Shown here piece after piece: positions 1 to 64,000 of a stretch of DNA of 64,000 nucleotides. A program made the position numbers and the translations under genes. A model generated the notes under the pieces. The model saw nothing but the letters and a program-made list of their open reading frames with translations. It made no database searches and had not been told where the DNA came from. How positions within the stretch are numbered: the first letter of the stretch is position 1; every line of letters starts with the position of its first letter. This DNA is from a virus (lineage: Duplodnaviria > Heunggongvirae > Uroviricota > Caudoviricetes): the IMG/VR virus record IMGVR_UViG_3300045988_009865, positions 24,263 through 88,262 of that record; one strand, given 5' to 3'.

Positions 1-4977
<4,977 letters not shown>

Positions 4978-4979
4978 TA

Positions 4980-6167
4980 ATGGCAGTAGGTGAAATTCAA
5001 ATTAGTGCCTTGCCTCAAGCAGCCTTACCAATTGACCTTAGTGATATCTTCCATCTTAAGCAGGGTATTGAGGATAAGAGATGTACTCTTGAGCAATTAC
5101 TTGCTCCACACTCAAGCCTAAAAAATAACCCTCATGGTGTTACTAAAACACAAATTGGTTTAGATAATGTTATTAATGCTCTTCAGTTAGTTGCTGCAAA
5201 TAACTTATCAGATATTGTTAATGTAGCTGAGGCAAGAGCAAATCTACAGATTATGTCTTCAGAAGAGGTTAATAACCTTGTCCAGCAACATATCAAGGAC
5301 AAGAGTAACCCACACAATACAACTAAGGCACAGGTTGGTTTAAGTAATGTTCAGAACTGGACAACATCTAACCTGTATAATGAAGATGCAGATAAGTATG
5401 CTACAGCAAGAGCAGTAAATAACTTGTACAAGGCTGTTCAGGCTTCTTATCCAGTAGGTACTATCCATCTTTCTATGAACTCTGCAAACCCTTCTACATA
5501 CTTAATTTGTGGAGGTACTTGGGAGTTAGTTTCAAAAGGTAGGGCATTGGTTGGTTATGACTCTGATACAAGGCCAGCAGGTTCTGTATTTGGTGCTTCA
5601 ACTGTCACTTTGTCAGTTAATAATATGCCTCAACACTCACACTCTGTGTCTCTCAGTGGTGGTGGTCACACTCATAATGCAACTGTTTCAATCTCAGCTT
5701 TTGACTATGGAACAAAGACTACCAACTCTTTTGACTATGGAACAAAGACCACTAACACAACTGGTAACCACAATCACGTTGGTAGTGGGTCAACAAGTGC
5801 TGCTGGTGCTCACAACCACAGATTGACTTATGAAGCAGGTGGTGGTCTGTCGGAAAGACCTGCAATGGTTTGGTCTACAAGGAATGACCAATCGTGGTAC
5901 TCAGCAGATGCTGTCTGCGAAGTCGCTGGTTCGCACACCCACTCTTTTAGCGTTACCACTAACACAACTGGTAACCACAATCACACAGTGGGTATTGGTG
6001 CTCATAGCCATACAGTTGGTATTGGTTCACATACACACAACGGTACTGTGACAGTTTCTTCTTCTGAGCATACACATAGTGGAAACACGAATAGTGTTGG
6101 TGGTGGACAAGCTTTCAACATTGAGCAGCCATCATTCGTACTGTATGTATGGCAGAGAACAGCTTAA
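4980..6167 (+). CDS. tail fibre protein with His-x-His repeat tip
   Basis: 395 aa; RBS aggag upstream; repeated GNHNH/SHTHS/GAHSH/GSHTH motifs; C-terminal end (VWQRTA) paralogous to next gene. Confidence 0.6.
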   Translation: MAVGEIQISALPQAALPIDLSDIFHLKQGIEDKRCTLEQLLAPHSSLKNNPHGVTKTQIGLDNVINALQLVAANNLSDIVNVAEARANLQIMSSEEVNNLVQQHIKDKSNPHNTTKAQVGLSNVQNWTTSNLYNEDADKYATARAVNNLYKAVQASYPVGTIHLSMNSANPSTYLICGGTWELVSKGRALVGYDSDTRPAGSVFGASTVTLSVNNMPQHSHSVSLSGGGHTHNATVSISAFDYGTKTTNSFDYGTKTTNTTGNHNHVGSGSTSAAGAHNHRLTYEAGGGLSERPAMVWSTRNDQSWYSADAVCEVAGSHTHSFSVTTNTTGNHNHTVGIGAHSHTVGIGSHTHNGTVTVSSSEHTHSGNTNSVGGGQAFNIEQPSFVLYVWQRTA

Positions 6168-6177
6168 TTTCTTTACA

Positions 6178-6197
6178 GGGGCTTTATAGCCCCTTTT
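6178..6197 (+). terminator. intrinsic terminator between tail-fibre genes
   Basis: ggggct-ttat-agcccc hairpin followed by tttt. Confidence 0.5.
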
Positions 6198-6213
6198 AAG
6201 AGGATAATATATA

Positions 6214-8592
6214 ATGGCAGATTACAAATTGAGTGAATTAAACTCAATCGATACAATCCGTTCAGATGACCTTCTTCATGTCAGAGTTAAAAAGAGACCT
6301 GAAATGCTGGGTGATGAAGACCGTCGAATGACCTATCAAGACTTCTTAGCATCTTTTAAGCTTGAGAGATTTGTTCAGATTATTGGTAGTACCATGACGG
6401 GTGATTTAGGGATTGTTAAGTTACTTTATGGTGGTAAGGTAGTATTTAACCCGACAGGCTCTTCTGAGATTAATATCGGGGATGTTTTAAAGACTTTTAA
6501 AATTAACGCAAACGGTCTTAAACTAACTGTTGCAGATGCTTCAAGGTCAGCAACTGTTTACCATACTCTGAATAAACCAAGTCCTAATGAGCTTGGGATG
6601 AGAACTAATGAAGAGAATGATGCGAGATACTCAAGATTAGCTGCAAATAACATCTTTACCTTCCAACAGGTTATTCAAGCAAATGGCGAAGCTATTAGAC
6701 TAAAAAACTCTTCTGAGAACTCACCGTTGTATATTAGAGGTCAGGACAGCACTGGTGCTAATAGGTGGTATGTAGGTAATGGTTCAGGGAATGATGATGT
6801 TATTATCCACAACTACAAGACAGGTTGTGAAGTTAATCTGTCTAGTGTTGCTGCTATTAGCAAAACACTAAGAATCACTGGTCAAGTTCAACCATCTGAC
6901 TTCTCTAACTTAGATGCTAGATATTTTACTCAGACAGTAGCTAATCAGAGATTTGCACAGTTAGCTGGTAATAATACATTTAGTGGCTCTAATATTTTCA
7001 CTAACTTTGTTGTTAAGAAGAATGCTAATGCTATTACTCTTCAAAATGTAGATACCACTGCGGCTTTGTATATCCAAGCAAGAAAATCAGATGGAACTAA
7101 TAAGTGGTACATTGGTAATGACGGTGATGAGAACATTGTAAACATCTATAACTATTTAGCAAAAACACAAATCTCATTAGGCAACACCATTACCATGAGC
7201 AGAACAGTCCAAATTGGTGGTCAAGTTCAACCTTCTGATTGGTCTAACATTGACTCTAGATACATTCCAGCAGCTACTTTGAGTAATCTTGCTAAACTTA
7301 ATGTGGCAAACACTTTTACAAATGTGCAGACTATTGTATCGAACAATGAAGGCGTAGTATTAAGAAACTTAACACAGGGGCAGCCACAATATATCCGTGG
7401 TGTTGATACTGCGAACGTATCTAGGTGGTGGGTAGGTGTAGGTGGTACAAATTCTACTGATGTAGCCTTAAACAACAGCTTTTCTGGGACTCAAATTACT
7501 CTTATGACTTCAGCGATTAAGGCCAATAAGAGTCTAACCATCACTGGTCAAGTTCAACCTTCTGATTGGTCTAACTTGGATGCTAGATATTTTGTTAAAA
7601 CTCAGTTATTAAATCAATCCTTAATGACTGTCTCTGTAGATAACCTTGAAAACCCTTCAGCATTTAATCTTGGATATTCAGGTTTTGTCAGAAACAACAG
7701 TGTGACTAGTGGTCTGAAAGAGTTGGCAATTCATGTTGCTCACTCTAGTAAGTCTGCTGCACATGCAAGGGGTATCTCTTTTGTATACGGTTCAAACGGT
7801 TTGGCAACATTCACCTATGCCTATGACAAAAATGGTGACTATGCCGGAGAAGCACAACTTTATACAACTGATTTTAAACCAACCCCTTCAGATATCGGTG
7901 CATACACTAAAGCTGAAACTGACCAGAAGATTGCACAGGCAGTAAGTGACTCTACAGACCTTAACAAAATCTATCCAGTTGGCATTGTAACGTGGTTTAA
8001 CAGTAATGTTGACCCTAACACAGTGTTGCCTGGGTTAACTTGGACGTACCTGAACAATGGTGTTGGTAGGACTATCAGAATCGCAGCAGCAAATGGTTCA
8101 GATGTTGCTACAACTGGTGGTTCAGATTCTGTAACGTTAGCTGTTGGTAACTTACCATCACACACTCACAGTTTCTCTGCTACCACTTCATCTTTTGATT
8201 ATGGTACAAAGGGAACTAATAGTACTGGTGGTCATACTCACTCTGTAAGTGGTACAACAAGTGCTGCTGGTAACCACGCGCACCACTTAGGTCTGCTATT
8301 AGTTAACGGTGGTGACGCTTTGTACGGGTATACAACCGTTGGTAACAAGAAGACAAGGACTCTTGACTGGCTTGACAGAACTGATAACAAGTTTCCTAAC
8401 ACTAACACAACTGGTAACCATACACATACATGGTCTGGTACTACAAGCGGTGCTGGCGACCATTCCCACTCTGTAGGTATTGGTGCTCATAGCCATACAG
8501 TTAGTGGTAACACCGGTAGCACAGGTTCTGGTTCAGCATTTAGTGTTACTAACCAGTTCTACAAGTTAATGGCTTGGGTAAGAACTGCTTAA
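6214..8592 (+). CDS. long tail fibre protein with internal repeats and His-x-His tip
   Basis: 792 aa; three copies of ITGQVQPSD(F/W)SNLDARYF; C-terminal HTHS/GNHAH/GNHTH/GAHSH motifs and ending AWVRTA like 4980-6167. Confidence 0.65.
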
Positions 8593-8599
8593 TCCCTTA

Positions 8600-8628
8600 T
8601 TGACTGATTGTTAAGATGGTGTTAATAT
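8600..8628 (+). promoter_or_regulatory. sigma70-like promoter (TTGACT-17-TAATAT)
   Basis: -35 ttgact 8600-8605, 17-nt spacer, -10 taatat 8623-8628; identical hexamers to the promoter at 50447. Confidence 0.45.
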
Positions 8629-8670
8629 TCTTTAGGGTATTCTCACCATCTTGGCTGATGAGGTGATTAA

Positions 8671-8868
8671 ATGCCTACAATCCTAGCAATTCTTCTAAAA
8701 AATCTAGGTAGCTTCTTCTGGAAACTCATTTTATCCCTTCTAAGTGAATACATGATTGAGAAAGTGTTCTTTAGGCTTGCAAGATACCTTGCGAGTAAAA
8801 CAGACACACCTATTGATGATGAGTTCGTAGATAACTTAGAAAAAGCTTTTAAGGGGGAGAATAAATGA
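8671..8868 (+). CDS. small membrane protein
   Basis: 65 aa with hydrophobic N-terminal segment. Confidence 0.35.
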   Translation: MPTILAILLKNLGSFFWKLILSLLSEYMIEKVFFRLARYLASKTDTPIDDEFVDNLEKAFKGENK

Positions 8869-9236
8869 AGTGGCTAGAGGAAGCTTTTAAAAATAATATT
8901 GGTGCAATTGTAGTTGGTATTTTTAGTGTTATTGGGATGTATACCACCATGCAAGTTTCGGATGGTAAACAAGAAGTGTCTATCACAACAAAGTTACAGC
9001 AGTTGGATAATTATTCCAAAAGTAATTATTCAGCTATCCGTGATTTACAGTCTGATATGAGGTTGCTTCAGCTAGGGATGGAGAACCAGAAAGTCCAGTT
9101 AGAGAATGTTAAGGGTGAGAACGCAAAACTTACTAAGACTCTTGATAAATTCTCTGATAGTGTGAATAATCTGGCTCAATCAGTATCAGCCCTCCAAGCT
9201 ATTACTGAAAAGAACACAAAGAATACTGAAAAGTGA
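8865..9236 (+). CDS. membrane-anchored coiled-coil protein
   Basis: 123 aa; N-terminal hydrophobic helix then heptad-like Q/L/K-rich region. Confidence 0.35.
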   Translation: MKWLEEAFKNNIGAIVVGIFSVIGMYTTMQVSDGKQEVSITTKLQQLDNYSKSNYSAIRDLQSDMRLLQLGMENQKVQLENVKGENAKLTKTLDKFSDSVNNLAQSVSALQAITEKNTKNTEK

Positions 9237-9243
9237 AGTTTAA

Positions 9244-9275
9244 GGCTCCCGTAAAAAGGAGCCTTTTTTGTTTTA
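9244..9275 (+). terminator. intrinsic terminator at convergent junction
   Basis: ggctcc-loop-ggagcc hairpin followed by tttttt g tttt; sits between + and - gene blocks. Confidence 0.65.
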
Positions 9276-10172
9276 TTTACCTACTGACAAAGGTGCTTCA
9301 ATCTTTCCTGCATGTTGGTAATTATCAATACCACCAATAAAGTCACTTGCAGTGAGATGTTTTAAGTCACTTAAAGTGTTAAGTGGGATACCAATCTCAA
9401 AAGTTGGTGCATGGAACTCTTCATTGTTCATCAGTTCATAAACCTGCTTCATATGGTTCTGATAAATCTGGGTATCTCCAAAAACACCTATCAAGTACCG
9501 TGGAGTGTATCCAGTCATCTTACAAAGAACTTCCAGAATAAAGCCATAAGATGCAATGTTAAAGGGAAGTCCTAAAAAGGTGTCTACAGAACGCTGATAC
9601 CATTGTAAGTCAACTTCACCCTCGTTAGTGATATAAATCTGAAACAGAACATGACAAGGTGCTAAAGCCATTGAGTTAGCTGCAATATCTGCTGCATTCC
9701 AAGCATTAACAAGCATGTAACGGTCTGTGATATCACCCTTCATCTTCGTTACTAAGGTATCTAACTGGTCTACAACACAACCATTATGACCTTCAAAGTT
9801 TCTCCACTGAACCCCATAAATCCTTCCACCTGCATCTTCTAACCAATCTTGTTCAGAAGAATAATTAGAGCTTAACCAGCGTTTGAAATCATCTGACCAG
9901 ATTGTCCAACGTTCTCCGTCATTTTCACCCCAAGTACGGTAACGGAGTTCACCCAGTTTATTCTCACCGTTCAGGAACCATAAAGCTTCCCCAATAACTT
10001 GCCGTGTAAACACCTGTTTAGATGTTAAAAGTGGGAAACCAGTTCTCATATCAAAACGAAATTGTGGTGGAGCAAATGCAGAGATAACATCTCCAGTTCG
10101 TGTAGTACGCAGTTCACCGACTGATAAAACATGGTTCAGGATATTTTTGTAACTTGTATCTGCTTGTGACAT
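9273..10172 (-). CDS. thyA: thymidylate synthase
   Basis: 299 aa; PCH...QFY and LGLPFNIASY-type ThyA signature motifs. Confidence 0.9.
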   Translation of the reverse strand: MSQADTSYKNILNHVLSVGELRTTRTGDVISAFAPPQFRFDMRTGFPLLTSKQVFTRQVIGEALWFLNGENKLGELRYRTWGENDGERWTIWSDDFKRWLSSNYSSEQDWLEDAGGRIYGVQWRNFEGHNGCVVDQLDTLVTKMKGDITDRYMLVNAWNAADIAANSMALAPCHVLFQIYITNEGEVDLQWYQRSVDTFLGLPFNIASYGFILEVLCKMTGYTPRYLIGVFGDTQIYQNHMKQVYELMNNEEFHAPTFEIGIPLNTLSDLKHLTASDFIGGIDNYQHAGKIEAPLSVGK

Positions 10173-10173
10173 A

Positions 10174-10719
10174 TCAAAAGTGTCCTTTTACTTGTGGAAC
10201 ATAAATTTCAAAGGTTGCTTTACCATCCTCTGATGGTTTTGACTGTACCTTTGTAAATACACGGTTATCATACAGCTTCTCAAAGAAGTTTTCAAAAGGT
10301 AAATGCACAGTGGCCTCTTCAGTAACTTTATGGAAAACTGTATGGAAAACTACACCAGCATACGGTAAAGCATTGACAAGGACACCTGCACCACCAATTA
10401 CAAATACATCTTCATCAATAGAGCTATCAAGATAGTTCAAAAATGCTCCAAAGGATTCTTTGCTGGCCTTAGCATACATTACATCATCTTTGCCAAAATC
10501 TATGCCTAAATATGGTACAGAGTTTGTTAAGATGAGGTTTGCACGTTCTGGTAAAGGTTTACTTCCCAGAGTCTTGAAAGTTTCATTACCCATCACTACT
10601 AAGTTGTTTTTAGTGAGTCTCTTAAACTCTTGCATATCTTGCTTATGTCGAGGCCACGGCATACCAGTTGGAGTACCAAACTCACCATTTTCACCACTTG
10701 CAAAGATTAATTTAATCAT
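10174..10719 (-). CDS. frd: dihydrofolate reductase
   Basis: 181 aa; N-terminal GMPWPRH...VVMGNETF DHFR motif; adjacent to thyA. Confidence 0.85.
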   Translation of the reverse strand: MIKLIFASGENGEFGTPTGMPWPRHKQDMQEFKRLTKNNLVVMGNETFKTLGSKPLPERANLILTNSVPYLGIDFGKDDVMYAKASKESFGAFLNYLDSSIDEDVFVIGGAGVLVNALPYAGVVFHTVFHKVTEEATVHLPFENFFEKLYDNRVFTKVQSKPSEDGKATFEIYVPQVKGHF

Positions 10720-10976
10720 TTTGTAAAACCTTTCTTAATGAACCAGTTGATAACAGTCTTCACAGCTTTATTGCTATGGTAGATTAAGTGTGGTACAGGT
10801 TGGTATGAACCATAAGCCCAGAAAGCAATAATTTCACTACACTCTGTACACCTTGTACTCTCTTCAGCAATATGACCATTGACTATTTCACTTACCTCGC
10901 CTTGTAAGTCTGTGCATCCACAATGCGGACAACGGATAGGTGCTCCGTCAGACTCATAGCAGTGTTCAATTTTCAT
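10716..10976 (-). CDS. small zinc-ribbon protein
   Basis: 86 aa with CPHCGC ... CTEC cysteine pairs. Confidence 0.4.
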   Translation of the reverse strand: MKIEHCYESDGAPIRCPHCGCTDLQGEVSEIVNGHIAEESTRCTECSEIIAFWAYGSYQPVPHLIYHSNKAVKTVINWFIKKGFTK

Positions 10977-11492
10977 TTATTTAACCTCAAAAACTGGTTC
11001 AAGAACCAATATAAAATCTACACAGTCATCTTCTTCATCCAGAATACCATCAAAGTTCTTAGGAACGAAGTCGAAGAGGCTCATAACAAAGCAGTCAAAA
11101 GTAACCCTGATAGTTCCTCCCATATTCTCTACAGTCAACACTGTACGACTTTCTTTTACCTCTCTCAGAAGATTACTCACAAAGTCATCTAAGAAGTACT
11201 TCATCAGTGACTTAAAGCCTTTAGGGTAATCTGTACCAGAGTATGTTTCAATCTGAGGTACAAGCTTAACATTTATGCTAGTCTTTGTTAAGAATGTGCT
11301 AGAGAACATACTATCAGGTAACTTACAAACAGTCTTTCCAGTACCTTCATGCTCAATCTCAACAAAACCAGCTTCGTCGCCACATGTAACTATTTTAAAA
11401 GATGCTTCATTCTCATACTGTGAAGCCATAAACTTTTTAAGCATTTCTTTAAGGAAGTCTGCATGAGCATCTTGTAAGTAGATATCAATCAT
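10977..11492 (-). CDS. hypothetical protein
   Basis: 171 aa ORF in tightly packed minus-strand block. Confidence 0.4.
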   Translation of the reverse strand: MIDIYLQDAHADFLKEMLKKFMASQYENEASFKIVTCGDEAGFVEIEHEGTGKTVCKLPDSMFSSTFLTKTSINVKLVPQIETYSGTDYPKGFKSLMKYFLDDFVSNLLREVKESRTVLTVENMGGTIRVTFDCFVMSLFDFVPKNFDGILDEEDDCVDFILVLEPVFEVK

Positions 11493-11505
11493 AGTTAATC
11501 ACCTA

Positions 11506-11865
11506 TTATGGGAACAAGCACTTAATGTCATCGTTTTTGAAAACAAAACTTGTGTAGTTGTGACCGTCAACATCCAGCCAAACAGCCTGAACATCCACAC
11601 CATCAAGATTGTGGTAAAGTTCTTTGATGAAGTGGTCTTTCACAATCTGGCTGCTAGTTGTTTCCAGCTTAATGTTCGAGATTGCTGAACCTACAGCCAT
11701 ATAGCCCATGACCCGTTTCTTCTCAGTATGCTTAATCTTACCATCTTTGTAAGCCATAATGAGATTGGAAAGAATTTTTACACCATAATACTTTTCAAGG
11801 TGAGTAGGTACACCATAAAAGCCTAATGCGAAGTTTTCAGAGTGGATAATGTTTTCACGTTTCAT
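11506..11865 (-). CDS. hypothetical protein
   Basis: 119 aa ORF. Confidence 0.4.
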   Translation of the reverse strand: MKRENIIHSENFALGFYGVPTHLEKYYGVKILSNLIMAYKDGKIKHTEKKRVMGYMAVGSAISNIKLETTSSQIVKDHFIKELYHNLDGVDVQAVWLDVDGHNYTSFVFKNDDIKCLFP

Positions 11866-11866
11866 A

Positions 11867-12196
11867 TTAATCTGCCAACCTTAAATTGAAATTAACACCA
11901 AATTTTTCGCATACTTCCAACATAAACTCAAGAGAGACATTACCAGTGAGATTAATTATGTTGGATACACGAGCCTGAGAGATACCACAAATTTTAGCAA
12001 CTTGCTCTTGAGAAAGACCTCTGGATTTAATCTCTCTCTTAAAACGATGTGCAACGAAGTCTCTCATTTCGTCTACATCCATTGGACAAACATAACTCTC
12101 CATTTCAGCCTCTCTGTCAGCCTCCCAATCATCTTGTGGAGCATAAGGGTCAAAAACCTCATTCATCTTTCTTCTTCCGTTTACGTGAAGTGTCAA
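11867..12196 (-). CDS. helix-turn-helix DNA-binding protein
   Basis: 109 aa; LSQEQVAKICGISQARVSNI resembles XRE-type HTH. Confidence 0.5.
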   Translation of the reverse strand: MTLHVNGRRKMNEVFDPYAPQDDWEADREAEMESYVCPMDVDEMRDFVAHRFKREIKSRGLSQEQVAKICGISQARVSNIINLTGNVSLEFMLEVCEKFGVNFNLRLAD

Positions 12197-12371
12197 TCAA
12201 TGAATCTATGTTTGTAGCCCTAACCTTTTCACGTTCATCGTTGAGATAATCGTCAAGAGCCTTCTCAATCTGTGAATCATCTTGACAGATAACTGTAAAG
12301 ACTGTAAAGCCGTCTGTATCGTCAATTATCTTACCATAACCGCTTCTGGGATGTAACTTTTTAAGAGCCAT
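12159..12371 (-). CDS. hypothetical protein
   Basis: 70 aa ORF. Confidence 0.3.
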   Translation of the reverse strand: MALKKLHPRSGYGKIIDDTDGFTVFTVICQDDSQIEKALDDYLNDEREKVRATNIDSLIDTSRKRKKKDE

Positions 12372-12372
12372 A

Positions 12373-12756
12373 TCAAATACCTGTGCAGCTTCTGTTTTCT
12401 AAGAAATACTCAACACCATACATAGCTTTTTGCATCAAATCTTCTTTAAACTGGATACGATGGTTGAGCATAGCCTGTACATCAATATCATCACGGTGTT
12501 TCTCTTTAATGTTTGCAGATTGAAGGAAATACTCTGCAAGAACACGATACTGATAGTCAGTTACCTTATCCGTCATCTCTGTCAAAGACTCTTCAGAGAT
12601 TGGTTTAAGCAACTCACCATTAGATAGAGCAACACCTTTAACAATCTGACAAGTGTCTTCTGGAACACCTGATAAGTCCACATTTGGAAGTTCTGTTGCA
12701 TTGACTGGTAAATTTATTGCCATAACCATTGCAGCAGCTAATAAAATCTTTTTCAT
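12373..12756 (-). CDS. secreted/periplasmic protein
   Basis: 127 aa; N-terminal signal peptide MKKILLAAAMVMAINLPVNA. Confidence 0.45.
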   Translation of the reverse strand: MKKILLAAAMVMAINLPVNATELPNVDLSGVPEDTCQIVKGVALSNGELLKPISEESLTEMTDKVTDYQYRVLAEYFLQSANIKEKHRDDIDVQAMLNHRIQFKEDLMQKAMYGVEYFLENRSCTGI

Positions 12757-12849
12757 AATGACCTCAAAGTTATATTAAATTTTGTATTACGTTGAGTATA
12801 AAAATAAGCTATAACACCTGACTTGTCAACAGATTTTATAGCTTATTTG

Positions 12850-13125
12850 GCAGATTTTTTATAAGGCTACTGCCATCCTTCCATACATTACCTTACCTTA
12901 CCTCACCTGACCTGACCTGACCCTACCTAACATTACCGTGCCACACCTCACTTAAGAACCCTCTTAAAAGACTCTTAAGTGATGTAATCGAATTTTTATG
13001 TAGCTCCGATTAACTACCCATACCTCACCTCATCCAACCATACCATGCCTTACCAGACCGCACCTTACCTTACTAAAAGACCCTGTTTAAAGACCTTTTA
13101 AAAAGGAGCCTCCGAAGAGGCTACC
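12850..13125. repeat. two copies of a composite intergenic repeat (ACC/ACCT-rich tract plus conserved AAGA(A/C)CCT..TTTAAAAGAC box)
   Basis: Direct comparison with 14255-14525; shared strings aaccctcttaaaagactcttaagtgatg and ggctactRccatcc. Confidence 0.6.
13090..13122 (-). terminator. intrinsic terminator downstream of 13134-13574
   Basis: gagcctc-cgaa-gaggctc hairpin; U-run on the minus strand. Confidence 0.5.
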
Positions 13126-13133
13126 TAGTCAAC

Positions 13134-13574
13134 TTAGAAAGGTTTTCTACGTTGCTTGTTAATGTTAGCTTTCATAGCAGCTAAATGGTTTTGCTGTTCA
13201 ATCAGTCGTGAACGTTCTTGATGACTAAGTGCCATAGTGTTCACATTCTCAATCGCTTGAGTGGCTTGCTTTAAAGCTCGACCAATCTTGCCAGACATTT
13301 TACGTTTTGCAATAGTTGCTTGATGCTTAGGTTCAACCACACGATAACCAACACCCATTGAAGCAACCAGATAAATCTTCTCTTCTTTAAGAAGCTTCTC
13401 AATAAACTTCTCAAGTCGGTTTAGACGTGTAAGCGCATAAGCCTTCATTTCATCTTCGTACTTAACAATGTCACCTTGATAAGTTGGCTTCACAATACCT
13501 AAGAAGGTATCCATCTCAGAATGTGATACAGTGTCACCGTAACTAAACTTTGCTGCTAATGCTTTTGTATTCAT
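13134..13574 (-). CDS. hypothetical protein
   Basis: 146 aa ORF. Confidence 0.4.
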   Translation of the reverse strand: MNTKALAAKFSYGDTVSHSEMDTFLGIVKPTYQGDIVKYEDEMKAYALTRLNRLEKFIEKLLKEEKIYLVASMGVGYRVVEPKHQATIAKRKMSGKIGRALKQATQAIENVNTMALSHQERSRLIEQQNHLAAMKANINKQRRKPF

Positions 13575-13576
13575 AA

Positions 13577-14182
<606 letters not shown>

Positions 14183-14254
14183 TTAGTTTATTGTTAAGTT
14201 GTTTGTAAAGAACCCTCAACAGAAGACTCTTTAGAAACTTGGTAGATTTTTAAT

Positions 14255-14525
14255 GTGGCTACTACCATCCACCCATACCTCACAACACCATGCCATACCC
14301 GACCGGACAAGACCAGACCCTACCGCGCCAGACCTCATTAAAAGACCCTATTTAAAGACCTTTTAAAAAGGTAAGTCTCATTTTAATGTAGCTGAGACTA
14401 ACTACCCATACCCTACTTTACCTTACCGTACCGTACTTTACCCGACCGTACCGGACAATACTTAACCCTACCTCACCCGACCGGACATCACTTAAAAACC
14501 CTCTTAAAAGACTCTTAAGTGATGC
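14255..14525. repeat. two further copies of the composite intergenic repeat
   Basis: Same ACC-rich tracts and conserved boxes as 12850-13125. Confidence 0.6.
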
Positions 14526-14588
14526 TGGTGAGTACCCGTTGGTTTATGCTGCTCAGTATACTCACCAAATTTTCTATGTCAACAACTT

Positions 14589-15725
14589 TTATTCATAATC
14601 TCGTATAACCAGCCCAACAGGGAACTGTAAAGACCCCTTACGAGTCATCTTCTGGAACTGAACCGTTAAAGGCTTCCCGATAAACTCTTCAGGATGCTCA
14701 GCAAGATACTGTTTCTTCTCATGAGTAGTCTTCCATGAGACATCTACAAAGACATTAGGAAGAGTCTCTACAACGAACTTGCCATGACCACGTTTATCTG
14801 TCTTTACACCAGTCACTTTAAACTCTTCAGTGTGCATCTTCTTGTGCTTAATCAAGAAGTATGAACGGTGACAACACTCATAGAAGGAGTCTTCAGAGAT
14901 TGAACGGTACATTGCACCTTCAAACTTAGCTTCAACCCACTTATCATGAGCTTCATCAAACTCTTCCCAAGAATTTACACGACGAGACTTAACAGGAACA
15001 ACTTTACAGCCGTCTCTGAAGTCATTCAATGGTGAAGTCTCAATAATATCTCTACGCTCAGGCCACGTCATAGTACTGTCACAGATATCGTACCAGTAGA
15101 ACTGGAGTAGATGTCGGTCTGGATTGTCAGCATTCTTAATCATAGACACAATATCTTCTAAGTCCCAACCATGAGCATAAATCTCACCATCAAAGTCTTC
15201 GACTTGTGGATGCAATTTAAGCAACAAAAGCAAATCTGGGGTTAGTTCTTCTGGGACGTTGTAAATAGTATTCTCACGAGAATAAGCCGTGAAGTTAACT
15301 AAATCAGCATCTCTTGAAATCCTACAACGGACACCATCAAGTTTCGGTTGAGCATCAGCAGGGAACTTCAGATACTTTGCGTGACTAACCTTTGCAGCAT
15401 CATGAGCAAGCTGTACACCTACCTTTTCAGTATTCTGTGCAGACTCTTTTGTGTAAGCATAACCTTTACGGTCAACTTGCTTTTTATACTTAGCAGCAAC
15501 TTCAAAGAGAGCTTGCTGTTCAGCGTTACGCTCATTCTTTTTACCGATGTTTTTAGGTTCTGCTGTATACTCTTCAAACATCATCTTGCCATTTTCTTTG
15601 CCATACGTGGTAACAACTTTGTCACCTACAGCGACACATGACCAGACGTTAAAAGAGCCATCTTTATTTTGTTTATACAGTATTGTCATTTTATTCCTCT
15701 GAGTGATACCAAGTATTGCAAGCAT
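14589..15725 (-). CDS. ATP-dependent DNA ligase
   Basis: 378 aa; motif I KLDGVR (QPKLDGVRCRI), DGEIY, EGAMYRS and LIKHKK motifs. Confidence 0.8.
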   Translation of the reverse strand: MLAILGITQRNKMTILYKQNKDGSFNVWSCVAVGDKVVTTYGKENGKMMFEEYTAEPKNIGKKNERNAEQQALFEVAAKYKKQVDRKGYAYTKESAQNTEKVGVQLAHDAAKVSHAKYLKFPADAQPKLDGVRCRISRDADLVNFTAYSRENTIYNVPEELTPDLLLLLKLHPQVEDFDGEIYAHGWDLEDIVSMIKNADNPDRHLLQFYWYDICDSTMTWPERRDIIETSPLNDFRDGCKVVPVKSRRVNSWEEFDEAHDKWVEAKFEGAMYRSISEDSFYECCHRSYFLIKHKKMHTEEFKVTGVKTDKRGHGKFVVETLPNVFVDVSWKTTHEKKQYLAEHPEEFIGKPLTVQFQKMTRKGSLQFPVGLVIRDYE

Positions 15726-15882
15726 TACATGCGTAAAGCTCTAAGTCATTTTTGTCTGGTTTATGAAAACAGTTTGCTCTGCAGTGGCAACGAAACGGCT
15801 TTCCACCAACTGTCAGGATGAAGGATTGAACCTTTCCATCAGGAGTCCGTACAGCATTTTTATGCTTGTCTTCTTTATTCAT
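15691..15882 (-). CDS. small Cys-rich protein
   Basis: 63 aa; CHCRANC...CNAC. Confidence 0.3.
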   Translation of the reverse strand: MNKEDKHKNAVRTPDGKVQSFILTVGGKPFRCHCRANCFHKPDKNDLELYACNACNTWYHSEE

Positions 15883-16038
15883 TTGTGCTATTGCCTTTGT
15901 CAGATTTCATATAGGACATGTTACTATGCCTTTTAATAAAATGTACAACGCATTTTGGTGTATCTTTTGGGTCTTTGATGTGCAATCTATCGAAACTGTG
16001 TACTGTGAAGGTTGCATCTGTCATTGTCTGCTTAGGTT

Positions 16039-16344
16039 TCATTTTCTCTTACCACCAATCTCTACGTCAATGACTTGAACATCACCAGCAACATCAAACT
16101 TATGAATGATGCTTTCCACAGTGTAAGTCCAACCCTCGATTCGAACCAACTCACCTTCTCGTGGGACGATTGGGTTACGTTGAGCTACGGTTGTAGTGGA
16201 GTGCACAACATCATAACAGTAGATATAGTTTACTAGGACTTCCATCTTGAACACCTCACTCAATAACAGTAGTGTGTGATTGACCATTTTTACCATAGCT
16301 ATAAGATGTTGTTGTTTGAGAGTTTGGACATCTGACAACAACAA
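16039..16344 (-). CDS. hypothetical protein
   Basis: 101 aa ORF; overlaps next gene, start uncertain. Confidence 0.3.
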   Translation of the reverse strand: MLLSDVQTLKQQHLIAMVKMVNHTLLLLSEVFKMEVLVNYIYCYDVVHSTTTVAQRNPIVPREGELVRIEGWTYTVESIIHKFDVAGDVQVIDVEIGGKRK

Positions 16345-16516
16345 TGTCTCTGCTTATGGCATCACCATGTAACTTATAGACTTTGCAATCTTGCATCTCT
16401 GGTGGGAAGCTATAAGAAGCGTTTTTGTCCTCGTAAGAGGGATTACAGCCAGATAGAAAGATAACACTAAGCACAATTACTGCTTTCCACATAATACTTC
16501 TCCTATTACTGTTCAC
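16256..16516 (-). CDS. putative lipoprotein
   Basis: 86 aa; signal sequence with lipobox FLSGC. Confidence 0.4.
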   Translation of the reverse strand: MNSNRRSIMWKAVIVLSVIFLSGCNPSYEDKNASYSFPPEMQDCKVYKLHGDAISRDIVVVRCPNSQTTTSYSYGKNGQSHTTVIE

Positions 16517-16661
16517 GATGTTCTACTTCTCTGTACGTTCGTCGATAGTTTATAATAAGCTGTGCTAACTCGTTGCTTTTAACATCTGAACGTAGGAGTT
16601 GCCAATCAAAACCTTTACCGACTCTTCCATATAAACTAAAGAATTTTACTTTGCGTTTCAT
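16506..16661 (-). CDS. small basic protein (51 aa, not in ORF track)
   Basis: ATG at 16659-16661 (minus) preceded by ggaga RBS; leader nearly identical to the one upstream of 16891. Confidence 0.3.
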   Translation of the reverse strand: MKRKVKFFSLYGRVGKGFDWQLLRSDVKSNELAQLIINYRRTYREVEHREQ

Positions 16662-16678
16662 TTTGGTATCTCCAATAC

Positions 16679-16891
16679 TCAGATGTCAATGCTAATACGT
16701 TCACCCTTAAGGACTCCTGTACGGTCCCTTGCAATCTTACCGTCAACAATAAGGATATGTGCAGACCTTAAAGATTCGCCATTAAAAGCTTTTACGAACT
16801 TACAAGGCATTACCACAATAGACATCTCCTGAATCAACTCTGGAGTATAGCAATTGTCGTGAAGTTGCTGAATAACGTCTGCAAGTGTCAT
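16679..16891 (-). CDS. hypothetical protein
   Basis: ORF-track start at 16906 is TTG; ATG at 16889-16891 with ggaga RBS is more likely. Confidence 0.4.
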   Translation of the reverse strand: MTLADVIQQLHDNCYTPELIQEMSIVVMPCKFVKAFNGESLRSAHILIVDGKIARDRTGVLKGERISIDI

Positions 16892-17097
16892 TTTTGATGT
16901 CTCCAATACTCAATGTCAATAAGTTCTTGTGCAATGCTTTTCAGATTGCCTTTCAAGAAAACCTTCTCAGAACCTGAAAGAGATGAATTGTCAATTAGCC
17001 TGTTCATTCTCTCAAACAACTTCTGCTTACGATTCTTGATAGTCTCCTTTGAAGCACCTTTCATCATCGCTGCATGGGTTCTTCCACGGTGGCTCAT
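16888..17097 (-). CDS. hypothetical protein
   Basis: 69 aa; ggaggg RBS upstream. Confidence 0.4.
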   Translation of the reverse strand: MSHRGRTHAAMMKGASKETIKNRKQKLFERMNRLIDNSSLSGSEKVFLKGNLKSIAQELIDIEYWRHQK

Positions 17098-17158
17098 AAG
17101 CCCTCCTATATAAGATATTGTATAAGGTACTCTTCCATGAGCACCTTGTCAATACTAA

Positions 17159-19888
17159 TTAGTGTACTTCAAGCCAGCTTTTACCAACCTTACCAGTACC
17201 TGTAACAAGTGTTTCTTTCTTAAGACCTAAGTTTTTAGAAGCTTGTCCATAATACCAGTCAGTAACTGCTTTCACATCTGCCGTCATACTTTCTGGACAT
17301 TCCCAACTCGTCTCATCGTGATATGCGCAGAGCAAACGAGCACCAATAGCTGGTTGACGACCATTCAACTTCATCAAACCTTCGTCAATCATACGACGGC
17401 AAGCAAGGTTAATTGCCTCATTCTGAATTTGAGCCTCTGAACCCATCAAAAGATAGTTCAACAGTTTGTGTGGAGATTTACACCACAACCAAGCTCCAGC
17501 AACCTTTACAAAACCCCCTTTAGAGATTGCAGCAGTCTTACCAAACACCTCTTCAAGTGCTTTTTTAGTTGCTTTGTAGTCAGCTTCCAAGTCATCAAGT
17601 AGCTTCTTAATCTTAGGCAAACGAATAAAGTAAGTCTGTTTAGTTAGTGCACCTTCCTGAGTAGTTGCAGCTTTAATCGTCTTAGCAAACTTCTCATCAC
17701 CTGCACCGAACAGTAGTGCATAGATACCATTCTTAGCTTTCTTACGACCCTTGCTAATCTCATGAAGAAGGTTCTCATCCTGAGTAGCTCGACAAGTCAA
17801 GATATCCTGCTCATCATTCAAGCTAAAGTAAATACTGTTCAGTGTGTGTGCATCAGTCCCTGAATAGACAACGTAAAGGTCATTCTCAGAGTCATAGCGT
17901 AGGTACTTATCAACCTCTGGATTGAGGTACTCATCAAAGTGTTTGCAGTAATAGCGTCCATCTTCTTGACGAATAAACTCAATCTCTTCTTTACCTTGCG
18001 TTACCGCTTTGGTGAAGTCTTTGTCACCCATAAAGTTACAAAGAAGGACTAGCTGGGCTGAGTTCATGTCTACAGAGACAACGTTAGTACCTTCTTCACA
18101 AATCCACACTGCCCTCATTGGTTCCCCATAGACAGCAGCACCAGACGGTACGTTTACAATACCATACTGTGTCATACGTCCAGTTGAAGTACCAAATACC
18201 ATTGCACCAGCACTAAGGCGACCATCAGGACGAATCTGGTTCAGCCAACCTTTTTCATCATCCTTTGAGTTCTCAATAGTTCTGCGTCGGTGCATCAAAG
18301 TATAGTACTTAGCAATCTTCTGTCCAAGCTCACCTTCAATCGTATCATAAGATGATTCAGTAAGTTTTGGTGAAGTACGGATTAAGCAAGGCTCAAGCAA
18401 ATCTGTGTACTTCTTCACAGACCAGTTATGTTCAATGTACTGGACACCTTCATGTTCAACATAACTCAAACCACACCGTTCCACCATCTCATCCCACTTA
18501 GGATGTTTTGTAATCATCTTTTTGTTGTCTTTGAAGCGACAAACCTTAACAGGACGACCATCAGAGTCTTTCTTATAGTTCCAGTCATCTGGAATCCAAC
18601 CAACTGATTTCAAGTAGTCTTTAACAACTGCTACCTGAGTCATACGAGAAACTTCGAACTCAATTGGTGTATATGGTGCATCAATCAAACCTGTGTAGCG
18701 ACTTGACTCAAGCTCAAAGTGGTTAACAACATGGCTGTTATAGTACTTCACAGTCTTAACTGTTTTTACTGGCTTCCAGTCTTTGCACTTCTTACCAATC
18801 TTTGCATTCAACTCATTGCAAATTGCACGAGCATCCTTCATTGCTACAAAGCCTTCCTTGTACTCTTCGCCAGTTACAGAGTTGGTTGGTGTATAGCAAT
18901 TCCGCTTTTCAATGTTAAAAATCTTGGTAGTTGGTTTACCAAATGGCTTGATTTCATATGTCTGCATCTCACCGTTACGTACCTGTTGACGATACTTTGT
19001 CTTAGGGTACTTGGTAATTCTCTTCAGTCCATCTGCATGACCGAATGCTTCAACATACTCATTCCAAGCTTTTGCAAACTCTTCTCCAGTGACTTTACCT
19101 TTGGTCTTAATAGTTGGAGGAAGATGTGGTTCAACTTCTGAAGCAAGCTCATTAGTCAATTTGTCAAGTTCCTTTACATGAAACTCCATAAGCTCTTTAT
19201 CAGCTTTCCAACCATTGATAGCCTGTTGACTCATCCAGAAAGATGTTTCTTTAGCTCGCATGTAGGTTTCATAAGTGTCTATGCCACACTTCTTTAGCTT
19301 GAGATATTCATTATCCAGTGCACGTTTAGTTTTGGCGTTAATACGGATGTCTTCTACAACACGAGTGAAGATTTCTGCATTCCACACACCCCAATGTTCA
19401 ATCTCTGGTTTACGTACACCAACACGAGCACCCCATGCAGCCAATCCATGAGCACCTTTATAGCCCTTTGGAGTTGGTCTATCCATCCACTGAACACGAG
19501 ACTGGATAAGAGAATCCTGAAAGAAATTACTCCACGGCTTACACTTTGGATTATCAAAGTTCCACAAATCAGGTGCAATGTGATTGAAAACCCACCAGTC
19601 ATACCCTAAACCATTATGGATGCAAAGTCGTTTTGCCTTTAACGCAAACTCAATACCTTCACGCAAACCACCCTTAATGTACTTGGTATACTTGTGACCG
19701 AGGATAGGTTCATCTGTAAAGACCCATACAGGTGGCTCTTCATCGTCAGATTTATAGTCTGCGAAAGCCATTACGTGCACCTTAGTGAACTCAAGGAGTA
19801 AACCATCAGTTTCTGTATCACCAACTAAATGTAAGTTTTTAAAATCTACGTTTTCCATTTTTACTCCCTCTAAAATCATTAACCTCAT
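17159..19888 (-). CDS. DNA polymerase, family A, with 3'-5' exonuclease domain
   Basis: 909 aa; DTETDGL exo I motif; polymerase motifs D.NSAQL, K...LLFGAG, YHDE. Confidence 0.9.
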   Translation of the reverse strand: MRLMILEGVKMENVDFKNLHLVGDTETDGLLLEFTKVHVMAFADYKSDDEEPPVWVFTDEPILGHKYTKYIKGGLREGIEFALKAKRLCIHNGLGYDWWVFNHIAPDLWNFDNPKCKPWSNFFQDSLIQSRVQWMDRPTPKGYKGAHGLAAWGARVGVRKPEIEHWGVWNAEIFTRVVEDIRINAKTKRALDNEYLKLKKCGIDTYETYMRAKETSFWMSQQAINGWKADKELMEFHVKELDKLTNELASEVEPHLPPTIKTKGKVTGEEFAKAWNEYVEAFGHADGLKRITKYPKTKYRQQVRNGEMQTYEIKPFGKPTTKIFNIEKRNCYTPTNSVTGEEYKEGFVAMKDARAICNELNAKIGKKCKDWKPVKTVKTVKYYNSHVVNHFELESSRYTGLIDAPYTPIEFEVSRMTQVAVVKDYLKSVGWIPDDWNYKKDSDGRPVKVCRFKDNKKMITKHPKWDEMVERCGLSYVEHEGVQYIEHNWSVKKYTDLLEPCLIRTSPKLTESSYDTIEGELGQKIAKYYTLMHRRRTIENSKDDEKGWLNQIRPDGRLSAGAMVFGTSTGRMTQYGIVNVPSGAAVYGEPMRAVWICEEGTNVVSVDMNSAQLVLLCNFMGDKDFTKAVTQGKEEIEFIRQEDGRYYCKHFDEYLNPEVDKYLRYDSENDLYVVYSGTDAHTLNSIYFSLNDEQDILTCRATQDENLLHEISKGRKKAKNGIYALLFGAGDEKFAKTIKAATTQEGALTKQTYFIRLPKIKKLLDDLEADYKATKKALEEVFGKTAAISKGGFVKVAGAWLWCKSPHKLLNYLLMGSEAQIQNEAINLACRRMIDEGLMKLNGRQPAIGARLLCAYHDETSWECPESMTADVKAVTDWYYGQASKNLGLKKETLVTGTGKVGKSWLEVH

Positions 19889-20115
19889 ACATTACTGCAA
19901 AAAATTATAAAAAGCAAGTTGACAATGTACTTGACAAGGTGTTAATCTTTGCGAAGTGGGTTTTTACTTAAAAGGTTACTTAACAGTTTAACTATACAGA
20001 TACTTTAAAACTCTTAAAAGATTATTTAATAGCTTTTAAAAAGCTTTAAAGTATAACGTATAGAATACGTTAAGATAAAAGATTAAAACTTAATAGTTAC
20101 TTAAAAGAGGCTTAC
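19889..20115. promoter_or_regulatory. AT-rich divergent regulatory region
   Basis: Separates minus-strand DNA polymerase from the plus-strand block; TTGACA at 19919 and near-palindrome aaagcttttaaaaagcttt; precise promoters not resolved. Confidence 0.3.
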
Positions 20116-20538
20116 ATGCAGAAAATGTTTGTTCACCCAGACATAGCTGACTTTGTTAGAGCTTTGCAGAAGTTGGAAGAACTTGACATTGCTGCTCAAC
20201 GGGAATATGCTCACCATCACAGGAGAATGGTTGATATACAACATGAAATAGAGTTGTCTGAAAACTATGAAGATGACTTAAAATGCTCTGTATTTGAGCA
20301 TATGAAAGATGTTGCTACAGCGAGGCGTAAAGCTAAAGACACAGTTGCTTTACTAGATTCTCTTAAAAAGAGGTTGCAAAGTGGTACAGACCTGTGTAAT
20401 CTAGCGTCACTGATTAACGATGTTGAAACTTCTTGGGATAGACATTACTATCCACGTTCTGAAAAGACACTTGACTTTTCTTCATCAGAAAACTTAAAAT
20501 GTTCTAGAAAGAAACTTAACCAACTGAGAGAGAAATAA
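20116..20538 (+). CDS. hypothetical protein
   Basis: 140 aa; RBS aagagg upstream. Confidence 0.4.
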   Translation: MQKMFVHPDIADFVRALQKLEELDIAAQREYAHHHRRMVDIQHEIELSENYEDDLKCSVFEHMKDVATARRKAKDTVALLDSLKKRLQSGTDLCNLASLINDVETSWDRHYYPRSEKTLDFSSSENLKCSRKKLNQLREK

Positions 20539-20539
20539 T

Positions 20540-21340
20540 ATGAATATCGATGTAGAAAAGATGCTTGAAGAAAAAGGTGTTGACGAAGCGTTCTTAATCA
20601 ATGCCGTAGAAAGCATGGCTATGATTCTTCGTGGCAACAACTACACAGAACAGTTTATGCCTGCAAGCTATAACTTGTCTGAAGACAAGTCTGATAACGG
20701 TGCTTTTGCAGAACAGGTTAACATGATGTTGACAGACACTACACTTGCTCTGGCATCTATTGCGGTTGGTGTTGATGCACTTGCTGAGTTCATTTTTTAT
20801 GAAATGCAAAAGAATGACTATATCAGAATGTCAGACGAAGATAAGGAACTGTTGCTGACTAAGGACACTGATTTCATTATTGATACGCTTATCTCATCAA
20901 CGAGTGCTGTTATGGCTGTTCTTGAGAAGCGTATGGAAGAGAAACTTTCACGATATGAAAAACTTGATTGGGGCGTAGAAGAATTAAACCCACGAATCAA
21001 AGAGATTATCCAGCAAACTAAAGAGTCTTTGGAAGAAGCTGTTGAAAATGACTCTGTAGCTGATATTGAACCACTTCAGGTGAAAGTTGCACTGATGATT
21101 CCAGCTATCTCTACGATGATGAATATCGTTGCACTAATCCAACTGTCACAGATGATGGGTGTGAGTATTGAGTTCATTGAGGAAATGACTGGTGGCGTTA
21201 GTATGCAAGCAATCAATGATGTTTTGGTGAACATTGGTGCTTCAATCATTGAAGAGAAACTACGCATTAACTTCGGTGATGATTTTGTGAAGCAAATCTC
21301 AGCTATGGCTGAAAAAGAGTCTGCTGAGCAACTGCACTAA
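20540..21340 (+). CDS. hypothetical acidic protein
   Basis: 266 aa ORF. Confidence 0.4.
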   Translation: MNIDVEKMLEEKGVDEAFLINAVESMAMILRGNNYTEQFMPASYNLSEDKSDNGAFAEQVNMMLTDTTLALASIAVGVDALAEFIFYEMQKNDYIRMSDEDKELLLTKDTDFIIDTLISSTSAVMAVLEKRMEEKLSRYEKLDWGVEELNPRIKEIIQQTKESLEEAVENDSVADIEPLQVKVALMIPAISTMMNIVALIQLSQMMGVSIEFIEEMTGGVSMQAINDVLVNIGASIIEEKLRINFGDDFVKQISAMAEKESAEQLH

Positions 21341-21401
21341 GTCTTTATAAATCTTACAAGCCTCCTTAGTTGGGGGCTTTTTAGTAATTAAGGGAGATAA
21401 A

Positions 21402-22145
21402 ATGAGTAATATTATCGCATTTACTGGAAAGGCACGTTCTGGAAAAGACACCTCATGTTCTATTGTGAAGAACATCTTAGAGGATGAGTATGGCTACAAT
21501 GTTGCTGTAATGGCCTTTGCAGACAACCTTAAACTATCTGCATCAAAGATATTTGACTTGACTTGGAATGACCTGTACGGTGAAACTAAAGAGACTCCAC
21601 AGGTATTTGACTTATCATATCATGAACTGATGTTTAAAGTTACGGAAGCTATGGAGTTCACCTTCAGAGATGAACGTTATCATATGGACTTCAAGCTTAT
21701 GTCAGAGTTAACCGGACGATTAATCATGGAGCTTAAGAAGGTTGCTAAACCTACCATACTAACACGTCTGGGATTTAGTAAAAAGTATAAATTCTCATCA
21801 AGACAAATTCAACAAATTTGGGGTACTGAAGTTGTCCGTAAGGTAATGGGCGACAAGTTCTGGTCTAAAGACCTTGAAAAAAGAATGGTTAGATTCCATG
21901 AAATGTGCTCACTTAGAAATCAGTATGGTTTTGTCTTAATCAGTGATTTAAGATTTGACTCTGAAGCTGAATGGCTGAGTAGATTTGCACACCAAACTAT
22001 TGAAGTAAAAAGAGACAATGTGGACAAAGTTTCATCACATGTTTCAGAAAATGGGATTTCTACAAAATATGAGCGTGACATTATTCATAATAATGGTACT
22101 CTTGCAGACCTTGAGAACAAGCTAAGAGCCATCATTAAAGTTTAA
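21402..22145 (+). CDS. deoxynucleoside monophosphate kinase-like P-loop kinase
   Basis: 247 aa; N-terminal IIAFTGKARSGKDT P-loop, resembling the T4 gp1 N-terminus. Confidence 0.55.
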   Translation: MSNIIAFTGKARSGKDTSCSIVKNILEDEYGYNVAVMAFADNLKLSASKIFDLTWNDLYGETKETPQVFDLSYHELMFKVTEAMEFTFRDERYHMDFKLMSELTGRLIMELKKVAKPTILTRLGFSKKYKFSSRQIQQIWGTEVVRKVMGDKFWSKDLEKRMVRFHEMCSLRNQYGFVLISDLRFDSEAEWLSRFAHQTIEVKRDNVDKVSSHVSENGISTKYERDIIHNNGTLADLENKLRAIIKV

Positions 22146-22153
22146 AAGAGAGA

Positions 22154-22354
22154 ATGAAGATGAGAGTAAAAGACAATTTTAAAGTTATTGACCACCGTTT
22201 AGTGGAACTCTCATCTCTTTCCAATGAGGTAATGATTGAACGTCTTAAGAGAGTTGAATCACGAAGGAAAGAGATTGCAGATGAAATTCATGAACTGGAC
22301 AAGATTGAAAATGGATTGAAGGCAGAACTACAACGAAGAGGTGCTAATGTCTAA
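22154..22354 (+). CDS. hypothetical small protein
   Basis: 66 aa. Confidence 0.3.
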   Translation: MKMRVKDNFKVIDHRLVELSSLSNEVMIERLKRVESRRKEIADEIHELDKIENGLKAELQRRGANV

Positions 22355-24332
22355 AGGTCGTAAATTGAAAGAGGCTGGTCAGTTTGTTGGTCATTGCGCA
22401 TGTCCACGTTGTGGTTCATCAGATGCTGGTTCAATCTATCATCATGACGATGATTCTTATTCAATGACTTGCTTTAGTTGTAACAAAGGTTTCCCAGAGT
22501 GGGATTTTGATAAAGGACAAATCGTGAGCACTTATTCTACTGGTTCAGACAATAAAAACCGTACTTTCCGTGGAATGGATTTAGACGATGTGAAAGAAAA
22601 CCTTGAAGCAATGGACTTGAAAGACAGGAAGATTCCTGCAAAAGTTCTTGAGCGTTTGGGTATTAAGGTTGACATTGACAGTGATGGTGAAATTGATGCG
22701 CATTTCTATCCAACTTACAAACGTAATGAAGATGGTAAGCTAGAGCACGTTGGCTACCGTGTTCGTCACCGTTACCCAGAAGACCATCCAAAAGAACACC
22801 TACGAGGTAAGCTAAAAGACTTCTCAGGCGGTGTTGGAGACATTAAAGGTGAACTGGCGATGTTCGGTTCATGGATTGCTCCAGAAGGTGGTAACCGTCT
22901 ATTCATCTGGGAAGGTGAGATGGAATGTGCGACAGCAATCTACATGACTTCTTTGGCGATTAAAGATAAATCTCGTCGTAAGAATTACTGTCACGTATCT
23001 GTTCCATCAGGCGCAAACATTAAATCTATCAAAGACAACTATCAGTACATCACATCATTTGATGAGATTTACTTGTGCTTTGATAACGATGAAGCTGGTG
23101 CTAAAGCTACCAAAGAGGCTGCTGGTATCCTACCTATTGAGAAGGTTCGTTTATTCCAGTATCCAGAAGGTGTAAAAGACCTTAATGAATGGTGGACAAA
23201 GTTCTATAAAGAGAAAGACACAGTTCTGGAAGGATTTAAGCAGCGTATCTACAATGCACCTCGTTACTGCCCTGCTGGTATCAAGAACTTTGCAGACGGT
23301 TTTGAGGCAATGAAGAATCGTGGTCAGATTCCATTGATTCCTTTCCCAGAGTCTTTCGGGGATTTGAACAGGCTGACTTATGGTGGTTATGGTTTAGGTG
23401 AGATTACAACTATTGCAGCACCATCTTCAGTAGGTAAGTCAGCTTACACTCGTGAGATGATTTATTCAGCTTGGAAAGAAACTGATTACAATATCGGTGT
23501 AATTCCTGTAGAAGATACCTATGAAGAGTTGATGGAGATGCTCTGTGCAATTCACCTAAGCAAGCAGATTTCTGAGATTCCTTATGATGAACGGGATTGG
23601 GATGAACTAAAAGGAGCACACGCAGAACTATCTAAAGGTCGTCGTATCCATATCGTTGACCATCAAGGGGCAATTGACCAAGATAACCTGCTAGAGTTTG
23701 TTGACTATCTTGTTAATAGTTTAGACTGTAAGATTATCATCCTTGACCCTATTACGTTGGCTCTGTCACGTTCAGATACGGATGAAGAGGAAGTTTTGTC
23801 TGAGCTATTGCGTCGTTGCAAACGCTACCAGTATGCGCAGGTAAACGTGTGTCACGTTCGTAAGAGTGCAGGTGGTCAGAAAGCCAACTCTGAAGGTGGA
23901 GATATCTCTGAAGAGGATATTAAGGGTTCTGGTGCATACTTCCAGATTTCCATGAATAATATTTTGTTAATGCGTAACAAGGTTGACCCAGACCCTGTTA
24001 AGAAAAACTTGACAAAAATCAAGTTAACTAAATGTCGTCGTCATGGTAAGTCAACAGGTATTGCTGGTCATACTTGGTACAATCCAGATACAGGACGTCT
24101 TATCAAAGCTTCTGGATGTGGTGTTGATATTGATGGTGCAGCAGAAAATATTCGTCAACAGTTTGGTATTGGTGAAGCTGAAGACCATTACGATGACTCT
24201 TTACCTCATTATGAGGATGAAGTGTTTGACCGTGAGACTGGTGAAGTCTATACTGAAGAACAACGTCAAAGCTCAACAATTCCACCTGTATTAAGTGAGG
24301 ATGCAGATGACTGCCCGTTTGAAACTGAGTGA
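22341..24332 (+). CDS. DNA primase-helicase (zinc finger, TOPRIM, DnaB-like helicase)
   Basis: 663 aa; CPRCGSSD...CFSCNKG zinc ribbon; E...DNDEAG TOPRIM; Walker A AAPSSVGKS. Confidence 0.85.
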   Translation: MLMSKGRKLKEAGQFVGHCACPRCGSSDAGSIYHHDDDSYSMTCFSCNKGFPEWDFDKGQIVSTYSTGSDNKNRTFRGMDLDDVKENLEAMDLKDRKIPAKVLERLGIKVDIDSDGEIDAHFYPTYKRNEDGKLEHVGYRVRHRYPEDHPKEHLRGKLKDFSGGVGDIKGELAMFGSWIAPEGGNRLFIWEGEMECATAIYMTSLAIKDKSRRKNYCHVSVPSGANIKSIKDNYQYITSFDEIYLCFDNDEAGAKATKEAAGILPIEKVRLFQYPEGVKDLNEWWTKFYKEKDTVLEGFKQRIYNAPRYCPAGIKNFADGFEAMKNRGQIPLIPFPESFGDLNRLTYGGYGLGEITTIAAPSSVGKSAYTREMIYSAWKETDYNIGVIPVEDTYEELMEMLCAIHLSKQISEIPYDERDWDELKGAHAELSKGRRIHIVDHQGAIDQDNLLEFVDYLVNSLDCKIIILDPITLALSRSDTDEEEVLSELLRRCKRYQYAQVNVCHVRKSAGGQKANSEGGDISEEDIKGSGAYFQISMNNILLMRNKVDPDPVKKNLTKIKLTKCRRHGKSTGIAGHTWYNPDTGRLIKASGCGVDIDGAAENIRQQFGIGEAEDHYDDSLPHYEDEVFDRETGEVYTEEQRQSSTIPPVLSEDADDCPFETE

Positions 24333-24588
24333 TAGTTATAAAAGAGAGGGGTTCATACCCTTCTTTGAAGAAAAAAGTTTAAATGAATTTCAGGAAGAGT
24401 GTTTGACAAAGGTTGATAGGTTCTATAGAATGCTCTACATGAAATGTGATGGAGGCGTTGAGGTAGAAGAAAAGTTCCATCACAGTATGATAACAGTCAC
24501 TATTACTATACCTCGACATAATATTGGTTGGTTGTTTATAATTAAAGAAAATGTGTTTGAATATCAAGTATATCGGAGAATATCATGA
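24295..24588 (+). CDS. hypothetical protein
   Basis: 97 aa ORF overlapping the primase 3' end. Confidence 0.25.
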   Translation: MRMQMTARLKLSDSYKREGFIPFFEEKSLNEFQEECLTKVDRFYRMLYMKCDGGVEVEEKFHHSMITVTITIPRHNIGWLFIIKENVFEYQVYRRIS

Positions 24589-24734
24589 AACACTCTAAAG
24601 CATTTGAAAAAGTTTTTGGGGATTCCTTAAAAGCCACTGCTGGTAAACCAGCAAAATACTATGAAGAGAAGCGTGTAAGAACTGGAAAAACTGCACGTAA
24701 AGCAGCTTCTAAAGATAAGCACAACTTCCAGTAA
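24585..24734 (+). CDS. small basic protein (49 aa, not in ORF track)
   Basis: ATG 24585 with ggag RBS, ATGA overlap with upstream stop; K/R-rich. Confidence 0.25.
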   Translation: MKHSKAFEKVFGDSLKATAGKPAKYYEEKRVRTGKTARKAASKDKHNFQ

Positions 24735-24741
24735 TTAATGT

Positions 24742-24770
24742 TTGACAATAGAGTATCAACAAATTAGAAT
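24742..24770 (+). promoter_or_regulatory. sigma70-like promoter (TTGACA-17-TAGAAT)
   Basis: -35 ttgaca 24742-24747, 17-nt spacer, -10 tagaat 24765-24770, about 35 nt upstream of 24807. Confidence 0.55.
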
Positions 24771-24806
24771 TGGTACTCTTCATAAATTGAGATAGAGGTT
24801 TAAATA

Positions 24807-25664
24807 ATGTCTAAAGTTGTTAAAATGAAAGCTCCGGTAGAGAAGTACAACGGTACTGAACGTCAAACTCTGCGTTACCTGCTGAAAGATGTCTGGTTTT
24901 ATTACCTGAATACTTCACCACGTCCGGGAAAAGGTAAATCTATCGATAAGAAATTCCCAGGCAAAGACTGTAACTACAGTGTTTCAATTCTGGCAGAAGA
25001 TGGTAACAAACTGTTTAAAGAGTTTACTAAGTCTAAGAAAAACCCAGAAGGTTGGGATAAAGTTACTACTGAAGCAGTTGATGCAGATGACTTCGAAGAG
25101 AAGTTTGGTTGCAAACCACCATTTGAAGCAGACACTTACTACATCTTGAAAGTAAGTCGTGCAGCAGCTTATAAGGATGGTGCTGTGTGGACAGCTAAAC
25201 AGTCATTCCCTGTAATGCTGATTGAAGAAGTAAACGGTAAGCGTGTAGCTGTTAAACAGCCGATGAAGAAAATCAAAGCTCAAGCATCTGACAAACATGA
25301 AGATGACAAGAACTATGATGTAATTCATCCAGATATTGCAGTTGGTAACGGTTCTTTTGGTAGTGTGATTCTTTCTACTCACTTCTACACTTTTGAGAAC
25401 AATGTTCTGACAAAACCTATTCAGGAACAGTTTATCATTGATACCCTTGTACCTTACACTGGTGGTAACGGTGCTAACGGCGAACCTGAACTGGATGAAG
25501 ATGAACTGGCTATGCTTGGTCTTGATGGTGTTGAAGATAATGGTGAAATCACTGAAGAAGACGCAACAGACCACAAACCTTCGAATAATTCTGATGATGG
25601 TGACGATGAAGACTTGCCAGACCCAGATGACGAAGAAGATGAAGACTTCGATACAGAAGACTAA
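24807..25664 (+). CDS. putative single-stranded DNA-binding protein
   Basis: 285 aa; extremely acidic C-terminal tail (DDGDDEDLPDPDDEEDEDFDTED) typical of phage SSBs; position after primase-helicase. Confidence 0.4.
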   Translation: MSKVVKMKAPVEKYNGTERQTLRYLLKDVWFYYLNTSPRPGKGKSIDKKFPGKDCNYSVSILAEDGNKLFKEFTKSKKNPEGWDKVTTEAVDADDFEEKFGCKPPFEADTYYILKVSRAAAYKDGAVWTAKQSFPVMLIEEVNGKRVAVKQPMKKIKAQASDKHEDDKNYDVIHPDIAVGNGSFGSVILSTHFYTFENNVLTKPIQEQFIIDTLVPYTGGNGANGEPELDEDELAMLGLDGVEDNGEITEEDATDHKPSNNSDDGDDEDLPDPDDEEDEDFDTED

Positions 25665-25682
25665 TCTCTAAAAGTTACTTTA

Positions 25683-25710
25683 AAGCCCTGTACTTAGTAT
25701 GGGGCTTTTT
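25683..25710 (+). terminator. possible intrinsic terminator
   Basis: aagccc ... gggctt stem with long loop then ttt. Confidence 0.35.
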
Positions 25711-25726
25711 CATATGGAGAGTCACA

Positions 25727-26773
25727 ATGGAGAAGTACACATTAAAAAAACTTCCCGATTCAGTTACACATGTCTTTATTGACTCTGATAGTATTGCCTA
25801 TAAAGGTGCTTGTGTAGTTGAGAAAGCAAAATATAAATATGTCAATAAACTCACAGCAGAAGAATCTGAACCATTTGATAATGCAAAAGATGCTGCAAGA
25901 TGGTTAGCAGACCAGAGAATCCTTGTAGAAGAGCTTGGCCTAGCATTTGATGAAGATGAATGGGACAGACAGACTTGGAAAGAAGCTAAGAGTGAAAAAG
26001 AAGCTATCATGGCTACTCAGCAGGTTCTTCAGGAATGGCTTAAGGTTGTTGGTAAAGAAAGAACTTGGGTAGGTTACTTAACAGAGAAGGGTGTACATAA
26101 ACATAAAGACGTTAAAGGTCTTGAGCACCAATATCAAGGTAACCGTAAAGATGCTGTCACACCAACACACTTAGTTGCTTGTCGTGAATATCTTTTATCC
26201 AGACCAGAGTTCAAACTCTTAAGGGGCGGCTTCGAAGCCGATTCAATTGTAATTGCTAAAGCTGAAAAGATGGGTAAGAAAGCTGCTCTTATGAGTATTG
26301 ACAAAGACCTTCGACAAGCTGAAGGGACTTATTGTATTGATATGACTTATGAAAAGTCACCACTAATTTTTATTGCTGATAATAACGTTGGTAATATCTG
26401 GGATTGTCCTATTAAATCAAAACCAAAAGCTGCAAAAACAGTTGGCGTAGGTTTTAAATTTTTGTGTTATCAGGCTGTTGCTGGAGATAATGCAGACAAC
26501 TACTTCGGCCTTAAAGGTGCTGGAAAAGTAGCTGTGATGAATGCTTTAGATGGTAAAGAGACTTATAAAGAATGTCTTGATGCTATCTATGAACTCTATG
26601 CTAAAAAAGACTCTTATACCTATGTGTCATGGGATGGACAGACTGTCACAAAGACACCATTAGAGTTAATGGAACAACATTTCTTCCTAGCTTATCAAGA
26701 GCGAAATAAATCAGATATTTTTTCATTTGAAAAGTATGGTTGGACTCCAAATGTTGACTCAGCAGACACTTAA
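25727..26773 (+). CDS. 5'-3' exonuclease / flap endonuclease (RNase H-like)
   Basis: 348 aa; SIDKDLRQ (GDKD..Q-type) motif and FGLKGAGKVAV H3TH-like motif. Confidence 0.55.
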   Translation: MEKYTLKKLPDSVTHVFIDSDSIAYKGACVVEKAKYKYVNKLTAEESEPFDNAKDAARWLADQRILVEELGLAFDEDEWDRQTWKEAKSEKEAIMATQQVLQEWLKVVGKERTWVGYLTEKGVHKHKDVKGLEHQYQGNRKDAVTPTHLVACREYLLSRPEFKLLRGGFEADSIVIAKAEKMGKKAALMSIDKDLRQAEGTYCIDMTYEKSPLIFIADNNVGNIWDCPIKSKPKAAKTVGVGFKFLCYQAVAGDNADNYFGLKGAGKVAVMNALDGKETYKECLDAIYELYAKKDSYTYVSWDGQTVTKTPLELMEQHFFLAYQERNKSDIFSFEKYGWTPNVDSADT

Positions 26774-27251
26774 AGAATATCTACACTATGACCCCGAAAC
26801 AGGGGTCTTTACGTGGATAAAGAAATCAGCTAACAGAACAGTTATAGGCTCCATTGCAGGTACACCACATAAGCGAGGTTATATTAGGATAAAAATTAAA
26901 AGAAAATTCTATATGGCTCATGATTTAGCAATCCTGTACACAGACGGTTTCCTACCTAACAGAGTAGACCATCGCAACGGTATTACGAATGATAATCGTA
27001 GATTAAATCTAAGGGTTTGCACACAAGCTGAAAACTCTTGGAATAGAAGAACACACTCCAACAACACATCTGGAGTTAAGGGTGTATCTTTCTATAAGGC
27101 TAACCAAAAATGGAAGGCCAGAGTTATGGCACACGGGGTATCTCACTTTCTGGGGTATTTTGACAGTATTGAAGATGCCAAAGATGCAGTTACAAAGAAA
27201 AGAGAAGAACTACATAAAGAGTTTTCAAATCACGGAGAAGCTTATGAATGA
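26727..27251 (+). CDS. HNH homing endonuclease with AP2-like DNA-binding domain
   Basis: HRNGITNDNRRLNLR..TQAEN HNH motif followed by GVSFYKANQKWKARV...GYFDSIEDAKDA; start uncertain (overlaps upstream gene). Confidence 0.7.
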   Translation: MKSMVGLQMLTQQTLKEYLHYDPETGVFTWIKKSANRTVIGSIAGTPHKRGYIRIKIKRKFYMAHDLAILYTDGFLPNRVDHRNGITNDNRRLNLRVCTQAENSWNRRTHSNNTSGVKGVSFYKANQKWKARVMAHGVSHFLGYFDSIEDAKDAVTKKREELHKEFSNHGEAYE

Positions 27252-27745
27252 AGATTAAAGGATTTGGCAATTGTCCTACCTATGGTCATTGGGTATCTTT
27301 ATGTGGGGAAGTTGACCCCACTAAACATTTTGGTTTTGTCTATTTAGTATACTGTAAGAAAACCGGACAATATTATATTGGAAAGAAACAGCTTAATAGC
27401 GTGACCAAAAGAAAAGTTGCTGGCAAGACTCGGAAGAAGGTAGTCACTAAGGAGAGTGATTGGATGACTTATGAGACTTCTTCTGAGTATATTAAAAAAG
27501 ATATTGAGAGCTTTGGAAAAGAATTTTTTGACTTTTACATTATCCAAACCTACTACACAAAAGGTGGTCTAGTTTATGGTGAAGCAAACCTCCAACATAA
27601 ATTCGATGTAATGACAAAAAGGATTGACTCTAAGCTCAGACTCTTCTACAATGCCAACATTGCAGCAATTAAGTTTATCACTAAAGAAACTTATGAAGAT
27701 GCTGAAAAAAGAATCCATAAGGTAATGAAAGCAAACTGTGCTTGA
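27248..27745 (+). CDS. GIY-YIG-like endonuclease domain protein
   Basis: GFVYLVYCKKTGQYYIGKK matches a GIY-(10)-YIG motif. Confidence 0.45.
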   Translation: MKIKGFGNCPTYGHWVSLCGEVDPTKHFGFVYLVYCKKTGQYYIGKKQLNSVTKRKVAGKTRKKVVTKESDWMTYETSSEYIKKDIESFGKEFFDFYIIQTYYTKGGLVYGEANLQHKFDVMTKRIDSKLRLFYNANIAAIKFITKETYEDAEKRIHKVMKANCA

Positions 27746-27751
27746 TAACTA

Positions 27752-28015
27752 TTGAGAGAGAATAAAATGTTTAACAAAAGTAAAGCTGTGAGTCATGTAG
27801 CAAAGGTTGACAGCAAGATTGAAGAACTTGAGCGCATTCTTGCAAATGCCAGAGAGTCAATAATTAAAGAAGTTGAAGCTGTTGAATCTCAAATGCAGCA
27901 CCTAATGCTCAAACGTCAAGAGTTACGTGAGCATCTGGAATATATTGAAACACGAGAGCTAAAGGTTAACAGATATTTTAAGGAGTCCGAATGTTTAACT
28001 CAAGAGAATCAGTAA
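27752..28015 (+). CDS. hypothetical coiled-coil protein
   Basis: 87 aa. Confidence 0.35.
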   Translation: MRENKMFNKSKAVSHVAKVDSKIEELERILANARESIIKEVEAVESQMQHLMLKRQELREHLEYIETRELKVNRYFKESECLTQENQ

Positions 28016-28746
28016 AAAACTGGAATCTTCGTTGCGGAAACACCCAAAAGCAACCTTACAGTGATGAGTATTGGGAATCTTTGAAATCCCAGTCTCTGTG
28101 TATGCTTGAAGAAGCAAAAGAGCTTGTAAAAGCAATTGAAGAGAAAGACCCCATTGAGACACTGGATGCTCAGGCAGATTTGCAATATGTTCTTGACGGT
28201 CTAATTTATCTGTCACAACATGACCACAATGGCGCTATGGAAGCTGTTTGCCATAATAATGACCTGAAGTATACAGACGACTATGAAGAAGCTTTAAAAC
28301 GTCTTGCAGATGTTGAGAAGCGTACTGGTCAAGAGTGTGTTATCAGAATGTCAGTAGTTGATGGTAAAGAGTGGTATGCAATTGTTCGTGCAGCCGATGG
28401 GAAGATTATGAAGCAATCAAATCTCCCTAAAGTACAGCTTGGTGAATACATTGTAGAGCTTGAAAGCCAAGAACTTTTTGTGGTAGTATCTGAGACATGC
28501 GTTATCTGCAAAGGTATTGTAGGTAGCTTAAAGGATTTGGGTGTAGATGGTTTTGTAGAAGTTAATCCAATTACCTCTAAAGCAGATAAAGATTTCTGTA
28601 AAGAGAATGGACTATGGATTGCAGATATTGTCTACTACGATGGTGAGCAGTTCCATGTAACCTCATACCCGAAACTGAATTATGATGCTAATAACCTGAA
28701 GTGCTGGTTAAAAGGGGTTGGTTATAATGGATTCACAGAACATTAA
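27991..28746 (+). CDS. hypothetical protein
   Basis: 251 aa ORF. Confidence 0.4.
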   Translation: MFNSRESVKNWNLRCGNTQKQPYSDEYWESLKSQSLCMLEEAKELVKAIEEKDPIETLDAQADLQYVLDGLIYLSQHDHNGAMEAVCHNNDLKYTDDYEEALKRLADVEKRTGQECVIRMSVVDGKEWYAIVRAADGKIMKQSNLPKVQLGEYIVELESQELFVVVSETCVICKGIVGSLKDLGVDGFVEVNPITSKADKDFCKENGLWIADIVYYDGEQFHVTSYPKLNYDANNLKCWLKGVGYNGFTEH

Positions 28747-29050
28747 TAAAGAAGGTGTGGCTCAGAAGAGCCACTTCTCAAACTACAATATCTCTATGAC
28801 GGTGTTTATGTATGACCCGTTACTTGAGAAGTATGGTGAGACTCCAGATACACTTCTGGATAATGAACAAGTTTTAAAAGCAGTTCTGTACAAATACGGG
28901 ATTGATATTGAGAAAGAGTATTCTTTTGAAATCTGTCAACACAGGAATACTTTTGGTAAAGTTGTAATGGCTCCACTCTTCATGGGTGTAGAAAGAACTG
29001 ACTATGGTTGGTTATATCTAAAAAGAAACTTGGAGAAATACCGTGTCTAA
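28718..29050 (+). CDS. hypothetical protein
   Basis: 110 aa. Confidence 0.35.
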   Translation: MVIMDSQNINKEGVAQKSHFSNYNISMTVFMYDPLLEKYGETPDTLLDNEQVLKAVLYKYGIDIEKEYSFEICQHRNTFGKVVMAPLFMGVERTDYGWLYLKRNLEKYRV

Positions 29051-29381
29051 AGCAAAAAAGCTATCTTATGATGACATTATCTCAGGTGCTAAATTAGGTG
29101 TTGATAGTATCGGACAAGATGTTAAGCACGGAGACACAGTTATGTACTGTGATGACCGAAGAGGGAGAAGTGCAATCTTGTTTGGAAGAATTGTTTGCAA
29201 GATGCGAGGTAATTACGTTGTTGCAGACATGGATGTGAACGTTACACAAAAACTTGAAACACTTATGGATGATAATACATCATCATGGTTCTTCCTGAAT
29301 TGTATGCACACTTCTTCAGTCACAAAAGTAAGTGATAAGTTTTACGATATGTGGCAGAATGAGCAAATTTTCAAGATTTAA
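29043..29381 (+). CDS. hypothetical protein
   Basis: 112 aa. Confidence 0.35.
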   Translation: MSKAKKLSYDDIISGAKLGVDSIGQDVKHGDTVMYCDDRRGRSAILFGRIVCKMRGNYVVADMDVNVTQKLETLMDDNTSSWFFLNCMHTSSVTKVSDKFYDMWQNEQIFKI

Positions 29382-29387
29382 ACTAGG

Positions 29388-29410
29388 GAGCCTCTTCGGA
29401 GGCTCTTTTC
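29388..29410 (+). terminator. intrinsic terminator
   Basis: gagcctc-ttcg-gaggctc hairpin then tttt. Confidence 0.7.
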
Positions 29411-29427
29411 ACCTGTAGGATTTAAAA

Positions 29428-31662
29428 ATGATTAAGACAATTAAAAAATCAAACGGTACAGTAGTAAGCTTTGACCCAGAAAGACTGAATAAGTGGGCAT
29501 CATGGGCAGATAAGCGTGGTATTATTTGGTCAGAAGTCACTATGGAAGCCATGAAACGTGTCTATGAAGGTTGCACTACAAAAGAGATGCACCAAGCTAT
29601 GATTGATGTTTGTGTTGATAAACAAACTCAAGAGTACTCAGACATGGCTGGACGGCTACTTCTAGGGATTATCTACAAAGAAGCCTTTGGAGGCTTTACT
29701 AAGGTTCCTACGCTGGTTACCTTCGTTAAAAATATGGAGAGAGCAGGACTTTGGGAGAAGATGGACTATTCTCAGGAAGAGCTTGAATACCTGCAAGGAT
29801 ACATTGTGCACTCAAAAGATATCTCTTATGGTTATGCAGTCCTGAAACAGTTCAGAGACAAGTATGGTATCCGTGATATTAAAACGGGAAGACTTTTTGA
29901 GTCACCACAGTTTATGTTTATGGGTATGGCTATGAAAGCCTTTGAGAAGCAACCAAAGCACCGTAGACTGCAAGATGTTATCAAGCTATACACTTACCTA
30001 TCTGACCTTAAGATTAATGCTCCTACGCCTTATCTGAATGGTTTAAGAGCTACTAAATCAGGTTATGCGTCATGCTGTTTGATTAAAGCAAACGACACTG
30101 CTGAGTCACTTGGTATTGCTGCAAAGGTTGCTTATGATATGACCACAAAGCAAGCTGGTATTGGTATGCTGATGGAGACTCGCACTATTGGTGATGGTAT
30201 CCGTCAAAACACTATCGAACACATGGGTAAACTACCTTATTACAAGCTTGTACGTTCATCTGTAGAGGCAAACAAACAGAAGAGCCGTGGTGGTTCAGCT
30301 AACAACTTCTACACCGCTCTAGACCCGCAGATTGAAGATTTACTGCGTTTGAAGCACCCTACAACGGTTCCTTCGAAACGTATTAACGAGATGGACTACT
30401 CATTTGGTACAAATGATTATTTCTGGCAGTGTGTTCAATATGATACAGACTGGTTGCTATTCTCTTACAAGGATGCACCAAAGCTCTATGACATGTTCTA
30501 CACAGCATCTGCTGATGAGTTTGCTATGGCAGTTGGTCATGCAGTACATTCAGGTGTTAAGCACAGACGGGTGAAGGCTCGTGAAATTGCTAAACTGTTT
30601 ATCCAGCAGCGTTATGCAACAGGCCGTGTGTATCCATTCTTCACAAATAATGCAAACACACATACACCATTTAAAGAGCCTTTGAAGATGTCAAACCTTT
30701 GTATGGAAATTGTGTTGCCAGTGTACGGCTTTGAGAAAGAGACAGACCTTTACAGAGATGATGCTGTGAAAGAGGATGGTGAGGTAGCTCTTTGCTTCCT
30801 AGCTAGTTTGGTTGCAGGGAGAATTTCAGAAGATGAATACGCTGACGTTGCTTATTATGCTCTTGCAATGGTTGACTCCGTTATTGACCTTATGGATTAT
30901 CCGTATCCGTCAATGCGTAACCATGTTCAGAAGCGTCGTTCTGTTGGTATTGGCCTTACAAATGTGGCTCATTACCTTGCAAAAAACTACGTGAACTACT
31001 CTTCAAGAGCAGGTAAGACGAAGCTTCATGAGCTTGCTGAAATGCACTCTTACTACTTACACGAAGCTTCTTTAAGACTTGCTAAAGAACGTGGTGTACC
31101 TGAGTATATGAAGTTCACTAAGTATCCTGAAGGTTGGGTTCCTCCGAAGACAGCTAACAGGAAGATTGATGAGAAGCATGATGCAAAACTTCGTTATGAT
31201 TGGGATGACTTAGCACAACGTATTAAAGAAAATGGTGGAATCCGTAACTCTGTATTAGAAGCTTACATGCCTAATGAGAGTTCTTCACTGGCAACTAATA
31301 CGACAAATGGCTTGTATCCAATTCGTGACTTTATTTTAACTAAAAAGTCTGCAACTGGTAACGTGCTGTTTATTGTTCCAGATTATGAAGAGTTGAAGTA
31401 TGTCTATGAAATTGCTTGGGATATTGACACCTTTGACCTGATTGATTGTTATGCAATTGTTCAAAAGTTCACTGGTCAAGCTATCTCTTCAGATTTCTAT
31501 GTTGACTACGCAAAAGCTAAGAAGGTATCATTGGCTCAAGCTTTGAAGTACATGATTTATGCCAACTCAGTAGGTATGAAAACCATGTACTACCTTAACA
31601 GTCGCATTGGTGTAGGTAAATCTGCACTACAAGATGCTTATTGCGAGGGTTGTGGTGTTTAG
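29428..31662 (+). CDS. nrdA: ribonucleoside-diphosphate reductase alpha subunit
   Basis: 744 aa; N-terminal ATP-cone-like region; NLCMEI active-site motif. Confidence 0.9.
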   Translation: MIKTIKKSNGTVVSFDPERLNKWASWADKRGIIWSEVTMEAMKRVYEGCTTKEMHQAMIDVCVDKQTQEYSDMAGRLLLGIIYKEAFGGFTKVPTLVTFVKNMERAGLWEKMDYSQEELEYLQGYIVHSKDISYGYAVLKQFRDKYGIRDIKTGRLFESPQFMFMGMAMKAFEKQPKHRRLQDVIKLYTYLSDLKINAPTPYLNGLRATKSGYASCCLIKANDTAESLGIAAKVAYDMTTKQAGIGMLMETRTIGDGIRQNTIEHMGKLPYYKLVRSSVEANKQKSRGGSANNFYTALDPQIEDLLRLKHPTTVPSKRINEMDYSFGTNDYFWQCVQYDTDWLLFSYKDAPKLYDMFYTASADEFAMAVGHAVHSGVKHRRVKAREIAKLFIQQRYATGRVYPFFTNNANTHTPFKEPLKMSNLCMEIVLPVYGFEKETDLYRDDAVKEDGEVALCFLASLVAGRISEDEYADVAYYALAMVDSVIDLMDYPYPSMRNHVQKRRSVGIGLTNVAHYLAKNYVNYSSRAGKTKLHELAEMHSYYLHEASLRLAKERGVPEYMKFTKYPEGWVPPKTANRKIDEKHDAKLRYDWDDLAQRIKENGGIRNSVLEAYMPNESSSLATNTTNGLYPIRDFILTKKSATGNVLFIVPDYEELKYVYEIAWDIDTFDLIDCYAIVQKFTGQAISSDFYVDYAKAKKVSLAQALKYMIYANSVGMKTMYYLNSRIGVGKSALQDAYCEGCGV

Positions 31663-31717
31663 TTTTAATAACTATGAGGGTCGTAAAAGACCCTCTAAAA
31701 TTAACTTTGGAGAAACT

Positions 31718-31975
31718 ATGAAAGACCTAATAGAAAAACATGAGAGGCCAATATACTTATTCTACAAACCCCGCAAAACATTATACTACGTGAGCAGCAC
31801 AGGCATCATGATAAAGCAGAATGATGACTTATGGGTCACTGGAGCCTCTTACATCTCTACAGCAGATGGTAAAATCTACGCAAGACCTTATGAGATGTTC
31901 AATGAAGAAAATTGGGAAGTTTTAGACAGAAAACAAGCCTTAGAGATGATAAAGAAAGGAGAAATCACGCTATGA
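31718..31975 (+). CDS. hypothetical protein between nrdA and nrdB
   Basis: ATG 31718 with ggaga RBS; stop overlaps nrdB start (ATGA). Confidence 0.3.
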   Translation: MKDLIEKHERPIYLFYKPRKTLYYVSSTGIMIKQNDDLWVTGASYISTADGKIYARPYEMFNEENWEVLDRKQALEMIKKGEITL

Positions 31976-33045
31976 TTAACCAACACCCAATCTTTTTAGG
32001 TGGTGAGAGAAAAACATTCGACTCACTTAATAAGCACTACCCAAAAATCTTTGAGCTATATAAACAACAAAAAGCACAAGACTGGTCAGAAGATGAGTTC
32101 CCTTTTGAACAATCACGCCTTGATTTTGAGAGTGTACCAGCATCAATGTCAGGTGTAATGCTTGAGATTCTTAAGTGGCAGTGGGAAGCAGATACCCAAG
32201 TTGCTAAGAGTCTAGCGTTTGCCTTTGCGCCATTCATCTCTGATGACATTTATGCAACTGCAATTATGAAGCAGTCTGAGATTGAAAACCTACATGCTCT
32301 TACTTACTCGGAGATTGTCAGACAATGTATTAAAAATCCTGAAACAATCTTAGATGAGATTAACCAGAACATTGCTGTACAAGACCGATTAAAAACTGTG
32401 AATCGTGTTCTTGAAGAATTACTAGATGAAGGCATAAACTATCGTCTGAGTTATGTCCGTGACTCGCTTCTGGACAAAGACCCTTTACACTTCCATAAAG
32501 TGATTCTAAAAGGTCTATTTGCAGTGACTGCACTTGAAGGCATTTCTTTTATGGCATCCTTTGCATGTACTTTTGCACTTGATGCTCAAGATAAATTTCA
32601 AGGTATTGCTCAAGCTGTCCAGAAAATTATGCTTGACGAAATCCTTCACACTAAAATTGATATTGAAGTTTTAAAAGAAACTTTAAGAGATGATGAGTGG
32701 CAAAAAGCTTTCCAACAAATTCTTCCAGAGATTAAAGTAATCTTAGATGAAGTAGTTGAAAGTGAAGAGAAATGGTCGTATTATATCTTCTCCGAAGGAC
32801 GTGCTGTAGTTGGGTTAAATACAAAGCTTCTTCATGAGTGGGTTTACTATAATGCTGCCCCACTGTATGATATGTTTGGCATTCCCAGAGATTTTGTAGC
32901 TCCTAAAGAACCACCTTTGAAGTATATGATTAAGAAGATGGAAATTGATAAAGAGCAGAATGCTAATCAGGAGCAACAGAACGGTGCGTATTTATTGAAT
33001 ACTGTTGTAGATGATTTGAATAGTGGATTTTTAGAGGTTCCTTAA
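31972..33045 (+). CDS. nrdB: ribonucleoside-diphosphate reductase beta subunit
   Basis: Start refined to ATG 31972 (RBS aaaggag); 357 aa; follows nrdA. Confidence 0.8.
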   Translation: MINQHPIFLGGERKTFDSLNKHYPKIFELYKQQKAQDWSEDEFPFEQSRLDFESVPASMSGVMLEILKWQWEADTQVAKSLAFAFAPFISDDIYATAIMKQSEIENLHALTYSEIVRQCIKNPETILDEINQNIAVQDRLKTVNRVLEELLDEGINYRLSYVRDSLLDKDPLHFHKVILKGLFAVTALEGISFMASFACTFALDAQDKFQGIAQAVQKIMLDEILHTKIDIEVLKETLRDDEWQKAFQQILPEIKVILDEVVESEEKWSYYIFSEGRAVVGLNTKLLHEWVYYNAAPLYDMFGIPRDFVAPKEPPLKYMIKKMEIDKEQNANQEQQNGAYLLNTVVDDLNSGFLEVP

Positions 33046-33287
33046 TGACTTATGTAATTTACTCCAAAACTGGATGCCCTCAGTGTGAGACTGCAAAGAA
33101 TTTTGCGAAAGCTCGTGGTATTGACCATGTTGTGAGAATGTTAGGGCAGGATTATGAACTGTCAGACCTGATGGATATTGCACAGATGCCAGTTCGTCAG
33201 ATGCCATTCATCATGAAAACTGATGGTCAAAATCTAAAACCTGTTGGAACGCTACAGAATTTTATGGCAGAGGTGAACAATGCTTAA
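33045..33287 (+). CDS. glutaredoxin/NrdH-like redoxin
   Basis: 80 aa; CPQC redox motif near N-terminus; follows nrdB. Confidence 0.7.
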   Translation: MTYVIYSKTGCPQCETAKNFAKARGIDHVVRMLGQDYELSDLMDIAQMPVRQMPFIMKTDGQNLKPVGTLQNFMAEVNNA

Positions 33288-33486
33288 ACGCCTTTGGGAA
33301 GGTTTGGTTGTTGATGCACCAGCCATTGTGATTGGTATGCTTGTTGTTAACCTATTTACTGATTTTGAACAAGGTTCATTGTTTGGAGCCATGTTACTAT
33401 GGGTTATCTTTGAAATATTAGAGATACAGCTAGGCATTACTGAAAAACTAAGAAAACTTGTTTCGAAGTTTTCTAAAAAGATTTAA
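33280..33486 (+). CDS. small membrane protein
   Basis: 68 aa, two hydrophobic segments. Confidence 0.3.
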   Translation: MLKRLWEGLVVDAPAIVIGMLVVNLFTDFEQGSLFGAMLLWVIFEILEIQLGITEKLRKLVSKFSKKI

Positions 33487-33493
33487 AATGAAA

Positions 33494-33516
33494 GGGTCTC
33501 TTCGGAGACCTTTTTA
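33494..33516 (+). terminator. intrinsic terminator
   Basis: ggtctc-ttcg-gagacc hairpin then ttttt. Confidence 0.7.
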
Positions 33517-33534
33517 GCATGTAAAGGGGCAATA

Positions 33535-35679
33535 ATGAACAAAGTACAGATTATTAAAAAGAACGGCTCACTTGAAGAACCTGATATCAAAAAAGTTTTA
33601 GCAGCAGTAACTAAGTCAGCTAACAGGGTTGGGTATAAAGAACTCCCACCAGATGTTACCCAAGCTCTTGAGTCAGCATTTATGAGGATTCTGGTAAAGT
33701 CCACTAAGCAGAATAATTTACTCATCTCGGTAAATGATATTCACAGCATCGTTGAAGGTGCTTTGGCAGAAGTCAATCACGAGATTTATGAGTCTTACTC
33801 AACATACAGAAATTACCGTAAAGAGGTTGCTCAAAATTGGGATGAGCTTTACCAAAAGACTAAAGACACACTCTTCTTAGGTGACCGTGAAAACGCTAAC
33901 TTTGACAGTAGTTTAATTTCTACAAAAGGCTCAATTATTCGTGGTTACCTGACTAAAGAAATCTTTAAACAGTACCATTTAACACCAGAGGAACTTGAAG
34001 CCATTGAAAAAGGGTTTATCTATATCCATGACTTAAGAGACCTAATTTTTGGTGGTATCAACTGTTGCCTGTTTGACATTGGTAAAGTACTGAAAGGTGG
34101 CTTTGAAATGTCTGGCATCGAATACTGTGAACCGAAATCTGTACTGTCAGCCTTACAGGTTATCGGTGATGTAGTTCTTTCAGCAACTGCACAGCAATTT
34201 GGTGGTTTTACTTTAGCAGAGATTGATAAGGTGCTTGTACCGTATGCTAAGAAGTCTCTACGATATCATGCTGAGAAAGCAGCATCTTACGGTATTCCTA
34301 AAGAACATTACCACAATTATGTCATGGAGCAGCTACAGCTTGAATTAACTCAGGGTTTCCAGTCACTCGAAATGAAACTAAATACTGTACCTTGTAGCCG
34401 TGGTGATTTCGCATTTACAACTTTGACATTCGGATTACTTGACTCAGATATGTCTAATGAAGACAACCGACTGCAATATATGATTGCAAACACCATTCTT
34501 GATGTTCGCATGAATGGACAAGGTAAGAGTAAGAAGCCTGTTGTATTCCCTAAACTGGTTTATATTCATGACCAGAAGAGACACGATGAGAATATCTGTC
34601 AAGGCCAACTGTACAGCAAAGCTATTGAGTGTTGCTCTAAAGCTATGTATCCAGATTTCTTAAGTGTATCTGGTCATGGTGCTGTAGCAGAGGCTTTTGA
34701 GCGTTCTGGCAAGGTAATTTCACCGATGGGTTGCAGAGCTTTCTTGTCTCCATATCTTAATGAGGATGGGGAAGAGTTCTACGTTGGTCGTGCTAACATT
34801 GGTGCTGTATCTTTGAACTTACCAATGATTTACCAGTATTCTAAAGAGAATGGTTTAGATTTCTGGAAAGAGCTTGATAAGTACCTAGAAATGATTCGCA
34901 GCTTCCATAAGAAACGTTATGAAATGATTGCCAATATGCCAGCAAGTTCTAACCCTCTTGCATTCACACAAGGCGGTCTGTATAAAGGGACTAAGAAGCC
35001 TACTGACAAGGTTGGTTGGGATATTGTGAAGTCCTTCACAGCTTCTTTTGGGGTTACTGCTCTTGATGAGTTATCTGTTCTTGCTGAAGGTAAACGACTT
35101 CATGAAGTTGGAAGTTCTAGTTTTGCATACGATGTTCTAGCATACATTAACATGAAAACTGAAGAGTTTAAGAATGAAGATGGCTTCCTGTATGCAGTAT
35201 ATGGCACTCCAGCAGAGTCATTGTGTGGAACTCAGCTAAAACAGTTCAGAGATATGTTTGGTGTTATTAAAGGCGTTTCTGACAAGGAATACTTTACAAA
35301 CAGTTTCCATATGAATGTTGCAGCAAACATCTCACCATTTGAGAAGCAGGACTTAGAAGAGCCATTCTTCCATATCTGTAGAGGTGGCAGAATCCAGTAT
35401 GTAAGGGTAGCTAACCCAGAAAACTTACCAGCACTTAAAAGTTGTATTACCAGAGGTATGTTGAAAGGTTTTTATCAGGGACTTAACTTTGACTTAGCAA
35501 TCTGCGAACATTGTGGCAACAGACCAAAGGCTGATGTTGAAGAATGTGAGGTTTGCCATTCACATGACATCTCTGTGATTAACAGAGTGTGTGGGTATCT
35601 TGGGTGGACTAAGATTAAAGGTGAATCCCGAATGAATGATGCAAAAATTGCTGAGATTCGTGACAGGGTTTCTATGTAA
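33535..35679 (+). CDS. nrdD: anaerobic ribonucleoside-triphosphate reductase
   Basis: 714 aa; C-terminal CEHCGN...CEVC zinc ribbon and glycyl-radical motif RVCGYLG. Confidence 0.9.
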   Translation: MNKVQIIKKNGSLEEPDIKKVLAAVTKSANRVGYKELPPDVTQALESAFMRILVKSTKQNNLLISVNDIHSIVEGALAEVNHEIYESYSTYRNYRKEVAQNWDELYQKTKDTLFLGDRENANFDSSLISTKGSIIRGYLTKEIFKQYHLTPEELEAIEKGFIYIHDLRDLIFGGINCCLFDIGKVLKGGFEMSGIEYCEPKSVLSALQVIGDVVLSATAQQFGGFTLAEIDKVLVPYAKKSLRYHAEKAASYGIPKEHYHNYVMEQLQLELTQGFQSLEMKLNTVPCSRGDFAFTTLTFGLLDSDMSNEDNRLQYMIANTILDVRMNGQGKSKKPVVFPKLVYIHDQKRHDENICQGQLYSKAIECCSKAMYPDFLSVSGHGAVAEAFERSGKVISPMGCRAFLSPYLNEDGEEFYVGRANIGAVSLNLPMIYQYSKENGLDFWKELDKYLEMIRSFHKKRYEMIANMPASSNPLAFTQGGLYKGTKKPTDKVGWDIVKSFTASFGVTALDELSVLAEGKRLHEVGSSSFAYDVLAYINMKTEEFKNEDGFLYAVYGTPAESLCGTQLKQFRDMFGVIKGVSDKEYFTNSFHMNVAANISPFEKQDLEEPFFHICRGGRIQYVRVANPENLPALKSCITRGMLKGFYQGLNFDLAICEHCGNRPKADVEECEVCHSHDISVINRVCGYLGWTKIKGESRMNDAKIAEIRDRVSM

Positions 35680-35833
35680 AACTTGACAAGGTGGTGTGAG
35701 TCTTGATAGGCTTACATCACCTTTTTTATTGGATGTTAGATATGGCAGAGAGCATCATTGGCCTGTTCATAGGTTCTGTCTTACTGGGGTTCTTTTTAGG
35801 ACTCTCTTATTGTGAGTTGAGAGATAAGTTAAA

Positions 35834-36034
35834 ATGTTTAAAATATCAAAAACGTTGATATACATACTTCACATTCTAATCTTCTTTTTTGGAGTTAGTG
35901 TTATGGTATGGGGTTTTTCAGACCCACAATGGAGTTTCGCATATCATGGTCAGATGGATTTATGGTCATGCTTCAAACCATTTTTAGGGTTAGCTATAGC
36001 ATTCAGTGCATTACCAACTAAGGTGAAATTATGA
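35834..36034 (+). CDS. small membrane protein
   Basis: 66 aa, hydrophobic. Confidence 0.3.
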   Translation: MFKISKTLIYILHILIFFFGVSVMVWGFSDPQWSFAYHGQMDLWSCFKPFLGLAIAFSALPTKVKL

Positions 36035-36426
36035 TTAAGTTGAGCAAAAAACAGTTAGAGTGGATTAAAGATTACGCCTCAGAGTGTGGCTCTTGCGAAA
36101 AGAATCACGTAAGATACTCAACATTCCATACAACCTTCACATTGTACATCAGTGACAACGTTCTAAGTGATTCCATAGAAGATGGTGTAGCGTTGCCTAA
36201 TGAATTGCTTGACAAATTAGCTGTAGTCACTGGAACTTGGTCTGAAGAAGACGGTCATGAATTATCTGACGATGTTGTCTTCTACAGTCTTGAAAATATT
36301 ATGAATCCAGAGTACATCATGCTAATGACTTGTGCACAAGACTGTGTTCCATTACAAAACTTCATTAAAGAGCACTGTGAGGAGTTTATTACTAAACAGG
36401 TTCCTTGTCAGGTAGTGTTTGAATGA
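36031..36426 (+). CDS. hypothetical protein
   Basis: 131 aa. Confidence 0.4.
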   Translation: MIKLSKKQLEWIKDYASECGSCEKNHVRYSTFHTTFTLYISDNVLSDSIEDGVALPNELLDKLAVVTGTWSEEDGHELSDDVVFYSLENIMNPEYIMLMTCAQDCVPLQNFIKEHCEEFITKQVPCQVVFE

Positions 36427-36461
36427 GTAAAACAATTAAATAATATTGGTGAGGTAACTAG

Positions 36462-36947
36462 ATGAATTACATGGAGATTCGACCATTTGACACAGCTAAT
36501 GGTGAAGGGGTTCGTGTAAGCCTCTTCGTAGCTGGTTGTAAACATCACTGTGAAGGCTGCTTTAACAGGGAGTCTTGGAAGTTTAATGCTGGTAAAGAGT
36601 TTACTTATGCAAACCTCTACGGCATCATTAAGTTAATGGATGATAAGGCCATTAGTGGGTTGTCAATACTTGGTGGAGAGCCTCTTGATGATAGAAACAT
36701 TCAAGAGGTCACCAACATATGTAAACGTATTAAAACTGTTTACCCAGAAAAATCTATCTGGCTCTGGACAGGTTTTCAGTTACACGAAAAAATCCACCTA
36801 GATGTGATGAAATATGTTGACGTGGTGATTGATGGTAAGTATGATTCATCTAAACCAACAGTTAAACCATATCGTGGTTCTGATAACCAAAACCTCTGGA
36901 GAAAAGAGTATGGGTGGCAAGGTGATTGTCAATGGCGAGCAGAGTGA
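36462..36947 (+). CDS. nrdG: anaerobic ribonucleotide reductase activating protein (radical SAM)
   Basis: 161 aa; CKHHCEGC radical-SAM cysteine cluster; follows nrdD. Confidence 0.85.
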   Translation: MNYMEIRPFDTANGEGVRVSLFVAGCKHHCEGCFNRESWKFNAGKEFTYANLYGIIKLMDDKAISGLSILGGEPLDDRNIQEVTNICKRIKTVYPEKSIWLWTGFQLHEKIHLDVMKYVDVVIDGKYDSSKPTVKPYRGSDNQNLWRKEYGWQGDCQWRAE

Positions 36948-36984
36948 ATCTCGTCGTAAAATTGGCTACGGGAAAGGTGAGATA

Positions 36985-37287
36985 ATGATTATCTCTTTTA
37001 ATAGTGCTTTATTAGGCACTTATAAGGTTAAGACCGAACTCCTTGATGAGTGGAAAAAGTATACAAACTCACTTTTCGGTAATGTTGGGATGGAAGCCTT
37101 AGCAGAGATTGAGAAGGCTGGAACATTCGAAGTTGTTGGTAAAGGCCACTTTACAATGTTCTACAAAACAAATTTAAACGTTGGTGACAGTGTTGTTGGT
37201 GTCACTGAAGAAGAACTCAAAACATTTTGTGAAAAGATTGAGAGAGATACTAAATGGGAATCTGGAATAGTTTTAAATCAAAAGTAA
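36985..37287 (+). CDS. hypothetical protein
   Basis: Start chosen at ATG 36985 (RBS aaggtga); ORF-track start 36829 would overlap nrdG. Confidence 0.35.
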   Translation: MIISFNSALLGTYKVKTELLDEWKKYTNSLFGNVGMEALAEIEKAGTFEVVGKGHFTMFYKTNLNVGDSVVGVTEEELKTFCEKIERDTKWESGIVLNQK

Positions 37288-37511
37288 AAGCAGCACTGGC
37301 ATCACTAGGTATGCTTACTGGTGTTGACGTGACTCATCTCATGCAGAACTTCAAGATGGATGAGAAACTAGCTAATGAGATTATGAAAAGCATCTATGTA
37401 GGTCGTGGCAAAGGTGGTAAAAAACAAGCACATCGACCAACTGGTGCAGCAGCAATTAAACGTGCAGCTAAGAAAGCTCGTAACCGTAAACGTAACAAGA
37501 AGGCTAAATAA
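37254..37511 (+). CDS. small protein with highly basic C-terminal tail
   Basis: 85 aa; C-terminus KGGKKQAHRPTGAAAIKRAAKKARNRKRNKKAK. Confidence 0.35.
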   Translation: MGIWNSFKSKVKAALASLGMLTGVDVTHLMQNFKMDEKLANEIMKSIYVGRGKGGKKQAHRPTGAAAIKRAAKKARNRKRNKKAK

Positions 37512-37513
37512 TC

Positions 37514-37834
37514 ATGAACAAAGTTTATAATACTCGTAAATTACAGATTTTCGTACTGTGCCAGTTTATGGCTAAAGAGTATAACTACTACTATTGTGGT
37601 ACAGGGTTCATTAGTGACAATGACGGCTCATATCTACCATTTAAAGAGGCTGTAAAACTCTTCAATGAAGAGAAAAGCTCTAAGAAAGATATTGAAAAGG
37701 TTAAGCTAACCTACAGCAAGAAAGATAAGAAGATTATCTGCCTAGATAACTTTGTAAAAGTTACTGGAGAAGCAAAAGAGTTTATGGATGAGAGTGAAAT
37801 CTCATTTACAAGCATCTTGAAAGTAGCTCAGTAA
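37514..37834 (+). CDS. hypothetical protein
   Basis: 106 aa. Confidence 0.35.
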   Translation: MNKVYNTRKLQIFVLCQFMAKEYNYYYCGTGFISDNDGSYLPFKEAVKLFNEEKSSKKDIEKVKLTYSKKDKKIICLDNFVKVTGEAKEFMDESEISFTSILKVAQ

Positions 37835-37847
37835 ACAGATACTATAA

Positions 37848-37875
37848 GGGGACTGTAAAGGTTCCCTTTTTATTT
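37848..37875 (+). terminator. intrinsic terminator
   Basis: ggggac-loop-gttccc hairpin then ttttt atttt. Confidence 0.5.
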
Positions 37876-37885
37876 TGGAGATAAT

Positions 37886-38401
37886 ATGTATCTGTCAAAT
37901 CTGAAACGTTCTGCTGCAATGTCTGTCCTAAGACTGAGCTTTGATGAACGTCAAGAGTTCATTGACTCCCACCAATACGACCCTTCTAACTCTAATCACA
38001 TGATTCTCTGGAATCGTGACAGTACTCGTGAAAGAGCACTATTCCGCTATTACCCATATTACACCATAGATAATCTGTATGAATGTTTTGTTGTGAAGAA
38101 CACCATTGTAGTGCTCAATAAGCTTTGTAGATACACAGGTAACCAGTCCTTCACATTAGGTCACCACAAGCCTGTTACAAAAGGTGGTGAACATCACTGT
38201 GCAAACTGGTTTATCCAGACTAAAGCTGATAATCAGAAGCAAGGAGATAACCTTCTAAGTACTCCTAAGATGACCTATGAAGAGCAAGAGAAATATATCA
38301 AAAATAATATGCCAGATGTGCTTGACAACAACTATACAGATTTGGCAATATCTCTCCTGTTGAAGTTTGAGACAGTTTATAGGGCAACTTACAATGGCTA
38401 A
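37886..38401 (+). CDS. HNH endonuclease-like protein
   Basis: 171 aa; LGHHKPVTKGGEHHCANW...N..KQGDN HNH-type motif. Confidence 0.45.
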   Translation: MYLSNLKRSAAMSVLRLSFDERQEFIDSHQYDPSNSNHMILWNRDSTRERALFRYYPYYTIDNLYECFVVKNTIVVLNKLCRYTGNQSFTLGHHKPVTKGGEHHCANWFIQTKADNQKQGDNLLSTPKMTYEEQEKYIKNNMPDVLDNNYTDLAISLLLKFETVYRATYNG

Positions 38402-38672
38402 AGCAGATTGGGAAATAAAAGACCTAATAAGTGATGCTGGAAATGGTTGTGAGATGTATATGATTCGTGGTCATGTACCAGACCCATTAGCTCTTGAGAT
38501 GATTGACCATCACACAAATGGATTCTACAAAGAACTAGGTGAACCAAATGTTGAACGCACTTGGACAAAACCAGTACCAGATAGCACAGGCAACTGTTCA
38601 GTCCTCTATCACATTGTGAATCCACAAAAATGCAAAACAGCTATGGCTGTGACATTCGTAACTTTTGATTGA
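38394..38672 (+). CDS. hypothetical protein
   Basis: Start refined to ATG 38394; 92 aa. Confidence 0.35.
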   Translation: MAKADWEIKDLISDAGNGCEMYMIRGHVPDPLALEMIDHHTNGFYKELGEPNVERTWTKPVPDSTGNCSVLYHIVNPQKCKTAMAVTFVTFD

Positions 38673-38684
38673 GAGAGAAAAACT

Positions 38685-39566
38685 ATGAAAACATCTATCC
38701 GTGTTATAATTCATTCACCGACAAAAGGGTCTCATGAAGAAGAGTTTAACATCATCCAGTTCCCTTCTGGTGAGATTGGTGGACACTTTTCACAAGAGCT
38801 TGTTGACTTTACTGCTCACGCAGCATCATCCATCAACAATGTGATTATGATTGTAAAAGGCTATGATAAAGACACATTGTTTGCTGTGGCACTTGCTAAA
38901 GAAGCAATTGATGATTTAGTTCCTCATGAATATGCCTTAAAGACTGTCATCTTTTACTACTTACCAAATGCACGATATGACCGTCACATGTTTAAAGGTG
39001 ATGCAGCAGCTTTGAAGGTTTTTGCTAAACAGGTTAATGCAATGGGGTTTGGTGCGGTCTGTGCAGTTGACCCTCACAGTTATGTGCCAGATAACCTGTT
39101 TAACTGCTTCCAAAGTATTCCTCAAAATGAAATTGCAGTCCACTATGCAAATGACCCACTGGTTGATTACTTAGTAGCCCCAGATGCAGGTGCTTCTAAG
39201 AAGATTGCAGAGTCTGCTAAAGAGGTGGATAAACCATATATCACAATGTCTAAAGTACGTAACCTTAAGACTGGTGAAATTACTGGTATGCGAATCCTTG
39301 ATGATGTTGATTTGACAGATAAAACTGTTATGATTCTGGATGATATCTGTGATGGTGGTCGAACCTTCATAGAAGCAGCTAAACATCTTCGTGAAGCAGG
39401 TGCAAAACGTGTAGAACTCTATGTAACACATGGTATCTTTTCTAAAGGTGTTGAAAACCTTCTTGACAATGGTATTGACCACATCTACACTACAAACTCT
39501 TTAGGAGAAGCTAAAGACCGTGGCTTAACACATTATGGTCAAGTTACTGTAGCAAACCTTGATTAA
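38685..39566 (+). CDS. ribose-phosphate pyrophosphokinase-like protein (PRPP synthetase family; candidate ADPR-PP synthetase)
   Basis: 293 aa; phosphoribosyl-binding loop MILDDICDGGRTF; adjacent to NAMPT-like gene. Confidence 0.75.
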   Translation: MKTSIRVIIHSPTKGSHEEEFNIIQFPSGEIGGHFSQELVDFTAHAASSINNVIMIVKGYDKDTLFAVALAKEAIDDLVPHEYALKTVIFYYLPNARYDRHMFKGDAAALKVFAKQVNAMGFGAVCAVDPHSYVPDNLFNCFQSIPQNEIAVHYANDPLVDYLVAPDAGASKKIAESAKEVDKPYITMSKVRNLKTGEITGMRILDDVDLTDKTVMILDDICDGGRTFIEAAKHLREAGAKRVELYVTHGIFSKGVENLLDNGIDHIYTTNSLGEAKDRGLTHYGQVTVANLD

Positions 39567-39575
39567 AACTTTATA

Positions 39576-39596
39576 GGGGCTTAAAAGCCCCATTTT
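39576..39596 (+). terminator. intrinsic terminator
   Basis: ggggctt-aa-aagcccc hairpin then atttt. Confidence 0.55.
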
Positions 39597-39611
39597 GAGA
39601 GAGATTAAAAG

Positions 39612-41393
39612 ATGACTAAATCACTTTATGCAGTCCCAGCAGGTTTAAAAGCAGATGCTTACAAATCTGGTCACATTTACCAGTACCCTAGTGCAACAGA
39701 ATACTTGATGTTCAACCTGACACCACGTAGTGATAAGTGGTTTAACAGCCCTTTAGCCATTGACGGTGTAGTGGCTTTTGGTATCCAACGTTTTGTTAAA
39801 GATTATTTAATAGACCACTGGAATGCCACCTTCTTTGAACGTGACAAAAAAGAAGCAATTGACGAAATCTTAGAAGTCATGAACGGTGTTCTGGGTAAAG
39901 ATGCTATTGGTCGAGAACATTGGGAAGCACTCCACGACTTAGGTTATCTACCGGTTGAAGTATACGCTGTAGAAGAAGGCACAGTTGTCCCTATGCGTGT
40001 ACCAATGATTGTCTTCCAGAACACTGTCTCAGGTTTCCATTGGGTAGCGGGGTATCTGGAAGATGCTTTCTCTGCTGAGATTTGGAAGGCTTGTACCATT
40101 GCAACTATTGCATTGCACTACAAACGTATTTGTAAGAAGTGGTCTGACCTTACTTGTGACAATGACTTACATTTGCCTTATCAGTGCCATGACTTTGCTA
40201 TGCGTGGTATGTCTGGCTTTACTGATGACGCATTTAATGCTGTAGGTCACTTAACCAGCTTTAAAGGGACTGATAGCTTCCCTGCTGTATACACGGCTAA
40301 ACGAATCTATGGACAGTCCTACCCAATCTCTGATATTGGTAGTTCTGTACCAGCCACTGAACACTCTGTAATGTGTGCAAACATTGCTTGGGAAGGTGGC
40401 AATGAGTTGATTGAAGAAGAAAGACGTTTTAAAGGTGAGTTACAAACCTTCCGTCGTTTCTTAACAGAAACTTACCCAACTGGTATTGCAAGTGTTGTTT
40501 CAGATACTTATAACTTCTGGAGAACTGTATCAGTTATATTACCAGAACTCCGTAAAGAGATTATGGAACGTGATGGCAAACTGGTAATTCGTCCTGACTC
40601 TGGAGACCCTGTACATATTGTCACAGGTTATAAAGCAATCCACTTAGAGTGTGCTAAAAAGGCTTATTACGAACACCTAAGCAAGCTGGAAGCCAGCGAC
40701 ACAATGTTGAATGCTGTTCTGAACATGAAGCTTGAAAACATCAACTATGGTATTGCTGGATGGCTACTGTCAGAAGGATACGAGATGGTTGTTGACAGAG
40801 AAGACTTTGAAGTTGCTGATACAGTGATGTTGAAAAACGCTTATATGGTTGGTTCTGCAAACGTTGTAACACGTCCTGTAGCAGAGATTGATGGGGCTAT
40901 TAAGACCTTGTATAACATCTTTGGAGGGACTATCAACTCTAAAGGTTTTAAGGTACTGGATGAACACATTGGCCTTATTTATGGTGACTCTATCACGTTG
41001 GAACGTGCAAACGAAATCCTGAAGCGTTTGTATGAAATGGGTTTTGCAAGCTCTAACGTAGTGTTTGGTGTGGGTTCTTACACTTACCAGTACATGACTC
41101 GTGATACCTTTGCATTTGCTGTCAAAGCAACTCTTGCAAGCATTGGTGGTAAAGAGATTATGCTTGCAAAAGACCCTAAAACAGATAGTGGTGTTAAGAA
41201 GTCTGCTTTTGGTGGTGTAGCACCTATGTGGGATGGTGATAATCTGAAAGCTGTAGATGGCTATGGATTCCAGAGCTTTGCAGATGTGCTAGAGCATCCA
41301 GCTTGCGCTTTACGTTTAGTCTTTAGCGACTCTGAGCAGTTCGGTTACACAACTCTTGGTGATATTCGAAATAATATTGACAAGCAGCTTTAA
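39612..41393 (+). CDS. nicotinamide phosphoribosyltransferase-family protein (NAMPT/NadV-like; candidate Namat)
   Basis: 593 aa; N-terminal DAYKSGHIYQYP matches the NAMPT DSYK..H..QYP signature. Confidence 0.75.
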   Translation: MTKSLYAVPAGLKADAYKSGHIYQYPSATEYLMFNLTPRSDKWFNSPLAIDGVVAFGIQRFVKDYLIDHWNATFFERDKKEAIDEILEVMNGVLGKDAIGREHWEALHDLGYLPVEVYAVEEGTVVPMRVPMIVFQNTVSGFHWVAGYLEDAFSAEIWKACTIATIALHYKRICKKWSDLTCDNDLHLPYQCHDFAMRGMSGFTDDAFNAVGHLTSFKGTDSFPAVYTAKRIYGQSYPISDIGSSVPATEHSVMCANIAWEGGNELIEEERRFKGELQTFRRFLTETYPTGIASVVSDTYNFWRTVSVILPELRKEIMERDGKLVIRPDSGDPVHIVTGYKAIHLECAKKAYYEHLSKLEASDTMLNAVLNMKLENINYGIAGWLLSEGYEMVVDREDFEVADTVMLKNAYMVGSANVVTRPVAEIDGAIKTLYNIFGGTINSKGFKVLDEHIGLIYGDSITLERANEILKRLYEMGFASSNVVFGVGSYTYQYMTRDTFAFAVKATLASIGGKEIMLAKDPKTDSGVKKSAFGGVAPMWDGDNLKAVDGYGFQSFADVLEHPACALRLVFSDSEQFGYTTLGDIRNNIDKQL

Positions 41394-41408
41394 AAGTATA
41401 TGATAAGA

Positions 41409-41429
41409 GGCTCCTACGGGAGCCTTTTT
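41409..41429 (+). terminator. intrinsic terminator
   Basis: ggctcc-tacg-ggagcc hairpin then ttttt. Confidence 0.7.
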
Positions 41430-41446
41430 AATTTCTGGAGAATGCT

Positions 41447-41791
41447 ATGGACAACCTTTCCATATGGTTTAACAAGAAACCTGTACAACCGAAATACTTA
41501 CAAGTTGCCTACACAGACATCCTTGAAGTTCTCGGTAAAGAAAAGTTTGAAAAGTTTTGTGAAGGTATCTACAATCACCACTGCCAATTTGCTACAAAAG
41601 AAGGTATGTTTGTCATAGAACAGTTCTTTGGCAGAGACCCAGATGATTATGAAGAGATTAGCTTTGTAATGAAATACATGATAGAGTATATTGAAAATCG
41701 TGGATTCGAAGTTAATCCTGAATTTTATGAGCATGAGGGTGTACCTTTAGCAAAAGGTTTTGATGGCATACTCGTTAACTGGACTTGGTGA
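41447..41791 (+). CDS. hypothetical protein
   Basis: 114 aa; RBS ggagaa upstream. Confidence 0.4.
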   Translation: MDNLSIWFNKKPVQPKYLQVAYTDILEVLGKEKFEKFCEGIYNHHCQFATKEGMFVIEQFFGRDPDDYEEISFVMKYMIEYIENRGFEVNPEFYEHEGVPLAKGFDGILVNWTW

Positions 41792-42132
41792 AAATTATGA
41801 AAATCAAAGAGATGAACATCAACATTGTCTTAGAAGAACGTTGGGAGAACATCAAGAAGCCTGAGAATGGTCATAAGTTCCTCAACAAAATCTTAGTAGC
41901 AGCTAAAGAAGAACTGACTGGCAAGGTTGCAGCGGCAATCACAATAAAGGTCTGTGTAAAAGGTCTTCCAGACAATCACCAATTTGCACTTGACGAGTTC
42001 AAAGAGAGCTTCTACAATCCAAACAAACAGATGCTTGAAAGTAACTTTGCAGTATCTACAAGTATCGTCCATGACAGAAGCTTTATCCTTTACAAGAATA
42101 TGAGAGGTGAGTCATGCAAGCATATTGGATAG
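41785..42132 (+). CDS. hypothetical protein
   Basis: 115 aa. Confidence 0.35.
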   Translation: MVKIMKIKEMNINIVLEERWENIKKPENGHKFLNKILVAAKEELTGKVAAAITIKVCVKGLPDNHQFALDEFKESFYNPNKQMLESNFAVSTSIVHDRSFILYKNMRGESCKHIG

Positions 42133-42290
42133 AAATTTTACTGTCACTTGGTAGTGTAGCAGTATTTGTTTACCTTCTTTGCAAGTACTATGCAGAACAC
42201 AAAAAATGTGACTTCTGTAATGGAGAGGGTTATACAAGAGCAGGTTGCTGCCCTATGTGTGGTGGTTCTGGTAAAATGTTTAATAAGTAA
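42114..42290 (+). CDS. membrane-anchored micro-protein with two CxxCxGxG (DnaJ-type) zinc-finger motifs (58 aa, not in ORF track)
   Basis: ATG 42114 after gaggtga RBS; hydrophobic ILLSLGSVAVFVYLL then CDFCNGEG and CPMCGGSG. Confidence 0.4.
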   Translation: MQAYWIEILLSLGSVAVFVYLLCKYYAEHKKCDFCNGEGYTRAGCCPMCGGSGKMFNK

Positions 42291-42318
42291 TTTAACAGTA
42301 AACTAAGAGGAAAGTATT

Positions 42319-44685
42319 ATGCGCATGGTAAACGACCACGCAGAAGTGATTAAGAGTTCAACTTCTTTAGAGACGTCTCAAGCACAGATTACAATGACAC
42401 CTGAAATGTTCAGCCTTTTGAGTTCTGGTGTATATACCTTTAAAGAAAGGGCAGTTATTCGTGAACTGTCATGTAACGCAGTAGATGCTCAGAAAGAAGC
42501 TGGAAAAGAGAACATCCCGTTCCATGTGCATTTACCTACTCGTTTTGAGCCTTACTTTGAAGTTCGTGATTTTGGAACTGGATTGACTCATGATAAAGTT
42601 ATGAGTTTGTATCTAAATTACGGGGCTTCTACGAAGAATGACTCTAATGACTACATTGGTGCAATGGGTATCGGCTCAAAATCCCCATTTGCAATTGCTC
42701 AGTCATTCACAGTATCTAGCTATGTTGATGGTGTTGTCAATAAGTACTCTGTTTACCTTGAGAATGGTATTCCTCAAGTAACTAAGCTTACCACTAACCC
42801 AACAAAAGAGCCTAATGGTTTAGCTGTACGTGTAGCAGTTGCTGACCACCGTATCTCAAAGTTCTTTGAAGAAGCTGGACATGTATATTCATACTTTGCT
42901 GTAAAACCAGAAAGTAATATCGAGTACGACGATGTATTAGCAGATATGAATGTTATTGCCCGTGAAGAAGGTGTTTATGATGCCATGATTCATAAGCAAA
43001 GCTGGCGTTCTAGTGGTAACAGGACAGAGTTTAATGTGGTGATGGGTAATATCGCCTATCCAGTTAACATGGAAGCATTACTTGGTGATGATTTCTTCAA
43101 AGTCTTGCCAGAGTTTTTCCGTAGGAGCGTAGACCTTGTAAACATCTACATGCCTATTGGTTCAGTTGCTATTGCAGCTTCTCGTGAAGCATTGCAGATG
43201 AATGATACGACAAAAAATGTTATCATCGAGGCTACTAAAAAGATAACTGAAGCAATTACAAAGGATGTTATCAAGAAAGTTAATAGCCAACCTACACTCA
43301 TGGATGCTGCACAGGCTTATGCTGAGTTACGTTTAAACTCACGAGAGATGTTTAATGCTGTGTGTCCAAAGCTAGAGTGGGGTGGTGTTAAGCTTGATTC
43401 TCTGGAAGAAGAATTACTAAACATTCGTCGTGGAATTATCTACGCAGAAGACGGCTCAGTCATTTACGAGCGTGACGGTAAAGGTAATATTAAGGTTGAT
43501 AGGAACGGGAACAATATCCCTAAAGTAGATTATCTTTATGACCCAGTTGCTTATGTCAAGTTCAACTCTTTAGAGAGTAAGATTCGTGCAACATCGCTTT
43601 CCTACACTCAAGAGGCAAGTATGTTCAATATCTTCGGAGCAATGCGTAAAAGTCAAATTGAACAGTTTTTGTTTGTCATAAATGACCGTCGCAATAAAAA
43701 CGGTACTGAGAAGACTGTAGGACGCAATCAAATCTTGCGTGGTGCATGTCGAGACTATGCCAGTGAGTCGAGTATGTTTCACAGATACAATGGTATTGTC
43801 TTTGTATTCTCGACTGAAAAAGAGTTAGACAACCTAATCAATCTACACAAACTTGATAAAAGCTTGTTAAAGATTGTAAAGATGTCTGATAAGGAGCACC
43901 ATTATCAGCGTAAAGAAGCTGTAAGAGGTGTTGTAAAACTCTGGAAAGCCGTTCCAGCAGAAGGTGTAGCTTCATACAAAGAGGTGTCAGAAGACTTAGA
44001 TACGATTGAAGAGCCTCAGCTTTATATTAAGGCAGTAGGCGACACAGTTGATGGTGAATGTTTTTGCTCATCTCCAGAAGATGTAGCTAAGTCAGTTGCC
44101 AATGTCATTGGAAAGACAGTCTATGTTTTCCGAAAAGCAAATTGGAAAAAGATACCAGAAGACTGGATTGAAGTAGATGAGAAGCTCTTGAACGACAGCT
44201 TAACTGATGTTCACTGGATTAACCATAACAGGTATATGACACGTATCTATATGAATGGTGTCCTTGACCTTACAAGCAGTTGGATTATTGCCAGAAACTT
44301 TACGTTCAATAACAGGAAGATTTCTCGTGGTTATTGTTATTCACGAGATACAAACAAAACTATCTTCTTAGAAGGTAATGAAGATGCTGTTGAGGCAATG
44401 TTTGGTAAAATCCAATACGTTGCTGCACCGTTTGCATACACTTACACTGTTAGCAGGTTGCAAACTTTGAAAGAATGTCTTGACAACGATACAAAGCTGT
44501 ACAAGAAAATCAAGAAAGCGGGTGACCGTATGGTCATTAAGGTGACAAACTATCTTTCAAAAAGAAAACAAGAAAACTTCTTGCTTTCTCATTTAGATTG
44601 GAATAAAGTGTCACCCATCGAAGTGAGTAAGTTCTTAGGCTTTGATGTAAAGTGTGTTCCAGAAGGGACTACAATTTACGATTAA
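42319..44685 (+). CDS. rIIA: rIIA-like protein (GHKL ATPase N-terminal domain)
   Basis: 788 aa; VIRELSCNAVDA, DFGTGL, GAMGIGSKSPF boxes as recalled from T4 rIIA; no TOPRIM motif. Confidence 0.7.
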   Translation: MRMVNDHAEVIKSSTSLETSQAQITMTPEMFSLLSSGVYTFKERAVIRELSCNAVDAQKEAGKENIPFHVHLPTRFEPYFEVRDFGTGLTHDKVMSLYLNYGASTKNDSNDYIGAMGIGSKSPFAIAQSFTVSSYVDGVVNKYSVYLENGIPQVTKLTTNPTKEPNGLAVRVAVADHRISKFFEEAGHVYSYFAVKPESNIEYDDVLADMNVIAREEGVYDAMIHKQSWRSSGNRTEFNVVMGNIAYPVNMEALLGDDFFKVLPEFFRRSVDLVNIYMPIGSVAIAASREALQMNDTTKNVIIEATKKITEAITKDVIKKVNSQPTLMDAAQAYAELRLNSREMFNAVCPKLEWGGVKLDSLEEELLNIRRGIIYAEDGSVIYERDGKGNIKVDRNGNNIPKVDYLYDPVAYVKFNSLESKIRATSLSYTQEASMFNIFGAMRKSQIEQFLFVINDRRNKNGTEKTVGRNQILRGACRDYASESSMFHRYNGIVFVFSTEKELDNLINLHKLDKSLLKIVKMSDKEHHYQRKEAVRGVVKLWKAVPAEGVASYKEVSEDLDTIEEPQLYIKAVGDTVDGECFCSSPEDVAKSVANVIGKTVYVFRKANWKKIPEDWIEVDEKLLNDSLTDVHWINHNRYMTRIYMNGVLDLTSSWIIARNFTFNNRKISRGYCYSRDTNKTIFLEGNEDAVEAMFGKIQYVAAPFAYTYTVSRLQTLKECLDNDTKLYKKIKKAGDRMVIKVTNYLSKRKQENFLLSHLDWNKVSPIEVSKFLGFDVKCVPEGTTIYD

Positions 44686-44690
44686 AGTGT

Positions 44691-44720
44691 TTGACAAGGG
44701 GCTTTGAAGCCCCTTAGAAT
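44691..44720 (+). promoter_or_regulatory. possible promoter (TTGACA-17/18-TAGAAT) with hairpin in the spacer
   Basis: ttgaca 44691-44696; ggggctttgaagcccc in the spacer; tagaat 44715-44720. Confidence 0.4.
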
Positions 44721-44764
44721 AACCTCACAAAATGATTTATTAACTAACAAGAGAGAGTAACAAG

Positions 44765-45874
44765 ATGACTACTAAAACTAAAGCACAGATTGACGCAGAA
44801 ATTTACAAACTGGTTAAAGAAGGTAAGCTGACTAAAACAGCTATTGCACAGAAGTTCAATACTTCAACCCGTTCAGTTGGTCGTGCTGTAGAGCGTCATG
44901 AAGCAACCTTAAAAGGTAAGAAGAAGGCGACTTCTACACCAGCTAAGAAGACCCTAAAGCAAGTTGCTAAGTCAGTTAAAAAGAAAGCTGGCAAACCAGT
45001 TGAAAAGGTTGTTAAAGACACTGTACAGAAAGTTCCAGTAAATAAACTGCACGAAGCTATGCAGAAAGATGACAAGATTGAGTACATGATTACTGGTGAC
45101 TCTGTAATTATGACTTATGGTTCAGAATCTGAAATTGTTGAGTCTACTCATCCGAACTATCAAGAAATTGTAGTTCATGTTGTGAAAGGTGAGTTCAAGA
45201 AAGCATTTGAACTGATGAACATTCGTAAGTCTATCGAAAACTTCACTCAGGGTGCTATCACAATCAAAGGTGACAAGTTATTCTACGGTGCTGTTGAGAT
45301 GCGTTCTACTCTGGTTGACCGTATTCTTCACATGATGAAGACTGGTGATAAAGGTTTTGAACGACTTGTAATGTTCTTCGAAAAACTGATGGAAAACCCA
45401 TCTAAAGATTCTGTAGAACAACTTTGGGGATTCATATCTCACCTTGATGTTGAAATTGATGAAGAAGGTTACATCATTGGTTGGAAGAAAGTCTCTACTC
45501 GTGAAGGCAAGTTGGTTGACTCCCACACCTACAAAGTACCTAATGATTTGGGTAACATTGTAGAAATGCCACGTTGGATGGTTGACAACAACCGTAACGT
45601 AACTTGCTCTCAGGGTCTTCATGTTGGTGCTTGGGATTATGTTCGTTGCTTCTCAGGTGATACAATCCTGAAGGTTCGTGTCCATCCACGAGATGTTGTA
45701 TCTGTTCCGACTGATTACAACGATATGAAGATGCGCTCATCCCGTTATGAAGTTGCAGCAATCGTTGATAATCAGCGTAAAGTGCTGAAAGCATGGGACG
45801 GTAAGACTGAAGCTTTGCATGTCATCGTTGGCACTGCTGGTGAACTTATCTCTCAACGTAAACGTGAAATCTAA
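44765..45874 (+). CDS. rIIB: rIIB-like protein
   Basis: 369 aa; CSQGLHV and VHPRDVVSVPTDYNDMKMR resemble the conserved rIIB C-terminus; follows rIIA. Confidence 0.7.
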   Translation: MTTKTKAQIDAEIYKLVKEGKLTKTAIAQKFNTSTRSVGRAVERHEATLKGKKKATSTPAKKTLKQVAKSVKKKAGKPVEKVVKDTVQKVPVNKLHEAMQKDDKIEYMITGDSVIMTYGSESEIVESTHPNYQEIVVHVVKGEFKKAFELMNIRKSIENFTQGAITIKGDKLFYGAVEMRSTLVDRILHMMKTGDKGFERLVMFFEKLMENPSKDSVEQLWGFISHLDVEIDEEGYIIGWKKVSTREGKLVDSHTYKVPNDLGNIVEMPRWMVDNNRNVTCSQGLHVGAWDYVRCFSGDTILKVRVHPRDVVSVPTDYNDMKMRSSRYEVAAIVDNQRKVLKAWDGKTEALHVIVGTAGELISQRKREI

Positions 45875-45889
45875 TAAGTAATTTCTTAA

Positions 45890-45912
45890 AAGGCTGCTTC
45901 GGCGGCCTTTTT
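45890..45912 (+). terminator. intrinsic terminator
   Basis: ggctgc-ttcg-gcggcc hairpin then tttttt. Confidence 0.65.
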
Positions 45913-45974
45913 TATTTGTATTTTGTGCAGAGTGCTGTATAATTGTTGTCACGATAAACTAAACAGGAGAACCA

Positions 45975-46523
45975 ATGAAGAAGTTGATTCTAGGTTTGTG
46001 CTTAATGTTTACAGCACACTTATCTTATGCAGTTGACTGCCCAGAGCTATCAATTAGCCAAAAAGTAAACATGTTAAAAGCTTACCAATATGGTGAGAAT
46101 AATATGGGTAAAGGTTGGGGTATCACTCTAGCTGCTATAGCCTTACAAGAGTCAGAGTTAGGTCTGAAGGTAGAGAATAAAAAGACCCATGACTATGGTA
46201 TCTTCCAGAATCACTTGAAGACTGTTGTAAAGCGTAACAAAATCAGTCCTAATGTGGCTAAAAAGAAACTCTTAAAAGATTTTGACTATGCTGCAAAGGA
46301 AACACACAAAGAGCTTGAGTTTTGGACGAAGGTACATGGTCAACCAAAGTCAAAGAAGACTTTACAAAAAGTTTTAGCATCATATAATGCTGGGTATTCG
46401 TACAAAATCCCTAAAGCTAAGAAATATTCTCAAGATGTCTATAACAACATGAAAGTTATTGCTCAATGTGAATTTGCAACAAACATTTCTAAGGTAAATC
46501 ATGAAAAAATTAAGAAAGTCTGA
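45975..46523 (+). CDS. secreted protein, possibly transglycosylase-like
   Basis: 182 aa; signal peptide MKKLILGLCLMFTAHLSYA; AIALQESELG...YGIFQN loosely SLT-like (weak). Confidence 0.35.
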   Translation: MKKLILGLCLMFTAHLSYAVDCPELSISQKVNMLKAYQYGENNMGKGWGITLAAIALQESELGLKVENKKTHDYGIFQNHLKTVVKRNKISPNVAKKKLLKDFDYAAKETHKELEFWTKVHGQPKSKKTLQKVLASYNAGYSYKIPKAKKYSQDVYNNMKVIAQCEFATNISKVNHEKIKKV

Positions 46524-47196
46524 TGAAGTACTGTGTCATGCTTATGACTTGCATCCTCATGAGTTAGGTCTTGATTCCTGTGTATGGACTCCAGAACAGT
46601 GTAGGGATTTTGAAGACACCGCAAGAGAAGTTGTATGTTCACTCGAAGAGTTCCACACATCAGAGACAATTGTGAATGTTGTAGATAAAGAGACTGGACA
46701 AACTATAGGTGTAAGTCGTGACAGTTTAGTCATAGTCAATAAAGACCTTGTAGAAAAAGGTAACCTTATCTTAGCAGACATTGATGGTGTTCTTACAAAT
46801 TTTAATCACGAAGATTACTCAACAGAATTGATTGATGGGTCATTTTCACAGTACACTAATTTGCTTGACTCTGTAAGTGCAAAACCAACGTATGTTTTCA
46901 ATATTATTGACGCAATCTCTAATCATGCTACTATTGGACTCTTGACAGCGAGGGGTGAATCTCAGAGAGTACCTACTGAGATGTTTTTAAGGCATTACAT
47001 AGAGCATGATTACATGCTTTTCATGCGTGGTTTTGGAACTAACTCTATAAGTGCAGAAAGTTTAAAAGTTAGGATGATTCAGTCTTGCATTCTTCCTTAC
47101 TTTAATATAGTATGCTTTATAGAAGATACAGAGAAGAATGTTCAGAAGGTAAACAGAATCCTTCCACACATCAAAACCATGTTAGTTAAACATTGA
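46501..47196 (+). CDS. hypothetical protein
   Basis: 231 aa. Confidence 0.4.
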   Translation: MKKLRKSDEVLCHAYDLHPHELGLDSCVWTPEQCRDFEDTAREVVCSLEEFHTSETIVNVVDKETGQTIGVSRDSLVIVNKDLVEKGNLILADIDGVLTNFNHEDYSTELIDGSFSQYTNLLDSVSAKPTYVFNIIDAISNHATIGLLTARGESQRVPTEMFLRHYIEHDYMLFMRGFGTNSISAESLKVRMIQSCILPYFNIVCFIEDTEKNVQKVNRILPHIKTMLVKH

Positions 47197-47672
47197 GAGA
47201 AAAACTTATGAACAATATCATTACGGTAGCACTGGACGTCACAGCAAACAAATCTGAAGTAGTTCGTAACATTATCAAGAGCAACTTTGAGGGGAAAATC
47301 TTCCGTGCTGTCAATGTAAAAGCAGACGGGAACATCCGGGAGTATCGTGCTCTTCTGAATGTTAAGAAACACGTCAAAGGCGCTGGTTCAACGACTGCAC
47401 ACAAAGAAAACCTGATGACTATCTATGATATGGGTATGGCTTCAGAGTTAGGTGCTGAAGGTATCGTTAAAGAAGGTGCTCCGTATCGCTCTTTCAATCT
47501 GGAAACTGCTCTTATGCTTTCCTTTACAAGTGGTTCTAAAACAACTACTTATCTCTTTACTGATGCTGCAACGGTATCTGCTATCAAGGATAGCACCGTC
47601 AAAGCTGGGGTAGCTGCTGCTGCAAAAGCTTCTTCGATGGCTGCAAATGTCCTTGCTAAAGTCCTCGGTTAA
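47193..47672 (+). CDS. hypothetical protein
   Basis: 159 aa. Confidence 0.4.
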   Translation: MREKLMNNIITVALDVTANKSEVVRNIIKSNFEGKIFRAVNVKADGNIREYRALLNVKKHVKGAGSTTAHKENLMTIYDMGMASELGAEGIVKEGAPYRSFNLETALMLSFTSGSKTTTYLFTDAATVSAIKDSTVKAGVAAAAKASSMAANVLAKVLG

Positions 47673-47683
47673 GGTTAAGATAC

Positions 47684-47706
47684 AGGCTCCTTCGGGAGCC
47701 TTTTTC
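47684..47706 (+). terminator. intrinsic terminator
   Basis: ggctcc-ttcg-ggagcc hairpin then ttttt. Confidence 0.7.
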
Positions 47707-47724
47707 ATTTCAGGAGATTGTTAA

Positions 47725-48072
47725 ATGGCATTTAAAGAGTTCTGCCAAGCTACTTTCATAATTGTTTTCTTAGTTGGGGCAGGTGTCTGGGGAGGATACT
47801 CTTACAGAGATTATCAAGTTGCTGAAGCTGAGCTAAATAATGAGAAACTAATAAGTGTTGCTAAAGATGCTTATCAGGAAGGTTTAGCCACACTCAGCAC
47901 CAATTACAAAAATGATTTGAAAGATGTGCTTGCTAAGAATAAGCACACAAAAGAGGTACTAACATATGAAAAAACTAAGCCAGAGTTTTATAATGTTTGT
48001 GTTACTGATAATTATGTCAGGGTGTTCAACGAACAAAGTGAACAGTACATTCAAAAACTCCCAAGTAAGTGA
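47725..48072 (+). CDS. putative inner-membrane spanin (Rz-like)
   Basis: 115 aa; N-terminal TM helix FIIVFLVGAGVWGG then coiled-coil-like region. Confidence 0.5.
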   Translation: MAFKEFCQATFIIVFLVGAGVWGGYSYRDYQVAEAELNNEKLISVAKDAYQEGLATLSTNYKNDLKDVLAKNKHTKEVLTYEKTKPEFYNVCVTDNYVRVFNEQSEQYIQKLPSK

Positions 48073-48235
48073 GAGTGACAAGTACACTCAAGAAGAATCA
48101 CGGTATATCATTAAAGGTAATACTGGCAGTGATGTGGCAGCAGCCCTTGAGTTTTATCGTGATGGTTTTTACCAGTGCACAATCAAAGCTAATAACCTTA
48201 TTGATATGATTTTATTAGGAAACAAACAGCAATGA
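47966..48235 (+). CDS. putative outer-membrane spanin lipoprotein (Rz1-like), overlapping the Rz-like gene out of frame
   Basis: 89 aa; lipobox MSGC in MKKLSQSFIMFVLLIIMSGC; strong RBS aagaggt inside the upstream ORF. Confidence 0.55.
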   Translation: MKKLSQSFIMFVLLIIMSGCSTNKVNSTFKNSQVSESDKYTQEESRYIIKGNTGSDVAAALEFYRDGFYQCTIKANNLIDMILLGNKQQ

Positions 48236-48501
48236 CAGAGAATGAAGACACTTTCTATGTAGAAGGGTACTTACTGCTACCACGACCAAAAGAAACTTAT
48301 ATGCGGGTTGATTTCTCACCAACCATTATGGATAATGTGATGTGCCATATCTTTATGCAAGGTGTCACAGCACAGCTTAAGCATGTTGGTAAAGAGTGTA
48401 AAATAAAGGTTGACACTCATCCAGAAATCAAAGAGAATCACTACACATGGTTCTTACCAGACTCTAAAGAAATCTTAGCAGTTCTTAAAACGAGGAAGTG
48501 A
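48232..48501 (+). CDS. hypothetical protein
   Basis: 89 aa. Confidence 0.35.
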   Translation: MTENEDTFYVEGYLLLPRPKETYMRVDFSPTIMDNVMCHIFMQGVTAQLKHVGKECKIKVDTHPEIKENHYTWFLPDSKEILAVLKTRK

Positions 48502-48830
48502 CTATGCAGATTAATGGAAGAGACTTTGTAGCCGTTTACTACGAGAAAGATAAAGAAGTTGGCGTAGCACAAGTATCTTATGGCAATGGTAAGTGGTTGT
48601 ATGGGACAATCGCAGTAGTCGGGACAAGAAGTGATACAAAAACTTTTAAAGACTGTGTTGACCTTCTTGAAGAATCCATCCATAATCATTGGTGTCTGAT
48701 ATGGATGACTGACAATGAAGTGATAGAACGCTTCAAAAAGATTGGTATCAACATTGATAGCATTGAGCATGTTGACTTGTATGAGCTAACTGAGAAGGTA
48801 AACTATGAAAGTAATACTAGCCAGAGATAA
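48498..48830 (+). CDS. hypothetical protein
   Basis: 110 aa. Confidence 0.35.
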   Translation: MTMQINGRDFVAVYYEKDKEVGVAQVSYGNGKWLYGTIAVVGTRSDTKTFKDCVDLLEESIHNHWCLIWMTDNEVIERFKKIGINIDSIEHVDLYELTEKVNYESNTSQR

Positions 48831-49038
48831 AAAGACCCGCAAGATTGTACGTTCAGCAGTATTCATAGGGAGAGATGAAGTCGTCCCGTTTGCAGGGGAA
48901 GATGTACTAACTTATAAGAAGGGTTTAAAACGTAAATTCAGTGACCGTTTACGCGGCTTCATCTCTGAACCATTAGAAGATTTCAAAAGTCGCTGTGGCG
49001 AAGGCATCATCATTCAAGAGGCAATTATTCATGGCTGA
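48805..49038 (+). CDS. hypothetical protein
   Basis: 77 aa. Confidence 0.3.
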   Translation: MKVILARDKKTRKIVRSAVFIGRDEVVPFAGEDVLTYKKGLKRKFSDRLRGFISEPLEDFKSRCGEGIIIQEAIIHG

Positions 49039-49231
49039 TTTCTGCAAAGATTGTGCTATCGAAATGTTTGGACGTGATACAGGTGACTTAAAAGGTCTTA
49101 TCACTGAAGATGACTTTAAAGCTGGCTATGCAATGCCAGTAATCTGTGAAGGTTGTGGATGTATCTGGGTAGACCACGAAGGACAACGTGTAAAACCTTC
49201 AGAAGATAAAGAATCTTGGGAGAGATGCTAA
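48995..49231 (+). CDS. small Cys-rich protein
   Basis: 78 aa; CKDC ... CEGCGC. Confidence 0.3.
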   Translation: MAKASSFKRQLFMADFCKDCAIEMFGRDTGDLKGLITEDDFKAGYAMPVICEGCGCIWVDHEGQRVKPSEDKESWERC

Positions 49232-50017
49232 ATGGGTATTGTAAAAATCATCAATGGGGATATCTTCTCCGCATTTGATAAAGGTAAGTTTGATATTATT
49301 GGTCACGGTTGCAACTGTATGAATTTAATGGGTGCAGGTATCGCTGACAAGATTTCTAAACTTTACCCAAAAGCATATGAGACTGATACAGAAGTCTATC
49401 TGTATGCAGGTGGTATAGGTCACAAACCCTGTGAAAATTTACTAGGCAATTTCTCTGTAGCACGTTTAGAACAAGGCCGTATAGCTAACCTTTACACTCA
49501 GCTTAAGACTGGTAAAGATGCCCGATACAGTGCTTTAGAGTCATCTTTGAAACAACTTAACAGATACTGTGAAGTCAATCAGTTGAAGAAAGTTGGGTTA
49601 CCTATGATTGGTGCAGGTATCGGTGGACTAGACTCTCAAGCCGTCACAGTCATCATTAATCAGGTGATGAAGAGTGTAGATGTGTATCTGTATGTCTATG
49701 AAGGAGAGATGTACCACAAGTTACGCTCAGGTTGGAAGAACTACTGTGAACCAGAATACTTTGCAGGTGTAGTAGTGTTCACTGATGATACAGTTACCCT
49801 CTTCAGACGAAGAAAAGGCAAGATACATCAAAGTAACCCTCCGGTTGAAAAGATGTCTCTAAGTAACGCTCTAGTTACCCACCTGTCGAAGAGCAATCAC
49901 AGGATTGCAGTAACATTTGGCAGTGATGCAGATACATATATCTATGCAAGAACTGATGAGGATGTTGAGGAAATTTTCTCTTCACCGGAAGTTACCTTCT
50001 TAGACGCAAAGAACTAA
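49232..50017 (+). CDS. macro-domain (ADP-ribose binding/processing) protein
   Basis: 261 aa; N-terminal IINGDIFSA...DIIGHGCNCMNLMGAGIA resembles the macrodomain GDI...N.AN...G.G.A signature. Confidence 0.5.
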   Translation: MGIVKIINGDIFSAFDKGKFDIIGHGCNCMNLMGAGIADKISKLYPKAYETDTEVYLYAGGIGHKPCENLLGNFSVARLEQGRIANLYTQLKTGKDARYSALESSLKQLNRYCEVNQLKKVGLPMIGAGIGGLDSQAVTVIINQVMKSVDVYLYVYEGEMYHKLRSGWKNYCEPEYFAGVVVFTDDTVTLFRRRKGKIHQSNPPVEKMSLSNALVTHLSKSNHRIAVTFGSDADTYIYARTDEDVEEIFSSPEVTFLDAKN

Positions 50018-50047
50018 GAAACTTTGTAGAATATTCACAATAGACTA

Positions 50048-50091
50048 AGCCTTTCTTATCTGGTAAATTTTTCAGGTAAGGAGGGCTTTTT
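50048..50091 (+). terminator. possible intrinsic terminator
   Basis: agcctttctta / taaggagggct stem (two G-U pairs) with long loop, then ttttt. Confidence 0.35.
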
Positions 50092-50267
50092 CATTTTAGG
50101 ATTGTGCAGGTAGAGTTCTGTAGAGAAATCTGTAGAGAAAATTTTGAACTCCAAAGAGAAAATTCATTTTCAAACTGTGCAGGTAATCTCCAAAGAGCTT
50201 TTTCATTTTCAAAACGTGCAGACCCCGCTCAGGTCGGGCAAGAAAAATCATTTTAGAATTGTGCAGG
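50091..50267. repeat. four direct repeats of about 20-35 bp (core tcatttt..a...tgcagg)
   Basis: Copies at 50091, 50164, 50203, 50248; also ctgtagagaaa x2 and ctccaaagag x2. Confidence 0.6.
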
Positions 50268-50446
50268 TAGGGTGGTGCAAGTGGGAATGTCGCCATTTCT
50301 CACAAGGCTACCACATATGAAAAGAAAAGTCAACAGAAAAATTTGTAGCGGATTGAAAAATAATTCTTGATTGTAGTTCTGTTTTGTGGTAGTCGCGTGC
50401 ACCCGTTTCATTACAGTTTTTTGCAAAAATATTTTTAAAATTCCTA

Positions 50447-50475
50447 TTGACTCTTTGAGTATGGTTATCTAATAT
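50447..50475 (+). promoter_or_regulatory. sigma70-like promoter (TTGACT-17-TAATAT) at head of small-gene array
   Basis: -35 50447-50452, -10 50470-50475. Confidence 0.55.
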
Positions 50476-50523
50476 TTGCATCAGACGGGCAATCAAGCCC
50501 ACTTCCTAAACTGGAGAATCAAA

Positions 50524-50730
50524 ATGCTTTACAGTCGTGAATTGATGGTTACAACTAACGTTAACACAAAGGTAAAACGTTTTTATATGCAAGTGTGCGG
50601 CGCATGGCGTAGAATATCAGAAGCTGACTATTGCAACTATGTAGAAACGGCTATCAATTCTAATTGCTACCTTACAATAAACACTAAGAAGTTTACAAGA
50701 CAGACAGCAATTTACTACTACGATAAATAA
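50524..50730 (+). CDS. small hypothetical protein (array gene 1)
   Basis: ATG 50524 after ctggagaatcaaa RBS; ORF-track start 50476 lies inside the promoter. Confidence 0.45.
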   Translation: MLYSRELMVTTNVNTKVKRFYMQVCGAWRRISEADYCNYVETAINSNCYLTINTKKFTRQTAIYYYDK

Positions 50731-50737
50731 AAAGTAC

Positions 50738-50766
50738 TTTACAAGGGGCTTAAAAGCTGGTATCTT
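50738..50766 (+). promoter_or_regulatory. type-1 cassette promoter candidate (TTTACA-17-TATCTT) with hairpin in spacer
   Basis: Conserved element agtacTTTACAaggggcttaa...ttaagcccc...ccttaaactaggagattcaaaaATG. Confidence 0.4.
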
Positions 50767-50820
50767 AAGCCCCAGATAAAGAGCTTTACTAAATTAACCC
50801 TTAAACTAGGAGATTCAAAA

Positions 50821-51201
50821 ATGGCTTATCGTGCACCGAAATTCATCAACAAAGACAACTTCCGCAACGCACTGGAGAAGTCACTTGATGAAAAATTTAA
50901 CGGCAAATTGATTGTTGTTCACGCATTCAATTTTAAGTATGATATTAACGGGAATAAAATCAACCATTACACGGCAACCATGTTAGATGGTACACTATCA
51001 AGTGAAAAAGCTGTACTGAATGCACTTGCAGGACGTGGTAAAAACCTGATAAGATGCGATAAGAGACGTTATCAGGGTGGCGCATATGGTTATGATGATG
51101 CTGTTTATCATCTTGAAAATATGGGCTATTCAGTGGAAAAAGCTGGAGTGTCTCAAATAATCGGCAGTGACGGCTATGTGACAATTTTCAAAATTAACTA
51201 A
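50821..51201 (+). CDS. small hypothetical protein (array gene 2)
   Basis: 126 aa; conserved leader and RBS. Confidence 0.5.
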   Translation: MAYRAPKFINKDNFRNALEKSLDEKFNGKLIVVHAFNFKYDINGNKINHYTATMLDGTLSSEKAVLNALAGRGKNLIRCDKRRYQGGAYGYDDAVYHLENMGYSVEKAGVSQIIGSDGYVTIFKIN

Positions 51202-51209
51202 TAAAGTAC

Positions 51210-51238
51210 TTTACAGGGGGCTTATAGTTCGATAAAGT
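51210..51238 (+). promoter_or_regulatory. type-1 cassette promoter candidate (TTTACA-17-TAAAGT)
   Basis: Same cassette; stem carries compensatory changes. Confidence 0.4.
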
Positions 51239-51289
51239 AAGCCCCAGATAAAGAGCTTTACCACTAAATCCTAAATTGGAGATTCAAAA

Positions 51290-51580
51290 ATGGCTATTAT
51301 TAAAAACGTTGTAATTCCTGCAAAAACTCGTGATGACGCTCGCATCATGGCGAAAAAGTTAGGCGGGAAAGTGGTTGACAACGGAAAACAAACTGCTGTA
51401 AGGTGGAACGTGAAGGCGGATAAACAAATGAATTTAAAAAATTCACCAATAAACCTTTTTACATGTGTAAACACTATCGGGAAAACGAATGTATACACTA
51501 AAAAGGCATATATCAGACGCATCGCCATGACGTCACCTATTCGTACAATGAGAAGTCATGCAAAGCTGAAAATTAAGTAA
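51290..51580 (+). CDS. small hypothetical protein (array gene 3)
   Basis: 96 aa; conserved leader. Confidence 0.5.
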   Translation: MAIIKNVVIPAKTRDDARIMAKKLGGKVVDNGKQTAVRWNVKADKQMNLKNSPINLFTCVNTIGKTNVYTKKAYIRRIAMTSPIRTMRSHAKLKIK

Positions 51581-51588
51581 TAGAGTAC

Positions 51589-51617
51589 TTTACAGGGGGC
51601 TTAAAAGCTGATATCTT
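51589..51617 (+). promoter_or_regulatory. type-1 cassette promoter candidate (TTTACA-17-TATCTT)
   Basis: Same cassette. Confidence 0.4.
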
Positions 51618-51670
51618 AAGCCCCAGATAAAGAGCTTTACCACTCAATCCTTAAACTAGGAGATTCAAAA

Positions 51671-52183
51671 ATGAAAACTGTAGACGCTACCTTTGAAGTT
51701 GTAAAAGAAAAATTTTCCATCATTTACGAAGCTGTCAATTGCTACGAAGCAAGCCATAATCTTGATAATTGGAAGTTTACAGATGACCATCAAGGTGGTG
51801 TGACTATTAAAAACCCCAACTGTCAGCGTAATGGATTTAAATATGCAATTCCTTTACATTACAGCCTTAAACAGCTTTCAATTGACTATGCAAAACAAGG
51901 CCGGGAAAATCCATCGAAAGAGGCTTACATCAGCTTACAGAAAGAACTAGAAAGAGATTTAGAGGCTTCAGAATATAACATCGCCGCGAAAGTTGTAGAT
52001 GCAAACGGTAGCACGGTTTTAGAAAGTTTTTATATTGGTTATGCTTTCGATTGGTGCTACAGTGACGGCGATGATTTAGATGACAGACTAAAAGAGGAAG
52101 TGAACAACGCAGACGCAGAATCTGAAGTATTAGAACGCTTGGAAGCATTAAAAGATTCAGTGATGAATATCTTTAAGAACTAA
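51671..52183 (+). CDS. small acidic hypothetical protein (array gene 4)
   Basis: 170 aa; D/E-rich. Confidence 0.5.
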   Translation: MKTVDATFEVVKEKFSIIYEAVNCYEASHNLDNWKFTDDHQGGVTIKNPNCQRNGFKYAIPLHYSLKQLSIDYAKQGRENPSKEAYISLQKELERDLEASEYNIAAKVVDANGSTVLESFYIGYAFDWCYSDGDDLDDRLKEEVNNADAESEVLERLEALKDSVMNIFKN

Positions 52184-52193
52184 ATAGATTTCT

Positions 52194-52222
52194 TTACACG
52201 GGGCTAACAAGCGGATATGATA
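52194..52222 (+). promoter_or_regulatory. type-1 cassette promoter candidate (TTTACA-16/17-TATGAT)
   Basis: Hairpin ggggcta...tagcccc with compensatory base change. Confidence 0.4.
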
Positions 52223-52274
52223 GCCCCAGATAAAGAGATTTATCAAATTAACCCTTAAACTAGGAGATTCTAAA

Positions 52275-52571
52275 ATGAAATTATCAAATAAAGTTAGGGA
52301 AAACCTTAGCAAATTACTCAATAAAATTGATTTTATCGAGACATCAAGGAATAGTCATGATGTTATGGAATGGTTACACGGCAAAATAAAAGGCCGTCGC
52401 GTAGTGATTTGCTTATGGAATAGTTGCAGGGAATATAAAAAGCCTGTATTGCAAGTTAATATTTATGATGATACTTTTAAAAGTCCTGTAAAGTCTAAAA
52501 GCGATTTATTAGAATCCTATGAGATAACTATAAATGGCAAAGTATCACGTAAAGAGGAAGCACCATGTTAA
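52275..52571 (+). CDS. small hypothetical protein (array gene 5)
   Basis: 98 aa. Confidence 0.45.
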   Translation: MKLSNKVRENLSKLLNKIDFIETSRNSHDVMEWLHGKIKGRRVVICLWNSCREYKKPVLQVNIYDDTFKSPVKSKSDLLESYEITINGKVSRKEEAPC

Positions 52572-52897
52572 TGATGGGTATCACTGCAATCATTGCCATT
52601 ATAGCACTGTACAAGGCTTATAGCGCATATAATTTGGCAAGTAAGGCAATCACGCAACAGGTTAATAATAGCCTTGTAATGAGCTTTCTGGAGCGTTTAA
52701 GTGATGAACAAATAAAACGGTTAGAAATGAGCTTCAGATTTCAATCAAAAACTTATCAAATCAGCGACATTTTCAAAGATAATTTTCAGCTTGTCGATGA
52801 TTATAACTCTCTGATAAATGCTTTAAATATCAGTGACTTAAAAGACTATTACACTGTAATTGTCCAAGAACTGAACAAACGAAAAAATTTCTCTTGA
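52565..52897 (+). CDS. small membrane protein (array gene 6)
   Basis: 110 aa; N-terminal TM MLMMGITAIIAIIALY; RBS gaggaag; overlaps upstream stop. Confidence 0.45.
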   Translation: MLMMGITAIIAIIALYKAYSAYNLASKAITQQVNNSLVMSFLERLSDEQIKRLEMSFRFQSKTYQISDIFKDNFQLVDDYNSLINALNISDLKDYYTVIVQELNKRKNFS

Positions 52898-52922
52898 TTT
52901 TAGTTTTAAAAACAAGTAAATT
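52894..52922 (+). promoter_or_regulatory. type-2 cassette promoter (TTGATT-17-TAAATT)
   Basis: Followed by conserved leader actaatcaacggggagg...ccttcccc...aactaggagattc. Confidence 0.5.
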
Positions 52923-52987
52923 ACTAATCAACGGGGAGGGAATGACCTTCCCCACTAAGTAAAGTCCTTAAACTAGGAGATTCAAAA

Positions 52988-53260
52988 ATGTACACTACTA
53001 ACAACGGTCGCACCTTAAACGTAACCCTACGCCACTATGTAAACGGTGTAATGCACTTCGAGGATTTACAAGCTGAACAGCACATTTTGGATTGGCAACT
53101 TGCAGGATTCCAAAAAACTGCTACCGGATACGGGAAAAAGATTCCAACCAGTTGGAAAGTATACTACGAAGGACGTTTGCGCAGAATTTATCAGGATGTG
53201 CAAAGCAATAGCGCATCGAGTTACATTATAGTAAAAGGTAAAAAGCTGCATTTAGCATAA
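52988..53260 (+). CDS. small hypothetical protein (array gene 7)
   Basis: 90 aa. Confidence 0.45.
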   Translation: MYTTNNGRTLNVTLRHYVNGVMHFEDLQAEQHILDWQLAGFQKTATGYGKKIPTSWKVYYEGRLRRIYQDVQSNSASSYIIVKGKKLHLA

Positions 53261-53265
53261 AGTAC

Positions 53266-53294
53266 TTTACAAGGGGCTTATAGTTCGATAAAGT
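53266..53294 (+). promoter_or_regulatory. type-1 cassette promoter candidate (TTTACA-17-TAAAGT)
   Basis: Near-identical to the cassette at 51210. Confidence 0.4.
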
Positions 53295-53346
53295 AAGCCC
53301 CAGATAAAGAGCTTTACCACTAAATCCTAAATTGGAGATTCAAAAA

Positions 53347-53751
53347 ATGGCTATTAATAATCGTGAGTTATCTATCTTAAAAGCACGTTTGACCGTCAAC
53401 CGGATTAATGTTATCACATCATCAGCACCAGATGAAACACTGCAAAACATTATTGGGAAGATTCAAAGTATTATCTTAGACGTTGAAAGCGTAAAAAACT
53501 CATTGGCTGACGTTGCAGCCGGTATCACGCTAGACGGTGCACAACATGAGATGGCCGACATGTTAGGCAAATCAAAGGTAATGAATAAAGAGCTTGATTT
53601 AAAGATGTTCCGATTTGCTGTTAAAGTGTGGCTATCCGTCGAGTATGACGCTAATTTTGCAATCGCTGATTTCTTTGCCACTTGGTTACAACGTAACTTA
53701 ACAAATCATGATTTCCGTGATGTCTGTGATGCAATCTACGCAGAACTTTAA
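53347..53751 (+). CDS. small hypothetical protein (array gene 8)
   Basis: Start refined to ATG 53347 after conserved leader. Confidence 0.45.
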   Translation: MAINNRELSILKARLTVNRINVITSSAPDETLQNIIGKIQSIILDVESVKNSLADVAAGITLDGAQHEMADMLGKSKVMNKELDLKMFRFAVKVWLSVEYDANFAIADFFATWLQRNLTNHDFRDVCDAIYAEL

Positions 53752-53758
53752 AAAGATG

Positions 53759-53787
53759 TTGACACTGATTTTTAGATAGATTAAATT
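53759..53787 (+). promoter_or_regulatory. type-2 cassette promoter (TTGACA-17-TAAATT)
   Basis: -35 53759-53764, -10 53782-53787. Confidence 0.55.
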
Positions 53788-53851
53788 ACTCATCAACGGG
53801 GAGGCAATAACCTCCCTACTAAATAAAGTCCTTAAACTAGGAGATTCTAAA

Positions 53852-54049
53852 ATGGCTATTATTAACGGCTTAACCATTGAAACAACACACATCAAAGATA
53901 TCAAAGTTGGTGATGTAGTCCTTTCCCACGGCGTAGAAAAAACTGTCACTGCAAAGGATATCAAAGAGGATTCTTTCATGGGTAGAACTCTCTTCGGTGA
54001 TTCTTATTGCTTAGGTTATCTTGCAGTTTTAAAAGTTGTCAAAAATTAA
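53852..54049 (+). CDS. small hypothetical protein (array gene 9)
   Basis: 65 aa. Confidence 0.4.
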   Translation: MAIINGLTIETTHIKDIKVGDVVLSHGVEKTVTAKDIKEDSFMGRTLFGDSYCLGYLAVLKVVKN

Positions 54050-54061
54050 GTAATAAAGTAC

Positions 54062-54091
54062 TTTACAAGGGGCTTAAAAAGTTGGTATCTT
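54062..54091 (+). promoter_or_regulatory. type-1 cassette promoter candidate (TTTACA-18-TATCTT)
   Basis: Same cassette. Confidence 0.4.
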
Positions 54092-54141
54092 AAGCCCCAG
54101 ATAAAGAGCTTTACACAGTCCTTAAACTAGGAGATTAAAAA

Positions 54142-54390
54142 ATGATGAACTATTTCAATATTCCTGATACCTGCCGACTATTGACACAAGAAGAAAACTT
54201 GGGTAAACCTTTTCTTTACCACATGCCAGACAACACACCAAAAACTTATAGTTACAATGTCAACCGTTTTACCGCATACGCTGCAAAGAACGGTTATAAG
54301 TTGGTCACTCAAAAAGTAATGCTGGTTACAACCGCTGACGAGATTCCTACAGTTGCAGTTAAACTAATTTTCTCAAAAAAAGTTAAATAA
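54142..54390 (+). CDS. small hypothetical protein (array gene 10)
   Basis: 82 aa. Confidence 0.45.
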   Translation: MMNYFNIPDTCRLLTQEENLGKPFLYHMPDNTPKTYSYNVNRFTAYAAKNGYKLVTQKVMLVTTADEIPTVAVKLIFSKKVK

Positions 54391-54395
54391 AGTAC

Positions 54396-54424
54396 TTTAC
54401 AGGGGGCTTAAAAGCTGATATCTT
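54396..54424 (+). promoter_or_regulatory. type-1 cassette promoter candidate (TTTACA-17-TATCTT)
   Basis: Same cassette. Confidence 0.4.
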
Positions 54425-54475
54425 AAGCCCCAGATAAAGAGCTTTACCACTAAATCCTAAACTGGAGATTCAAAA

Positions 54476-55039
54476 ATGAAATGCTATCACGGAACTACCC
54501 TCAAAAACTTTGTAAACCTGCTGAATGGTGGCGACAAGCCGGAAGGAATCTGGAACTGCTCCTACATGGATGATTGTTTCTACGTTTACCCAATGAACAA
54601 GATTATCAAAACGGAATGTCTGGAAGATGAGGAAGATTCTTACATTCGTGAACGCTGCATTCAAAACGCTTTAGAATCTGGGCTTATTACGGCAGCTTTC
54701 CAAATGGAAACGCAGGACGTAATTGTCATTGAGATGGATATCCCAGAGGAAGAGTTAGAGGATGATTATTCTTGTGACAACATGAGCGATATCGCCAGCT
54801 TTACCGGACACTTTGATAAAGGTTGGATTATTGGCCTTCACTCGACGAAATTTAGTGCGATGTATGCACCTTTCTTTGTACCAGATGCAACTAACCGCAA
54901 TTTAGGCTATGTTGACGATGATTTGTTAAGTATGGCGAAAATTGTACAGAATAGCGGTGATAGTTCCGTGTTTTGTGACTTGCTGGATAAAATCACGGCA
55001 AACATCACAGAACGCAATTTAAAAGACTTTTTAGGTTAA
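54476..55039 (+). CDS. acidic hypothetical protein (array gene 11)
   Basis: 187 aa; D/E-rich stretch DIPEEELEDDYSCDNMSD. Confidence 0.5.
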   Translation: MKCYHGTTLKNFVNLLNGGDKPEGIWNCSYMDDCFYVYPMNKIIKTECLEDEEDSYIRERCIQNALESGLITAAFQMETQDVIVIEMDIPEEELEDDYSCDNMSDIASFTGHFDKGWIIGLHSTKFSAMYAPFFVPDATNRNLGYVDDDLLSMAKIVQNSGDSSVFCDLLDKITANITERNLKDFLG

Positions 55040-55102
55040 TCAGTACAAAGATACCAACTTTCAACTTAAGGCCCATACAGGGCCATTTAAAGGGCTTAAA
55101 TC

Positions 55103-55336
55103 ATGCTTACAACCATTTACCTCATCCTTTCCATTTGTAACGGTCATTCATGCGATTTTGAAGAGCTTGGGGAGTTTACAGGGAGTAAAGAAAATGCTAT
55201 TCAGGTTTGCCAGATAGCAAGACAAGACTACCCCGCCAGTGATGATATTCAATGTTACTTTAAGACAGAAGACAGCGACGGCGTTTATTTTGATAGCGTT
55301 GACGGAAAACATGAAATTATCATAGAAAAAGACTAG
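55103..55336 (+). CDS. small hypothetical protein (array gene 12, no conserved cassette)
   Basis: 77 aa; preceded by ggcccatacagggcc hairpin. Confidence 0.35.
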   Translation: MLTTIYLILSICNGHSCDFEELGEFTGSKENAIQVCQIARQDYPASDDIQCYFKTEDSDGVYFDSVDGKHEIIIEKD

Positions 55337-55362
55337 ACAAGCCGGATAAAAATCTGTAAATT
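55334..55362 (+). promoter_or_regulatory. type-2 cassette promoter (TAGACA-17-TAAATT)
   Basis: Followed by leader with gggagg/cctccc hairpin. Confidence 0.5.

Positions 55363-64000: not shown

Follow-up and report, generated by a model that had tools for sequence, protein, structure and literature searches.

The region considered here lies within a 64,000-nt stretch of phage DNA (the window, meaning the whole stretch that was analysed), which belongs to a Felixounavirus: a sequence search gave 98.9% identity to phage ECP2307 over positions 4675-8700, and 271 phage records match the region, mostly from Escherichia and Salmonella phages of the genus Felixounavirus. ORF calling placed two fibre genes exactly where the first-pass annotation of this DNA had put them (4980-6167 and 6214-8592). 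Gene order and the sizes of the neighbouring genes, from the baseplate wedge genes to thymidylate synthase, are as in Bas63 (Escherichia phage JohannRWettstein). The following features were recognised:

4675..4977, plus strand: upstream protein of 100 aa, matching bas63_0025 in size and position; PHROG 4141, function unknown
4980..6167, plus strand: short tail fibre gene, 395 aa; ORF orthologous to Bas63 gp26 (75% identity, same gene order)
5415..5633, plus strand: short-fibre collar, about residues 146-218, from the Gp10_C, 2XGF and T4 gp10 C-terminal alignments; probable limits
5634..5819, plus strand: outgoing strand of the short-fibre needle, with HxH at residues 219, 230, 264 and 278 and two FDYGTK units between them; 2XGF alignment
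5698..5756, plus strand: two 30-bp units in tandem, each coding for (A/S)FDYGTKTTN (period 30, 2.0 copies, 93% matches and score 104 in Tandem Repeats Finder)
5820..5927, plus strand: short-fibre head, a variable cassette of about residues 281-316, from its low conservation and the divergent segment of VpaE1
5928..6083, plus strand: returning strand of the short-fibre needle, with HxH at residues 319, 333, 342, 351 and 364; includes the 27-bp tandem
5995-6047, plus strand: tandem 27-bp IGxHxH units of gene 1 (repeat family D2, spacing 27)
6214..8592, plus strand: long tail fibre gene, 792 aa; ORF orthologous to Bas63 gp27 (61% identity), full-length match to PHROG 4277
6646..7869, plus strand: four variable rod modules (Pfam gp37_trimer in three stretches, plus a weak gp37_C match)
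Residues 145-222, 253-335 and 361-444 of the long fibre, plus strand: modules 1-3, gp37_trimer repeats of about 110 aa (Pfam)
Residues 468-552 of the long fibre, plus strand: module 4, gp37_C-like (weak Pfam gp37_C match)
6868..6927, plus strand: junction repeat copy 1, start of module 2; 0.87-0.95 conserved across 120 relatives
7207..7266, plus strand: junction repeat copy 2, start of module 3 (repeat family D1)
7534..7593, plus strand: junction repeat copy 3, start of module 4 (repeat family D1)
7963..8589, plus strand: gp37-type tip of the long fibre, from the 2XGF alignment and the HxH and FDYG positions; domain limits predicted
Inside 7963..8589, plus strand: long-fibre collar at about residues 584-648 and head at about residues 692-732; probable limits
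Inside 7963..8589, plus strand: outgoing needle strand of the long fibre, with HxH at residues 650, 674 and 688 and a single FDYGTK unit at 661
Inside 7963..8589, plus strand: returning strand of the long fibre, with HxH at residues 736, 750 and 759, and then the C-terminal strand

The short fibre matches PHROG 2097 (tail fibre) with E 2e-137, and the long fibre is 100% identical to a public protein (P0121). By its position, the upstream 100-aa protein would be the orthologue of Bas63 gp25, described as the platform of the long fibre (PMC12609058), and for the two small ORFs downstream of the fibres (65 and 123 aa) the only matches are to families of unknown function. A scan for promoters and terminators found nothing inside the fibre region that exceeds the expectation from shuffling; the sole terminator-like site found is situated at 9242-9265, in keeping with a single late operon. 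Two entries of the KhF2 record, a 'cos site' placed within the long-fibre gene and a terminator on the minus strand between both fibre genes, look like pattern-based annotation and were set aside.

The C-terminal parts of the two fibres are homologous (34% identity between residues 136-395 of the short and 560-792 of the long fibre; BLASTP, E 5e-27), such that their resemblance, which had been pointed out in the first-pass annotation, is significant on alignment; the short fibre ends in LYVWQRTA and the long one in LMAWVRTA. Both also align with the tip of T4 gp37 (PDB 2XGF; phmmer), the short fibre through its own residues 146-367 (E 2.6e-26) and the long fibre through its residues 648-772 (E 1.7e-22). 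Pfam families matched by the fibres are Gp10_C, Phage_fiber, and gp37_trimer. Gp10_C (PF21939) reaches 68.6 bits in the short fibre against a cut-off of 27 and stays just under this cut-off in the long fibre (24.7 bits), many close relatives of which carry a precomputed Gp10_C hit.

In each tip, HxH motifs recur on the outgoing and the returning strand (nine motifs in the short and six in the long fibre) and are conserved in relatives. Concerning the outgoing strand of the short fibre, H230/H232 are invariant and H219/H221 and H278/H280 at least 90% conserved (47 orthologues); on its returning strand, H351/H353 are invariant and H319/H321 and H342/H344 at least 90% conserved. The needle histidines of the long fibre are invariant throughout (12 of 12; 20 relatives). 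A variable head sits at the turn between the needle strands in both tips, and that of the short fibre is the least conserved part of the protein in the orthologue alignment, with an identity of about 0.3 to the window sequence as against 0.7-0.98 elsewhere (49 orthologues). Repeats of 34 nt, here called His boxes, flank both heads, that of gene 1 at 5747-5780 and 5954-5987 and that of gene 2 at 8253-8286 and 8397-8430; they had been overlooked in the first-pass annotation.

As had been claimed, the two genes are paralogues, both encoding tail fibres with a common HxH tip of the metal-binding type and with the collar, needle, and head of T4 gp37. Each fibre combines a conserved N-terminal, baseplate-binding part with a gp37-type tip, in which the collar is followed by a needle, formed by an outgoing and a returning stretch of the chain, and distally by a small variable head; by analogy to T4 gp37, this head, that of the short fibre included, would contact the receptor. 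In T4, metal ions hold the needle together, each of them bound via the HxH motifs of three chains, and by the same logic nine metal layers may be present in the short fibre and six in the long one. Literature on Bas63 and T4 supports a homotrimeric tip with a six-stranded needle in which the histidines bind metal (iron), and the cryo-EM study of Bas63 (2025) assigned gp26 to the short and gp27 to the long fibre, both with gp37-like tips (PMC12609058). C-terminal likeness to T4 gp37 had been reported even earlier for the same two genes of Felix O1 (gp76/gp77; 2010, PMC3185647) and VpaE1 (gp74/gp75; 2015, PMC4690856), the heads of which are alleles other than those of the window. Both fibres, their HxH tips of the gp37 type, and their variability were already known from the literature and, with proteins of 99-100% identity in public databases, the locus carries little weight as a discovery.

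Predicted structures of the fibres were of poor confidence in both cases and were discarded as uninformative, because the fibres are intertwined trimers and the AlphaFold2 models single chains: mean confidence was 33 for the long fibre and 65 for the short fibre, with 38-60 in the needle and head of the latter and 78-91 over the blocks of ten residues that span 121-190. A Foldseek comparison of the short-fibre model with the PDB gave no match under E 0.03, the proteins retrieved being pore-forming toxins and similar ones. The pairing of needle units outlined below and the number of metal sites are therefore based on the periodicity of the sequence and on the T4 structure.

The organization of the tips is most readily compared to T4 gp37 and to Bas63. 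The T4 tip exhibits the same order of collar, HxH needle, and head, the short-fibre alignment spanning chain residues 18-228 of 2XGF; T4 gp37 and the short fibre of the window each possess a two-unit (T/F)D(L/Y)GTK motif and two IGxHxH units, and a variable head lies between His boxes in each. There are also differences: the tip in the window belongs to a single-protein fibre seated directly on the baseplate, whereas the T4 tip sits on the distal half of a jointed fibre of four proteins; at the collar end, the short fibre carries HxH motifs at residues 219 and 364 in addition to those of T4, whereas the long fibre is one motif short of T4; and the head sequences of the window are unrelated to the T4 head. 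The assembly chaperones of the gp37-type tip in T4 are gp38 and gp57A; no gp38-like gene adjoins the fibres in the annotation of the neighbouring genes. Bas63, in turn, has N-terminal baseplate-binding parts nearly identical to those of the window, bears, as the window does, a gp37-like tip on both fibres, and has long-fibre modules that are split, as in the window, by three copies of the junction motif QVQPSDW. Both heads and the long-fibre modules 1-4, however, are different alleles, and the short-fibre needle contains two FDYGTK units and nine HxH motifs in the window, whereas the Bas63 sequence has three FDYGTK-like units, and seven HxH motifs by the count given in PMC12609058.

Concerning the 30-bp tandem of gene 1, a perfect duplication of SFDYGTKTTN had been described in the first-pass annotation, which proved inexact: the units read AFDYGTKTTN and SFDYGTKTTN, with nine identical residues and a different first one, and match at 27 of 30 bases in the same register, two of the differences being synonymous. 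The FDYGTK 18-mer has three mismatch-free sites (two in gene 1 and one in gene 2); with a fourth site elsewhere that carries two mismatches included, 0.03 matches are expected. The tandem is an old two-rung unit of the needle rather than a perfect duplication of recent date. A recent duplication by slippage, found in this lineage alone and forming a length-variable hot spot of its own (a reading close to that of the first-pass annotation), would accord with the near-identity of the two units at the DNA level, and phage CRP22, in which both units carry the same synonymous variant (GGG ACT), suggests that neighbouring units are occasionally homogenised. Such an origin is nevertheless very improbable, since both units lie at the same places of the alignment (residues 242 and 252) in most aligned short-fibre orthologues, even where they have diverged, neighbouring units of Bas63 are alike at only 15-17 of 30 bases, and T4 gp37 possesses both units, the first reading TDLGTKTTS. 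Moreover, changes in unit number (2, 3, 4) are accompanied by matching changes of the returning strand and by the replacement of HxH units, and the total length of the short fibre is 382-415 aa in nearly all relatives, with no steps of 10 aa.

Copy-number variation, for which the first-pass annotation suggested a comparison with relatives, is found in gene 1, where 2-4 FDYGTK units occur among Felix O1-type short fibres. Neither of the outcomes that would have spoken against that annotation, tips lacking significant similarity and repeats that never vary, was therefore obtained. The returning strand contains a second tandem, the two 27-bp IGxHxH units, which had likewise escaped the first-pass annotation. 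The numbers of FDYGTK-like and IGxHxH units are equal in the short fibre of the window (2+2), in T4 gp37 (2+2), and in the long fibre (1+1), and relatives also show 3+3 and 4+4. Across 114 proteins the two numbers are correlated (Spearman 0.85), but these are related sequences and the motif patterns were chosen by the authors, so that the associated p-value is no true probability. Each outgoing FDYGTKxTxx decapeptide would pair with one returning IGxHxHTV nonapeptide in the middle of the needle, such that the supposed 30-bp duplication would represent two rungs of a ladder, to which the two 27-bp units 300 nt downstream would correspond.

The three copies of an approximately 55-bp repeat noted for gene 2 exist as junction repeats, which are spaced by 339 and 327 nt and are 72-88% identical to the first copy; a 22-nt core (GGTCAAGTTCAACCWTCTGAYT) has exactly three sites in the 64-kb window, as against 0.00 expected from shuffles. 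They are merely the conserved starts of modules of about 110 aa, which the first-pass annotation had missed. Three stretches are hit by Pfam gp37_trimer (PF20744), with E 6e-66 and 218.9 bits (cut-off 21.7), and the modules align mutually at 33% identity. The rod of the long fibre is a series of such modules, each opened by a conserved junction. The matches to gp37_trimer relate the three modules to the rod repeats of T4 gp34/gp37; unlike these, the felixounavirus modules are highly polymorphic and reassort. A sequence comparison of the rod with solved structures gave no match except for a weak one to the tail-fibre entries 4A0T/4A0U; the Bas63 paper likens the long-fibre modules to the gp34 rod, citing PDB 5NXH (PMC12609058). 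Copy-number variation is not seen in this gene: of the 120 closest clusters, 112 have a long fibre of 791-796 aa, no variation in the number of modules occurs in these 120 clusters or in a more distant relative of 843 aa, and the latter still has three junction motifs, its surplus length lying in module 4.

Six relatives exhibit 95-100% identity to the window in the flanks but only 40-65% in cassettes, the edges of which coincide with repeat families D1 (junctions) and D3 (His boxes). Divergent module-1 cassettes have their right edges at 6864-6904, at junction copy 1, and divergent module-2 cassettes at 7217-7224 in five of the six relatives; the ends of module-3 cassettes lie at 7539-7563, and the starts of module-4 cassettes at 7593. 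Concerning the heads, the divergent short-fibre segment of VpaE1 (5771-5967) is bounded by the two His boxes of gene 1, and its counterpart in the long fibre comprises 8246-8445. Among 120 long fibres, modules 1-4 occur as 6, 8, 4, and 5 alleles in 28 combinations, and the four-gamete condition is violated six times between modules 1 and 2 and three times between modules 1 and 3: the cassettes reassort among relatives. Junctions and His boxes are kept at the DNA level, while the modules and heads of relatives differ by about half of their bases, so that the conserved motifs between divergent cassettes probably serve as homologous crossover points. 'His boxes' were reportedly connected with the recombination of T-even gp37 by Tetart and colleagues in 1998; a literature search on this point found nothing in the library searched.

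Exchange may also take place between the two fibre genes of one genome. Two loci (L011 and L012) contain tracts of 278 and 282 nt in which the short and the long fibre gene of the same genome are 100% identical, whereas the tracts of the two genomes are only 77% identical to each other. The tracts are bounded by FDYGTK and a second 10-residue motif and start at short-fibre nt 748 in both; such identical tracts are known from these two metagenome assemblies only. We lean slightly towards the reading that the two motifs are portable linkers between which the head is copied from one fibre gene to the other by gene conversion. Were this so, some felixounaviruses would carry the same head, sometimes of the T4 gp37 type, on both fibres, and short and long tips would evolve in concert. 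The isolates EC106 and phiWec172 were considered as further cases with one head on both fibres, each having two matching places, but were rejected: they share the same T4-like long-fibre head, which is absent from their short fibres, where the head differs. The equivalent substrates in the window would be 5727-6017 and 8191-8502, with no recent conversion visible there; one perfect 10-codon run is suggestive but unconvincing, and identical residues of the two tips use the same codon in 51 cases as against 42 expected, which, one run of 27 identical bases aside, is little sign of a recent conversion.

All in all, the region very probably codes for both fibres by which a Felix O1-like myophage recognises receptors, the repeats being structural units and at the same time the points at which cassettes are swapped. 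The supposition of the first-pass annotation that the repeats are recombination substrates and hot spots thus holds in so far as cassette edges lie on them and cassettes reassort, yet the repeats are also conserved structural linkers. It is possible, if rather doubtful, that they are purely structural (serving folding, trimer register, and metal binding) with no special part in recombination; exchange would then take place anywhere, but only recombinants at module boundaries and in register would give working fibres. The repeats indeed coincide with structural elements, since the junctions open gp37_trimer modules and the HxH histidines are invariant; the repeat number of the long fibre is fixed, which gives no sign of unequal crossing-over among its 55-bp repeats; and codon identity between the tips of the window is barely above expectation. 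On the other hand, the linkers keep 87-100% DNA identity beside cassettes of 40-65% and are therefore the only stretches that permit homologous recombination between divergent alleles. Furthermore, the positions of cassette edges agree to within a few bases between independent relatives: four have an edge at 7217 and a fifth at 7224, and two have one at 7593. The tracts identical within a genome both begin at short-fibre nt 748, though they differ by 22% between genomes. With the repeats as swap points, head and rod cassettes would move between phages, including T4-like phages, and occasionally between the fibre genes of one phage.

The fibre repeats and cassettes may affect host range. VpaE1, with its T4-like head on the long fibre, grows only on E. 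coli with B-type truncated LPS (PMC4690856). It is improbable that the long fibre alone recognises the host, with the short fibre a baseplate or sheath component similar to T4 gp10/gp12 and of no importance for host range. Gp10_C is the best Pfam match of the short fibre, the short fibre of Bas63 lies against the sheath in a folded-up state and has its head placed between sheath domains (PMC12609058), and the BASEL paper regards the role of the short fibre in the genus as unexplored. The short fibre, however, is much closer to the gp37 tip (E 2.6e-26) than to gp10 (E 2e-5), and its head is its most variable part (about 0.3 identity as against 0.9 in the N-terminal half), the pattern expected under host-driven selection. 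This head is, moreover, exchanged as a cassette in VpaE1, and in some relatives it is of the T4 gp37 type.

Felix O1-like phages are used in the typing of Salmonella and E. coli, in biocontrol, and in therapy, and the present results offer details of practical use to those who engineer fibres or predict host range in this group. Natural swap points can be given to the base: the two His boxes in the short fibre (5747-5780 and 5954-5987), and 6868, 7207, 7534, 7593, and 8253-8430 in the long fibre. As a rule, we propose that outgoing FDYGTK units and returning IGxHxH units be altered together. Heads of the T4 type can sit on either the short or the long fibre: that of VpaE1 is found on the long fibre, whereas the short fibre of a further relative (P0016) shares 50% of its residues with the T4 gp37 tip as a whole and resembles it far more closely through the head, the corresponding DNA having 81-82% identity to T4 gene 37 over 192 nt.

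Judged by its sequence matches, the window is that of a Felix O1-like myophage: the region 4675-8700 matches 271 phage records, mostly of the genus Felixounavirus and from Escherichia and Salmonella (98.9% identity to Enterobacteria phage ECP2307), and public collections already contain a 100%-identical long fibre protein and a 99%-identical short fibre protein. The two fibre ORFs have the positions reported in the first-pass annotation and follow each other on the same strand behind three upstream genes:

2346-3815, Baseplate_J protein, upstream of the fibre ORFs
3812-4675, wedge-like protein of 287 aa, upstream of the fibre ORFs
4675-4977, protein of 100 aa, directly before the short fibre ORF
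4980-6167, + strand, short fibre ORF (395 aa, ORF call)
6214-8592, + strand, long fibre ORF (792 aa, ORF call), adjacent to the short fibre ORF

The C-terminal parts of the two fibres are indeed rich in HxH motifs (nine in the short and six in the long fibre), and their similarity is significant (E 5e-27): about 260 residues of the short and 230 of the long fibre align at 34% identity. Both match the receptor-binding tip of T4 gp37 (PDB 2XGF), with E 2.6e-26 for the short and 1.7e-22 for the long fibre. In Pfam, the short fibre matches Gp10_C, and the long fibre contains three gp37_trimer stretches (E 6e-66) besides weaker matches to Gp10_C, Phage_fiber and gp37_C. Phage Bas63 (MZ501086) possesses the same gene order, its gp26 being 75% identical to the short and its gp27 61% identical to the long fibre. 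By cryo-EM, these proteins are a short tail fibre of 430 Å and a long tail fibre of 630 Å, both terminating in a gp37-like tip composed of collar, HxH needle and head; the long fibre also exhibits repeat domains resembling the T4 gp34 rod, with helix-and-turn motifs between them (PMC12609058). The likeness of both C-termini to T4 gp37 was published in 2010 for Felix O1 (PMC3185647) and in 2015 for VpaE1 (PMC4690856). Given these matches, the orthology to Bas63 and the published reports, the earlier reading of two paralogous fibres with a shared HxH tip is accurate and correct in outline, and the gene pair and its architecture are already known. Added here are the detailed relation of the repeats to the structure and the sites of cassette exchange, as well as one mildly novel lead, namely that in some relatives the tips of the short and long fibres may have undergone conversion with each other.

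Concerning the long fibre, the three copies of a repeat of about 55 bp were recovered with starts at 6868, 7207 and 7534, and a 22-nt core occurs three times vs. none expected by chance. These repeats are the conserved starts of three modules of about 110 aa, which match gp37_trimer and share 33% mutual identity; degenerate forms of the junction are also found at residues 118-140 and 553-577. The length of the long fibre is 791-796 aa in 112 of the 120 closest clusters, and no variation in repeat number was found among the relatives compared, a relative of 843 aa also keeping three junctions, in agreement with the Bas63 study (PMC12609058). A further internal repeat, missed in the first-pass annotation, is situated in the short fibre at 5127-5171 (NPHGVTKTQIGLDNV) and 5307-5351 (NPHNTTKAQVGLSNV), i.e., residues 50-64 and 110-124. 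It looks like the long-fibre junction motifs and probably corresponds to the helix-and-turn motif known from Bas63.

The 30-bp tandem repeat of the short fibre gene (5698-5756, period 30) is real but not perfect as had been claimed: it matches at 93% and encodes AFDYGTKTTN followed by SFDYGTKTTN. In an alignment of 50 short-fibre orthologues, the decapeptide FDYGTKxTxx stands in register at fixed positions, most orthologues having two units, Bas63-like fibres three and another group four, such that the copy-number variation considered earlier exists for this motif, whereas the three long-fibre repeats are invariant in number among the relatives compared. T4 gp37 equally carries two such units (TDLGTKTTS, then a second one). 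Across 114 proteins, whose relatedness in sequence calls for caution, the number of FDYGTK units parallels that of the IGxHxH nonapeptides of the returning needle strand (Spearman 0.85): two of each in the short fibre of the window and in T4, one of each in the long fibre, and 3+3 or 4+4 elsewhere. Because short-fibre length stays at 382-415 aa in nearly all cases despite differing unit numbers, the changes in unit number read as exchanges of needle rungs and not as simple slippage. Each FDYGTK unit may pack against one IGxHxH unit and thereby form one metal layer; by the logic of T4, there would be nine metal layers in the short and six in the long fibre. Single-chain structure models of the fibres were poor. 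In the short fibre gene of phage CRP22, both 30-bp units have the synonymous variant TATGGGACTAAG in common, while the other relatives examined possess GGA at this position, except for one unit of VpaE1; neighbouring units may thus be homogenised to some extent, although the sign is a small one.

When 4675-8700 was aligned to six relatives, flanks of 95-100% identity alternated with sharply bounded segments of 40-65%, whose edges, placed by two-state segmentation of the alignment, fall on repeats. In VpaE1, the divergent short-fibre head (5771-5967) is enclosed by the His-box repeats at 5747-5780 and 5954-5987, and the divergent long-fibre head spans 8246-8445. The module segments of the long fibre end at 6864-6904, 7217-7224 and 7539-7563, i.e., at the three junction repeats. 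Subsets of divergent cassettes vary from relative to relative, and among 120 long fibres modules 1-4 occur as 6, 8, 4 and 5 alleles, of which 28 combinations were seen, with four-gamete violations between modules. The position of the edges, the differing subsets and the reassortment of modules thus support well that the conserved linkers serve as sites of cassette exchange. The repeats may accordingly be called recombination substrates, as proposed earlier, but in this sense only; unequal crossing-over altering repeat number is not supported.

Heads of the T4 type are found on either fibre. One relative's short-fibre protein has a head closely similar to that of T4 gp37, and over 192 nt the corresponding DNA of a second relative shares 81-82% identity with T4 gene 37. 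On the long fibre, such a head is present in VpaE1, IME338, EC106 and others; the host range of VpaE1 comprises only B-type hosts of E. coli (PMC4690856).

In two independent metagenomic Felixounavirus contigs, L011 and L012, whose raw reads belong to ERZ28588151 and ERZ16021073, the short and long fibre genes share tracts of 100% identity, known from the assemblies only, of 278 nt (L011, 4748-5025 and 7386-7663) and 282 nt (L012, 4748-5029 and 7386-7667), which encode a T4 gp37-like head. Since the tracts are identical within each genome but only 77% identical between the two, they point to gene conversion between fibre paralogues in some relatives. Such tracts are rare (2 of about 70 short-fibre clusters in the sample) and were absent from the two isolates checked. 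They start at an FDYGTK unit and end in a second, different unit of ten residues, i.e., at the motifs where the window's own fibre genes are most alike. There, 27 nt (GGTATTGGTGCTCATAGCCATACAGTT, encoding GIGAHSHTV) are identical at 5991-6017 and 8476-8502, in tips of about 34% protein identity, and this stretch lies where the putative conversion tracts of the relatives have their right end.

Within 4400-9400, just one terminator-like site exists (9242-9265), beyond two small ORFs 3' of the long fibre gene, which suggests that the fibres lie in one late structural operon converging on the thymidylate synthase and dihydrofolate reductase genes. The latter (9273-10719, - strand) face the fibre operon likewise in Felix O1, KhF2 and Bas63. 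The two small ORFs (8671-8868, 65 aa, and 8865-9236, 123 aa, + strand) overlap and have PHROG matches solely to families of unknown function; in the second, a coiled coil seems to follow a membrane anchor, and this ORF is labelled 'holin' in CRP22. The public record of KhF2 places a 'cos site' of 10 nt within the long fibre gene (4670-4679 of its fibre locus) and a minus-strand terminator between the fibre genes (3004-3019), both of which look like pattern matches and not like genuine features. At 1304-1927 (+ strand), a baseplate spike protein of 207 aa, which in Pfam matches a phage protein N-terminal domain, carries the C-terminal HxH motif NEHTHHYYW, comparable to the likely iron site reported in the puncturing apparatus of Bas63.

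Follow-up and report, generated by a model that had tools for sequence, protein, structure and literature searches.

The three putative homing endonuclease genes of this phage genome very probably represent three different kinds of gene, namely a mobile HNH-AP2 cassette, a fixed GIY-YIG core gene and an ancestral resident HNH-like gene. The window, that is, the whole stretch of 64,000 nucleotides analysed here, is by its sequence a Felixounavirus (Felix O1-like) myophage genome, matched by 258 phage records in GenBank, the best of them with 95-97% identity. The first-pass annotation had located an HNH-AP2 and a GIY-YIG-like gene between the 5'-3' exonuclease gene (exo) and the downstream genes, as well as an HNH-type ORF between nrdG and a Prs-like gene, and had regarded them all as probable mobile insertions. 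All three ORFs were found at these positions and coordinates on the + strand (Table 1); mobility was supported for HNH-AP2, which shows presence/absence polymorphism at one precise site, and was not supported for the GIY-YIG gene and the third ORF. Universal presence at the same position would speak against insertion, and in the ORF-by-ORF comparison with relatives, covering a sample of 27 IMG/VR loci and 258 Felixounavirus-like GenBank records, only HNH-AP2 was polymorphic. Among the three domains that had been proposed for HMM searches, HNH_3 scored above its cutoff and GIY-YIG was recovered as SegE_GIY-YIG, while AP2 remained below the cutoff. Furthermore, no paralogs of the three proteins were detected elsewhere in the window by tblastn, ten other ORFs of medium size yielded no further endonuclease genes when scanned with Pfam, and NCBIfam gave no match for any of the three ORFs.

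The presence of mobile endonucleases in Felix O1-like phages has been known since 2010, and for Felix O1 itself, six HNH genes of the free-standing type have been reported (PMC3185647). GenBank already contains annotated, nearly identical counterparts of the ORFs discussed here. Here, one mobile cassette is told apart from two resident nuclease-like genes with inconsistent database labels, a distinction that matters for phage phylogenetics and for the engineering of Felixounavirus phages for biocontrol, given that the exo/GIY junction is a hot spot of recombination.

Table 1 Features of the window discussed in the text.
Feature	Coordinates	Strand	Description and evidence
5'-3' exonuclease gene (exo)	25727..26773	+	phrog_107 'exonuclease' E 4.9e-62; weak Pfam 5_3_exonuc; annotated exonuclease in relatives
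Final 68 bp of exo, adjoining the cassette	26677..26744	+	haplotype linked to occupancy; putative recognition or immunity region
Inserted cassette	26744..27243	+	500 bp in place of 9 bp (GAGCCGTGT) of the empty-site allele; net +491 bp
HNH_3-AP2 gene, by sequence a free-standing homing endonuclease gene	26751..27251	+	HNH_3, phrog_99 and I-HmuI matches; 166 aa from the conserved ATG
Hairpin GACCCC-GAAACA-GGGGTC, 6-bp stem	26790..26807	+	inside the conserved LHYDPETGVFT coding stretch of the HNH-AP2 gene
HNH_3 catalytic motif region (VDHRNG...NLR...AEN)	26910..27038	+	Pfam; residues 62-104 of the 174-aa ORF
Predicted AP2-like DNA-binding region (SGVKGV...W.A...LG.F....A)	27069..27188	+	sub-threshold Pfam AP2; profile match
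GIY-YIG nuclease gene	27248..27745	+	SegE-type catalytic domain only; 165 aa; start overlaps the stop of the upstream gene
Third ORF, conserved 171-aa protein	37886..38401	+	small phage-only family (phrog_3500); HNH-like (H-N-N) motif
Predicted beta-beta-alpha unit of the third ORF	38150..38242	+	H93, P96, G100, G101, N107, N116; alignment and model
Small ORF phrog_4726	38394..38672	+	lost together with the third ORF in deletion variants (junctions, four genomes)
NARP1 NAD+ reconstitution pair (Adps + Namat)	38685..41393		genomic context of the third ORF
Prs-like (Adps) gene	38685-39566	+	Pfam and PHROG
Spacer between Prs-like and Nampt-like genes	39567-39611		45 bp; unoccupied insertion site of a second HNH-AP2 paralog
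Nampt-like (Namat) gene	39612-41393	+	Pfam and PHROG

The HNH-AP2 cassette and its insertion site

Three start codons come into consideration for the HNH-AP2 gene, TTG 26727 as given by the ORF finder, ATG 26736 as in GenBank relatives, and ATG 26751. The last is likely the true start; it is kept in all alleles at the exo/GIY site and is preceded by a Shine-Dalgarno-like sequence (GGTTGGA). Read from this codon, the frame shares 23 nt with the end of exo (stop codon at 26771-26773) and 4 nt (ATGA) with the beginning of the GIY-YIG gene. A scan for promoters and terminators yielded no more sites than in shuffled sequence and none inside the cassette or directly in front of it. Because of these overlapping frames and the lack of a promoter-like site there, transcription and translation of the gene apparently run on from exo and into the GIY-YIG gene.

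ORF 26727-27251 scored 31.1 bits against Pfam HNH_3 (PF13392, cutoff 24.8) and 16.2 bits against Pfam AP2 (below the cutoff of 33.3), and matched phrog_99 'HNH endonuclease' with E 2.9e-71. Moreover, a profile of the HNH-AP2 alleles retrieved the HNH homing endonuclease I-HmuI (1u3e, E 2.2e-5) and the plant AP2/ERF structures TEM1 and WRI1 (E 0.036). Ten alleles and paralogs share D73, H74, N86, N95 and N98 without exception, as well as G108-V-K-G-V112, G135 and A143 of the AP2-like region, and dN/dS within allele A amounts to 0.05-0.07. Nearly identical HNH genes (97-99.6% at the nucleotide level) in garuso, heid and wV8 (gp113) are already named 'HNH homing endonuclease' in GenBank. The hairpin listed in Table 1 was not taken as a regulatory element, since it leaves the start codon uncovered and is only marginally more stable than shuffled sequences (fold z-score -2.1); HNH paralogs located elsewhere in other genomes share the 36 nt around it with 94-97% identity.

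The cassette lands at the 3' end of exo and moves the GIY-YIG start from locus position 5031 (empty) to 5522 (occupied). Alignments of occupied and empty loci place its beginning after a conserved Trp codon with an identical junction in every case, and the exonuclease C-terminus changes from ...WEPCMNED* in empty genomes to ...WTPNVDSADT* in the window. The earlier statement that no gene is interrupted therefore needs a qualification, as the exonuclease is otherwise intact and the cassette swaps its last few codons. Considering that only this C-terminal tail is replaced, an intein, an intron and a split host gene were all rejected.

Eleven of the 27 IMG/VR loci are occupied (three with allele A and eight with allele B) and 16 are empty, and approximately 86 of the 258 GenBank records carry the cassette (28 allele A, 18 allele B1 and 40 allele B2). 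Phages vB_EcoM_P54 and JH2 are examples with an empty junction. Degenerate copies were found in two out of 13 occupied cases (D1-2 and Si3). The same junction is in use in a lineage with an exonuclease only 51% identical, where L073 has a cassette at this site and L074 and L075 do not. Additionally, a second HNH-AP2 paralog fills the spacer between the Prs-like and Nampt-like genes in six of the 27 relatives.

Occupancy is linked to the sequence of the adjoining exo 3' end. Over the last 68 bp before the cassette, empty-site relatives are 69-76% identical to the window, compared to 92-98% for the rest of exo and the GIY-YIG gene, whereas the close cassette carriers L004 (allele B1) and L005 (allele A) reach 99%. 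The drop in identity is confined to this segment, and recombinant flanks occur, e.g., in L024 and L004. Based on these comparisons, the HNH-AP2 gene is very probably a free-standing homing endonuclease gene, active or recently active, and its description as a mobile insertion agrees with the polymorphism at one site, the occupancy-linked flank divergence and the degenerate copies. During mixed infection, the enzyme would bind via its AP2 region and nick or cut alleles without the cassette within the final ~70 bp of exo, a putative cut site that is placed by the flank divergence only, and recombinational repair from the cassette-bearing genome would then copy the cassette together with the adjacent exo 3' end. 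A carrier would be immune because its exo 3' stretch differs by about 30%; in the distant lineage, the exo flank has hardly diverged between L073 and L074, so immunity by divergence would not be general.

The GIY-YIG gene and the third ORF

The 'GIY-YIG-like' label of the second gene was confirmed by SegE_GIY-YIG (PF19835), which matched residues 21-138 with E 2.3e-27 (96.1 bits). Y32, Y43, G45, E112 and N135 are invariant and R62 is nearly so, and the best structural match, though weak, is the catalytic domain of I-TevI. Pfam detected no DNA-binding domain, and the model contains one C-terminal helix after the core. The gene is present in all 27 IMG/VR loci, in one of them (L028/EC6) with a split reading frame, which either suggests that the gene may be dispensable or reflects a sequencing error. 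A word-indexed homolog search retrieved relatives down to about 50% identity for this protein, and only close relatives for the third ORF. The GIY-YIG gene matches 298 records, 270 of them at full length, including all 258 Felixounavirus-like records as well as Erwinia and Hafnia relatives. Synteny extends to Erwinia phage phiEa21-4 and to lineages in which the exonuclease is only 46-51% identical. The overlapping exo-to-GIY pair recurs in phiEa21-4, L071/72, L073-75 and L076/77, and in L076/77 the upstream partner is non-homologous and PD-(D/E)xK nuclease-like by motif. With a dN/dS of ~0.04, compared to 0.03-0.04 for exo, the GIY-YIG gene belongs to the fixed core under strong constraint and in every case directly follows an exonuclease gene; universal and syntenic presence, this low ratio and the missing DNA-binding domain speak against its earlier interpretation as a mobile insertion.

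We infer that the GIY-YIG gene descends from a Seg-like endonuclease and that its product may work with the exonuclease in phage DNA metabolism. The protein would most likely nick DNA, which the exonuclease would then degrade, feeding the neighbouring nucleotide module of MazG, RNR and dNMP kinase. Such a role is suggested by analogy to T4 endonuclease II and to T7 gp3/gp6, and SegE-type GIY-YIG proteins may possibly represent domesticated partners of phage exonucleases. The conserved exonuclease-to-GIY-YIG pair is in this respect a cheap and testable lead on phage DNA metabolism. With regard to database labels, the two resident nuclease-like genes are inconsistently listed in databases as 'GIY-YIG homing endonuclease', 'NAD synthetase' or 'hypothetical'.

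The third ORF has no Pfam match; among PHROG families it belongs to phrog_3500 'unknown function', matching HNH phrogs weakly (E 2.5e-4). Two out of 14 family members touch PF01844 (E 0.03), and hhalign found no relation between the family and the HNH-AP2 profile (probability 0.1). Its motif H93-x2-P96-x3-G100G101-x5-N107-x8-N116 is spaced as in canonical HNH motifs and varies little or not at all within the family. The AF2 model (pLDDT 90.5) predicts strands at 89-93 and 108-112 and a helix at 113-119, and Foldseek against the PDB returned mostly HNH nucleases as top matches, but with E of at least 0.4. The designation 'HNH-type' is accordingly plausible from the motif spacing and lacks a significant HMM or fold match. 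Matches of the third ORF to protein A repeats, obtained by phmmer against the PDB, were discarded as spurious (low complexity). The family is small, as an exhaustive profile search of 1.84 billion proteins recovered no more than 16 cluster representatives.

Each of the 27 loci has a full-length copy at an unchanged position, the gene also occurs in Erwinia phages, and its dN/dS is 0.09-0.13. In all four genomes examined that do not contain it, ~40 nt from its beginning remain, joined to the 3' end of the gene that follows, and this remnant identifies them as deletions and not as empty target sites. NBSal004 and JLBYU28 are natural deletion phages without the third ORF and the small ORF behind it. 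As judged by these genome comparisons, the third ORF is an ancestral, resident gene that is not mobile; universal presence in the loci, occurrence in Erwinia phages and rare absences caused by deletion do not support the insertion proposed earlier.

Alternative explanations

The polymorphism of HNH-AP2 might also result from repeated deletion of an ancestral gene and not from gain by homing, an explanation that we consider very improbable. Allele A of Citrobacter phage Moogle is 78.7% identical to that of the window at the nucleotide level, about as diverged as the backbone itself, so part of the distribution could reflect vertical inheritance plus loss; the degenerate copies point in the same direction, and L024, which is empty yet has an allele-B-like upstream flank, could be a loss event. 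However, empty genomes keep a well-formed alternative exonuclease C-terminus and an 11-nt exo/GIY overlap, and cassette remnants are absent from the empty sites in the aligned loci. The direct overlapping junction is also found in Kolesnikvirus and in L074/L075, and exo and the GIY-YIG gene adjoin in L071, so the empty state looks ancestral. Moreover, the three allele families, which share an identical N-terminal sequence, are only 50-59% identical to each other in backbones that are >93% identical, and occupancy varies between genomes with 96-98% identity. Homing of the HNH-AP2 gene into an originally empty site is therefore the preferred reading.

Homing could, on the other hand, have affected all three genes, the GIY-YIG gene and the third ORF being universal because it reached fixation, which is an expected end state of homing. 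The GIY-YIG domain falls into the same Pfam family as the T4 homing endonuclease SegE, the protein matches phrog_7363 and phrog_314, both described as 'homing endonuclease', and many GenBank records use the name 'GIY-YIG homing endonuclease' for this gene. Nevertheless, a fixed selfish endonuclease should decay, whereas dN/dS, with dS saturated, is 0.04 for the GIY-YIG gene and 0.09-0.13 for the third ORF. The GIY-YIG gene stays after an exonuclease across genera and in far more distant lineages, and its 165-aa product is too short to accommodate the DNA-binding domain on which the site specificity of Seg proteins and I-TevI depends; the location of the third ORF is conserved among Ounavirinae genera, and genomes devoid of this ORF are deletion derivatives. 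We thus regard homing of all three genes as very unlikely, too. Somewhat less improbable, although still unlikely, is that the third ORF encodes no DNA nuclease and no homing endonuclease. It could be an accessory enzyme of the NAD+ anti-defence pathway that feeds or protects NARP1, e.g., a His-Me-finger hydrolase acting on an ADP-ribose-derived molecule, or one that supports NARP1 otherwise. Members of the family lie ~0.3-2.5 kb from Prs-like and/or Nampt-family genes in Felixounavirus, Kolesnikvirus, L061 and L080 with the same gene order, in L081 with the homolog downstream of the pair, and within about 0.3-2.5 kb in the three T4-like contigs L060, L062 and L064, and there are known cases of accessory enzymes recruited into NARP1 operons, the Macro-domain Adpp and RyDEP. 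Several of these contexts share ancestry, hence they are not independent observations, and in L078 and L079 the homolog adjoins a UvrD helicase gene, with no NAD genes within 4 kb. In addition, the motif is that of classical HNH nucleases, and NARP1 as shown in Felixounavirus Bas63 was defined as a two-gene operon (bioRxiv 10.1101/2024.02.11.579819). A resident HNH-like gene thus remains the preferred reading of the third ORF, and the linkage of its family to NAD+ reconstitution genes provides a cheap, testable anti-defence lead.

Comparison with known systems

The only significant relative of HNH-AP2 with a solved structure is I-HmuI, with which it has the HNH_3 motif in common; I-HmuI is intron-encoded, whereas the gene in the window is free-standing and overlaps both neighbours. 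The phage HNH-AP2 endonucleases of phrog_99, including the six Felix O1 genes, are also among its closest known systems; the gene in the window has the HNH_3 motif, is free-standing and intergenic, and is polymorphic for presence/absence, while its C-terminal AP2-like region is predicted from a sub-threshold match. The GIY-YIG protein resembles T4 SegE and I-TevI in matching the whole PF19835 profile and in keeping the GIY, YIG, Arg, Glu and Asn elements. It differs from the T4 Seg proteins and I-TevI by having neither linker nor DNA-binding domain, by universal and syntenic instead of sporadic occurrence and by strong purifying selection, and fits a domesticated catalytic domain better than a homing endonuclease of this type. 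T4 endonuclease II (DenA), a short GIY-YIG nickase of host DNA, offers a possible functional analogy, which is taken from background knowledge. The third ORF, with its H-x2-P-x3-GG-x5-N-x8-N spacing and predicted beta-beta-alpha unit, may be related to classical HNH/His-Me finger nucleases such as the Cas9 HNH domain, the Gme HNH nicking endonuclease (4h9d) and McrA, which dominate its top, though not significant, Foldseek matches.

Intronless homing of free-standing endonuclease genes was reportedly described for T-even phages by Edgell, Gibb and Belfort in 2010 (cited in PMC8300805). While the cassette in the window is known from sequence comparison alone, it has several features in common with the T-even systems, as it sits between conserved genes, is accompanied by occupancy-linked divergence of the neighbouring conserved gene, has mosaic flanks suggestive of co-conversion and includes degenerate copies.

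Coordinates of the features discussed, in the numbering of the window
Feature	Coordinates	Strand
5'-3' exonuclease gene	25727-26773	+
Exonuclease stop codon	26771-26773	+
Diverged 68-bp flank directly upstream of the cassette	26677-26744	
HNH-AP2 ORF	26727-27251	+
Inserted 500 bp	26744-27243	
Conserved ATG of the cassette	26751	+
Shared 36-nt stretch	26781-26816	
GIY-YIG gene	27248-27745	+
Third ORF	37886-38401	+
Third ORF and following small ORF, lost in four phages	37886-38672	
Prs-like gene (Adps)	38685-39566	
Prs-like/Nampt-like spacer, 45 bp	39567-39611	
Nampt-like gene (Namat)	39612-41393	
Macro-domain ORF	49232-50017	

The HNH-AP2 gene at the exonuclease junction

The first-pass annotation had proposed three mobile homing-endonuclease-like genes, and all three ORFs lie where it placed them; its mobility claim holds for the HNH-AP2 gene and not for the GIY-YIG gene or the third ORF. 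Searching with window positions 25000-29500 retrieved 258 phage records, the best 95-97% identical and nearly all Felixounavirus (Felix O1-like, Ounavirinae) with Escherichia, Salmonella, Shigella and Citrobacter hosts, and positions 36400-39700 returned the same record set. Occupancy was scored in 27 independent loci retrieved via the exonuclease protein for the exonuclease/GIY-YIG junction, and in 27 loci retrieved via the Prs-like protein for the third ORF. Four records (PV390658.1, GU169904.1, MG065664.1, MG065668.1) look mislabelled or chimeric, namely vB_EcoM_P54, filed under Tequatrovirus, and 'Staphylococcus phage SA1' and two 'Campylobacter phage' records, which hold Felix O1-like sequence at 88-98% identity.

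Alignment with vB_EcoM_P54, a relative without the HNH-AP2 gene, revealed a clean indel, in which 500 bp stand in place of GAGCCGTGT of the empty allele, directly 3' of a conserved Trp codon. The insertion alters the exonuclease tail from ...WEPCMNED-stop to ...WTPNVDSADT-stop, and the HNH-AP2 stop and the GIY-YIG start share the sequence ATGA. The exonuclease gene runs straight into the GIY-YIG gene in 16 of the 27 loci, while the window's allele (family A) occupies three, at 84-97% amino acid identity, and other alleles, only 50-59% identical, occupy eight. Three allele families (A, B1 and B2) are found at the junction, all with the start MLTQQTLKEYLHYDPETGVFTW; full-length copies number 28, 18 and 40, respectively, among the 258 GenBank records, which include some duplicate GenBank/RefSeq entries, and Felix O1 itself carries B2. 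Of the 13 occupied copies, D1-2 (L003, 2192-2750) has a frameshift and Si3 (L013, 5066-5521) an N-terminal truncation; either genuine decay or errors in sequencing may explain these two broken reading frames. A much more distant lineage (exonuclease 51%, GIY-YIG 56% identical to the window) varies at this junction too: one locus (L073) carries, directly behind the corresponding Trp codon, an HNH_3 gene with 44% identity to that of the window, and two others (L074, L075) are empty and encode a GIY-YIG protein identical to that of L073.

Ten empty-site genomes match the window at 92-98% identity over the exonuclease and GIY-YIG genes but fall to 69-76% in the final 68 bp ahead of the cassette; the close occupied relatives L004 (allele B1) and L005 (allele A) keep 99% there. 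All occupied genomes, of either allele family, have the codons FFL / NK.D / WTP, as against FW(I/V) / NPKD / WEP in empty ones. Longer diverged tracts on one or other side of the junction in allele-B genomes, together with an empty genome carrying an allele-B-like upstream tract (L024), are the expected trace of recombination around a homing site. The enzyme is under constraint, given a dN/dS of 0.05-0.07 among allele A copies. On this comparative evidence the HNH-AP2 gene is a mobile cassette, and its flanks, occupancy, distant-lineage polymorphism and dN/dS have the pattern expected of a free-standing homing endonuclease.

The domain label stands for its HNH half, with HNH_3 at 31.1 bits (Pfam cutoff 24.8), whereas the AP2 match is sub-threshold (16.2 bits, cutoff 33.3). 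The ORF matches phrog_99, 'HNH endonuclease' (E 2.9e-71), and a profile of ten HNH-AP2 alleles and paralogs matched the I-HmuI homing endonuclease structure at E 2.2e-5 and gave a weaker match, at E 0.036 and in the expected place, to plant AP2/ERF domains. One 36-nt stretch, which encodes LHYDPETGVFT and includes the hairpin GACCCC-GAAACA-GGGGTC, recurs at 94-97% identity in HNH genes that sit at different loci in other Felixounavirus genomes; the remainder of these genes has diverged too far for blastn. The shared stretch could reflect conversion between paralogous genes or a functional element at the nucleic-acid level.

The GIY-YIG gene as a resident neighbour of the exonuclease

The GIY-YIG assignment was borne out by a SegE GIY-YIG domain matched over the whole length (Pfam E 2.3e-27), and the GIY, YIG, Arg, Glu and Asn positions are kept in homologs down to 46% identity; the moderately confident model (pLDDT 70) finds its best match among solved structures, a weak one, in the I-TevI catalytic domain. 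The gene does not represent a current insertion: all 27 sampled loci carry it, and it matches 298 records (270 at full length). Per-organism counts are at least equal to those of the backbone search (120/120 Escherichia, 23/23 Shigella and so on), and the matches extend to Erwinia and Hafnia phages within the subfamily. Its position after the exonuclease gene is conserved: the two overlap in Erwinia phage phiEa21-4, and more distant homologs (46-56% identity) lie directly 3' of the exonuclease gene in L071, L072 (a PIF1-helicase phage) and L073-75. In L076 and L077 (a DNA-polymerase-A phage) the upstream gene, whose end it overlaps, encodes instead a non-homologous 276-aa protein with PD-(D/E)xK-like and C-terminal Cys motifs, read from sequence without HMM support. 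Its dN/dS is 0.04, equal to that of the exonuclease, with synonymous sites saturated. Neither Pfam nor the structure model revealed a DNA-binding domain in the 165-aa protein, and thus, being universally present and without a targeting domain, it departs from GIY-YIG homing endonucleases in two defining features and keeps the catalytic one. We prefer to read it, by inference, as a domesticated Seg-like catalytic domain that would work with the exonuclease, beside MazG, RNR and dNMP-kinase genes. The closest analogy is the nicking of host DNA for nucleotide scavenging, as by T4 endonuclease II and T7 gp3/gp6.

The name 'NAD synthetase', widely attached to this gene in phrog_447 and many GenBank records, found no support in any search run and thus looks like a propagated misannotation. 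In phage EC6 the gene is split (L028, 5495-5993), by real decay or sequencing error.

The third ORF and its NAD+-related neighbourhood

The third ORF, too, is resident rather than a mobile insertion. It is full length at the same position in 27 of 27 loci, matches 278 records, Erwinia phages included, is syntenic in Kolesnikvirus, and has a dN/dS of 0.09-0.13. Four Felixounaviruses without it (GE_vB_7A, NBSal004, FGS030 and JLBYU28; L067-L070) have one common junction, at which its first ~40 nt continue in frame into the last ~25 nt of the small gene that follows. The retained start identifies an identical ~750-bp deletion, not an empty homing site; it lies between short similar sequences (GC.ATG.C.GT), takes out both ORFs and leaves a 20-codon fusion ORF. 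These phages are natural knock-outs usable for phenotyping.

The HNH label remains unproven, and the ORF is only HNH-like. Its spacing H-x2-P-x3-GG-x5-N-x8-N is that of the classical HNH motif, with H93, G100, G101 and N107 invariant across its family and P96 and N116 nearly so, and a confident model (pLDDT 90.5) places these residues on a strand-strand-helix unit; yet Pfam and NCBIfam gave no match, and phrog_3500, to which it belongs, is of 'unknown function'. The family is small, with only 16 clusters recovered when 1.84 billion representative proteins were searched exhaustively by profile.

Surrounding genes are strongly mosaic: the DUF7390 gene, ORFs 36979-37511, the small ORF after the third ORF and the Prs-like gene have at least two allele classes each (positions 36950-37850 and 38394-39566; about 50-78% versus 93-100% amino acid identity), in various combinations among genomes with near-identical nrdG.

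The Prs-like and Nampt-like genes downstream correspond to NARP1, an anti-defence pathway demonstrated experimentally in Felixounavirus Bas63: Adps and Namat together regenerate NAD+, starting with ADP-ribose and nicotinamide (bioRxiv 10.1101/2024.02.11.579819). Third-ORF homologs lie near NARP1-type genes in L061 and L080 (same order) and L081 (directly 3' of the pair), and 1-2 kb 3' of a Nampt-family gene in three T4-like contigs; in L078 and L079 they are not near such genes and a UvrD helicase follows. Recruitment of accessory enzymes into NARP1 operons is on record. A link of the third ORF to NARP1, argued from guilt by association in perhaps three independent lineages, seems unlikely.

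A Macro-domain ORF of 261 aa (Pfam E 2.1e-7) lies about 8 kb from NARP1, outside the operon. It matches DarG ADP-ribosyl glycohydrolase below threshold (NCBIfam E 8.8e-13, 48 bits, cutoff 250), and is possibly an anti-defence enzyme for ADP-ribose processing (compare Adpp). In 6 of 27 relatives (L031, L034, L044, L045, L052, L053) the Prs-like/Nampt-like spacer, an empty site in the window, is filled by another HNH-AP2 paralog with about 40% identity to the gene at 26751; the 'HNH homing endonuclease' near nrdG/prs in some GenBank records is thus at least in part this gene and not the third ORF.

Relation to known homing endonucleases

The original observation was mostly right, and two modest testable leads remain. 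This phage group was already known to carry homing endonucleases, and genes nearly identical to these have existing annotations. Six free-standing HNH genes are on record in Felix O1 (PMC3185647), HNH gene numbers vary among relatives (PMC8300805), and the larger genomes of the BASEL collection show homing-endonuclease infestation with gene conversion (PMC8594841).

Follow-up and report, generated by a model that had tools for sequence, protein, structure and literature searches.

The window (the whole 64,000-nucleotide stretch of DNA that was analysed) carries two neighbouring ORFs on the + strand, which encode a Prs-like protein of 293 aa and a NAMPT-like protein of 593 aa and are separated by 45 nt between the stop codon of the first and the start of the second (Table 1). 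An adjacent pair of PRPP-synthetase-like and NAMPT-like genes had been described in the original prediction. Both ORFs were found where it had placed them, the peptides that it quoted (VMILDDICDGGRTFIEAAK for the Prs-like and ADAYKSGHIYQYPSATEY for the NAMPT-like protein) are present in the translations, and the Pfam families agree: the first protein matched Pribosyltran (PF00156, 6.4e-11) and Pribosyl_synth (PF14572, 2.7e-9), the second NAPRTase (PF04095, 1.7e-34) and NAMPT_N (PF18127, 2.5e-5). The genes will be referred to as adps and namat. The locus was matched in 257 phage records, nearly all of them Felixounavirus-like, with an identity of up to 96.8%, and the source of the window is a Felixounavirus-type phage. 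In the annotated records listed, the pair is named either 'ribose-phosphate pyrophosphokinase / nicotinamide phosphoribosyltransferase' or 'hypothetical protein'.

Table 1. Features of the adps-namat region and of the distal Macro-domain gene, with their positions in the window.
Feature	Position	Strand	Basis
Terminator-like hairpin	37846..37868	+	Terminator scan: 9-bp stem followed by T-run
171-aa ORF, orthologue of bas63_0077	37886..38401	+	Between upstream terminator and adps; context only
92-aa ORF, orthologue of bas63_0078	38394..38672	+	Stop 12 nt 5' of adps
adps, ADP-ribose pyrophosphokinase (predicted), 293 aa	38685..39566	+	Pfam, identity to Bas63_0079 and ICP1 Adps, phrog_619
Adps PP-loop D219-D220-I221-C222-D223-G224-G225-R226-T227-F228, ribose and pyrophosphate-donor site	39339..39368	+	Alignment to ICP1 Adps D212-F221
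Intergenic hairpin GGGGCU-UAAA-AGCCCC followed by AUUUUG	39576..39591	+	dG -11.5 kcal/mol, z -2.4
namat, nicotinamide ADP-ribose transferase (predicted), 593 aa	39612..41393	+	Bas63_0080 identity, 9W5W/9W5X match, fold
Namat clamp loop K42-W43, adenine-stacking position	39735..39740	+	K42 aligned to SpβL1 R40
85-aa Namat insertion, residues 343-427, compact alpha/beta subdomain	40638..40892	+	Alignment to 491-aa SpβL1 Namat and model
Namat clamp helix signature G488-S-Y-T-Y-Q-Y-M-T-R-D498 (GSYTYQYMTRD; Y490, Y494)	41073..41105	+	Alignment to SpβL1 Namat
Intrinsic-terminator-like hairpin ending the adps-namat unit	41405..41428	+	Terminator scan and folding
Macro-domain protein, 261 aa, orthologue of bas63_0095 'putative phosphatase'	49232..50017	+	Pfam Macro PF01661, residues 25-141, 2.1e-7

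Escherichia phage JohannRWettstein (Bas63; MZ501086), in which bas63_0079 encodes Adps and bas63_0080 Namat, belongs to the same genus-level lineage and is a sister phage. It shares with the window the gene order, the lengths of the two proteins and the neighbouring genes, NrdG upstream and rIIA/rIIB downstream. As to the small ORFs that precede adps, the 171-aa ORF matched phrog_3500 (3e-92), a family of unknown function, and had a weak match to an HNH endonuclease PHROG (2.5e-4), and its Pfam search gave nothing above the cut-off. The 92-aa ORF matched phrog_4726 (2.9e-57) and had no match in the Pfam search.

A terminator of its own had been assigned to each of the two genes. After namat this is convincing: the hairpin there is terminator-like, its 10-bp stem includes 5 GC pairs, a T-run follows (3' flank UUUUUAAUUU), its folding energy is -16.6 kcal/mol with a z-score of -4.05, and none of 200 shuffled sequences folded equally well. 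After adps the assignment was overstated, as the intergenic hairpin is followed by AUUUUG only and was not picked up by the terminator scan. This hairpin, which is kept in Bas63 with one loop change, may serve as a weak terminator, an attenuator or a stabiliser. The terminator-like hairpin upstream of the 171-aa ORF may form the upstream boundary of the adps-namat transcription unit.

Adps matched phrog_619 (6e-97) and was 77% identical to Bas63_0079 over its full length, 33% to ICP1 Adps and 24% to E. coli Prs. Because a sequence search of the PDB for a solved Adps returned canonical Prs enzymes only (best match 4TWB, 8e-18), the residues of Adps were mapped through the sequence of the ICP1 enzyme, for which roles have been assigned to the lysine of the catalytic beta-hairpin (K185), to R, H and D of the acceptor site and to the PP-loop (PMC13586617). 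R97, H131, D167, K190, D219-D223, T227 and F228 of the window protein align with ICP1 R87, H121, D161, K185, D212-D216, S220 and F221, respectively. The PP-loop has the DDICDG stretch and the final F in common with ICP1, with T in place of S220 and G/R in place of A218/A219. In ICP1 Adps the adenine of ADPR is contacted by two aromatic residues, F18, which comes from the adjoining protomer, and F92 (PMC13586617). In the alignment they fall opposite S16 and M102 of the window protein, but the N-terminal part of this alignment is weak and unreliable, so that recognition of ADPR is putative as judged from sequence; a canonical F-x-S-G-E motif (QFPSGEI) is found near these positions. Like ICP1 Adps, the protein is Prs-like with two domains and has no C-terminal extension. 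It stops some 20 residues short of the end of E. coli Prs, with a gap opposite KSLPNV, and loss of the alpha11-alpha12 C-terminal regulatory module has been described as a difference between Adps and Prs (PMC13586617). Also as in ICP1, the next large gene to follow adps is namat. Of the Adps-clade genes 97% adjoin namat, whereas bacterial prs genes rarely do. Since it adjoins namat and is closer to the Adps of Bas63 and ICP1 than to E. coli Prs, the window protein is probably a member of the Adps clade.

Namat is 98% identical to Bas63_0080, the insert and the clamp discussed below included. Its best sequence match in the PDB was SpβL1 Namat (9W5W/9W5X, 5.5e-128), and the ranking was SpβL1 Namat (431 bits), H. 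ducreyi NadV (353), Xanthomonas Nampt (174) and human NAMPT (145). An AlphaFold model of the protein (pLDDT 92.9) had 9W5X as its top fold match, with a target-normalised TM of 0.95. Although the identity to SpβL1 Namat is only about 38%, 13 of the 14 mapped core residues, among which the catalytic His, are identical (D15, Y17, F195, R198, D221, A248, H251, R327, D329, G458, G488, S489 and R497), the exception being S190, which is A196 in the window protein. Likewise, D459, T496, R497 and D498 of the AMP site are shared. The differences are found at R40, which corresponds to K42/W43, at F392 (Y490) and at A362 (S460).

A selectivity clamp that is specific for Namat has been defined structurally (PMC12774641). 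The window protein has the SCH signature of SpβL1 Namat in its clamp helix. In true Nampts the corresponding helix reads GAQTYQRNTRD (H. ducreyi NadV) or GGALLQKVDRD (Xanthomonas Nampt), and the aromatics at positions 3 and 7 are absent. The clamp loop contributes a residue that stacks on the adenine, either an Arg at its position 3 or a residue that comes after a Lys or Tyr; in loops that have a Lys at the position of SpβL1 R40, such as that of Bas63, it is the next residue that stacks (PMC12774641). The loop sequence TPRSDKWFN is the same in window and Bas63 Namat, and W43 of the window protein would be the residue that stacks on the adenine. Canonical Prs and Nampt/NadV enzymes (E. coli Prs, H. 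ducreyi NadV 9KE8 and human NAMPT) have the folds and the phosphoribosyl-transfer chemistry in common with Adps and Namat. However, their substrates are ribose-5-phosphate and PRPP, as opposed to ADPR and ADPR-PP for Adps and Namat (bioRxiv 10.1101/2024.02.11.579819; PMC12774641).

Taken together, adps and namat very probably constitute the NAD+ reconstitution pathway 1 (NARP1) counter-defence operon of a Felixounavirus-type phage. This is in line with the original prediction, and its direct basis is the orthology with the deleted genes of Bas63, the conservation of residues for catalysis and for specificity, the fold and the fact that no NMN adenylyltransferase (NMNAT) gene is encoded in the window. 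The 2024 report of NAD+ rebuilding by Prs-like/NAMPT-like pairs was cited correctly in the prediction (bioRxiv 10.1101/2024.02.11.579819). In that study NARP1 was discovered by deletion of genes 79-80 of phage Bas63. The biochemistry published so far on NARP1 was done on the homologues of SpβL1, ICP1 and DyoEdafos. We infer the two enzyme reactions and the anti-defence phenotype of the window pair from this work on homologues. Defence systems such as SIR2-HerA, DSR1/2, type I Thoeris and SEFIR cleave NAD+ to ADP-ribose and nicotinamide. Adps would then pass the beta,gamma-pyrophosphate group from ATP to ADP-ribose, at the 1'' hydroxyl of its terminal ribose, yielding ADPR-PP and AMP, after which Namat would combine ADPR-PP with nicotinamide to NAD+ and PPi, a route that would involve neither NMN nor an NMN adenylyltransferase nor salvage enzymes of the host. 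NARP1 is the escape route of about 4% of sequenced phages from NAD+-depleting immunity (SIR2-HerA, DSR, Thoeris and SEFIR). The system of the window is thus already known as the published NARP1, in the very lineage of its discovery, and is not a new candidate; the locus is another copy of the founding example and adds no new biology to it. For annotation it is of value, as the clamp signature provides a simple means to re-label pairs that are annotated as Prs/Nampt.

That annotation corresponds to another reading of the pair, in which an ordinary PRPP synthetase and a Nampt/NadV would produce NMN, NadR/PncC-dependent routes of the host would complete the synthesis, and the supply of nucleotides and NAD would be boosted. 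The names in the databases and the Pfam domains, which are those of Prs and Nampt, are in accordance with it. In addition, SpβL1 Namat also forms NMN from PRPP in vitro with about half human Nampt's activity (PMC12774641), so that window Namat may retain some classical Nampt activity. The preference for ADPR-PP over PRPP and the direct synthesis of NAD+ were seen for SpβL1 Namat only. However, Bas63 NARP1 was functional against SIR2-HerA in a host that lacks pncC and nadR, and ADPR-PP was present in infected SIR2-HerA cells only if the phage contained genes 79-80 (bioRxiv 10.1101/2024.02.11.579819). As the ADPR-PP-selecting adenine clamp occurs in window Namat and not in true Nampts, and adjacency to namat is typical of Adps-clade genes and rare for bacterial prs, classical salvage is very improbable as the function of the pair.

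The claim that no NMNAT gene is present in the window was examined by Pfam scans of all non-overlapping window ORFs of at least 45 aa (E<=0.001; one of the scans listed 25 of 28 families). Among these ORFs no match was found to CTP_transf_like (NMNAT, PF01467), Nudix, NadR-type, PnuC or RyR families, which bears out the claim for the window; it leaves out about 23 kb of the phage genome. In the complete and collinear genome of Bas63 none of these is annotated. These results also bear on a NARP2-type pathway, in which Nampt would act, like that of Vibrio phage KVP40, together with a phage NMN adenylyltransferase/Nudix protein whose gene lies at another place in the genome. The part of the genome outside the window could hold such a gene, and the NAMPT homology of the second protein agrees with this reading. 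Yet the Nampts of NARP2 form a separate clade with Nmnat in 94% of their genomes, whereas the window protein, which has Adps as its partner, shows the signature of Namat. Considering this and the negative searches, a NARP2-type pathway is extremely improbable. The absence of PnuC and NadR matches in the window likewise gives no indication of NARP3, the combination of a PnuC-like transporter and a NadR-like enzyme of the Bas30 type (PMC13464706), and no RyR-domain match (PF02026) was obtained in the window that would point to RyDEP-associated NARP1. That the small ORFs on the flanks might be accessories already known for NARP1 (Macro/Adpp, RyDEP) was considered and rejected, as Pfam gave no support for this.

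In the published accounts of NARP1 we did not find covered the composition of the Adps allele, the insert in Namat, the weak first terminator or a distal Macro-domain gene. Residues 1-180 of Adps, its N-terminal half, are 66% identical to Bas63, whereas the C-terminal catalytic half is 96% identical. This corresponds to a divergent block from about 38400 to 39200, in which the 92-aa ORF is also situated and the nucleotide identity to Bas63 is 59-80%, compared with about 93% as background. The 92-aa ORF upstream of adps and the N-terminal Adps domain together form a mosaic allele. The Adps allele of the window type is the commoner one, with 159 phage records at an identity of at least 80%, against 94 Bas63-type records at 60-80%.

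The length of the NAMPT-like protein had been taken as a sign of an extra domain. Indeed, in comparison with the 491-aa SpβL1 Namat it contains an insertion of 85 aa, which folds confidently in the model, and a second one of 15 aa at about residues 258-272, the former making up most of the additional length. The 85-aa insert is restricted to the Namat forms of about 590-610 aa of Ounavirinae-like phages, and no known fold was matched in a fold comparison. An intein or mobile-element remnant was considered and rejected: the 85-aa insert is in frame, is conserved within namat across 254 phage records and packs confidently on the enzyme body.

A Macro-domain gene is located 7.8 kb downstream of namat, with rIIA/rIIB and other genes in between. 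Its product belongs to phrog_335, like the Macro gene that Vibrio phage K406 has between its adps and namat, and the two are 27% identical. NARP1-AP (Adps-Adpp-Namat), known from Vibrio phage Gary and laid out likewise in K406, shares its core of Adps and Namat with the window. The window Macro gene differs in that it is outside the operon and has a C-terminal extension of about 100 aa; none of the four ORFs flanking adps-namat has a Macro match in Pfam, i.e. none is found within two genes. As an addition to NARP1 rather than an alternative, the Macro protein might be an unlinked Adpp-like ADPR-1''-phosphate phosphatase, with which NAD+ would be rebuilt after RES-domain (aRES) cleavage as well. 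The Macro domain and the PHROG in common with the embedded gene of K406 are consistent with such a function, and the published Adpp survey, which covered the range within two genes of NARP1, would have missed a distal copy. Because Gary Adpp was absent among the best 60 listed matches to the K406 Macro protein, the connection to the characterised Adpp runs solely through the Adps-Macro-Namat layout of K406. The PDB matches are weak, and Poa1p (0.01-0.02) is surpassed by OARD1/TARG1 (2e-5). Moreover, members of this Macro family are found in 2,855 phage records, T4-like phages included, and most of the matches listed are without a NARP1 gene, so that the Macro protein probably has a role independent of NARP1. 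In view of this and of the distance to namat, participation of the Macro protein in NARP1 is unlikely. The same low probability applies to the wider proposal that NARP1 is extended here in two ways, by the distal Macro protein as unlinked Adpp and by the 85-aa Namat subdomain as a regulatory or partner-binding element. If true, the phage would also rebuild NAD+ after the action of RES-type defences that produce ADPR-1''-phosphate.

Elsewhere in the window, tRNA and Rfam searches of the ORF-free region at 56.9-58.5 kb gave no result. The spacer between adps and namat is the site of an HNH homing endonuclease gene in relatives, as is seen in VpaE1, where it holds an HNH endonuclease gene.

Both ORFs of the original prediction, adps and namat, are present in the window at the coordinates given, together with the two peptides quoted for them. 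The 2024 report on Prs-like/NAMPT-like pairs is the NARP1 paper (bioRxiv 10.1101/2024.02.11.579819), in which this pathway was discovered in Bas63 (JohannRWettstein), a phage of the BASEL collection, by deletion of its genes 79-80. The deletion made Bas63 about 20-fold more sensitive to SIR2-HerA, infected cells contained ADPR-PP only if they had both the operon and the defence system, and the phenotype was still seen in a host without pncC and nadR. With the homologues from SpβL1, ADPR and ATP gave ADPR-PP, which was then joined with nicotinamide to NAD+ (bioRxiv 10.1101/2024.02.11.579819). In Bas63 (MZ501086) the corresponding proteins, bas63_0079 (293 aa) and bas63_0080 (593 aa), have the same lengths as those of the window, and in both phages NrdG lies upstream of the pair and rIIA/rIIB downstream. 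Window Namat is 98% identical to bas63_0080 (581/593 residues) and window Adps 77% identical to bas63_0079 (227/293 residues). Based on these lengths, the context and the identities, the window pair is therefore orthologous to the operon in which NARP1 was discovered. The system is thus already known, having first been described in the same phage lineage, and NARP1 had been catalogued in 859 phage genomes (bioRxiv 10.1101/2024.02.11.579819). The adps-namat locus, in a window of about 38-40% GC, had matches in 257 phage records (best identity 96.8%), nearly all from Felixounavirus-like phages of Escherichia, Salmonella, Shigella and Citrobacter hosts; the annotated records listed carry the labels 'ribose-phosphate pyrophosphokinase / nicotinamide (or nicotinate) phosphoribosyltransferase' or 'hypothetical protein'.

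Features of the adps-namat locus and of other parts of the window (window positions unless another record is named)
Feature	Position	Strand	Remarks
nrdD	33535-35679		anaerobic ribonucleotide reductase, 714 aa
Terminator-like site	37846-37868		upstream of adps
171-aa ORF	37886-38401	+	just upstream of module; weak HNH endonuclease PHROG match, 2.5e-4
92-aa ORF	38394-38672
adps	38685-39566	+	293 aa; Pfam Pribosyltran + Pribosyl_synth
adps-namat spacer	39567-39611		45 nt
namat	39612-41393	+	593 aa; Pfam NAPRTase + NAMPT_N
Hairpin 3' of namat	41405-41428		dG -16.6, z -4.05
Macro-domain protein	49232-50017	+	261 aa; PF01661, residues 25-141, E 2.1e-7
ORF-free region	56970-58500		1.5 kb without ORFs of at least 45 aa, between convergent gene blocks
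Spacer homing endonuclease gene of phage VpaE1	L010 (VpaE1 record):1091-1582		about 490 nt, annotated HNH

In a PDB sequence search, the best matches of Namat were 9W5W and 9W5X (5.5e-128), the structures of SpβL1 Namat with NAD+ and with nicotinamide (PMC12774641), followed by Haemophilus ducreyi NadV (3e-104), Xanthomonas Nampt (4e-50) and human NAMPT (about 1e-40). An AlphaFold model based on 36 homologues (pLDDT 92.9) had 9W5X as its top fold match (target-normalised TM 0.95). When the published ligand contacts were mapped, all nicotinamide/NMN-site residues were found to be kept except S190, which is replaced by A196; the conserved core comprises D15, Y17, F195, R198, D221, A248, H251, R327, D329, G458, G488, S489 and R497. 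Namat is discriminated from Nampt by an adenine 'selectivity clamp' (PMC12774641). The clamp helix reads GSYTYQYMTRD in the window, GAQTYQRNTRD in H. ducreyi NadV and GGALLQKVDRD in Xanthomonas Nampt; as the latter two differ at this helix, the Namat signature discriminates. The clamp loop contains K42-W43, the same as in Bas63, where Lys takes the place of Arg and stacking is provided by the next residue (PMC12774641). Chromosomal homologues of about 496 aa from Klebsiella, Cronobacter, Erwinia and Phytobacter (45-48% identity; search hits P0069, P0072, P0083 and others) have the signature GS[YF]TYQYNTRD and lack the 85-aa insert described below. Judged by sequence, they would fit the reported bacterial NARP1 homologues.

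The unusual length of Namat had been taken to suggest an extra domain, and two insertions relative to SpβL1 Namat were indeed found, one of 15 aa near residues 258-272 and one of 85 aa at 343-427, immediately after the RPDSGDP strand. The latter is predicted to form a small alpha/beta unit, with a pLDDT above 90 within the full-length model and a pLDDT of 88.7 (pTM 0.77) when modelled alone. It is a feature of the roughly 590-610-aa Namats encoded by Ounavirinae-like phages, even at an identity as low as about 46%, and is missing from the 495-aa forms; in homologues of 515-587 aa the site is occupied by insertions that are shorter or look unrelated. The large insert is not discussed in the Namat structure paper (PMC12774641).

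For Adps, the PDB sequence search returned canonical Prs enzymes alone and no Adps structure. Structures and functional residues of ICP1 Adps were described in September 2026 (PMC13586617), and these residue roles were applied to an alignment of ICP1 Adps, Escherichia coli Prs and the window and Bas63 proteins. Window Adps has 33% identity to ICP1 Adps, against 24% to E. coli Prs. It has kept the functional residues R97, H131, D167 and the catalytic K190 as well as the PP-loop (D219-D220-I221-C222-D223, T227 and F228), and it lacks the C-terminal Prs regulatory segment. ICP1 F18 and F92, which make aromatic contacts to the ADPR adenine, lie opposite S16 and M102 in a region that aligned poorly. 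Nucleotide identity to Bas63 drops from a background of about 93% to 59-80% in a mosaic block at about 38400-39200, which takes in the 92-aa ORF and roughly the first 500 nt of adps. At the protein level, the identity to Bas63 is 66% over Adps residues 1-180 and 96% over residues 181-293. Two Adps allele groups occur in the Felixounavirus-like phage records, the window type (at least 80% identity) in 159 and the Bas63 type (60-80%) in 94.

Every non-overlapping window ORF of at least 45 aa was scanned against Pfam (limit E 0.001), and no NMNAT (CTP_transf_like), Nudix, NadR-type, PnuC or RyR domain was detected; in one batch 25 of the 28 families were listed, with E-values up to 7.4e-4, the other three being apparently weak. 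The predicted absence of an NMNAT gene from the window was thus borne out by the lack of a CTP_transf_like match. By collinear genes the window corresponds to about 14.5-77.6 kb of Bas63, whose complete genome annotation (87.1 kb) contains no NMNAT either. Therefore, as far as these data reach, NARP2 (Nampt with Nmnat/Nudix) and NARP3 (PnuC-like with NadR-like) are ruled out within the window and the collinear Bas63 annotation. Taken together, the Bas63 orthology, the Namat clamp, the Adps catalytic residues and the lack of an NMNAT in the window strongly support the NARP1-type reading that had been proposed, the enzyme activities of the window proteins being predicted.

Each gene had also been assigned its own terminator. 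This holds for namat, as the hairpin 3' of it looks like a real terminator, and not for the junction between the genes. The weak spacer hairpin GGGGCU-UAAA-AGCCCC (dG -11.5 kcal/mol, z -2.4), which is kept in Bas63, has just four U residues after it and was not called by the terminator scan. It is more likely to attenuate or stabilise the transcript than to end it completely, in agreement with the operon organisation published for the two genes. Because of the second terminator-like site upstream of adps, the transcription unit may consist of four genes, including the 171-aa and 92-aa ORFs. The 171-aa ORF contains an H-H...N...N-like stretch (GHHKPVTKGGEHHCANW) and may, from its sequence, encode a degenerate or atypical HNH protein. 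The spacer is empty in the window, whereas VpaE1 and other listed relatives have a homing endonuclease gene there.

Some NARP1 operons include the Macro-domain phosphatase Adpp, which makes ADPR from the ADPR-1''-phosphate that RES-domain defences produce, whereby NARP1 overcomes aRES; the survey for Adpp covered the two genes on either side of each NARP1 and no further (2026 preprint, 10.64898/2026.01.28.702374). The distal Macro-domain protein of the window, orthologous to bas63_0095 (annotated 'putative phosphatase'), could act on ADPR-1''-phosphate as an unlinked phosphatase of the Adpp type, a candidate role that we consider rather doubtful. Its membership of PHROG 335, shared with the Macro gene between adps and namat of Vibrio phage K406, and its 27% identity to the K406 protein count for a link to NARP1. 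A dedicated link is opposed by the breadth of the family (2,855 phage records, T4-like phages included) and by its PDB similarity, which is higher for OARD1/TARG1 (2e-5) than for Poa1p (0.01).

Elsewhere, nrdD is a single uninterrupted ORF in the window, whereas in Bas63 (L005:46630-49516, L005 being its record) it is annotated as two joined pieces with the homing endonuclease gene bas63_0068 inside. Bas63 also has about 270 nt extra near window position 36430, with bas63_0072 between the 131-aa ORF and nrdG, and a second divergent block (36950-37400, 49-63% identity) covers small ORFs after nrdG. The ORF-free region gave no tRNA or Rfam match. Fifteen of the 32 exact window matches of the iteron-like CTTGTTA are located at 57216-58284, all on the + strand and often spaced by 11 or 12 nt, and inverted copies (TAACAA) are found at 57312-57343. 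The region may be an origin of replication or an array of sites bound by a regulator.

Follow-up and report, generated by a model that had tools for sequence, protein, structure and literature searches.

A small membrane protein gene with a predicted zinc knuckle lies directly upstream of rIIA in Ounavirinae phages

The 58-aa protein encoded directly upstream of rIIA in the window (the whole stretch of DNA that was analysed, 64,000 nucleotides) is the orthologue of Felix O1 gp131, and we read it with moderate confidence as the product of an accessory gene coupled to gp130, an N-out/C-in membrane protein whose predicted Zn(Cys)4 knuckle would serve as a tethered protein-binding module. Work as such a tethered module is the most likely role; the knuckle would bind a protein of the host or of the phage at the cytoplasmic membrane face, sequester it or recruit it, by analogy with the binding of TRAP by anti-TRAP and of FtsH5 by the plant protein FIP. 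The gene itself is already known, being annotated in related phages and designated gp131 in the type phage Felix O1. The initial annotation had called it unannotated, which held for the ORF track that it worked from but not for related records, most of which annotate the orthologous CDS (it was uncalled in 12 of 60 records sampled). At present the observation correctly recovers a hypothetical gene that had already been annotated, and it would matter only with a function found.

The gene and its distribution

The features of the locus are collected in Table 1. The product of 42114..42290 on the + strand, 58 aa in length, is MQAYWIEILLSLGSVAVFVYLLCKYYAEHKKCDFCNGEGYTRAGCCPMCGGSGKMFNK; AGCCPMCGGSGK is a peptide of this product. 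The reading frame and the ribosome-binding site gaggtga proposed in the initial annotation were both recovered, with the start codon, the stop codon and the spacing given in the table.

Table 1. Coordinates of the 58-aa gene, its sequence features and its neighbours in the window
Feature	Position	Strand	Evidence or remark
Upstream gene, gp130 orthologue (phrog_4262, 111 aa from ATG)	41797..42132	+	phrog_4262 E 1.9e-68
Shine-Dalgarno site GAGGTGA	42104..42110	+	3 nt 5' of ATG
CDS of 58-aa protein, Felix O1 gp131 orthologue (phrog_3931)	42114..42290	+	ATG 42114, TAA ends 42290
19-nt overlap with 3' end of gp130 orthologue	42114..42132	+	
Single predicted transmembrane helix, about residues 5-23	42126..42182	+	Kyte-Doolittle, AlphaFold2
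First CxxCxGxG motif, CDFCNGEG (C32, C35)	42207..42230	+	
Second motif with extra cysteine, C-CPMCGGSG (C45, C46, C49)	42246..42272	+	
rIIA (phrog_612)	42319..44685	+	E 6.7e-189; 28 nt 3' of 58-aa CDS

In 34 orthologous loci, drawn from three genera, a purine-rich Shine-Dalgarno sequence (GAGAGGTGA or GGAGA) stood in this position. Among 21 Felixounavirus alleles the dN/dS ratio in the 42114 frame was 0.076, compared with 2.0 and 0.89 in the remaining two forward frames, and codon position 3 held 30 of the 43 variable sites. The comparison of these alleles shows 42114..42290 to be a real gene with a reading frame under purifying selection. Conservation of the ORF and of its cysteines in relatives had been named beforehand among the checks to be made, and the ligand cysteines were indeed invariant or nearly so. 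The reading of a chance ORF has next to no likelihood and is already refuted by the conservation pattern: the ORF is short, under common ORF-calling cut-offs, and uncalled in the records mentioned above, but the dN/dS ratio, the positional orthologues in four genera (45-54% identity, or recognisable by motif alone), the conserved Shine-Dalgarno site and first-order Markov shuffles, which held a mean of 0.21 single CxxCxGxG motifs and the motif pair in 0 of 200, all stand against it.

The ratio of 2.0 belongs to the frame of an alternative ORF at 42166..42306, which was for this reason not accepted as coding. Frameshifted alleles of the gene were also seen (P0003-P0007), and the two that were aligned proved to be single-base changes in homopolymer length, G4 to G3 in phiWec177 and A6 to A7 in NJ12; judging from these two, homopolymer errors in sequencing are a more likely explanation than natural gene loss.

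The protein matched phrog_3931 over its full length (E 2.4e-33; its residues 1-58 aligned with positions 1-59 of the 59 in the profile), and a full-length match was obtained by tblastn in 257 phage records. Felix O1 gp131 (Felix01p243, NP_945023), which is annotated as 'CHP, membrane protein, 1 TMD', is likewise 58 aa long, 95-100% identical within Felixounavirus, likewise the last gene before rIIA and likewise overlapping gp130, with no material difference. An exhaustive phmmer search of 1.84 billion representatives, together with two word-indexed searches, revealed a narrow family; its clusters, about 13 in number, derive without exception from Ounavirinae, from Krischvirus or from matching metagenomic contigs. 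The remaining matches shared the generic motif only. The distant homologue in Krischvirus (JSE, RB49), EpJSE_00047, is a 52-aa protein with the same layout of transmembrane helix and CxxCxGxG-x5-CCxxCxGxGK, in which E7, S11 and all cysteines align with the 58-aa protein; its linker from helix to knuckle is shorter (2 residues), and its gene sits after nrdH and before 55.2, not beside rIIA. A PADLOC search with the 58-aa ORF gave no match. Searches of the literature for a gp131-type protein yielded neither transcriptomics nor proteomics of infected cells, and no toxicity screen or study of function; gp131 was not seen in the Felix O1 virion proteome.

Cysteine motifs and the predicted knuckle

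The two motifs first noted, CDFCNGEG and CPMCGGSG, are present and are the sole CxxCxGxG motifs in all six frames of the window, the second motif proper occupying 42249-42272. From Felixounavirus to Krischvirus JSE the residues C32, C35, G37, G44, C45, C46, C49, G51, G53, K54, E7 and S11 were invariant, and among the Ounavirinae and Krischvirus members aligned G39 was invariant except in SUSP1 (G39D), so that the protein carries the two adjacent CxxCxGxG motifs with invariant cysteines and glycines that are expected of a knuckle. One metagenomic variant (P0027) has proline in place of C45, which is therefore no obligatory ligand. The four cysteines C32, C35, C46 and C49 would bind one Zn2+ to give a beta-hairpin knuckle of the DnaJ-CRD or anti-TRAP type, and since the knuckle begins 2-9 residues past the helix it would be held against the inner leaflet.

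The top PDB fold matches were the Bacillus anti-TRAP (RtpA) structures 3ld0, 3lcz and 2bx9 (rmsd 1.1-1.3 Å over 29 residues, probability 0.89-0.98), the best of them with rmsd 1.1 Å over 29 residues, 34% identity, probability 0.98 and an E-value of 0.3; these matches rest on a model of moderate confidence (pLDDT 73) and have Foldseek E-values of 0.3-1 because the domain is tiny. Anti-TRAP is a protein of about 53 residues which likewise has two adjacent CxxCxGxG motifs; they bind a single zinc, and the knuckle is used to bind another protein, the specific regulatory protein TRAP and not a chaperone. Neither of the two proteins has a J domain, each being a module that stands alone. Anti-TRAP, however, is a soluble protein that forms trimers by way of a C-terminal helix, whereas the 58-aa protein has an N-terminal transmembrane helix and, in the model, none after the knuckle. 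Its score against the NCBIfam RtpA model (NF058604) was 10.5 bits for a cut-off of 65, and it is therefore no member of the RtpA family.

The same layout of hydrophobic anchor and C4 finger, with two CXXCXGXG motifs and no J domain, is found in plant thylakoid membrane proteins with a DnaJ-like zinc finger such as Arabidopsis FIP (At5g02160), the finger of which faces the stroma, the equivalent of the cytoplasm, and which binds the membrane protease FtsH5 (PMC5915565). FIP differs in being eukaryotic and in having a transit peptide; the likeness is architectural only, and no sequence homology between FIP and the 58-aa protein was detected in any search.

Small zinc-knuckle proteins are common in phage genomes, with 184 BFVD fold matches at E<=10. 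None of the matches listed bears an experimentally based name, and one worked example would therefore help to annotate many.

Gene neighbourhood and relation to rIIA

The position directly upstream of rIIA was as the initial annotation had placed it. The same 19-nt overlap with gp130 was present in 34 of 34 loci of Felixounavirus, Mooglevirus and Suspvirus, which likewise kept the short gap to rIIA, and was lacking in the Kolesnikvirus phage Omen. This arrangement suggests translational coupling to gp130. A scan between 42290 and 42319 found no terminator-like site, and the protein would be made by coupling to gp130 on one transcript with rIIA and rIIB. For the gp130 orthologue we obtained no match in Pfam, NCBIfam, PADLOC or PDB sequences, and its low-confidence AlphaFold2 model (pLDDT 69.5) gave only weak matches to an IF3 C-terminal-domain-like fold, with E about 0.1. 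RT-PCR of Felix O1 placed the maximum expression of genes 127-130, and likewise that of gene 1 (rIIA), at 25 min (PMC3185647).

The gene order was conserved as NAMPT, one or two small ORFs, the 58-aa gene, rIIA and rIIB, with Prs and NAMPT upstream and rIIA/rIIB downstream. Adjacency to rIIA was observed in all four Ounavirinae genera, the gene being present in 24 of 24 Ounavirinae rIIA loci with upstream DNA, and reached as far as Kolesnikvirus (Omen_111), the rIIA of which is 35% identical. When 68 rIIA loci were scanned on the rIIA strand, linkage of zinc-knuckle ORFs to rIIA held in Ounavirinae only; among 38 loci from outside the Ounavirinae none had a TM-anchored version next to rIIA, and a single soluble ORF with two motifs near rIIA (locus L080) is about what background would give. 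As the adjacency is limited to one subfamily, it may be inherited synteny and not functional coupling. T4 rIIA.1, which lies directly upstream of T4 rIIA, was considered as a counterpart and rejected, having no transmembrane helix and no cysteines and being unrelated.

A CRISPRi-ART screen rated the knock-down of AVU07_agp080, the orthologue in SUSP1, as 'Not Fit' (mean 1.05, 7 guides; PMC11879866, supplement 16), the mean lying between the values for the adjoining genes (about 0) and for rIIA (1.83). The gene would therefore be dispensable in a permissive laboratory host, which fits an accessory role in host takeover or counter-defence, possibly together with the membrane-associated rII module. 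A more specific proposal, which we hold to be rather improbable, is that the Ounavirinae rII module has in this protein a third component dedicated to it, which could anchor RIIA/RIIB at the membrane or regulate them against membrane-acting abortive infection of the Rex type, or else that the protein inhibits an inner-membrane machine of the host, for example FtsH, as it could by analogy with plant FIP. If true in either form, this proposal would establish a functional class for the many small zinc-knuckle membrane proteins of phages that are called 'DnaJ-like'. The persistence of the adjacency to an rIIA of such low identity and the intermediate SUSP1 score could be counted in favour of this proposal. 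The rII genes are among the oldest unsolved genes of phages, and a conserved membrane partner encoded directly upstream across a subfamily would give a new handle on the action of RIIA/RIIB at the membrane.

Lysis and redox functions

In 2010, gp131 was listed with gp79, gp116, gp118 and gp119 as one of five possible holins of Felix O1 (PMC3185647); it is small, with one transmembrane helix and a lysine-rich C-terminus, and according to the CRISPRi-ART authors the Ounavirinae are still without an identified holin (PMC11879866). The protein does have the at least one transmembrane helix and the charged C-terminus looked for in a holin (6 positive and 3 negative charges in the C-terminal domain), and the gene adjoins rIIA, a 'lysis inhibitor', with the spanin genes (47725-48235) 5.4 kb downstream. 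We nevertheless regard it as unlikely that the protein is the holin still missing from Felix O1-like phages, as proposed by Whichard et al. (2010), or a different membrane protein that times their lysis. No holin family was matched in PHROGs or Pfam; the endolysin (Felix O1 gp35) is not adjacent, and the gene does not stand in a lysis cassette but is flanked by gp130 and rIIA, its adjoining genes being middle and not late. The homologue in JSE and RB49 belongs to T4-type phages, which have their own holin t, and an invariant cytoplasmic Zn(Cys)4 knuckle is not a feature of any holin class known to us. The 'Not Fit' result for SUSP1 also counts against a holin, but weakly, because among lysis genes only rIIA scored Fit or Semi-Fit in that screen.

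Just as unlikely, in our estimate, is that the cysteines are redox-active and not purely structural, the protein acting as a membrane thiol-disulfide oxidoreductase or redox sensor. The five conserved C-terminal cysteines include the non-ligand C45, and Omen carries extra ones (SCCKHC, GCVCPFC); moreover, in Krischvirus the gene of the homologue overlaps with the 3' end of nrdH, a glutaredoxin-like gene, and an oxidoreductase activity is reported for the DnaJ zinc finger (PMC8262869). The replacement of C45 in P0027 and the absence of nrdH linkage from Ounavirinae speak against such an activity, no thioredoxin fold is present, and the points in its favour are purely circumstantial.

Membrane topology

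The predicted N-terminal transmembrane helix of the initial annotation was borne out by a Kyte-Doolittle 19-residue maximum of 2.11 (residues 5-23) and by the AlphaFold2 model (pLDDT 73), in which a helix at residues 3-28 is followed by the beta knuckle. The N-tail is free of K or R in 10 of 10 family members, K or R follows straight after the helix in 9 of 10 (K24 in the 58-aa protein), and E7 and S11 in the helix region are conserved. An N-terminal MQxYWxE is conserved as well, which may in part stem from the overlap with the C-terminus of gp130; Omen, which has no such overlap, has a different N-terminus. The protein would be a bitopic inner-membrane protein, N-out/C-in, with a 5-residue periplasmic N-tail, one transmembrane helix and a C-terminal domain of about 30 residues on the cytoplasmic side. 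Zinc thiolate sites require the reducing cytoplasm.

Among the orthologues from Mooglevirus and Suspvirus the stretch of 10 residues past the helix is net acidic, and the positive-inside argument is therefore weaker there. This acidic flank would favour the reverse orientation, with a periplasmic C-terminus and disulfide-bonded cysteines, as in a small exclusion or immunity protein like T4 Imm or Sp, and superinfection exclusion is often mediated by small membrane proteins in virulent myoviruses. We consider it very unlikely, given the distribution of K and R about the helix across the family and the strictly conserved CxxCxGxG spacing and glycines, which fit a zinc knuckle.

Relation to DnaJ

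The motif had been described at the outset as DnaJ-type, and as a similarity this stands: CxxCxGxG is common to both proteins, and the family profile matched the DnaJ/Hsp40 cysteine-rich domain (PF00684; 1exk) at a profile-to-sequence E of 2.5e-4 and that of DNAJA3 (2ctt) at 2e-3. As an assignment to DnaJ it does not. DnaJ has four repeats, two interleaved zinc centres, a J domain, a G/F region and C-terminal domains, whereas the 58-aa protein has two repeats and nothing else, and its scores were under the cut-offs (PF00684, 14.9 bits for a cut-off of 32.7; TIGR02349, 17 bits for 377). With two of the four repeats it would have one zinc centre, not two. The J domain is the part of DnaJ which engages DnaK; no match to PF00226, the J domain with its HPD motif, was found in the 58-aa protein, of which residues 1-28 form a hydrophobic helix. 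By its sequence, the 58-aa protein is no DnaJ.

The suggested interaction with host chaperone or protein-folding machinery found no support in these results. That the protein engages the host DnaK/DnaJ system or is itself a chaperone appears to us even a little less likely than the reversed topology. Beyond the motif-level similarity to the cysteine-rich domain, this idea can draw on plant DnaJ-like zinc-finger proteins without a J domain, for which Hsp70-independent holdase activity has been reported (PMC5915565). Against it, a J domain, an HPD motif, a G/F region and substrate-binding domains are all absent from the 58 residues, which leave room for one zinc centre only; every DnaJ model was far under threshold; the nearest fold, anti-TRAP, is no chaperone; and the motif also occurs in unrelated contexts, for example in HNH-linked repeat proteins (P0011-P0018). 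The GenBank labels of orthologues include 'DnaJ-like, contains cysteine-rich domain' and 'chaperone protein', the latter in phage Omen, while the orthologue of phage Mushroom is labelled 'heat shock protein, DnaJ-like'. The labels 'heat shock protein' and 'chaperone protein' are propagating on motif similarity alone, and the DnaJ membership test given here lends them no support.

A conserved short gene upstream of rIIA

The window belongs to a Felix O1-like myovirus of the genus Felixounavirus. Across the 3.3 kb around the 58-aa ORF it shares 96.7% identity with Escherichia phage EF202P1, and 177 phage records matched at least 80% of the length of this region. The ORF, its Shine-Dalgarno sequence, a hydrophobic segment (residues 5-23, Kyte-Doolittle mean 2.11) and two CxxCxGxG motifs were all present as the initial annotation had described them, and the adjacency to rIIA was confirmed (phrog_612, E 6.7e-189). 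This motif pair is the only occurrence of CxxCxGxG in all six frames of the 64-kb window; in first-order Markov shuffles (n = 200) the mean for a single motif was 0.21 and a pair was found in 0/200.

Features around the gp131 ORF in the window
Feature	Position	Strand	Remark
Ribose-phosphate pyrophosphokinase (phrog_619)	38685-39566		adjoins NAMPT
Nicotinamide phosphoribosyltransferase, NAMPT (phrog_448)	39612-41393		upstream of gp131 ORF
Terminator-like hairpin	41405-41428		after NAMPT
First small ORF	41447-41791		after hairpin
Second small ORF, gp130 orthologue (phrog_4262)	41797-42132	+	111 aa; end overlaps first 19 nt of gp131 ORF (42114-42132)
Shine-Dalgarno GAGGTGA	3 nt 5' of gp131 ATG	+	sequence reading
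Third small ORF, gp131 ORF	42114-42290	+	ATG to TAA, 58 aa, MQAYWIEILLSLGSVAVFVYLLCKYYAEHKKCDFCNGEGYTRAGCCPMCGGSGKMFNK
rIIA, then rIIB			rIIA 28 nt downstream of gp131 ORF
Rz-like i-spanin (phrog_1152)	47725-48072	+	same strand as gp131 ORF
o-spanin-like ORF	47966-48235	+	same strand as gp131 ORF; overlaps i-spanin

The translated ORF matched the family phrog_3931 over its whole length (E 2.4e-33), and tblastn gave full-length matches in 257 phage records. Pooled Nei-Gojobori analysis of 21 distinct Felixounavirus alleles gave a dN/dS of 0.076 in this frame and of 2.0 and 0.89 in the remaining two forward frames, with 30 of the 43 variable sites at codon position 3. Conservation of the frame was borne out, as was that of the motif cysteines, which are kept in relatives, and the ORF is a real gene.

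The gene is not new. It corresponds to Felix O1 gp131, listed in 2010 as 'CHP, membrane protein (1 TMD), 58 aa, pI 8.0', with EpJSE_00047 of phage JSE as its sole outside homologue at that time (PMC3185647). Its description as unannotated must be withdrawn, since the CDS is annotated in the type phage and in most relatives, usually as 'hypothetical protein' or 'membrane protein' in GenBank. No CDS was called over it in 12 of 60 sampled records, which matches its absence from the size-limited ORF track, presumably for the same reason. Phage Mushroom carries the label 'heat shock protein; DnaJ-like, contains cysteine-rich domain' and phage Omen 'chaperone protein', so annotators had already noted the DnaJ-like motif and preceded the DnaJ/chaperone interpretation.

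Gene neighbourhood and orthologues

The ribose-phosphate pyrophosphokinase and NAMPT pair resembles the NAD+ reconstitution pathway with which phages overcome defences that deplete NAD. In Felix O1 an HNH endonuclease (gp128) lies between the two, whereas the window contains no ORF of such size there. A terminator scan found no terminator-like site between the gp131 ORF and rIIA, which is followed by rIIB, polynucleotide kinase and the spanins. The spanin ORFs lie 5.4 kb downstream of the gp131 ORF, away from any endolysin. The gp130 orthologue gave no family or fold lead to function. Felix O1 genes 127-130 and gene 1 (rIIA) reach peak expression at 25 min ('middle' class) and the late morphogenesis genes at 60 min (PMC3185647).

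Mooglevirus (Michonne, KPS64) and Suspvirus (SUSP1, SUSP2, PC79-13) have orthologues of 45-54% identity at the corresponding position. The ATG, a purine-rich Shine-Dalgarno, the 19-nt overlap (identical in length) and the short gap to rIIA were all retained in 34 loci from these genera and Felixounavirus. In Erwinia phage Omen of Kolesnikvirus, the fourth genus of the Ounavirinae, whose rIIA is only 35% identical to that of the window, the gene directly 5' of rIIA has the same design (54 aa, MDVHTGLNILLVLVIVGGLLAAKYRVDSCCKHCDGTGVKDGCVCPFCQGTGEDD) and lies 10 nt from the gp130-slot gene without overlap; it was missed by tblastn because sequence similarity was too low. Protein 117 of phiEa21-4 was also a fold match. 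The family itself is small: clustering at 90% identity gives about 13 clusters, every one of them from Ounavirinae, Krischvirus (JSE, RB49) or metagenomic contigs that match these. Among 68 IMG/VR rIIA loci scanned, the gene was present in all 24 Ounavirinae loci with upstream DNA, and a TM-anchored version beside rIIA in 0 of 38 loci of other lineages. One of these 38, a metagenomic phage contig with 38% rIIA identity (L080), has an ORF for a soluble 118-aa protein (1700-2056) about 450 nt 5' of rIIA, with the two motifs CPDCKGHG and CETCNGIG; this single case is close to the background rate.

A predicted zinc knuckle shared with DnaJ and anti-TRAP

Residues invariant in Felixounavirus, Mooglevirus and Suspvirus are M1, Q2, Y4, W5, E7, S11, G13, L21, L22 and K24 in the N-terminal half and C32, C35, G37, G39 (SUSP1 excepted), G44, C45, C46, P47, C49, G51, G53 and K54 in the C-terminal half; when Krischvirus is added, E7, S11, C32, C35, G37, G44, C45, C46, C49, G51, G53 and K54 remain. 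Since C23 is not conserved and C45 is replaced by proline in the metagenomic variant P0027, C32, C35, C46 and C49 are the predicted zinc ligands. SUSP1 AVU07_agp080 (L037, 1643-1822) carries G39D in the first motif (CEGSD vs CEGSG); the remaining aligned orthologues keep Gly.

An AlphaFold2 model built on a 7-sequence alignment gave a helix over residues 3-28 and, after it, a small beta knuckle (mean pLDDT 73). The first Foldseek matches in the PDB were to Bacillus anti-TRAP (3ld0, 3lcz, 2bx9; rmsd 1.1-1.3 A over 29 residues, 28-34% identity, probability 0.89-0.98); DnaJ cysteine-rich domains ranked after these. The tiny size of the domain kept the E-values of these matches at 0.3-1.3. The family profile matched the DnaJ cysteine-rich domain 1exk (E 2.5e-4), DNAJA3 2ctt (2e-3) and anti-TRAP (0.29), so the proposed DnaJ-type motif similarity is sound. 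The chaperone or protein-folding role drawn from it fails on family membership: gp131 has no J domain, G/F region or C-terminal substrate-binding domain, carries two repeats where DnaJ has four, and scored 14.9 bits against PF00684 (gathering threshold 32.7) and 17 bits against TIGR02349 (threshold 377). It reached 10.5 bits against the anti-TRAP equivalog (threshold 65). Gp131 would share a zinc-knuckle module with DnaJ and anti-TRAP but is a member of neither family. An exhaustive phmmer search found CxxCxGxG in many unrelated settings, including HNH-linked proteins with 4-7 repeats (P0011-P0018) and further small TM-anchored proteins (P0020, P0021, P0023), and BFVD returned 184 weak fold matches to small phage proteins, nearly all uncharacterised.

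Membrane topology

In 10/10 family members examined the N-tail contained no K or R and had one acidic residue at or adjoining the helix start, while K or R directly followed the helix in 9/10. Zinc thiolate sites require a reducing compartment. Together these features point to an N-out/C-in topology, like that of Pf3 coat protein, and leave less support for the inverted, periplasmic arrangement; the argument has less force for the proteins of Mooglevirus and Suspvirus, in which the C-flank is net acidic. The helix and knuckle are only 2-9 residues apart in the 10 members, so that the knuckle would have to sit against the inner leaflet and any partner would have to be close to the membrane. E7 and S11 are separated by one helical turn, and their conservation as far as Krischvirus suggests that the helix does more than anchor the protein. 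Part of this conservation may, however, stem from gp130, whose C-terminus in Ounavirinae is specified by the first seven codons of gp131 in a different frame.

Proposed function

The best-supported reading of the analysis is that gp131 is a membrane-tethered protein-binding module, in which a single transmembrane helix would hold one Zn(Cys)4 knuckle on the cytoplasmic side of the membrane, for binding, sequestering or recruiting a host or phage protein. Two precedents are anti-TRAP, which binds TRAP through the same kind of knuckle, and Arabidopsis FIP, whose architecture is that of gp131 (an anchor and two CXXCXGXG repeats without a J domain) and whose partner is the membrane protease FtsH5 (PMC5915565).

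Literature searches yielded no evidence of translation and no study of gp131 function; the only functional data found came from a transcriptome-wide CRISPRi-ART screen of SUSP1, in which AVU07_agp080 (annotated as phrog_3931, Felix01p243) was 'Not Fit' (mean 1.05, 7 guides), the genes upstream scored about -0.6 to 0.1 and rIIA (agp081) was 'Semi-Fit' (1.83, one guide) (PMC11879866, supplements 1, 8 and 16). By this single screen the phage needs the gene little or not at all on a permissive laboratory host, although the SUSP1 copy may be atypical given G39D. A holin function, for which gp131 was named in 2010 alongside gp79, gp116, gp118 and gp119 (PMC3185647), has less support than the binding module; the authors of the screen regarded the Ounavirinae holin as still unidentified, and lysis genes other than rIIA did not score (PMC11879866). 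A redox role is likewise less supported, as is a chaperone role. In Krischvirus (L036 1676-2093, JSE; L039 21-447) the homologue begins within the 3' end of the gene before it, which the JSE annotation names nrdH (glutaredoxin), and the cysteine-rich knuckle gene is apparently coupled there to a thiol-redox gene.

For the membrane-tethered module, an accessory role in host takeover or counter-defence would agree with its dispensability and with its location, which has the NAD-salvage genes on one side and the anti-Rex rII genes on the other. The persistence of the adjacency where rIIA has diverged to 35% identity makes a specific link to rII attractive, but this link is not established, since the TM-anchored gene was absent beside rIIA in the 38 loci from outside Ounavirinae, the Krischvirus homologue follows nrdH rather than adjoining rIIA, and T4 rIIA.1, considered as a counterpart, is unrelated. 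The finding would gain modestly in importance if gp131 proved to be an rII-module partner or to inhibit a membrane machine of the host.

Anomalous database records

In a few frameshifted entries (P0003-P0007; L042, phiWec177; L043, NJ12) the TM helix is joined to a +1-frame peptide (...QEQVVALCVVVLVKCLISNLTVN). The two alleles aligned differ by single-base homopolymer changes (G4 to G3 in phiWec177, A6 to A7 in NJ12); these are probably sequencing errors. GU169904.1 (Staphylococcus phage SA1) and MG065664.1 (Campylobacter phage A132) contain this Felix O1-type region with 97% protein identity and are probably chimeric or contaminated records.

Follow-up and report, generated by a model that had tools for sequence, protein, structure and literature searches.

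A two-domain Felixounavirus macrodomain protein related to T4 Tk.4 (AdfM), a candidate for removing DarT2-type ADP-ribose from phage DNA

The window analyzed here, a stretch of 64,000 nucleotides from a tailed-phage genome (positions 24,263 to 88,262 of IMG/VR record IMGVR_UViG_3300045988_009865), is assigned by megablast of the region to Felixounavirus (Ounavirinae, the Felix O1-like myoviruses of E. coli, Salmonella and Shigella), the region being 92-96% identical to many Felixounavirus genomes. The gene of interest, at 49232..50017 on the + strand, is complete in the open reading frame listing (ATG to TAA, 261 codons) and encodes a two-domain macrodomain protein of 261 aa and 29 kDa that belongs to PHROG 335. 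The N-terminal peptide quoted in an earlier, sequence-only reading of this DNA (INGDIFSA...DIIGHGCNCMNLMGAGIA) corresponds to residues 6-38 of the encoded protein. A Shine-Dalgarno-like GGGAGAG, read from the sequence, lies 7 nt before the ATG (49218..49224, +), and the ATG itself abuts the stop codon of an upstream 78-aa ORF (TAAATG; 48995..49231), which suggests that the two genes are translationally coupled. The product of this small ORF has a CxxC...CxxC pattern; it was rejected as a conserved partner, since no homologue was detectable upstream of the macrodomain genes of distant two-domain relatives. In one such relative the same upstream spot codes for a small CxxC protein that is unrelated. 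Neither of the two ORFs immediately upstream of the macrodomain gene was matched by PADLOC.

On the downstream side, a terminator-like hairpin of 17 pairs (50047-50088, with a T-run extending to 50098, + strand; a pattern match only, from a consensus scan) starts 30 nt past the stop codon and probably closes the transcription unit. Beyond it begins an array of small genes in which promoter/stem-loop/RBS cassettes recur, just where the sequence-only reading had placed it; Rfam gave no credible RNA element in the region 49900-50900. The macrodomain gene is flanked by small phage ORFs that fall in PHROGs 2210, 6082, 4453 and 4391, none with a known function, and no darT is found beside it.

Profile searches and structural modelling both place a macrodomain of the ALC1/TARG1/DarG/Poa1p class in the N-terminal 158 residues (49232..49705, +). 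Pfam PF01661 (Macro), whose gathering cut-off is 22 bits, matches residues 25-141 with a score of 31.3 (E=2e-7), and the match spans positions 2-117 of the 118 in the profile; PHROG 335, labeled 'phosphatase', matches the full-length protein with E=4e-113. When the PDB was searched with a profile built from 21 family members, TARG1/OARD1, DarG (M. tuberculosis and Thermus), SCO6735, BT1257 and Poa1p came up with E-values from 1e-13 to 1e-17, those for SCO6735 (5E3B) and BT1257 (2FG1) being 4.6e-15 and 1e-14. An AlphaFold2 model made from the same alignment has a mean pLDDT of 90.6 and a pTM of 0.88, and it matched 240 PDB macrodomain chains at E<=1e-3 in Foldseek, the best being TARG1 (4j5q, E=1e-10), Poa1p and Thermus DarG, with a target TM of 0.75-0.84 (0.81-0.84 for TARG1 and 0.75-0.76 for Poa1p). 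The model contains the three-layer alpha/beta/alpha fold with a central mixed beta-sheet. The macrodomain signature that had been proposed for the N-terminus is thus borne out: the HMM search suggested at that time as a check scored above the cut-off, and the lack of a macrodomain fold, which would have spoken against the idea, is not what the structure prediction gave. Motifs for ADP-ribose binding are present as N28, MGAGIA (33-38) and IGAGIGG (126-132) and are invariant or nearly so throughout the family, in which H25, N28, M33, G36, N86, T89, Q90, P124, G127 and G129 are among the invariant residues. In NCBIfam as in PADLOC the best-scoring library entry is DarG, with a match confined to the macrodomain part; the NCBIfam DarG equivalog NF048014, which calls for a full-length match, reaches 48 bits against a cut-off of 250.

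The remainder of the protein (residues 159-261; 49706..50014, +) is a second, lineage-specific domain of six beta-strands and a terminal helix, which the sequence-only reading did not mention. It is modeled confidently, with a pLDDT of 78 on its own and block values of 82-94 within the full model, and packs against the macrodomain in the AlphaFold2 model. For these C-terminal ~100 residues no match was found outside the phage lineage, and the only residues conserved within it are Pro174, Gly179 and Tyr236. The net charge varies among relatives (pI 4.6 to 8.8), so a role as a conserved DNA mimic or conserved DNA binder is unsupported. The DarT-binding domain of DarG can likewise be ruled out, since the NCBIfam and PADLOC models for DarG match the macrodomain alone. 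The domain may bind a partner or a substrate; it is the sole unexplained feature of the protein, and as a conserved orphan it offers a small, tractable target.

Of particular relevance to function is the residue at the position of the catalytic lysine (TARG1 K84, DarG K80). In an ungapped HMMER alignment to TARG1, Gln90 (codon 49499..49501, +) lies opposite K84 and G131 opposite D125, and the family alignments agree for Gln90, which sits in an NLYTQ motif and is invariant in the phage family (16-34 members aligned), T4 Tk.4 included. Neither the TARG1/DarG-type catalytic Lys nor the Asp125 of TARG1 is present, and the protein is therefore, as judged from these alignments, not a Lys-type hydrolase such as DarG, TARG1 or PhiKZ gp104. 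The motif HGCNC (H25-C29; 49304..49318, +), which is identical in T4 Tk.4, aligns best with the HSCNC of Poa1p, with H25 opposite H23 of that enzyme, and the Asn within it, N28, corresponds to the conserved macrodomain Asn (N22 in DarG, N27 in SCO6735), whose role has been described (PMC9411070, PMC13309987). In the case of the Streptomyces enzyme SCO6735, Q85 has been equated with TARG1 K84 and DarG K80; the Q85A and N27S mutants are inactive, and the wild type is quicker than DarG or TARG1 at stripping from thymidine the ADP-ribose that DarT installs (PMC9411070). A Gln at the position of the catalytic Lys is thus compatible with catalysis. The combination characteristic of SCO6735 and BT1257, such a Gln together with the conserved Asn, is present here as Q90 and N28, the equivalence of Q90 and SCO6735 Q85 being transitive, through the alignment to TARG1 K84 and the statement in PMC9411070. 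From motif spacing, the DNA-positioning K34 of SCO6735 (MG-K-GIA) would appear to be Ala35 in the Felixounavirus protein, and K92 or K95 might stand in for K89, a further DNA-positioning lysine of SCO6735.

The gene belongs to a family that is already known, in that it is annotated and two of its members, T4 Tk.4 and Adpp, have been characterized. Over 250 phage genomes have a conserved copy, at 33-99% identity, and the cluster of 99%-identical proteins has 1060 member sequences; more than 200 phage genomes carry an annotation, as '(putative) phosphatase' or 'O-acetyl-ADP-ribose deacetylase', with some entries reading 'hypothetical protein'. By tblastn the macro part occurs at 2861 places in 2855 phage records, essentially one per genome, among them T4-like, rV5-like, Kuttervirus, Pakpunavirus and many Vibrio phages, and 257 phage records have the two-domain form. 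The distant two-domain relatives at 33-43% identity, in phages P0011 and P0018 and Erwinia phage Coenus, retain the synteny rIIA - rIIB - ... - HAD/PNKP-like - ... - macro. We found no direct experimental data in the literature for the Felixounavirus gene itself; PhageMaP on Bas63 omits it, and DarTG was outside the tests of that study.

The T4 gene tk.4 was found, by a transposon screen and a clean knockout, to be needed only on hosts expressing DarTG2, and its product was named AdfM (bioRxiv 10.1101/2025.11.20.689424). That evidence, from a preprint, is genetic only, and the enzymatic removal of ADP-ribose from DNA by Tk.4 is itself an inference. We favor, with roughly even confidence, a corresponding role for the Felixounavirus protein, in which it would remove DarT2-type ADP-ribose from thymidine in phage DNA. 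Host DarT2 would attach ADP-ribose to thymidines of single-stranded phage DNA; the macrodomain would then bind the ADP-ribose and hydrolyze the ribose-base bond, restoring replicable DNA and releasing free ADP-ribose. The route would be of the Gln type, as in SCO6735, with Gln90, held by Asn28, positioning the distal ribose in place of the Lys of DarG and TARG1. Fold, family membership, active-site residues and genomic position come from the present analysis, while the substrate (DNA-thymidine-ADPr) and the defense countered (DarTG2) are what we infer from the genetics of the T4 homologue and the biochemistry of SCO6735. The apparent replacement of the DNA-positioning K34 by Ala35 counts against such an activity toward DarT2 marks. 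In addition, this phage has NARP1 and macrodomains are often promiscuous, so the protein may instead play, in trans, a role like that of Adpp.

We think that second role rather unlikely. Adpp is a Macro-domain protein encoded between Adps and Namat in ~15% of NARP1 operons, where it turns ADPR-1''-phosphate, the product of the RES-domain NADase defense aRES, into ADPR and so rescues NARP1 (bioRxiv 10.64898/2026.01.28.702374). A Prs-like gene (38685..39566) and a NAMPT-like gene (Namat; 39612..41393), noticed earlier in the sequence and now confirmed by Pfam, form the NARP1 pair of this genome, upstream of the macrodomain gene; the same pair in Felixounavirus Bas63 is the founding example of NARP1. 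The macrodomain protein might accordingly act as an ADPR-1''-phosphate phosphatase whose product Adps and Namat, 7.8 kb upstream, would rebuild into NAD+, amounting to a split NARP1-AP. Both it and the proven Adpp of Vibrio phage Gary fall in one broad family, tblastn searches from the one or the other each recovering ~2700-2850 phage records; its HGCNC motif comes closest to that of Poa1p from yeast, which is an ADPR-1''-P phosphatase; with about one family macrodomain per genome (2861/2855), a NARP1 phage has no other candidate; and macrodomains commonly dephosphorylate ADPR-1''-P in vitro (bioRxiv 10.64898/2026.01.28.702374). Against this, Ser30 of Poa1p is replaced by Leu32, and the gene lies outside the NARP1 operon, with ~12 + strand genes, rIIA and rIIB among them, in between. 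The published criterion for NARP1 association is a position within two genes of Adps and Namat (bioRxiv 10.64898/2026.01.28.702374); here Namat ends at 41393 and the macrodomain gene starts at 49232. Nor is the gene in the published list of NARP1-associated macrodomains, a table (Table S1) with no Escherichia, Salmonella or Erwinia phages.

A further distinction lies in the loop that follows the invariant Gln. We aligned 13 Adpp sequences (from the published table, Gary and VF16), T4 Tk.4 and the family of the Felixounavirus protein; addition of KissB brought the Adpp set to 14. The arrangement Adps-macro-Namat is seen in Vibrio phage VF16, phage Gary and Acinetobacter phage KissB. Between Q90 and Y99, 8 residues (TQxxxGxxxxY) make up the loop in the Felixounavirus protein and every two-domain relative of it, as well as in T4 Tk.4, rV5-like slur12 and Kuttervirus Se-J, whereas NARP1-embedded Adpp has 12-15 residues with a QY[NHD][YW] start in all 14 aligned (that of Gary Adpp is QYHWHAHKVAPGRNT), and all eight NARP1-adjacent genes from IMG/VR have 11-14; the long aromatic loop is thus present in 22 of the 22 NARP1-adjacent macrodomains examined and absent here. 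Among 79 IMG/VR loci retrieved with the family alignment, Adps or Namat lies within 6 kb of none of the 47 short-loop genes vs. 8 of the 32 long-loop ones (0/24-28 vs. 7/30 after dereplication at 70-90% identity, Fisher p ~0.01). Some long-loop genes, among them the one in Pectobacterium phage DU_PP_IV, are not close to any NARP1 gene. Loop length is our own correlate of genomic context, neither a published criterion nor a demonstrated determinant of specificity.

Similarity scores point in the same direction: in tblastn, IMG/VR copies of the Felixounavirus gene (98-99% identical to the protein studied here) score ~81-82 bits with T4 Tk.4 and ~53 with Gary Adpp, although in identity the gap is not large (35% to T4 Tk.4 and 28-34% to some Adpp sequences). 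In a neighbor-joining tree the two-domain clade (bootstrap 95) falls on the T4 side, but the node joining it to T4 has only 12% support, and we gave phylogeny little weight as a classifier because of this deep value. Taken together, loop, position, scores and tree favor the AdfM type over Adpp, while leaving substrate specificity unproven. The connection that the sequence-only reading drew between the macrodomain and the Prs-like/NAMPT-like pair is therefore real in other phages, where Adpp is part of the NARP1 operon, but in this genome distance, the short loop and the absence from the published list weaken it. Of the two functions then offered, reversal of ADP-ribosylation by toxins has the stronger backing, from T4 Tk.4/AdfM, the nearest relative that has been characterized, while for degradation of ADPR-derived immune signals we found no support.

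Removal of DarT2 marks also has to be set against action on some other ADP-ribosylated substrate that is not specific to DarT2, such as Glu/Asp-ADPr on proteins, ADPr-RNA (e.g. of the CmdTAC type) or O-acetyl-ADP-ribose (in sirtuin-type defenses), which we regard as doubtful. TARG1 (OARD1) and SCO6735, among the closest structures, do act on protein-ADPr and O-acyl-ADPr as well, and the additional C-terminal domain could steer the enzyme to a different target; the Lys/Asp dyad with which TARG1 carries out protein de-ADP-ribosylation is gone, however (Q90 and G131), and no homologue in the phage family has been tied to such substrates. Several GenBank records do read O-acetyl-ADP-ribose deacetylase, but those labels are automatic transfers. 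That the protein should be a non-catalytic binder of ADPR derivatives, a sponge or sensor that sequesters, for example, Thoeris-type cyclic ADPR signals, appears very improbable: some macrodomains are readers only (PMC9503650) and the phage protein lacks the catalytic Lys and Asp of TARG1, but in SCO6735 a Gln at the Lys position supports catalysis, the family shows no variation in Asn28 or in either Gly-rich loop, features typical of active macrodomains, and the two characterized relatives, T4 Tk.4 and Adpp, act as enzymes or are predicted to.

More elaborate proposals can also be made, to which we would give a small chance. The protein might be a two-pronged anti-defense factor, with the macrodomain erasing DarT2 marks while the C-terminal domain binds and blocks the toxin, in convergence with the DarT-binding domain of DarG though of unrelated fold; or the C-terminal domain might tether the enzyme to replicating ssDNA or a replisome protein; or a single short-loop enzyme might combine DNA de-ADP-ribosylation with the supply of ADPR in trans to NARP1.

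Felix O1-like phages are widely used in the biocontrol and typing of Salmonella and E. coli. If the protein does counter DarTG2, these phages would have, beside NARP1, a second and independent layer of counter-defense against ADP-ribose-based immunity, and the gene would help to predict their host range on strains that carry DarTG. In the samples examined, the length of the post-Gln loop separates NARP1-embedded Adpp from the T4 AdfM type; should this rule hold experimentally, ~2,800 phage macrodomain genes labeled 'phosphatase' could be sorted by likely substrate.

Among known systems, TARG1/OARD1 of humans and Poa1p of yeast are the best structural matches, and Poa1p shares the H-x-C-N-C motif; both are eukaryotic cellular enzymes, and the K84/D125 dyad of TARG1 and S30 of Poa1p are replaced in the phage protein as described above. 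DarG2 of Thermus and M. tuberculosis (5M31, 5M3I) and PhiKZ gp104, a chimallivirus AdfM with N23 and K78 (PMC13309987), have a macrodomain of the same class, and DarG2 is also a two-domain protein with the macrodomain at its N-terminus. The catalytic Lys of DarG (K80) and PhiKZ gp104 (K78) is a Gln in the Felixounavirus protein, whose C-terminal domain does not resemble the DarT-binding domain of DarG, and DarG2 is paired with darT whereas this gene has no darT adjacent. SCO6735 and BT1257, a subclass of the ALC1-like macrodomains, share the active-site arrangement of the phage protein, in which Gln replaces the catalytic Lys and the conserved Asn supports it, and are stand-alone proteins able to reverse the ADP-ribosylation of thymidine by DarT (PMC9411070); they are bacterial rather than phage-encoded, however, and SCO6735 differs in the spacing past the Gln (Q-x-G vs. 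Q-x3-G) and in the K34 that is apparently, by motif spacing, Ala35 in the phage protein.

Within the phage family, Gary Adpp (KNV71_gp137; 28% identity) is likewise Poa1p-like with an invariant Gln, and both phages encode Adps and Namat. Adpp is encoded between or beside these two genes rather than 7.8 kb away, mostly has HQ[AC]NC where the Felixounavirus protein has HGCNC, and [YH][GA]Q where it has YTQ, and has a post-Gln loop that is 4-7 residues longer and contains aromatics. T4 Tk.4, the relative for which alone the anti-DarTG2 phenotype has been shown, differs in being a single domain of 155 aa, as opposed to one extended by ~100 C-terminal residues, and in coming from a phage without NARP1. 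Otherwise the likeness is extensive: both proteins belong to PHROG 335, with about 34-35% identity over 160 residues (BLASTP, E=4e-24); both genes are orphans with no toxin partner, in virulent myoviruses of enterobacteria; both proteins have the 8-residue loop past the Gln; and the motifs HGCNC, NLYTQ and IGAGIG are identical in the two, so that T4 AdfM, having the same NLYTQ, is of the Gln type too.

Upstream of the macro gene, on the same strand, lies a pair of genes: a Prs-like gene (38685-39566, +; Pribosyltran and Pribosyl_synth domains) and, adjoining it, a NAMPT-like gene (39612-41393, +; NAPRTase and NAMPT_N domains). These are the counterparts of Adps and Namat, the enzymes of the NAD+ reconstitution pathway NARP1, and the same pair is formed by genes 79-80 of Felixounavirus Bas63, from which phage NAD+ reconstitution was first described in print.

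The ATG of the macro gene directly abuts the stop codon of a 78-aa ORF (48995-49231, +; PHROG 2210), whose two CxxC pairs (CKDC...CEGCGC) give it the look of a zinc ribbon. No homologue of this ORF was detectable upstream of the distant two-domain relatives, the phage proteins 33-43% identical to the macro-gene product that have both of its domains; at the locus of one of them (L006), a small, unrelated CxxC protein is encoded at the same position. Further upstream, a 231-aa ORF (46501-47196, +) is conserved, with counterparts of 34-38% identity that occupy the corresponding place in distant Ounavirinae-like contigs. These counterparts give weak Pfam matches to HAD_PNKP, and that of Erwinia phage Coenus is annotated as a polynucleotide kinase; the product may be an RNA/DNA-end phosphatase.

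Just 3' of the macro gene's terminator is an apparently non-coding gap of about 450 nt, holding three direct repeats of 26-34 nt each (TCATTTTAGGATTGTGCAGGTAG...; 50091-50273, +); an Rfam search across this gap gave no credible match. The small-gene array that follows contains repeated cassettes of about 90 nt (50700-56620, +), with 5-9 copies in each repeat family. Each cassette has a promoter-like site, TTTACA..TATCTT/TAAAGT, overlapped by a GGGGCTTAA...TTAAGCCCC stem-loop, with a conserved ribosome-binding and start region, CCTTAAACTAGGAGATTCAAAAATG, 3' of the stem-loop; a second cassette type bears a GGGAGGCAATAACCTCCC hairpin. Further downstream, clusters of tandem or near-tandem 11-12-nt repeats (CTTGTTA[GA]...; AGGCTTGTTAGA) at 57354-57790 and 58239-58410 (+) resemble iterons; they could serve as sites where proteins bind, or form an origin-like region. 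The three tandem copies of a unit of about 249 nt at 63204-64000 (-), 65-73% identical, are a repeated protein domain within a 254-aa ORF that heads towards the window end and possibly encodes a fibre or decoration protein.

In Vibrio phages VF16 (locus L003, 1009-9818) and Gary (L004, 57-8471) and in Acinetobacter phage KissB (L010, 1-4456), the three-gene NARP1-AP operon, which adds the Macro-domain phosphatase Adpp, is bordered by genes for an RNA ligase, a 'phosphoesterase' and an ATPase, a hint that RNA-repair modules are tied to NAD+/ADPR salvage. Ackermannviridae phages related to Salmonella phage Se-J (Kuttervirus) also have, at another genomic location, a gene for a Namat homologue. 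The macrodomain gene of Se-J itself (L012, 3970-4590) is of the short-loop T4 type, with a loop of 8 residues after the catalytic-position Gln, and carries an acidic C-terminal extension of about 50 residues that is unrelated to the Felixounavirus protein's C-terminal domain.
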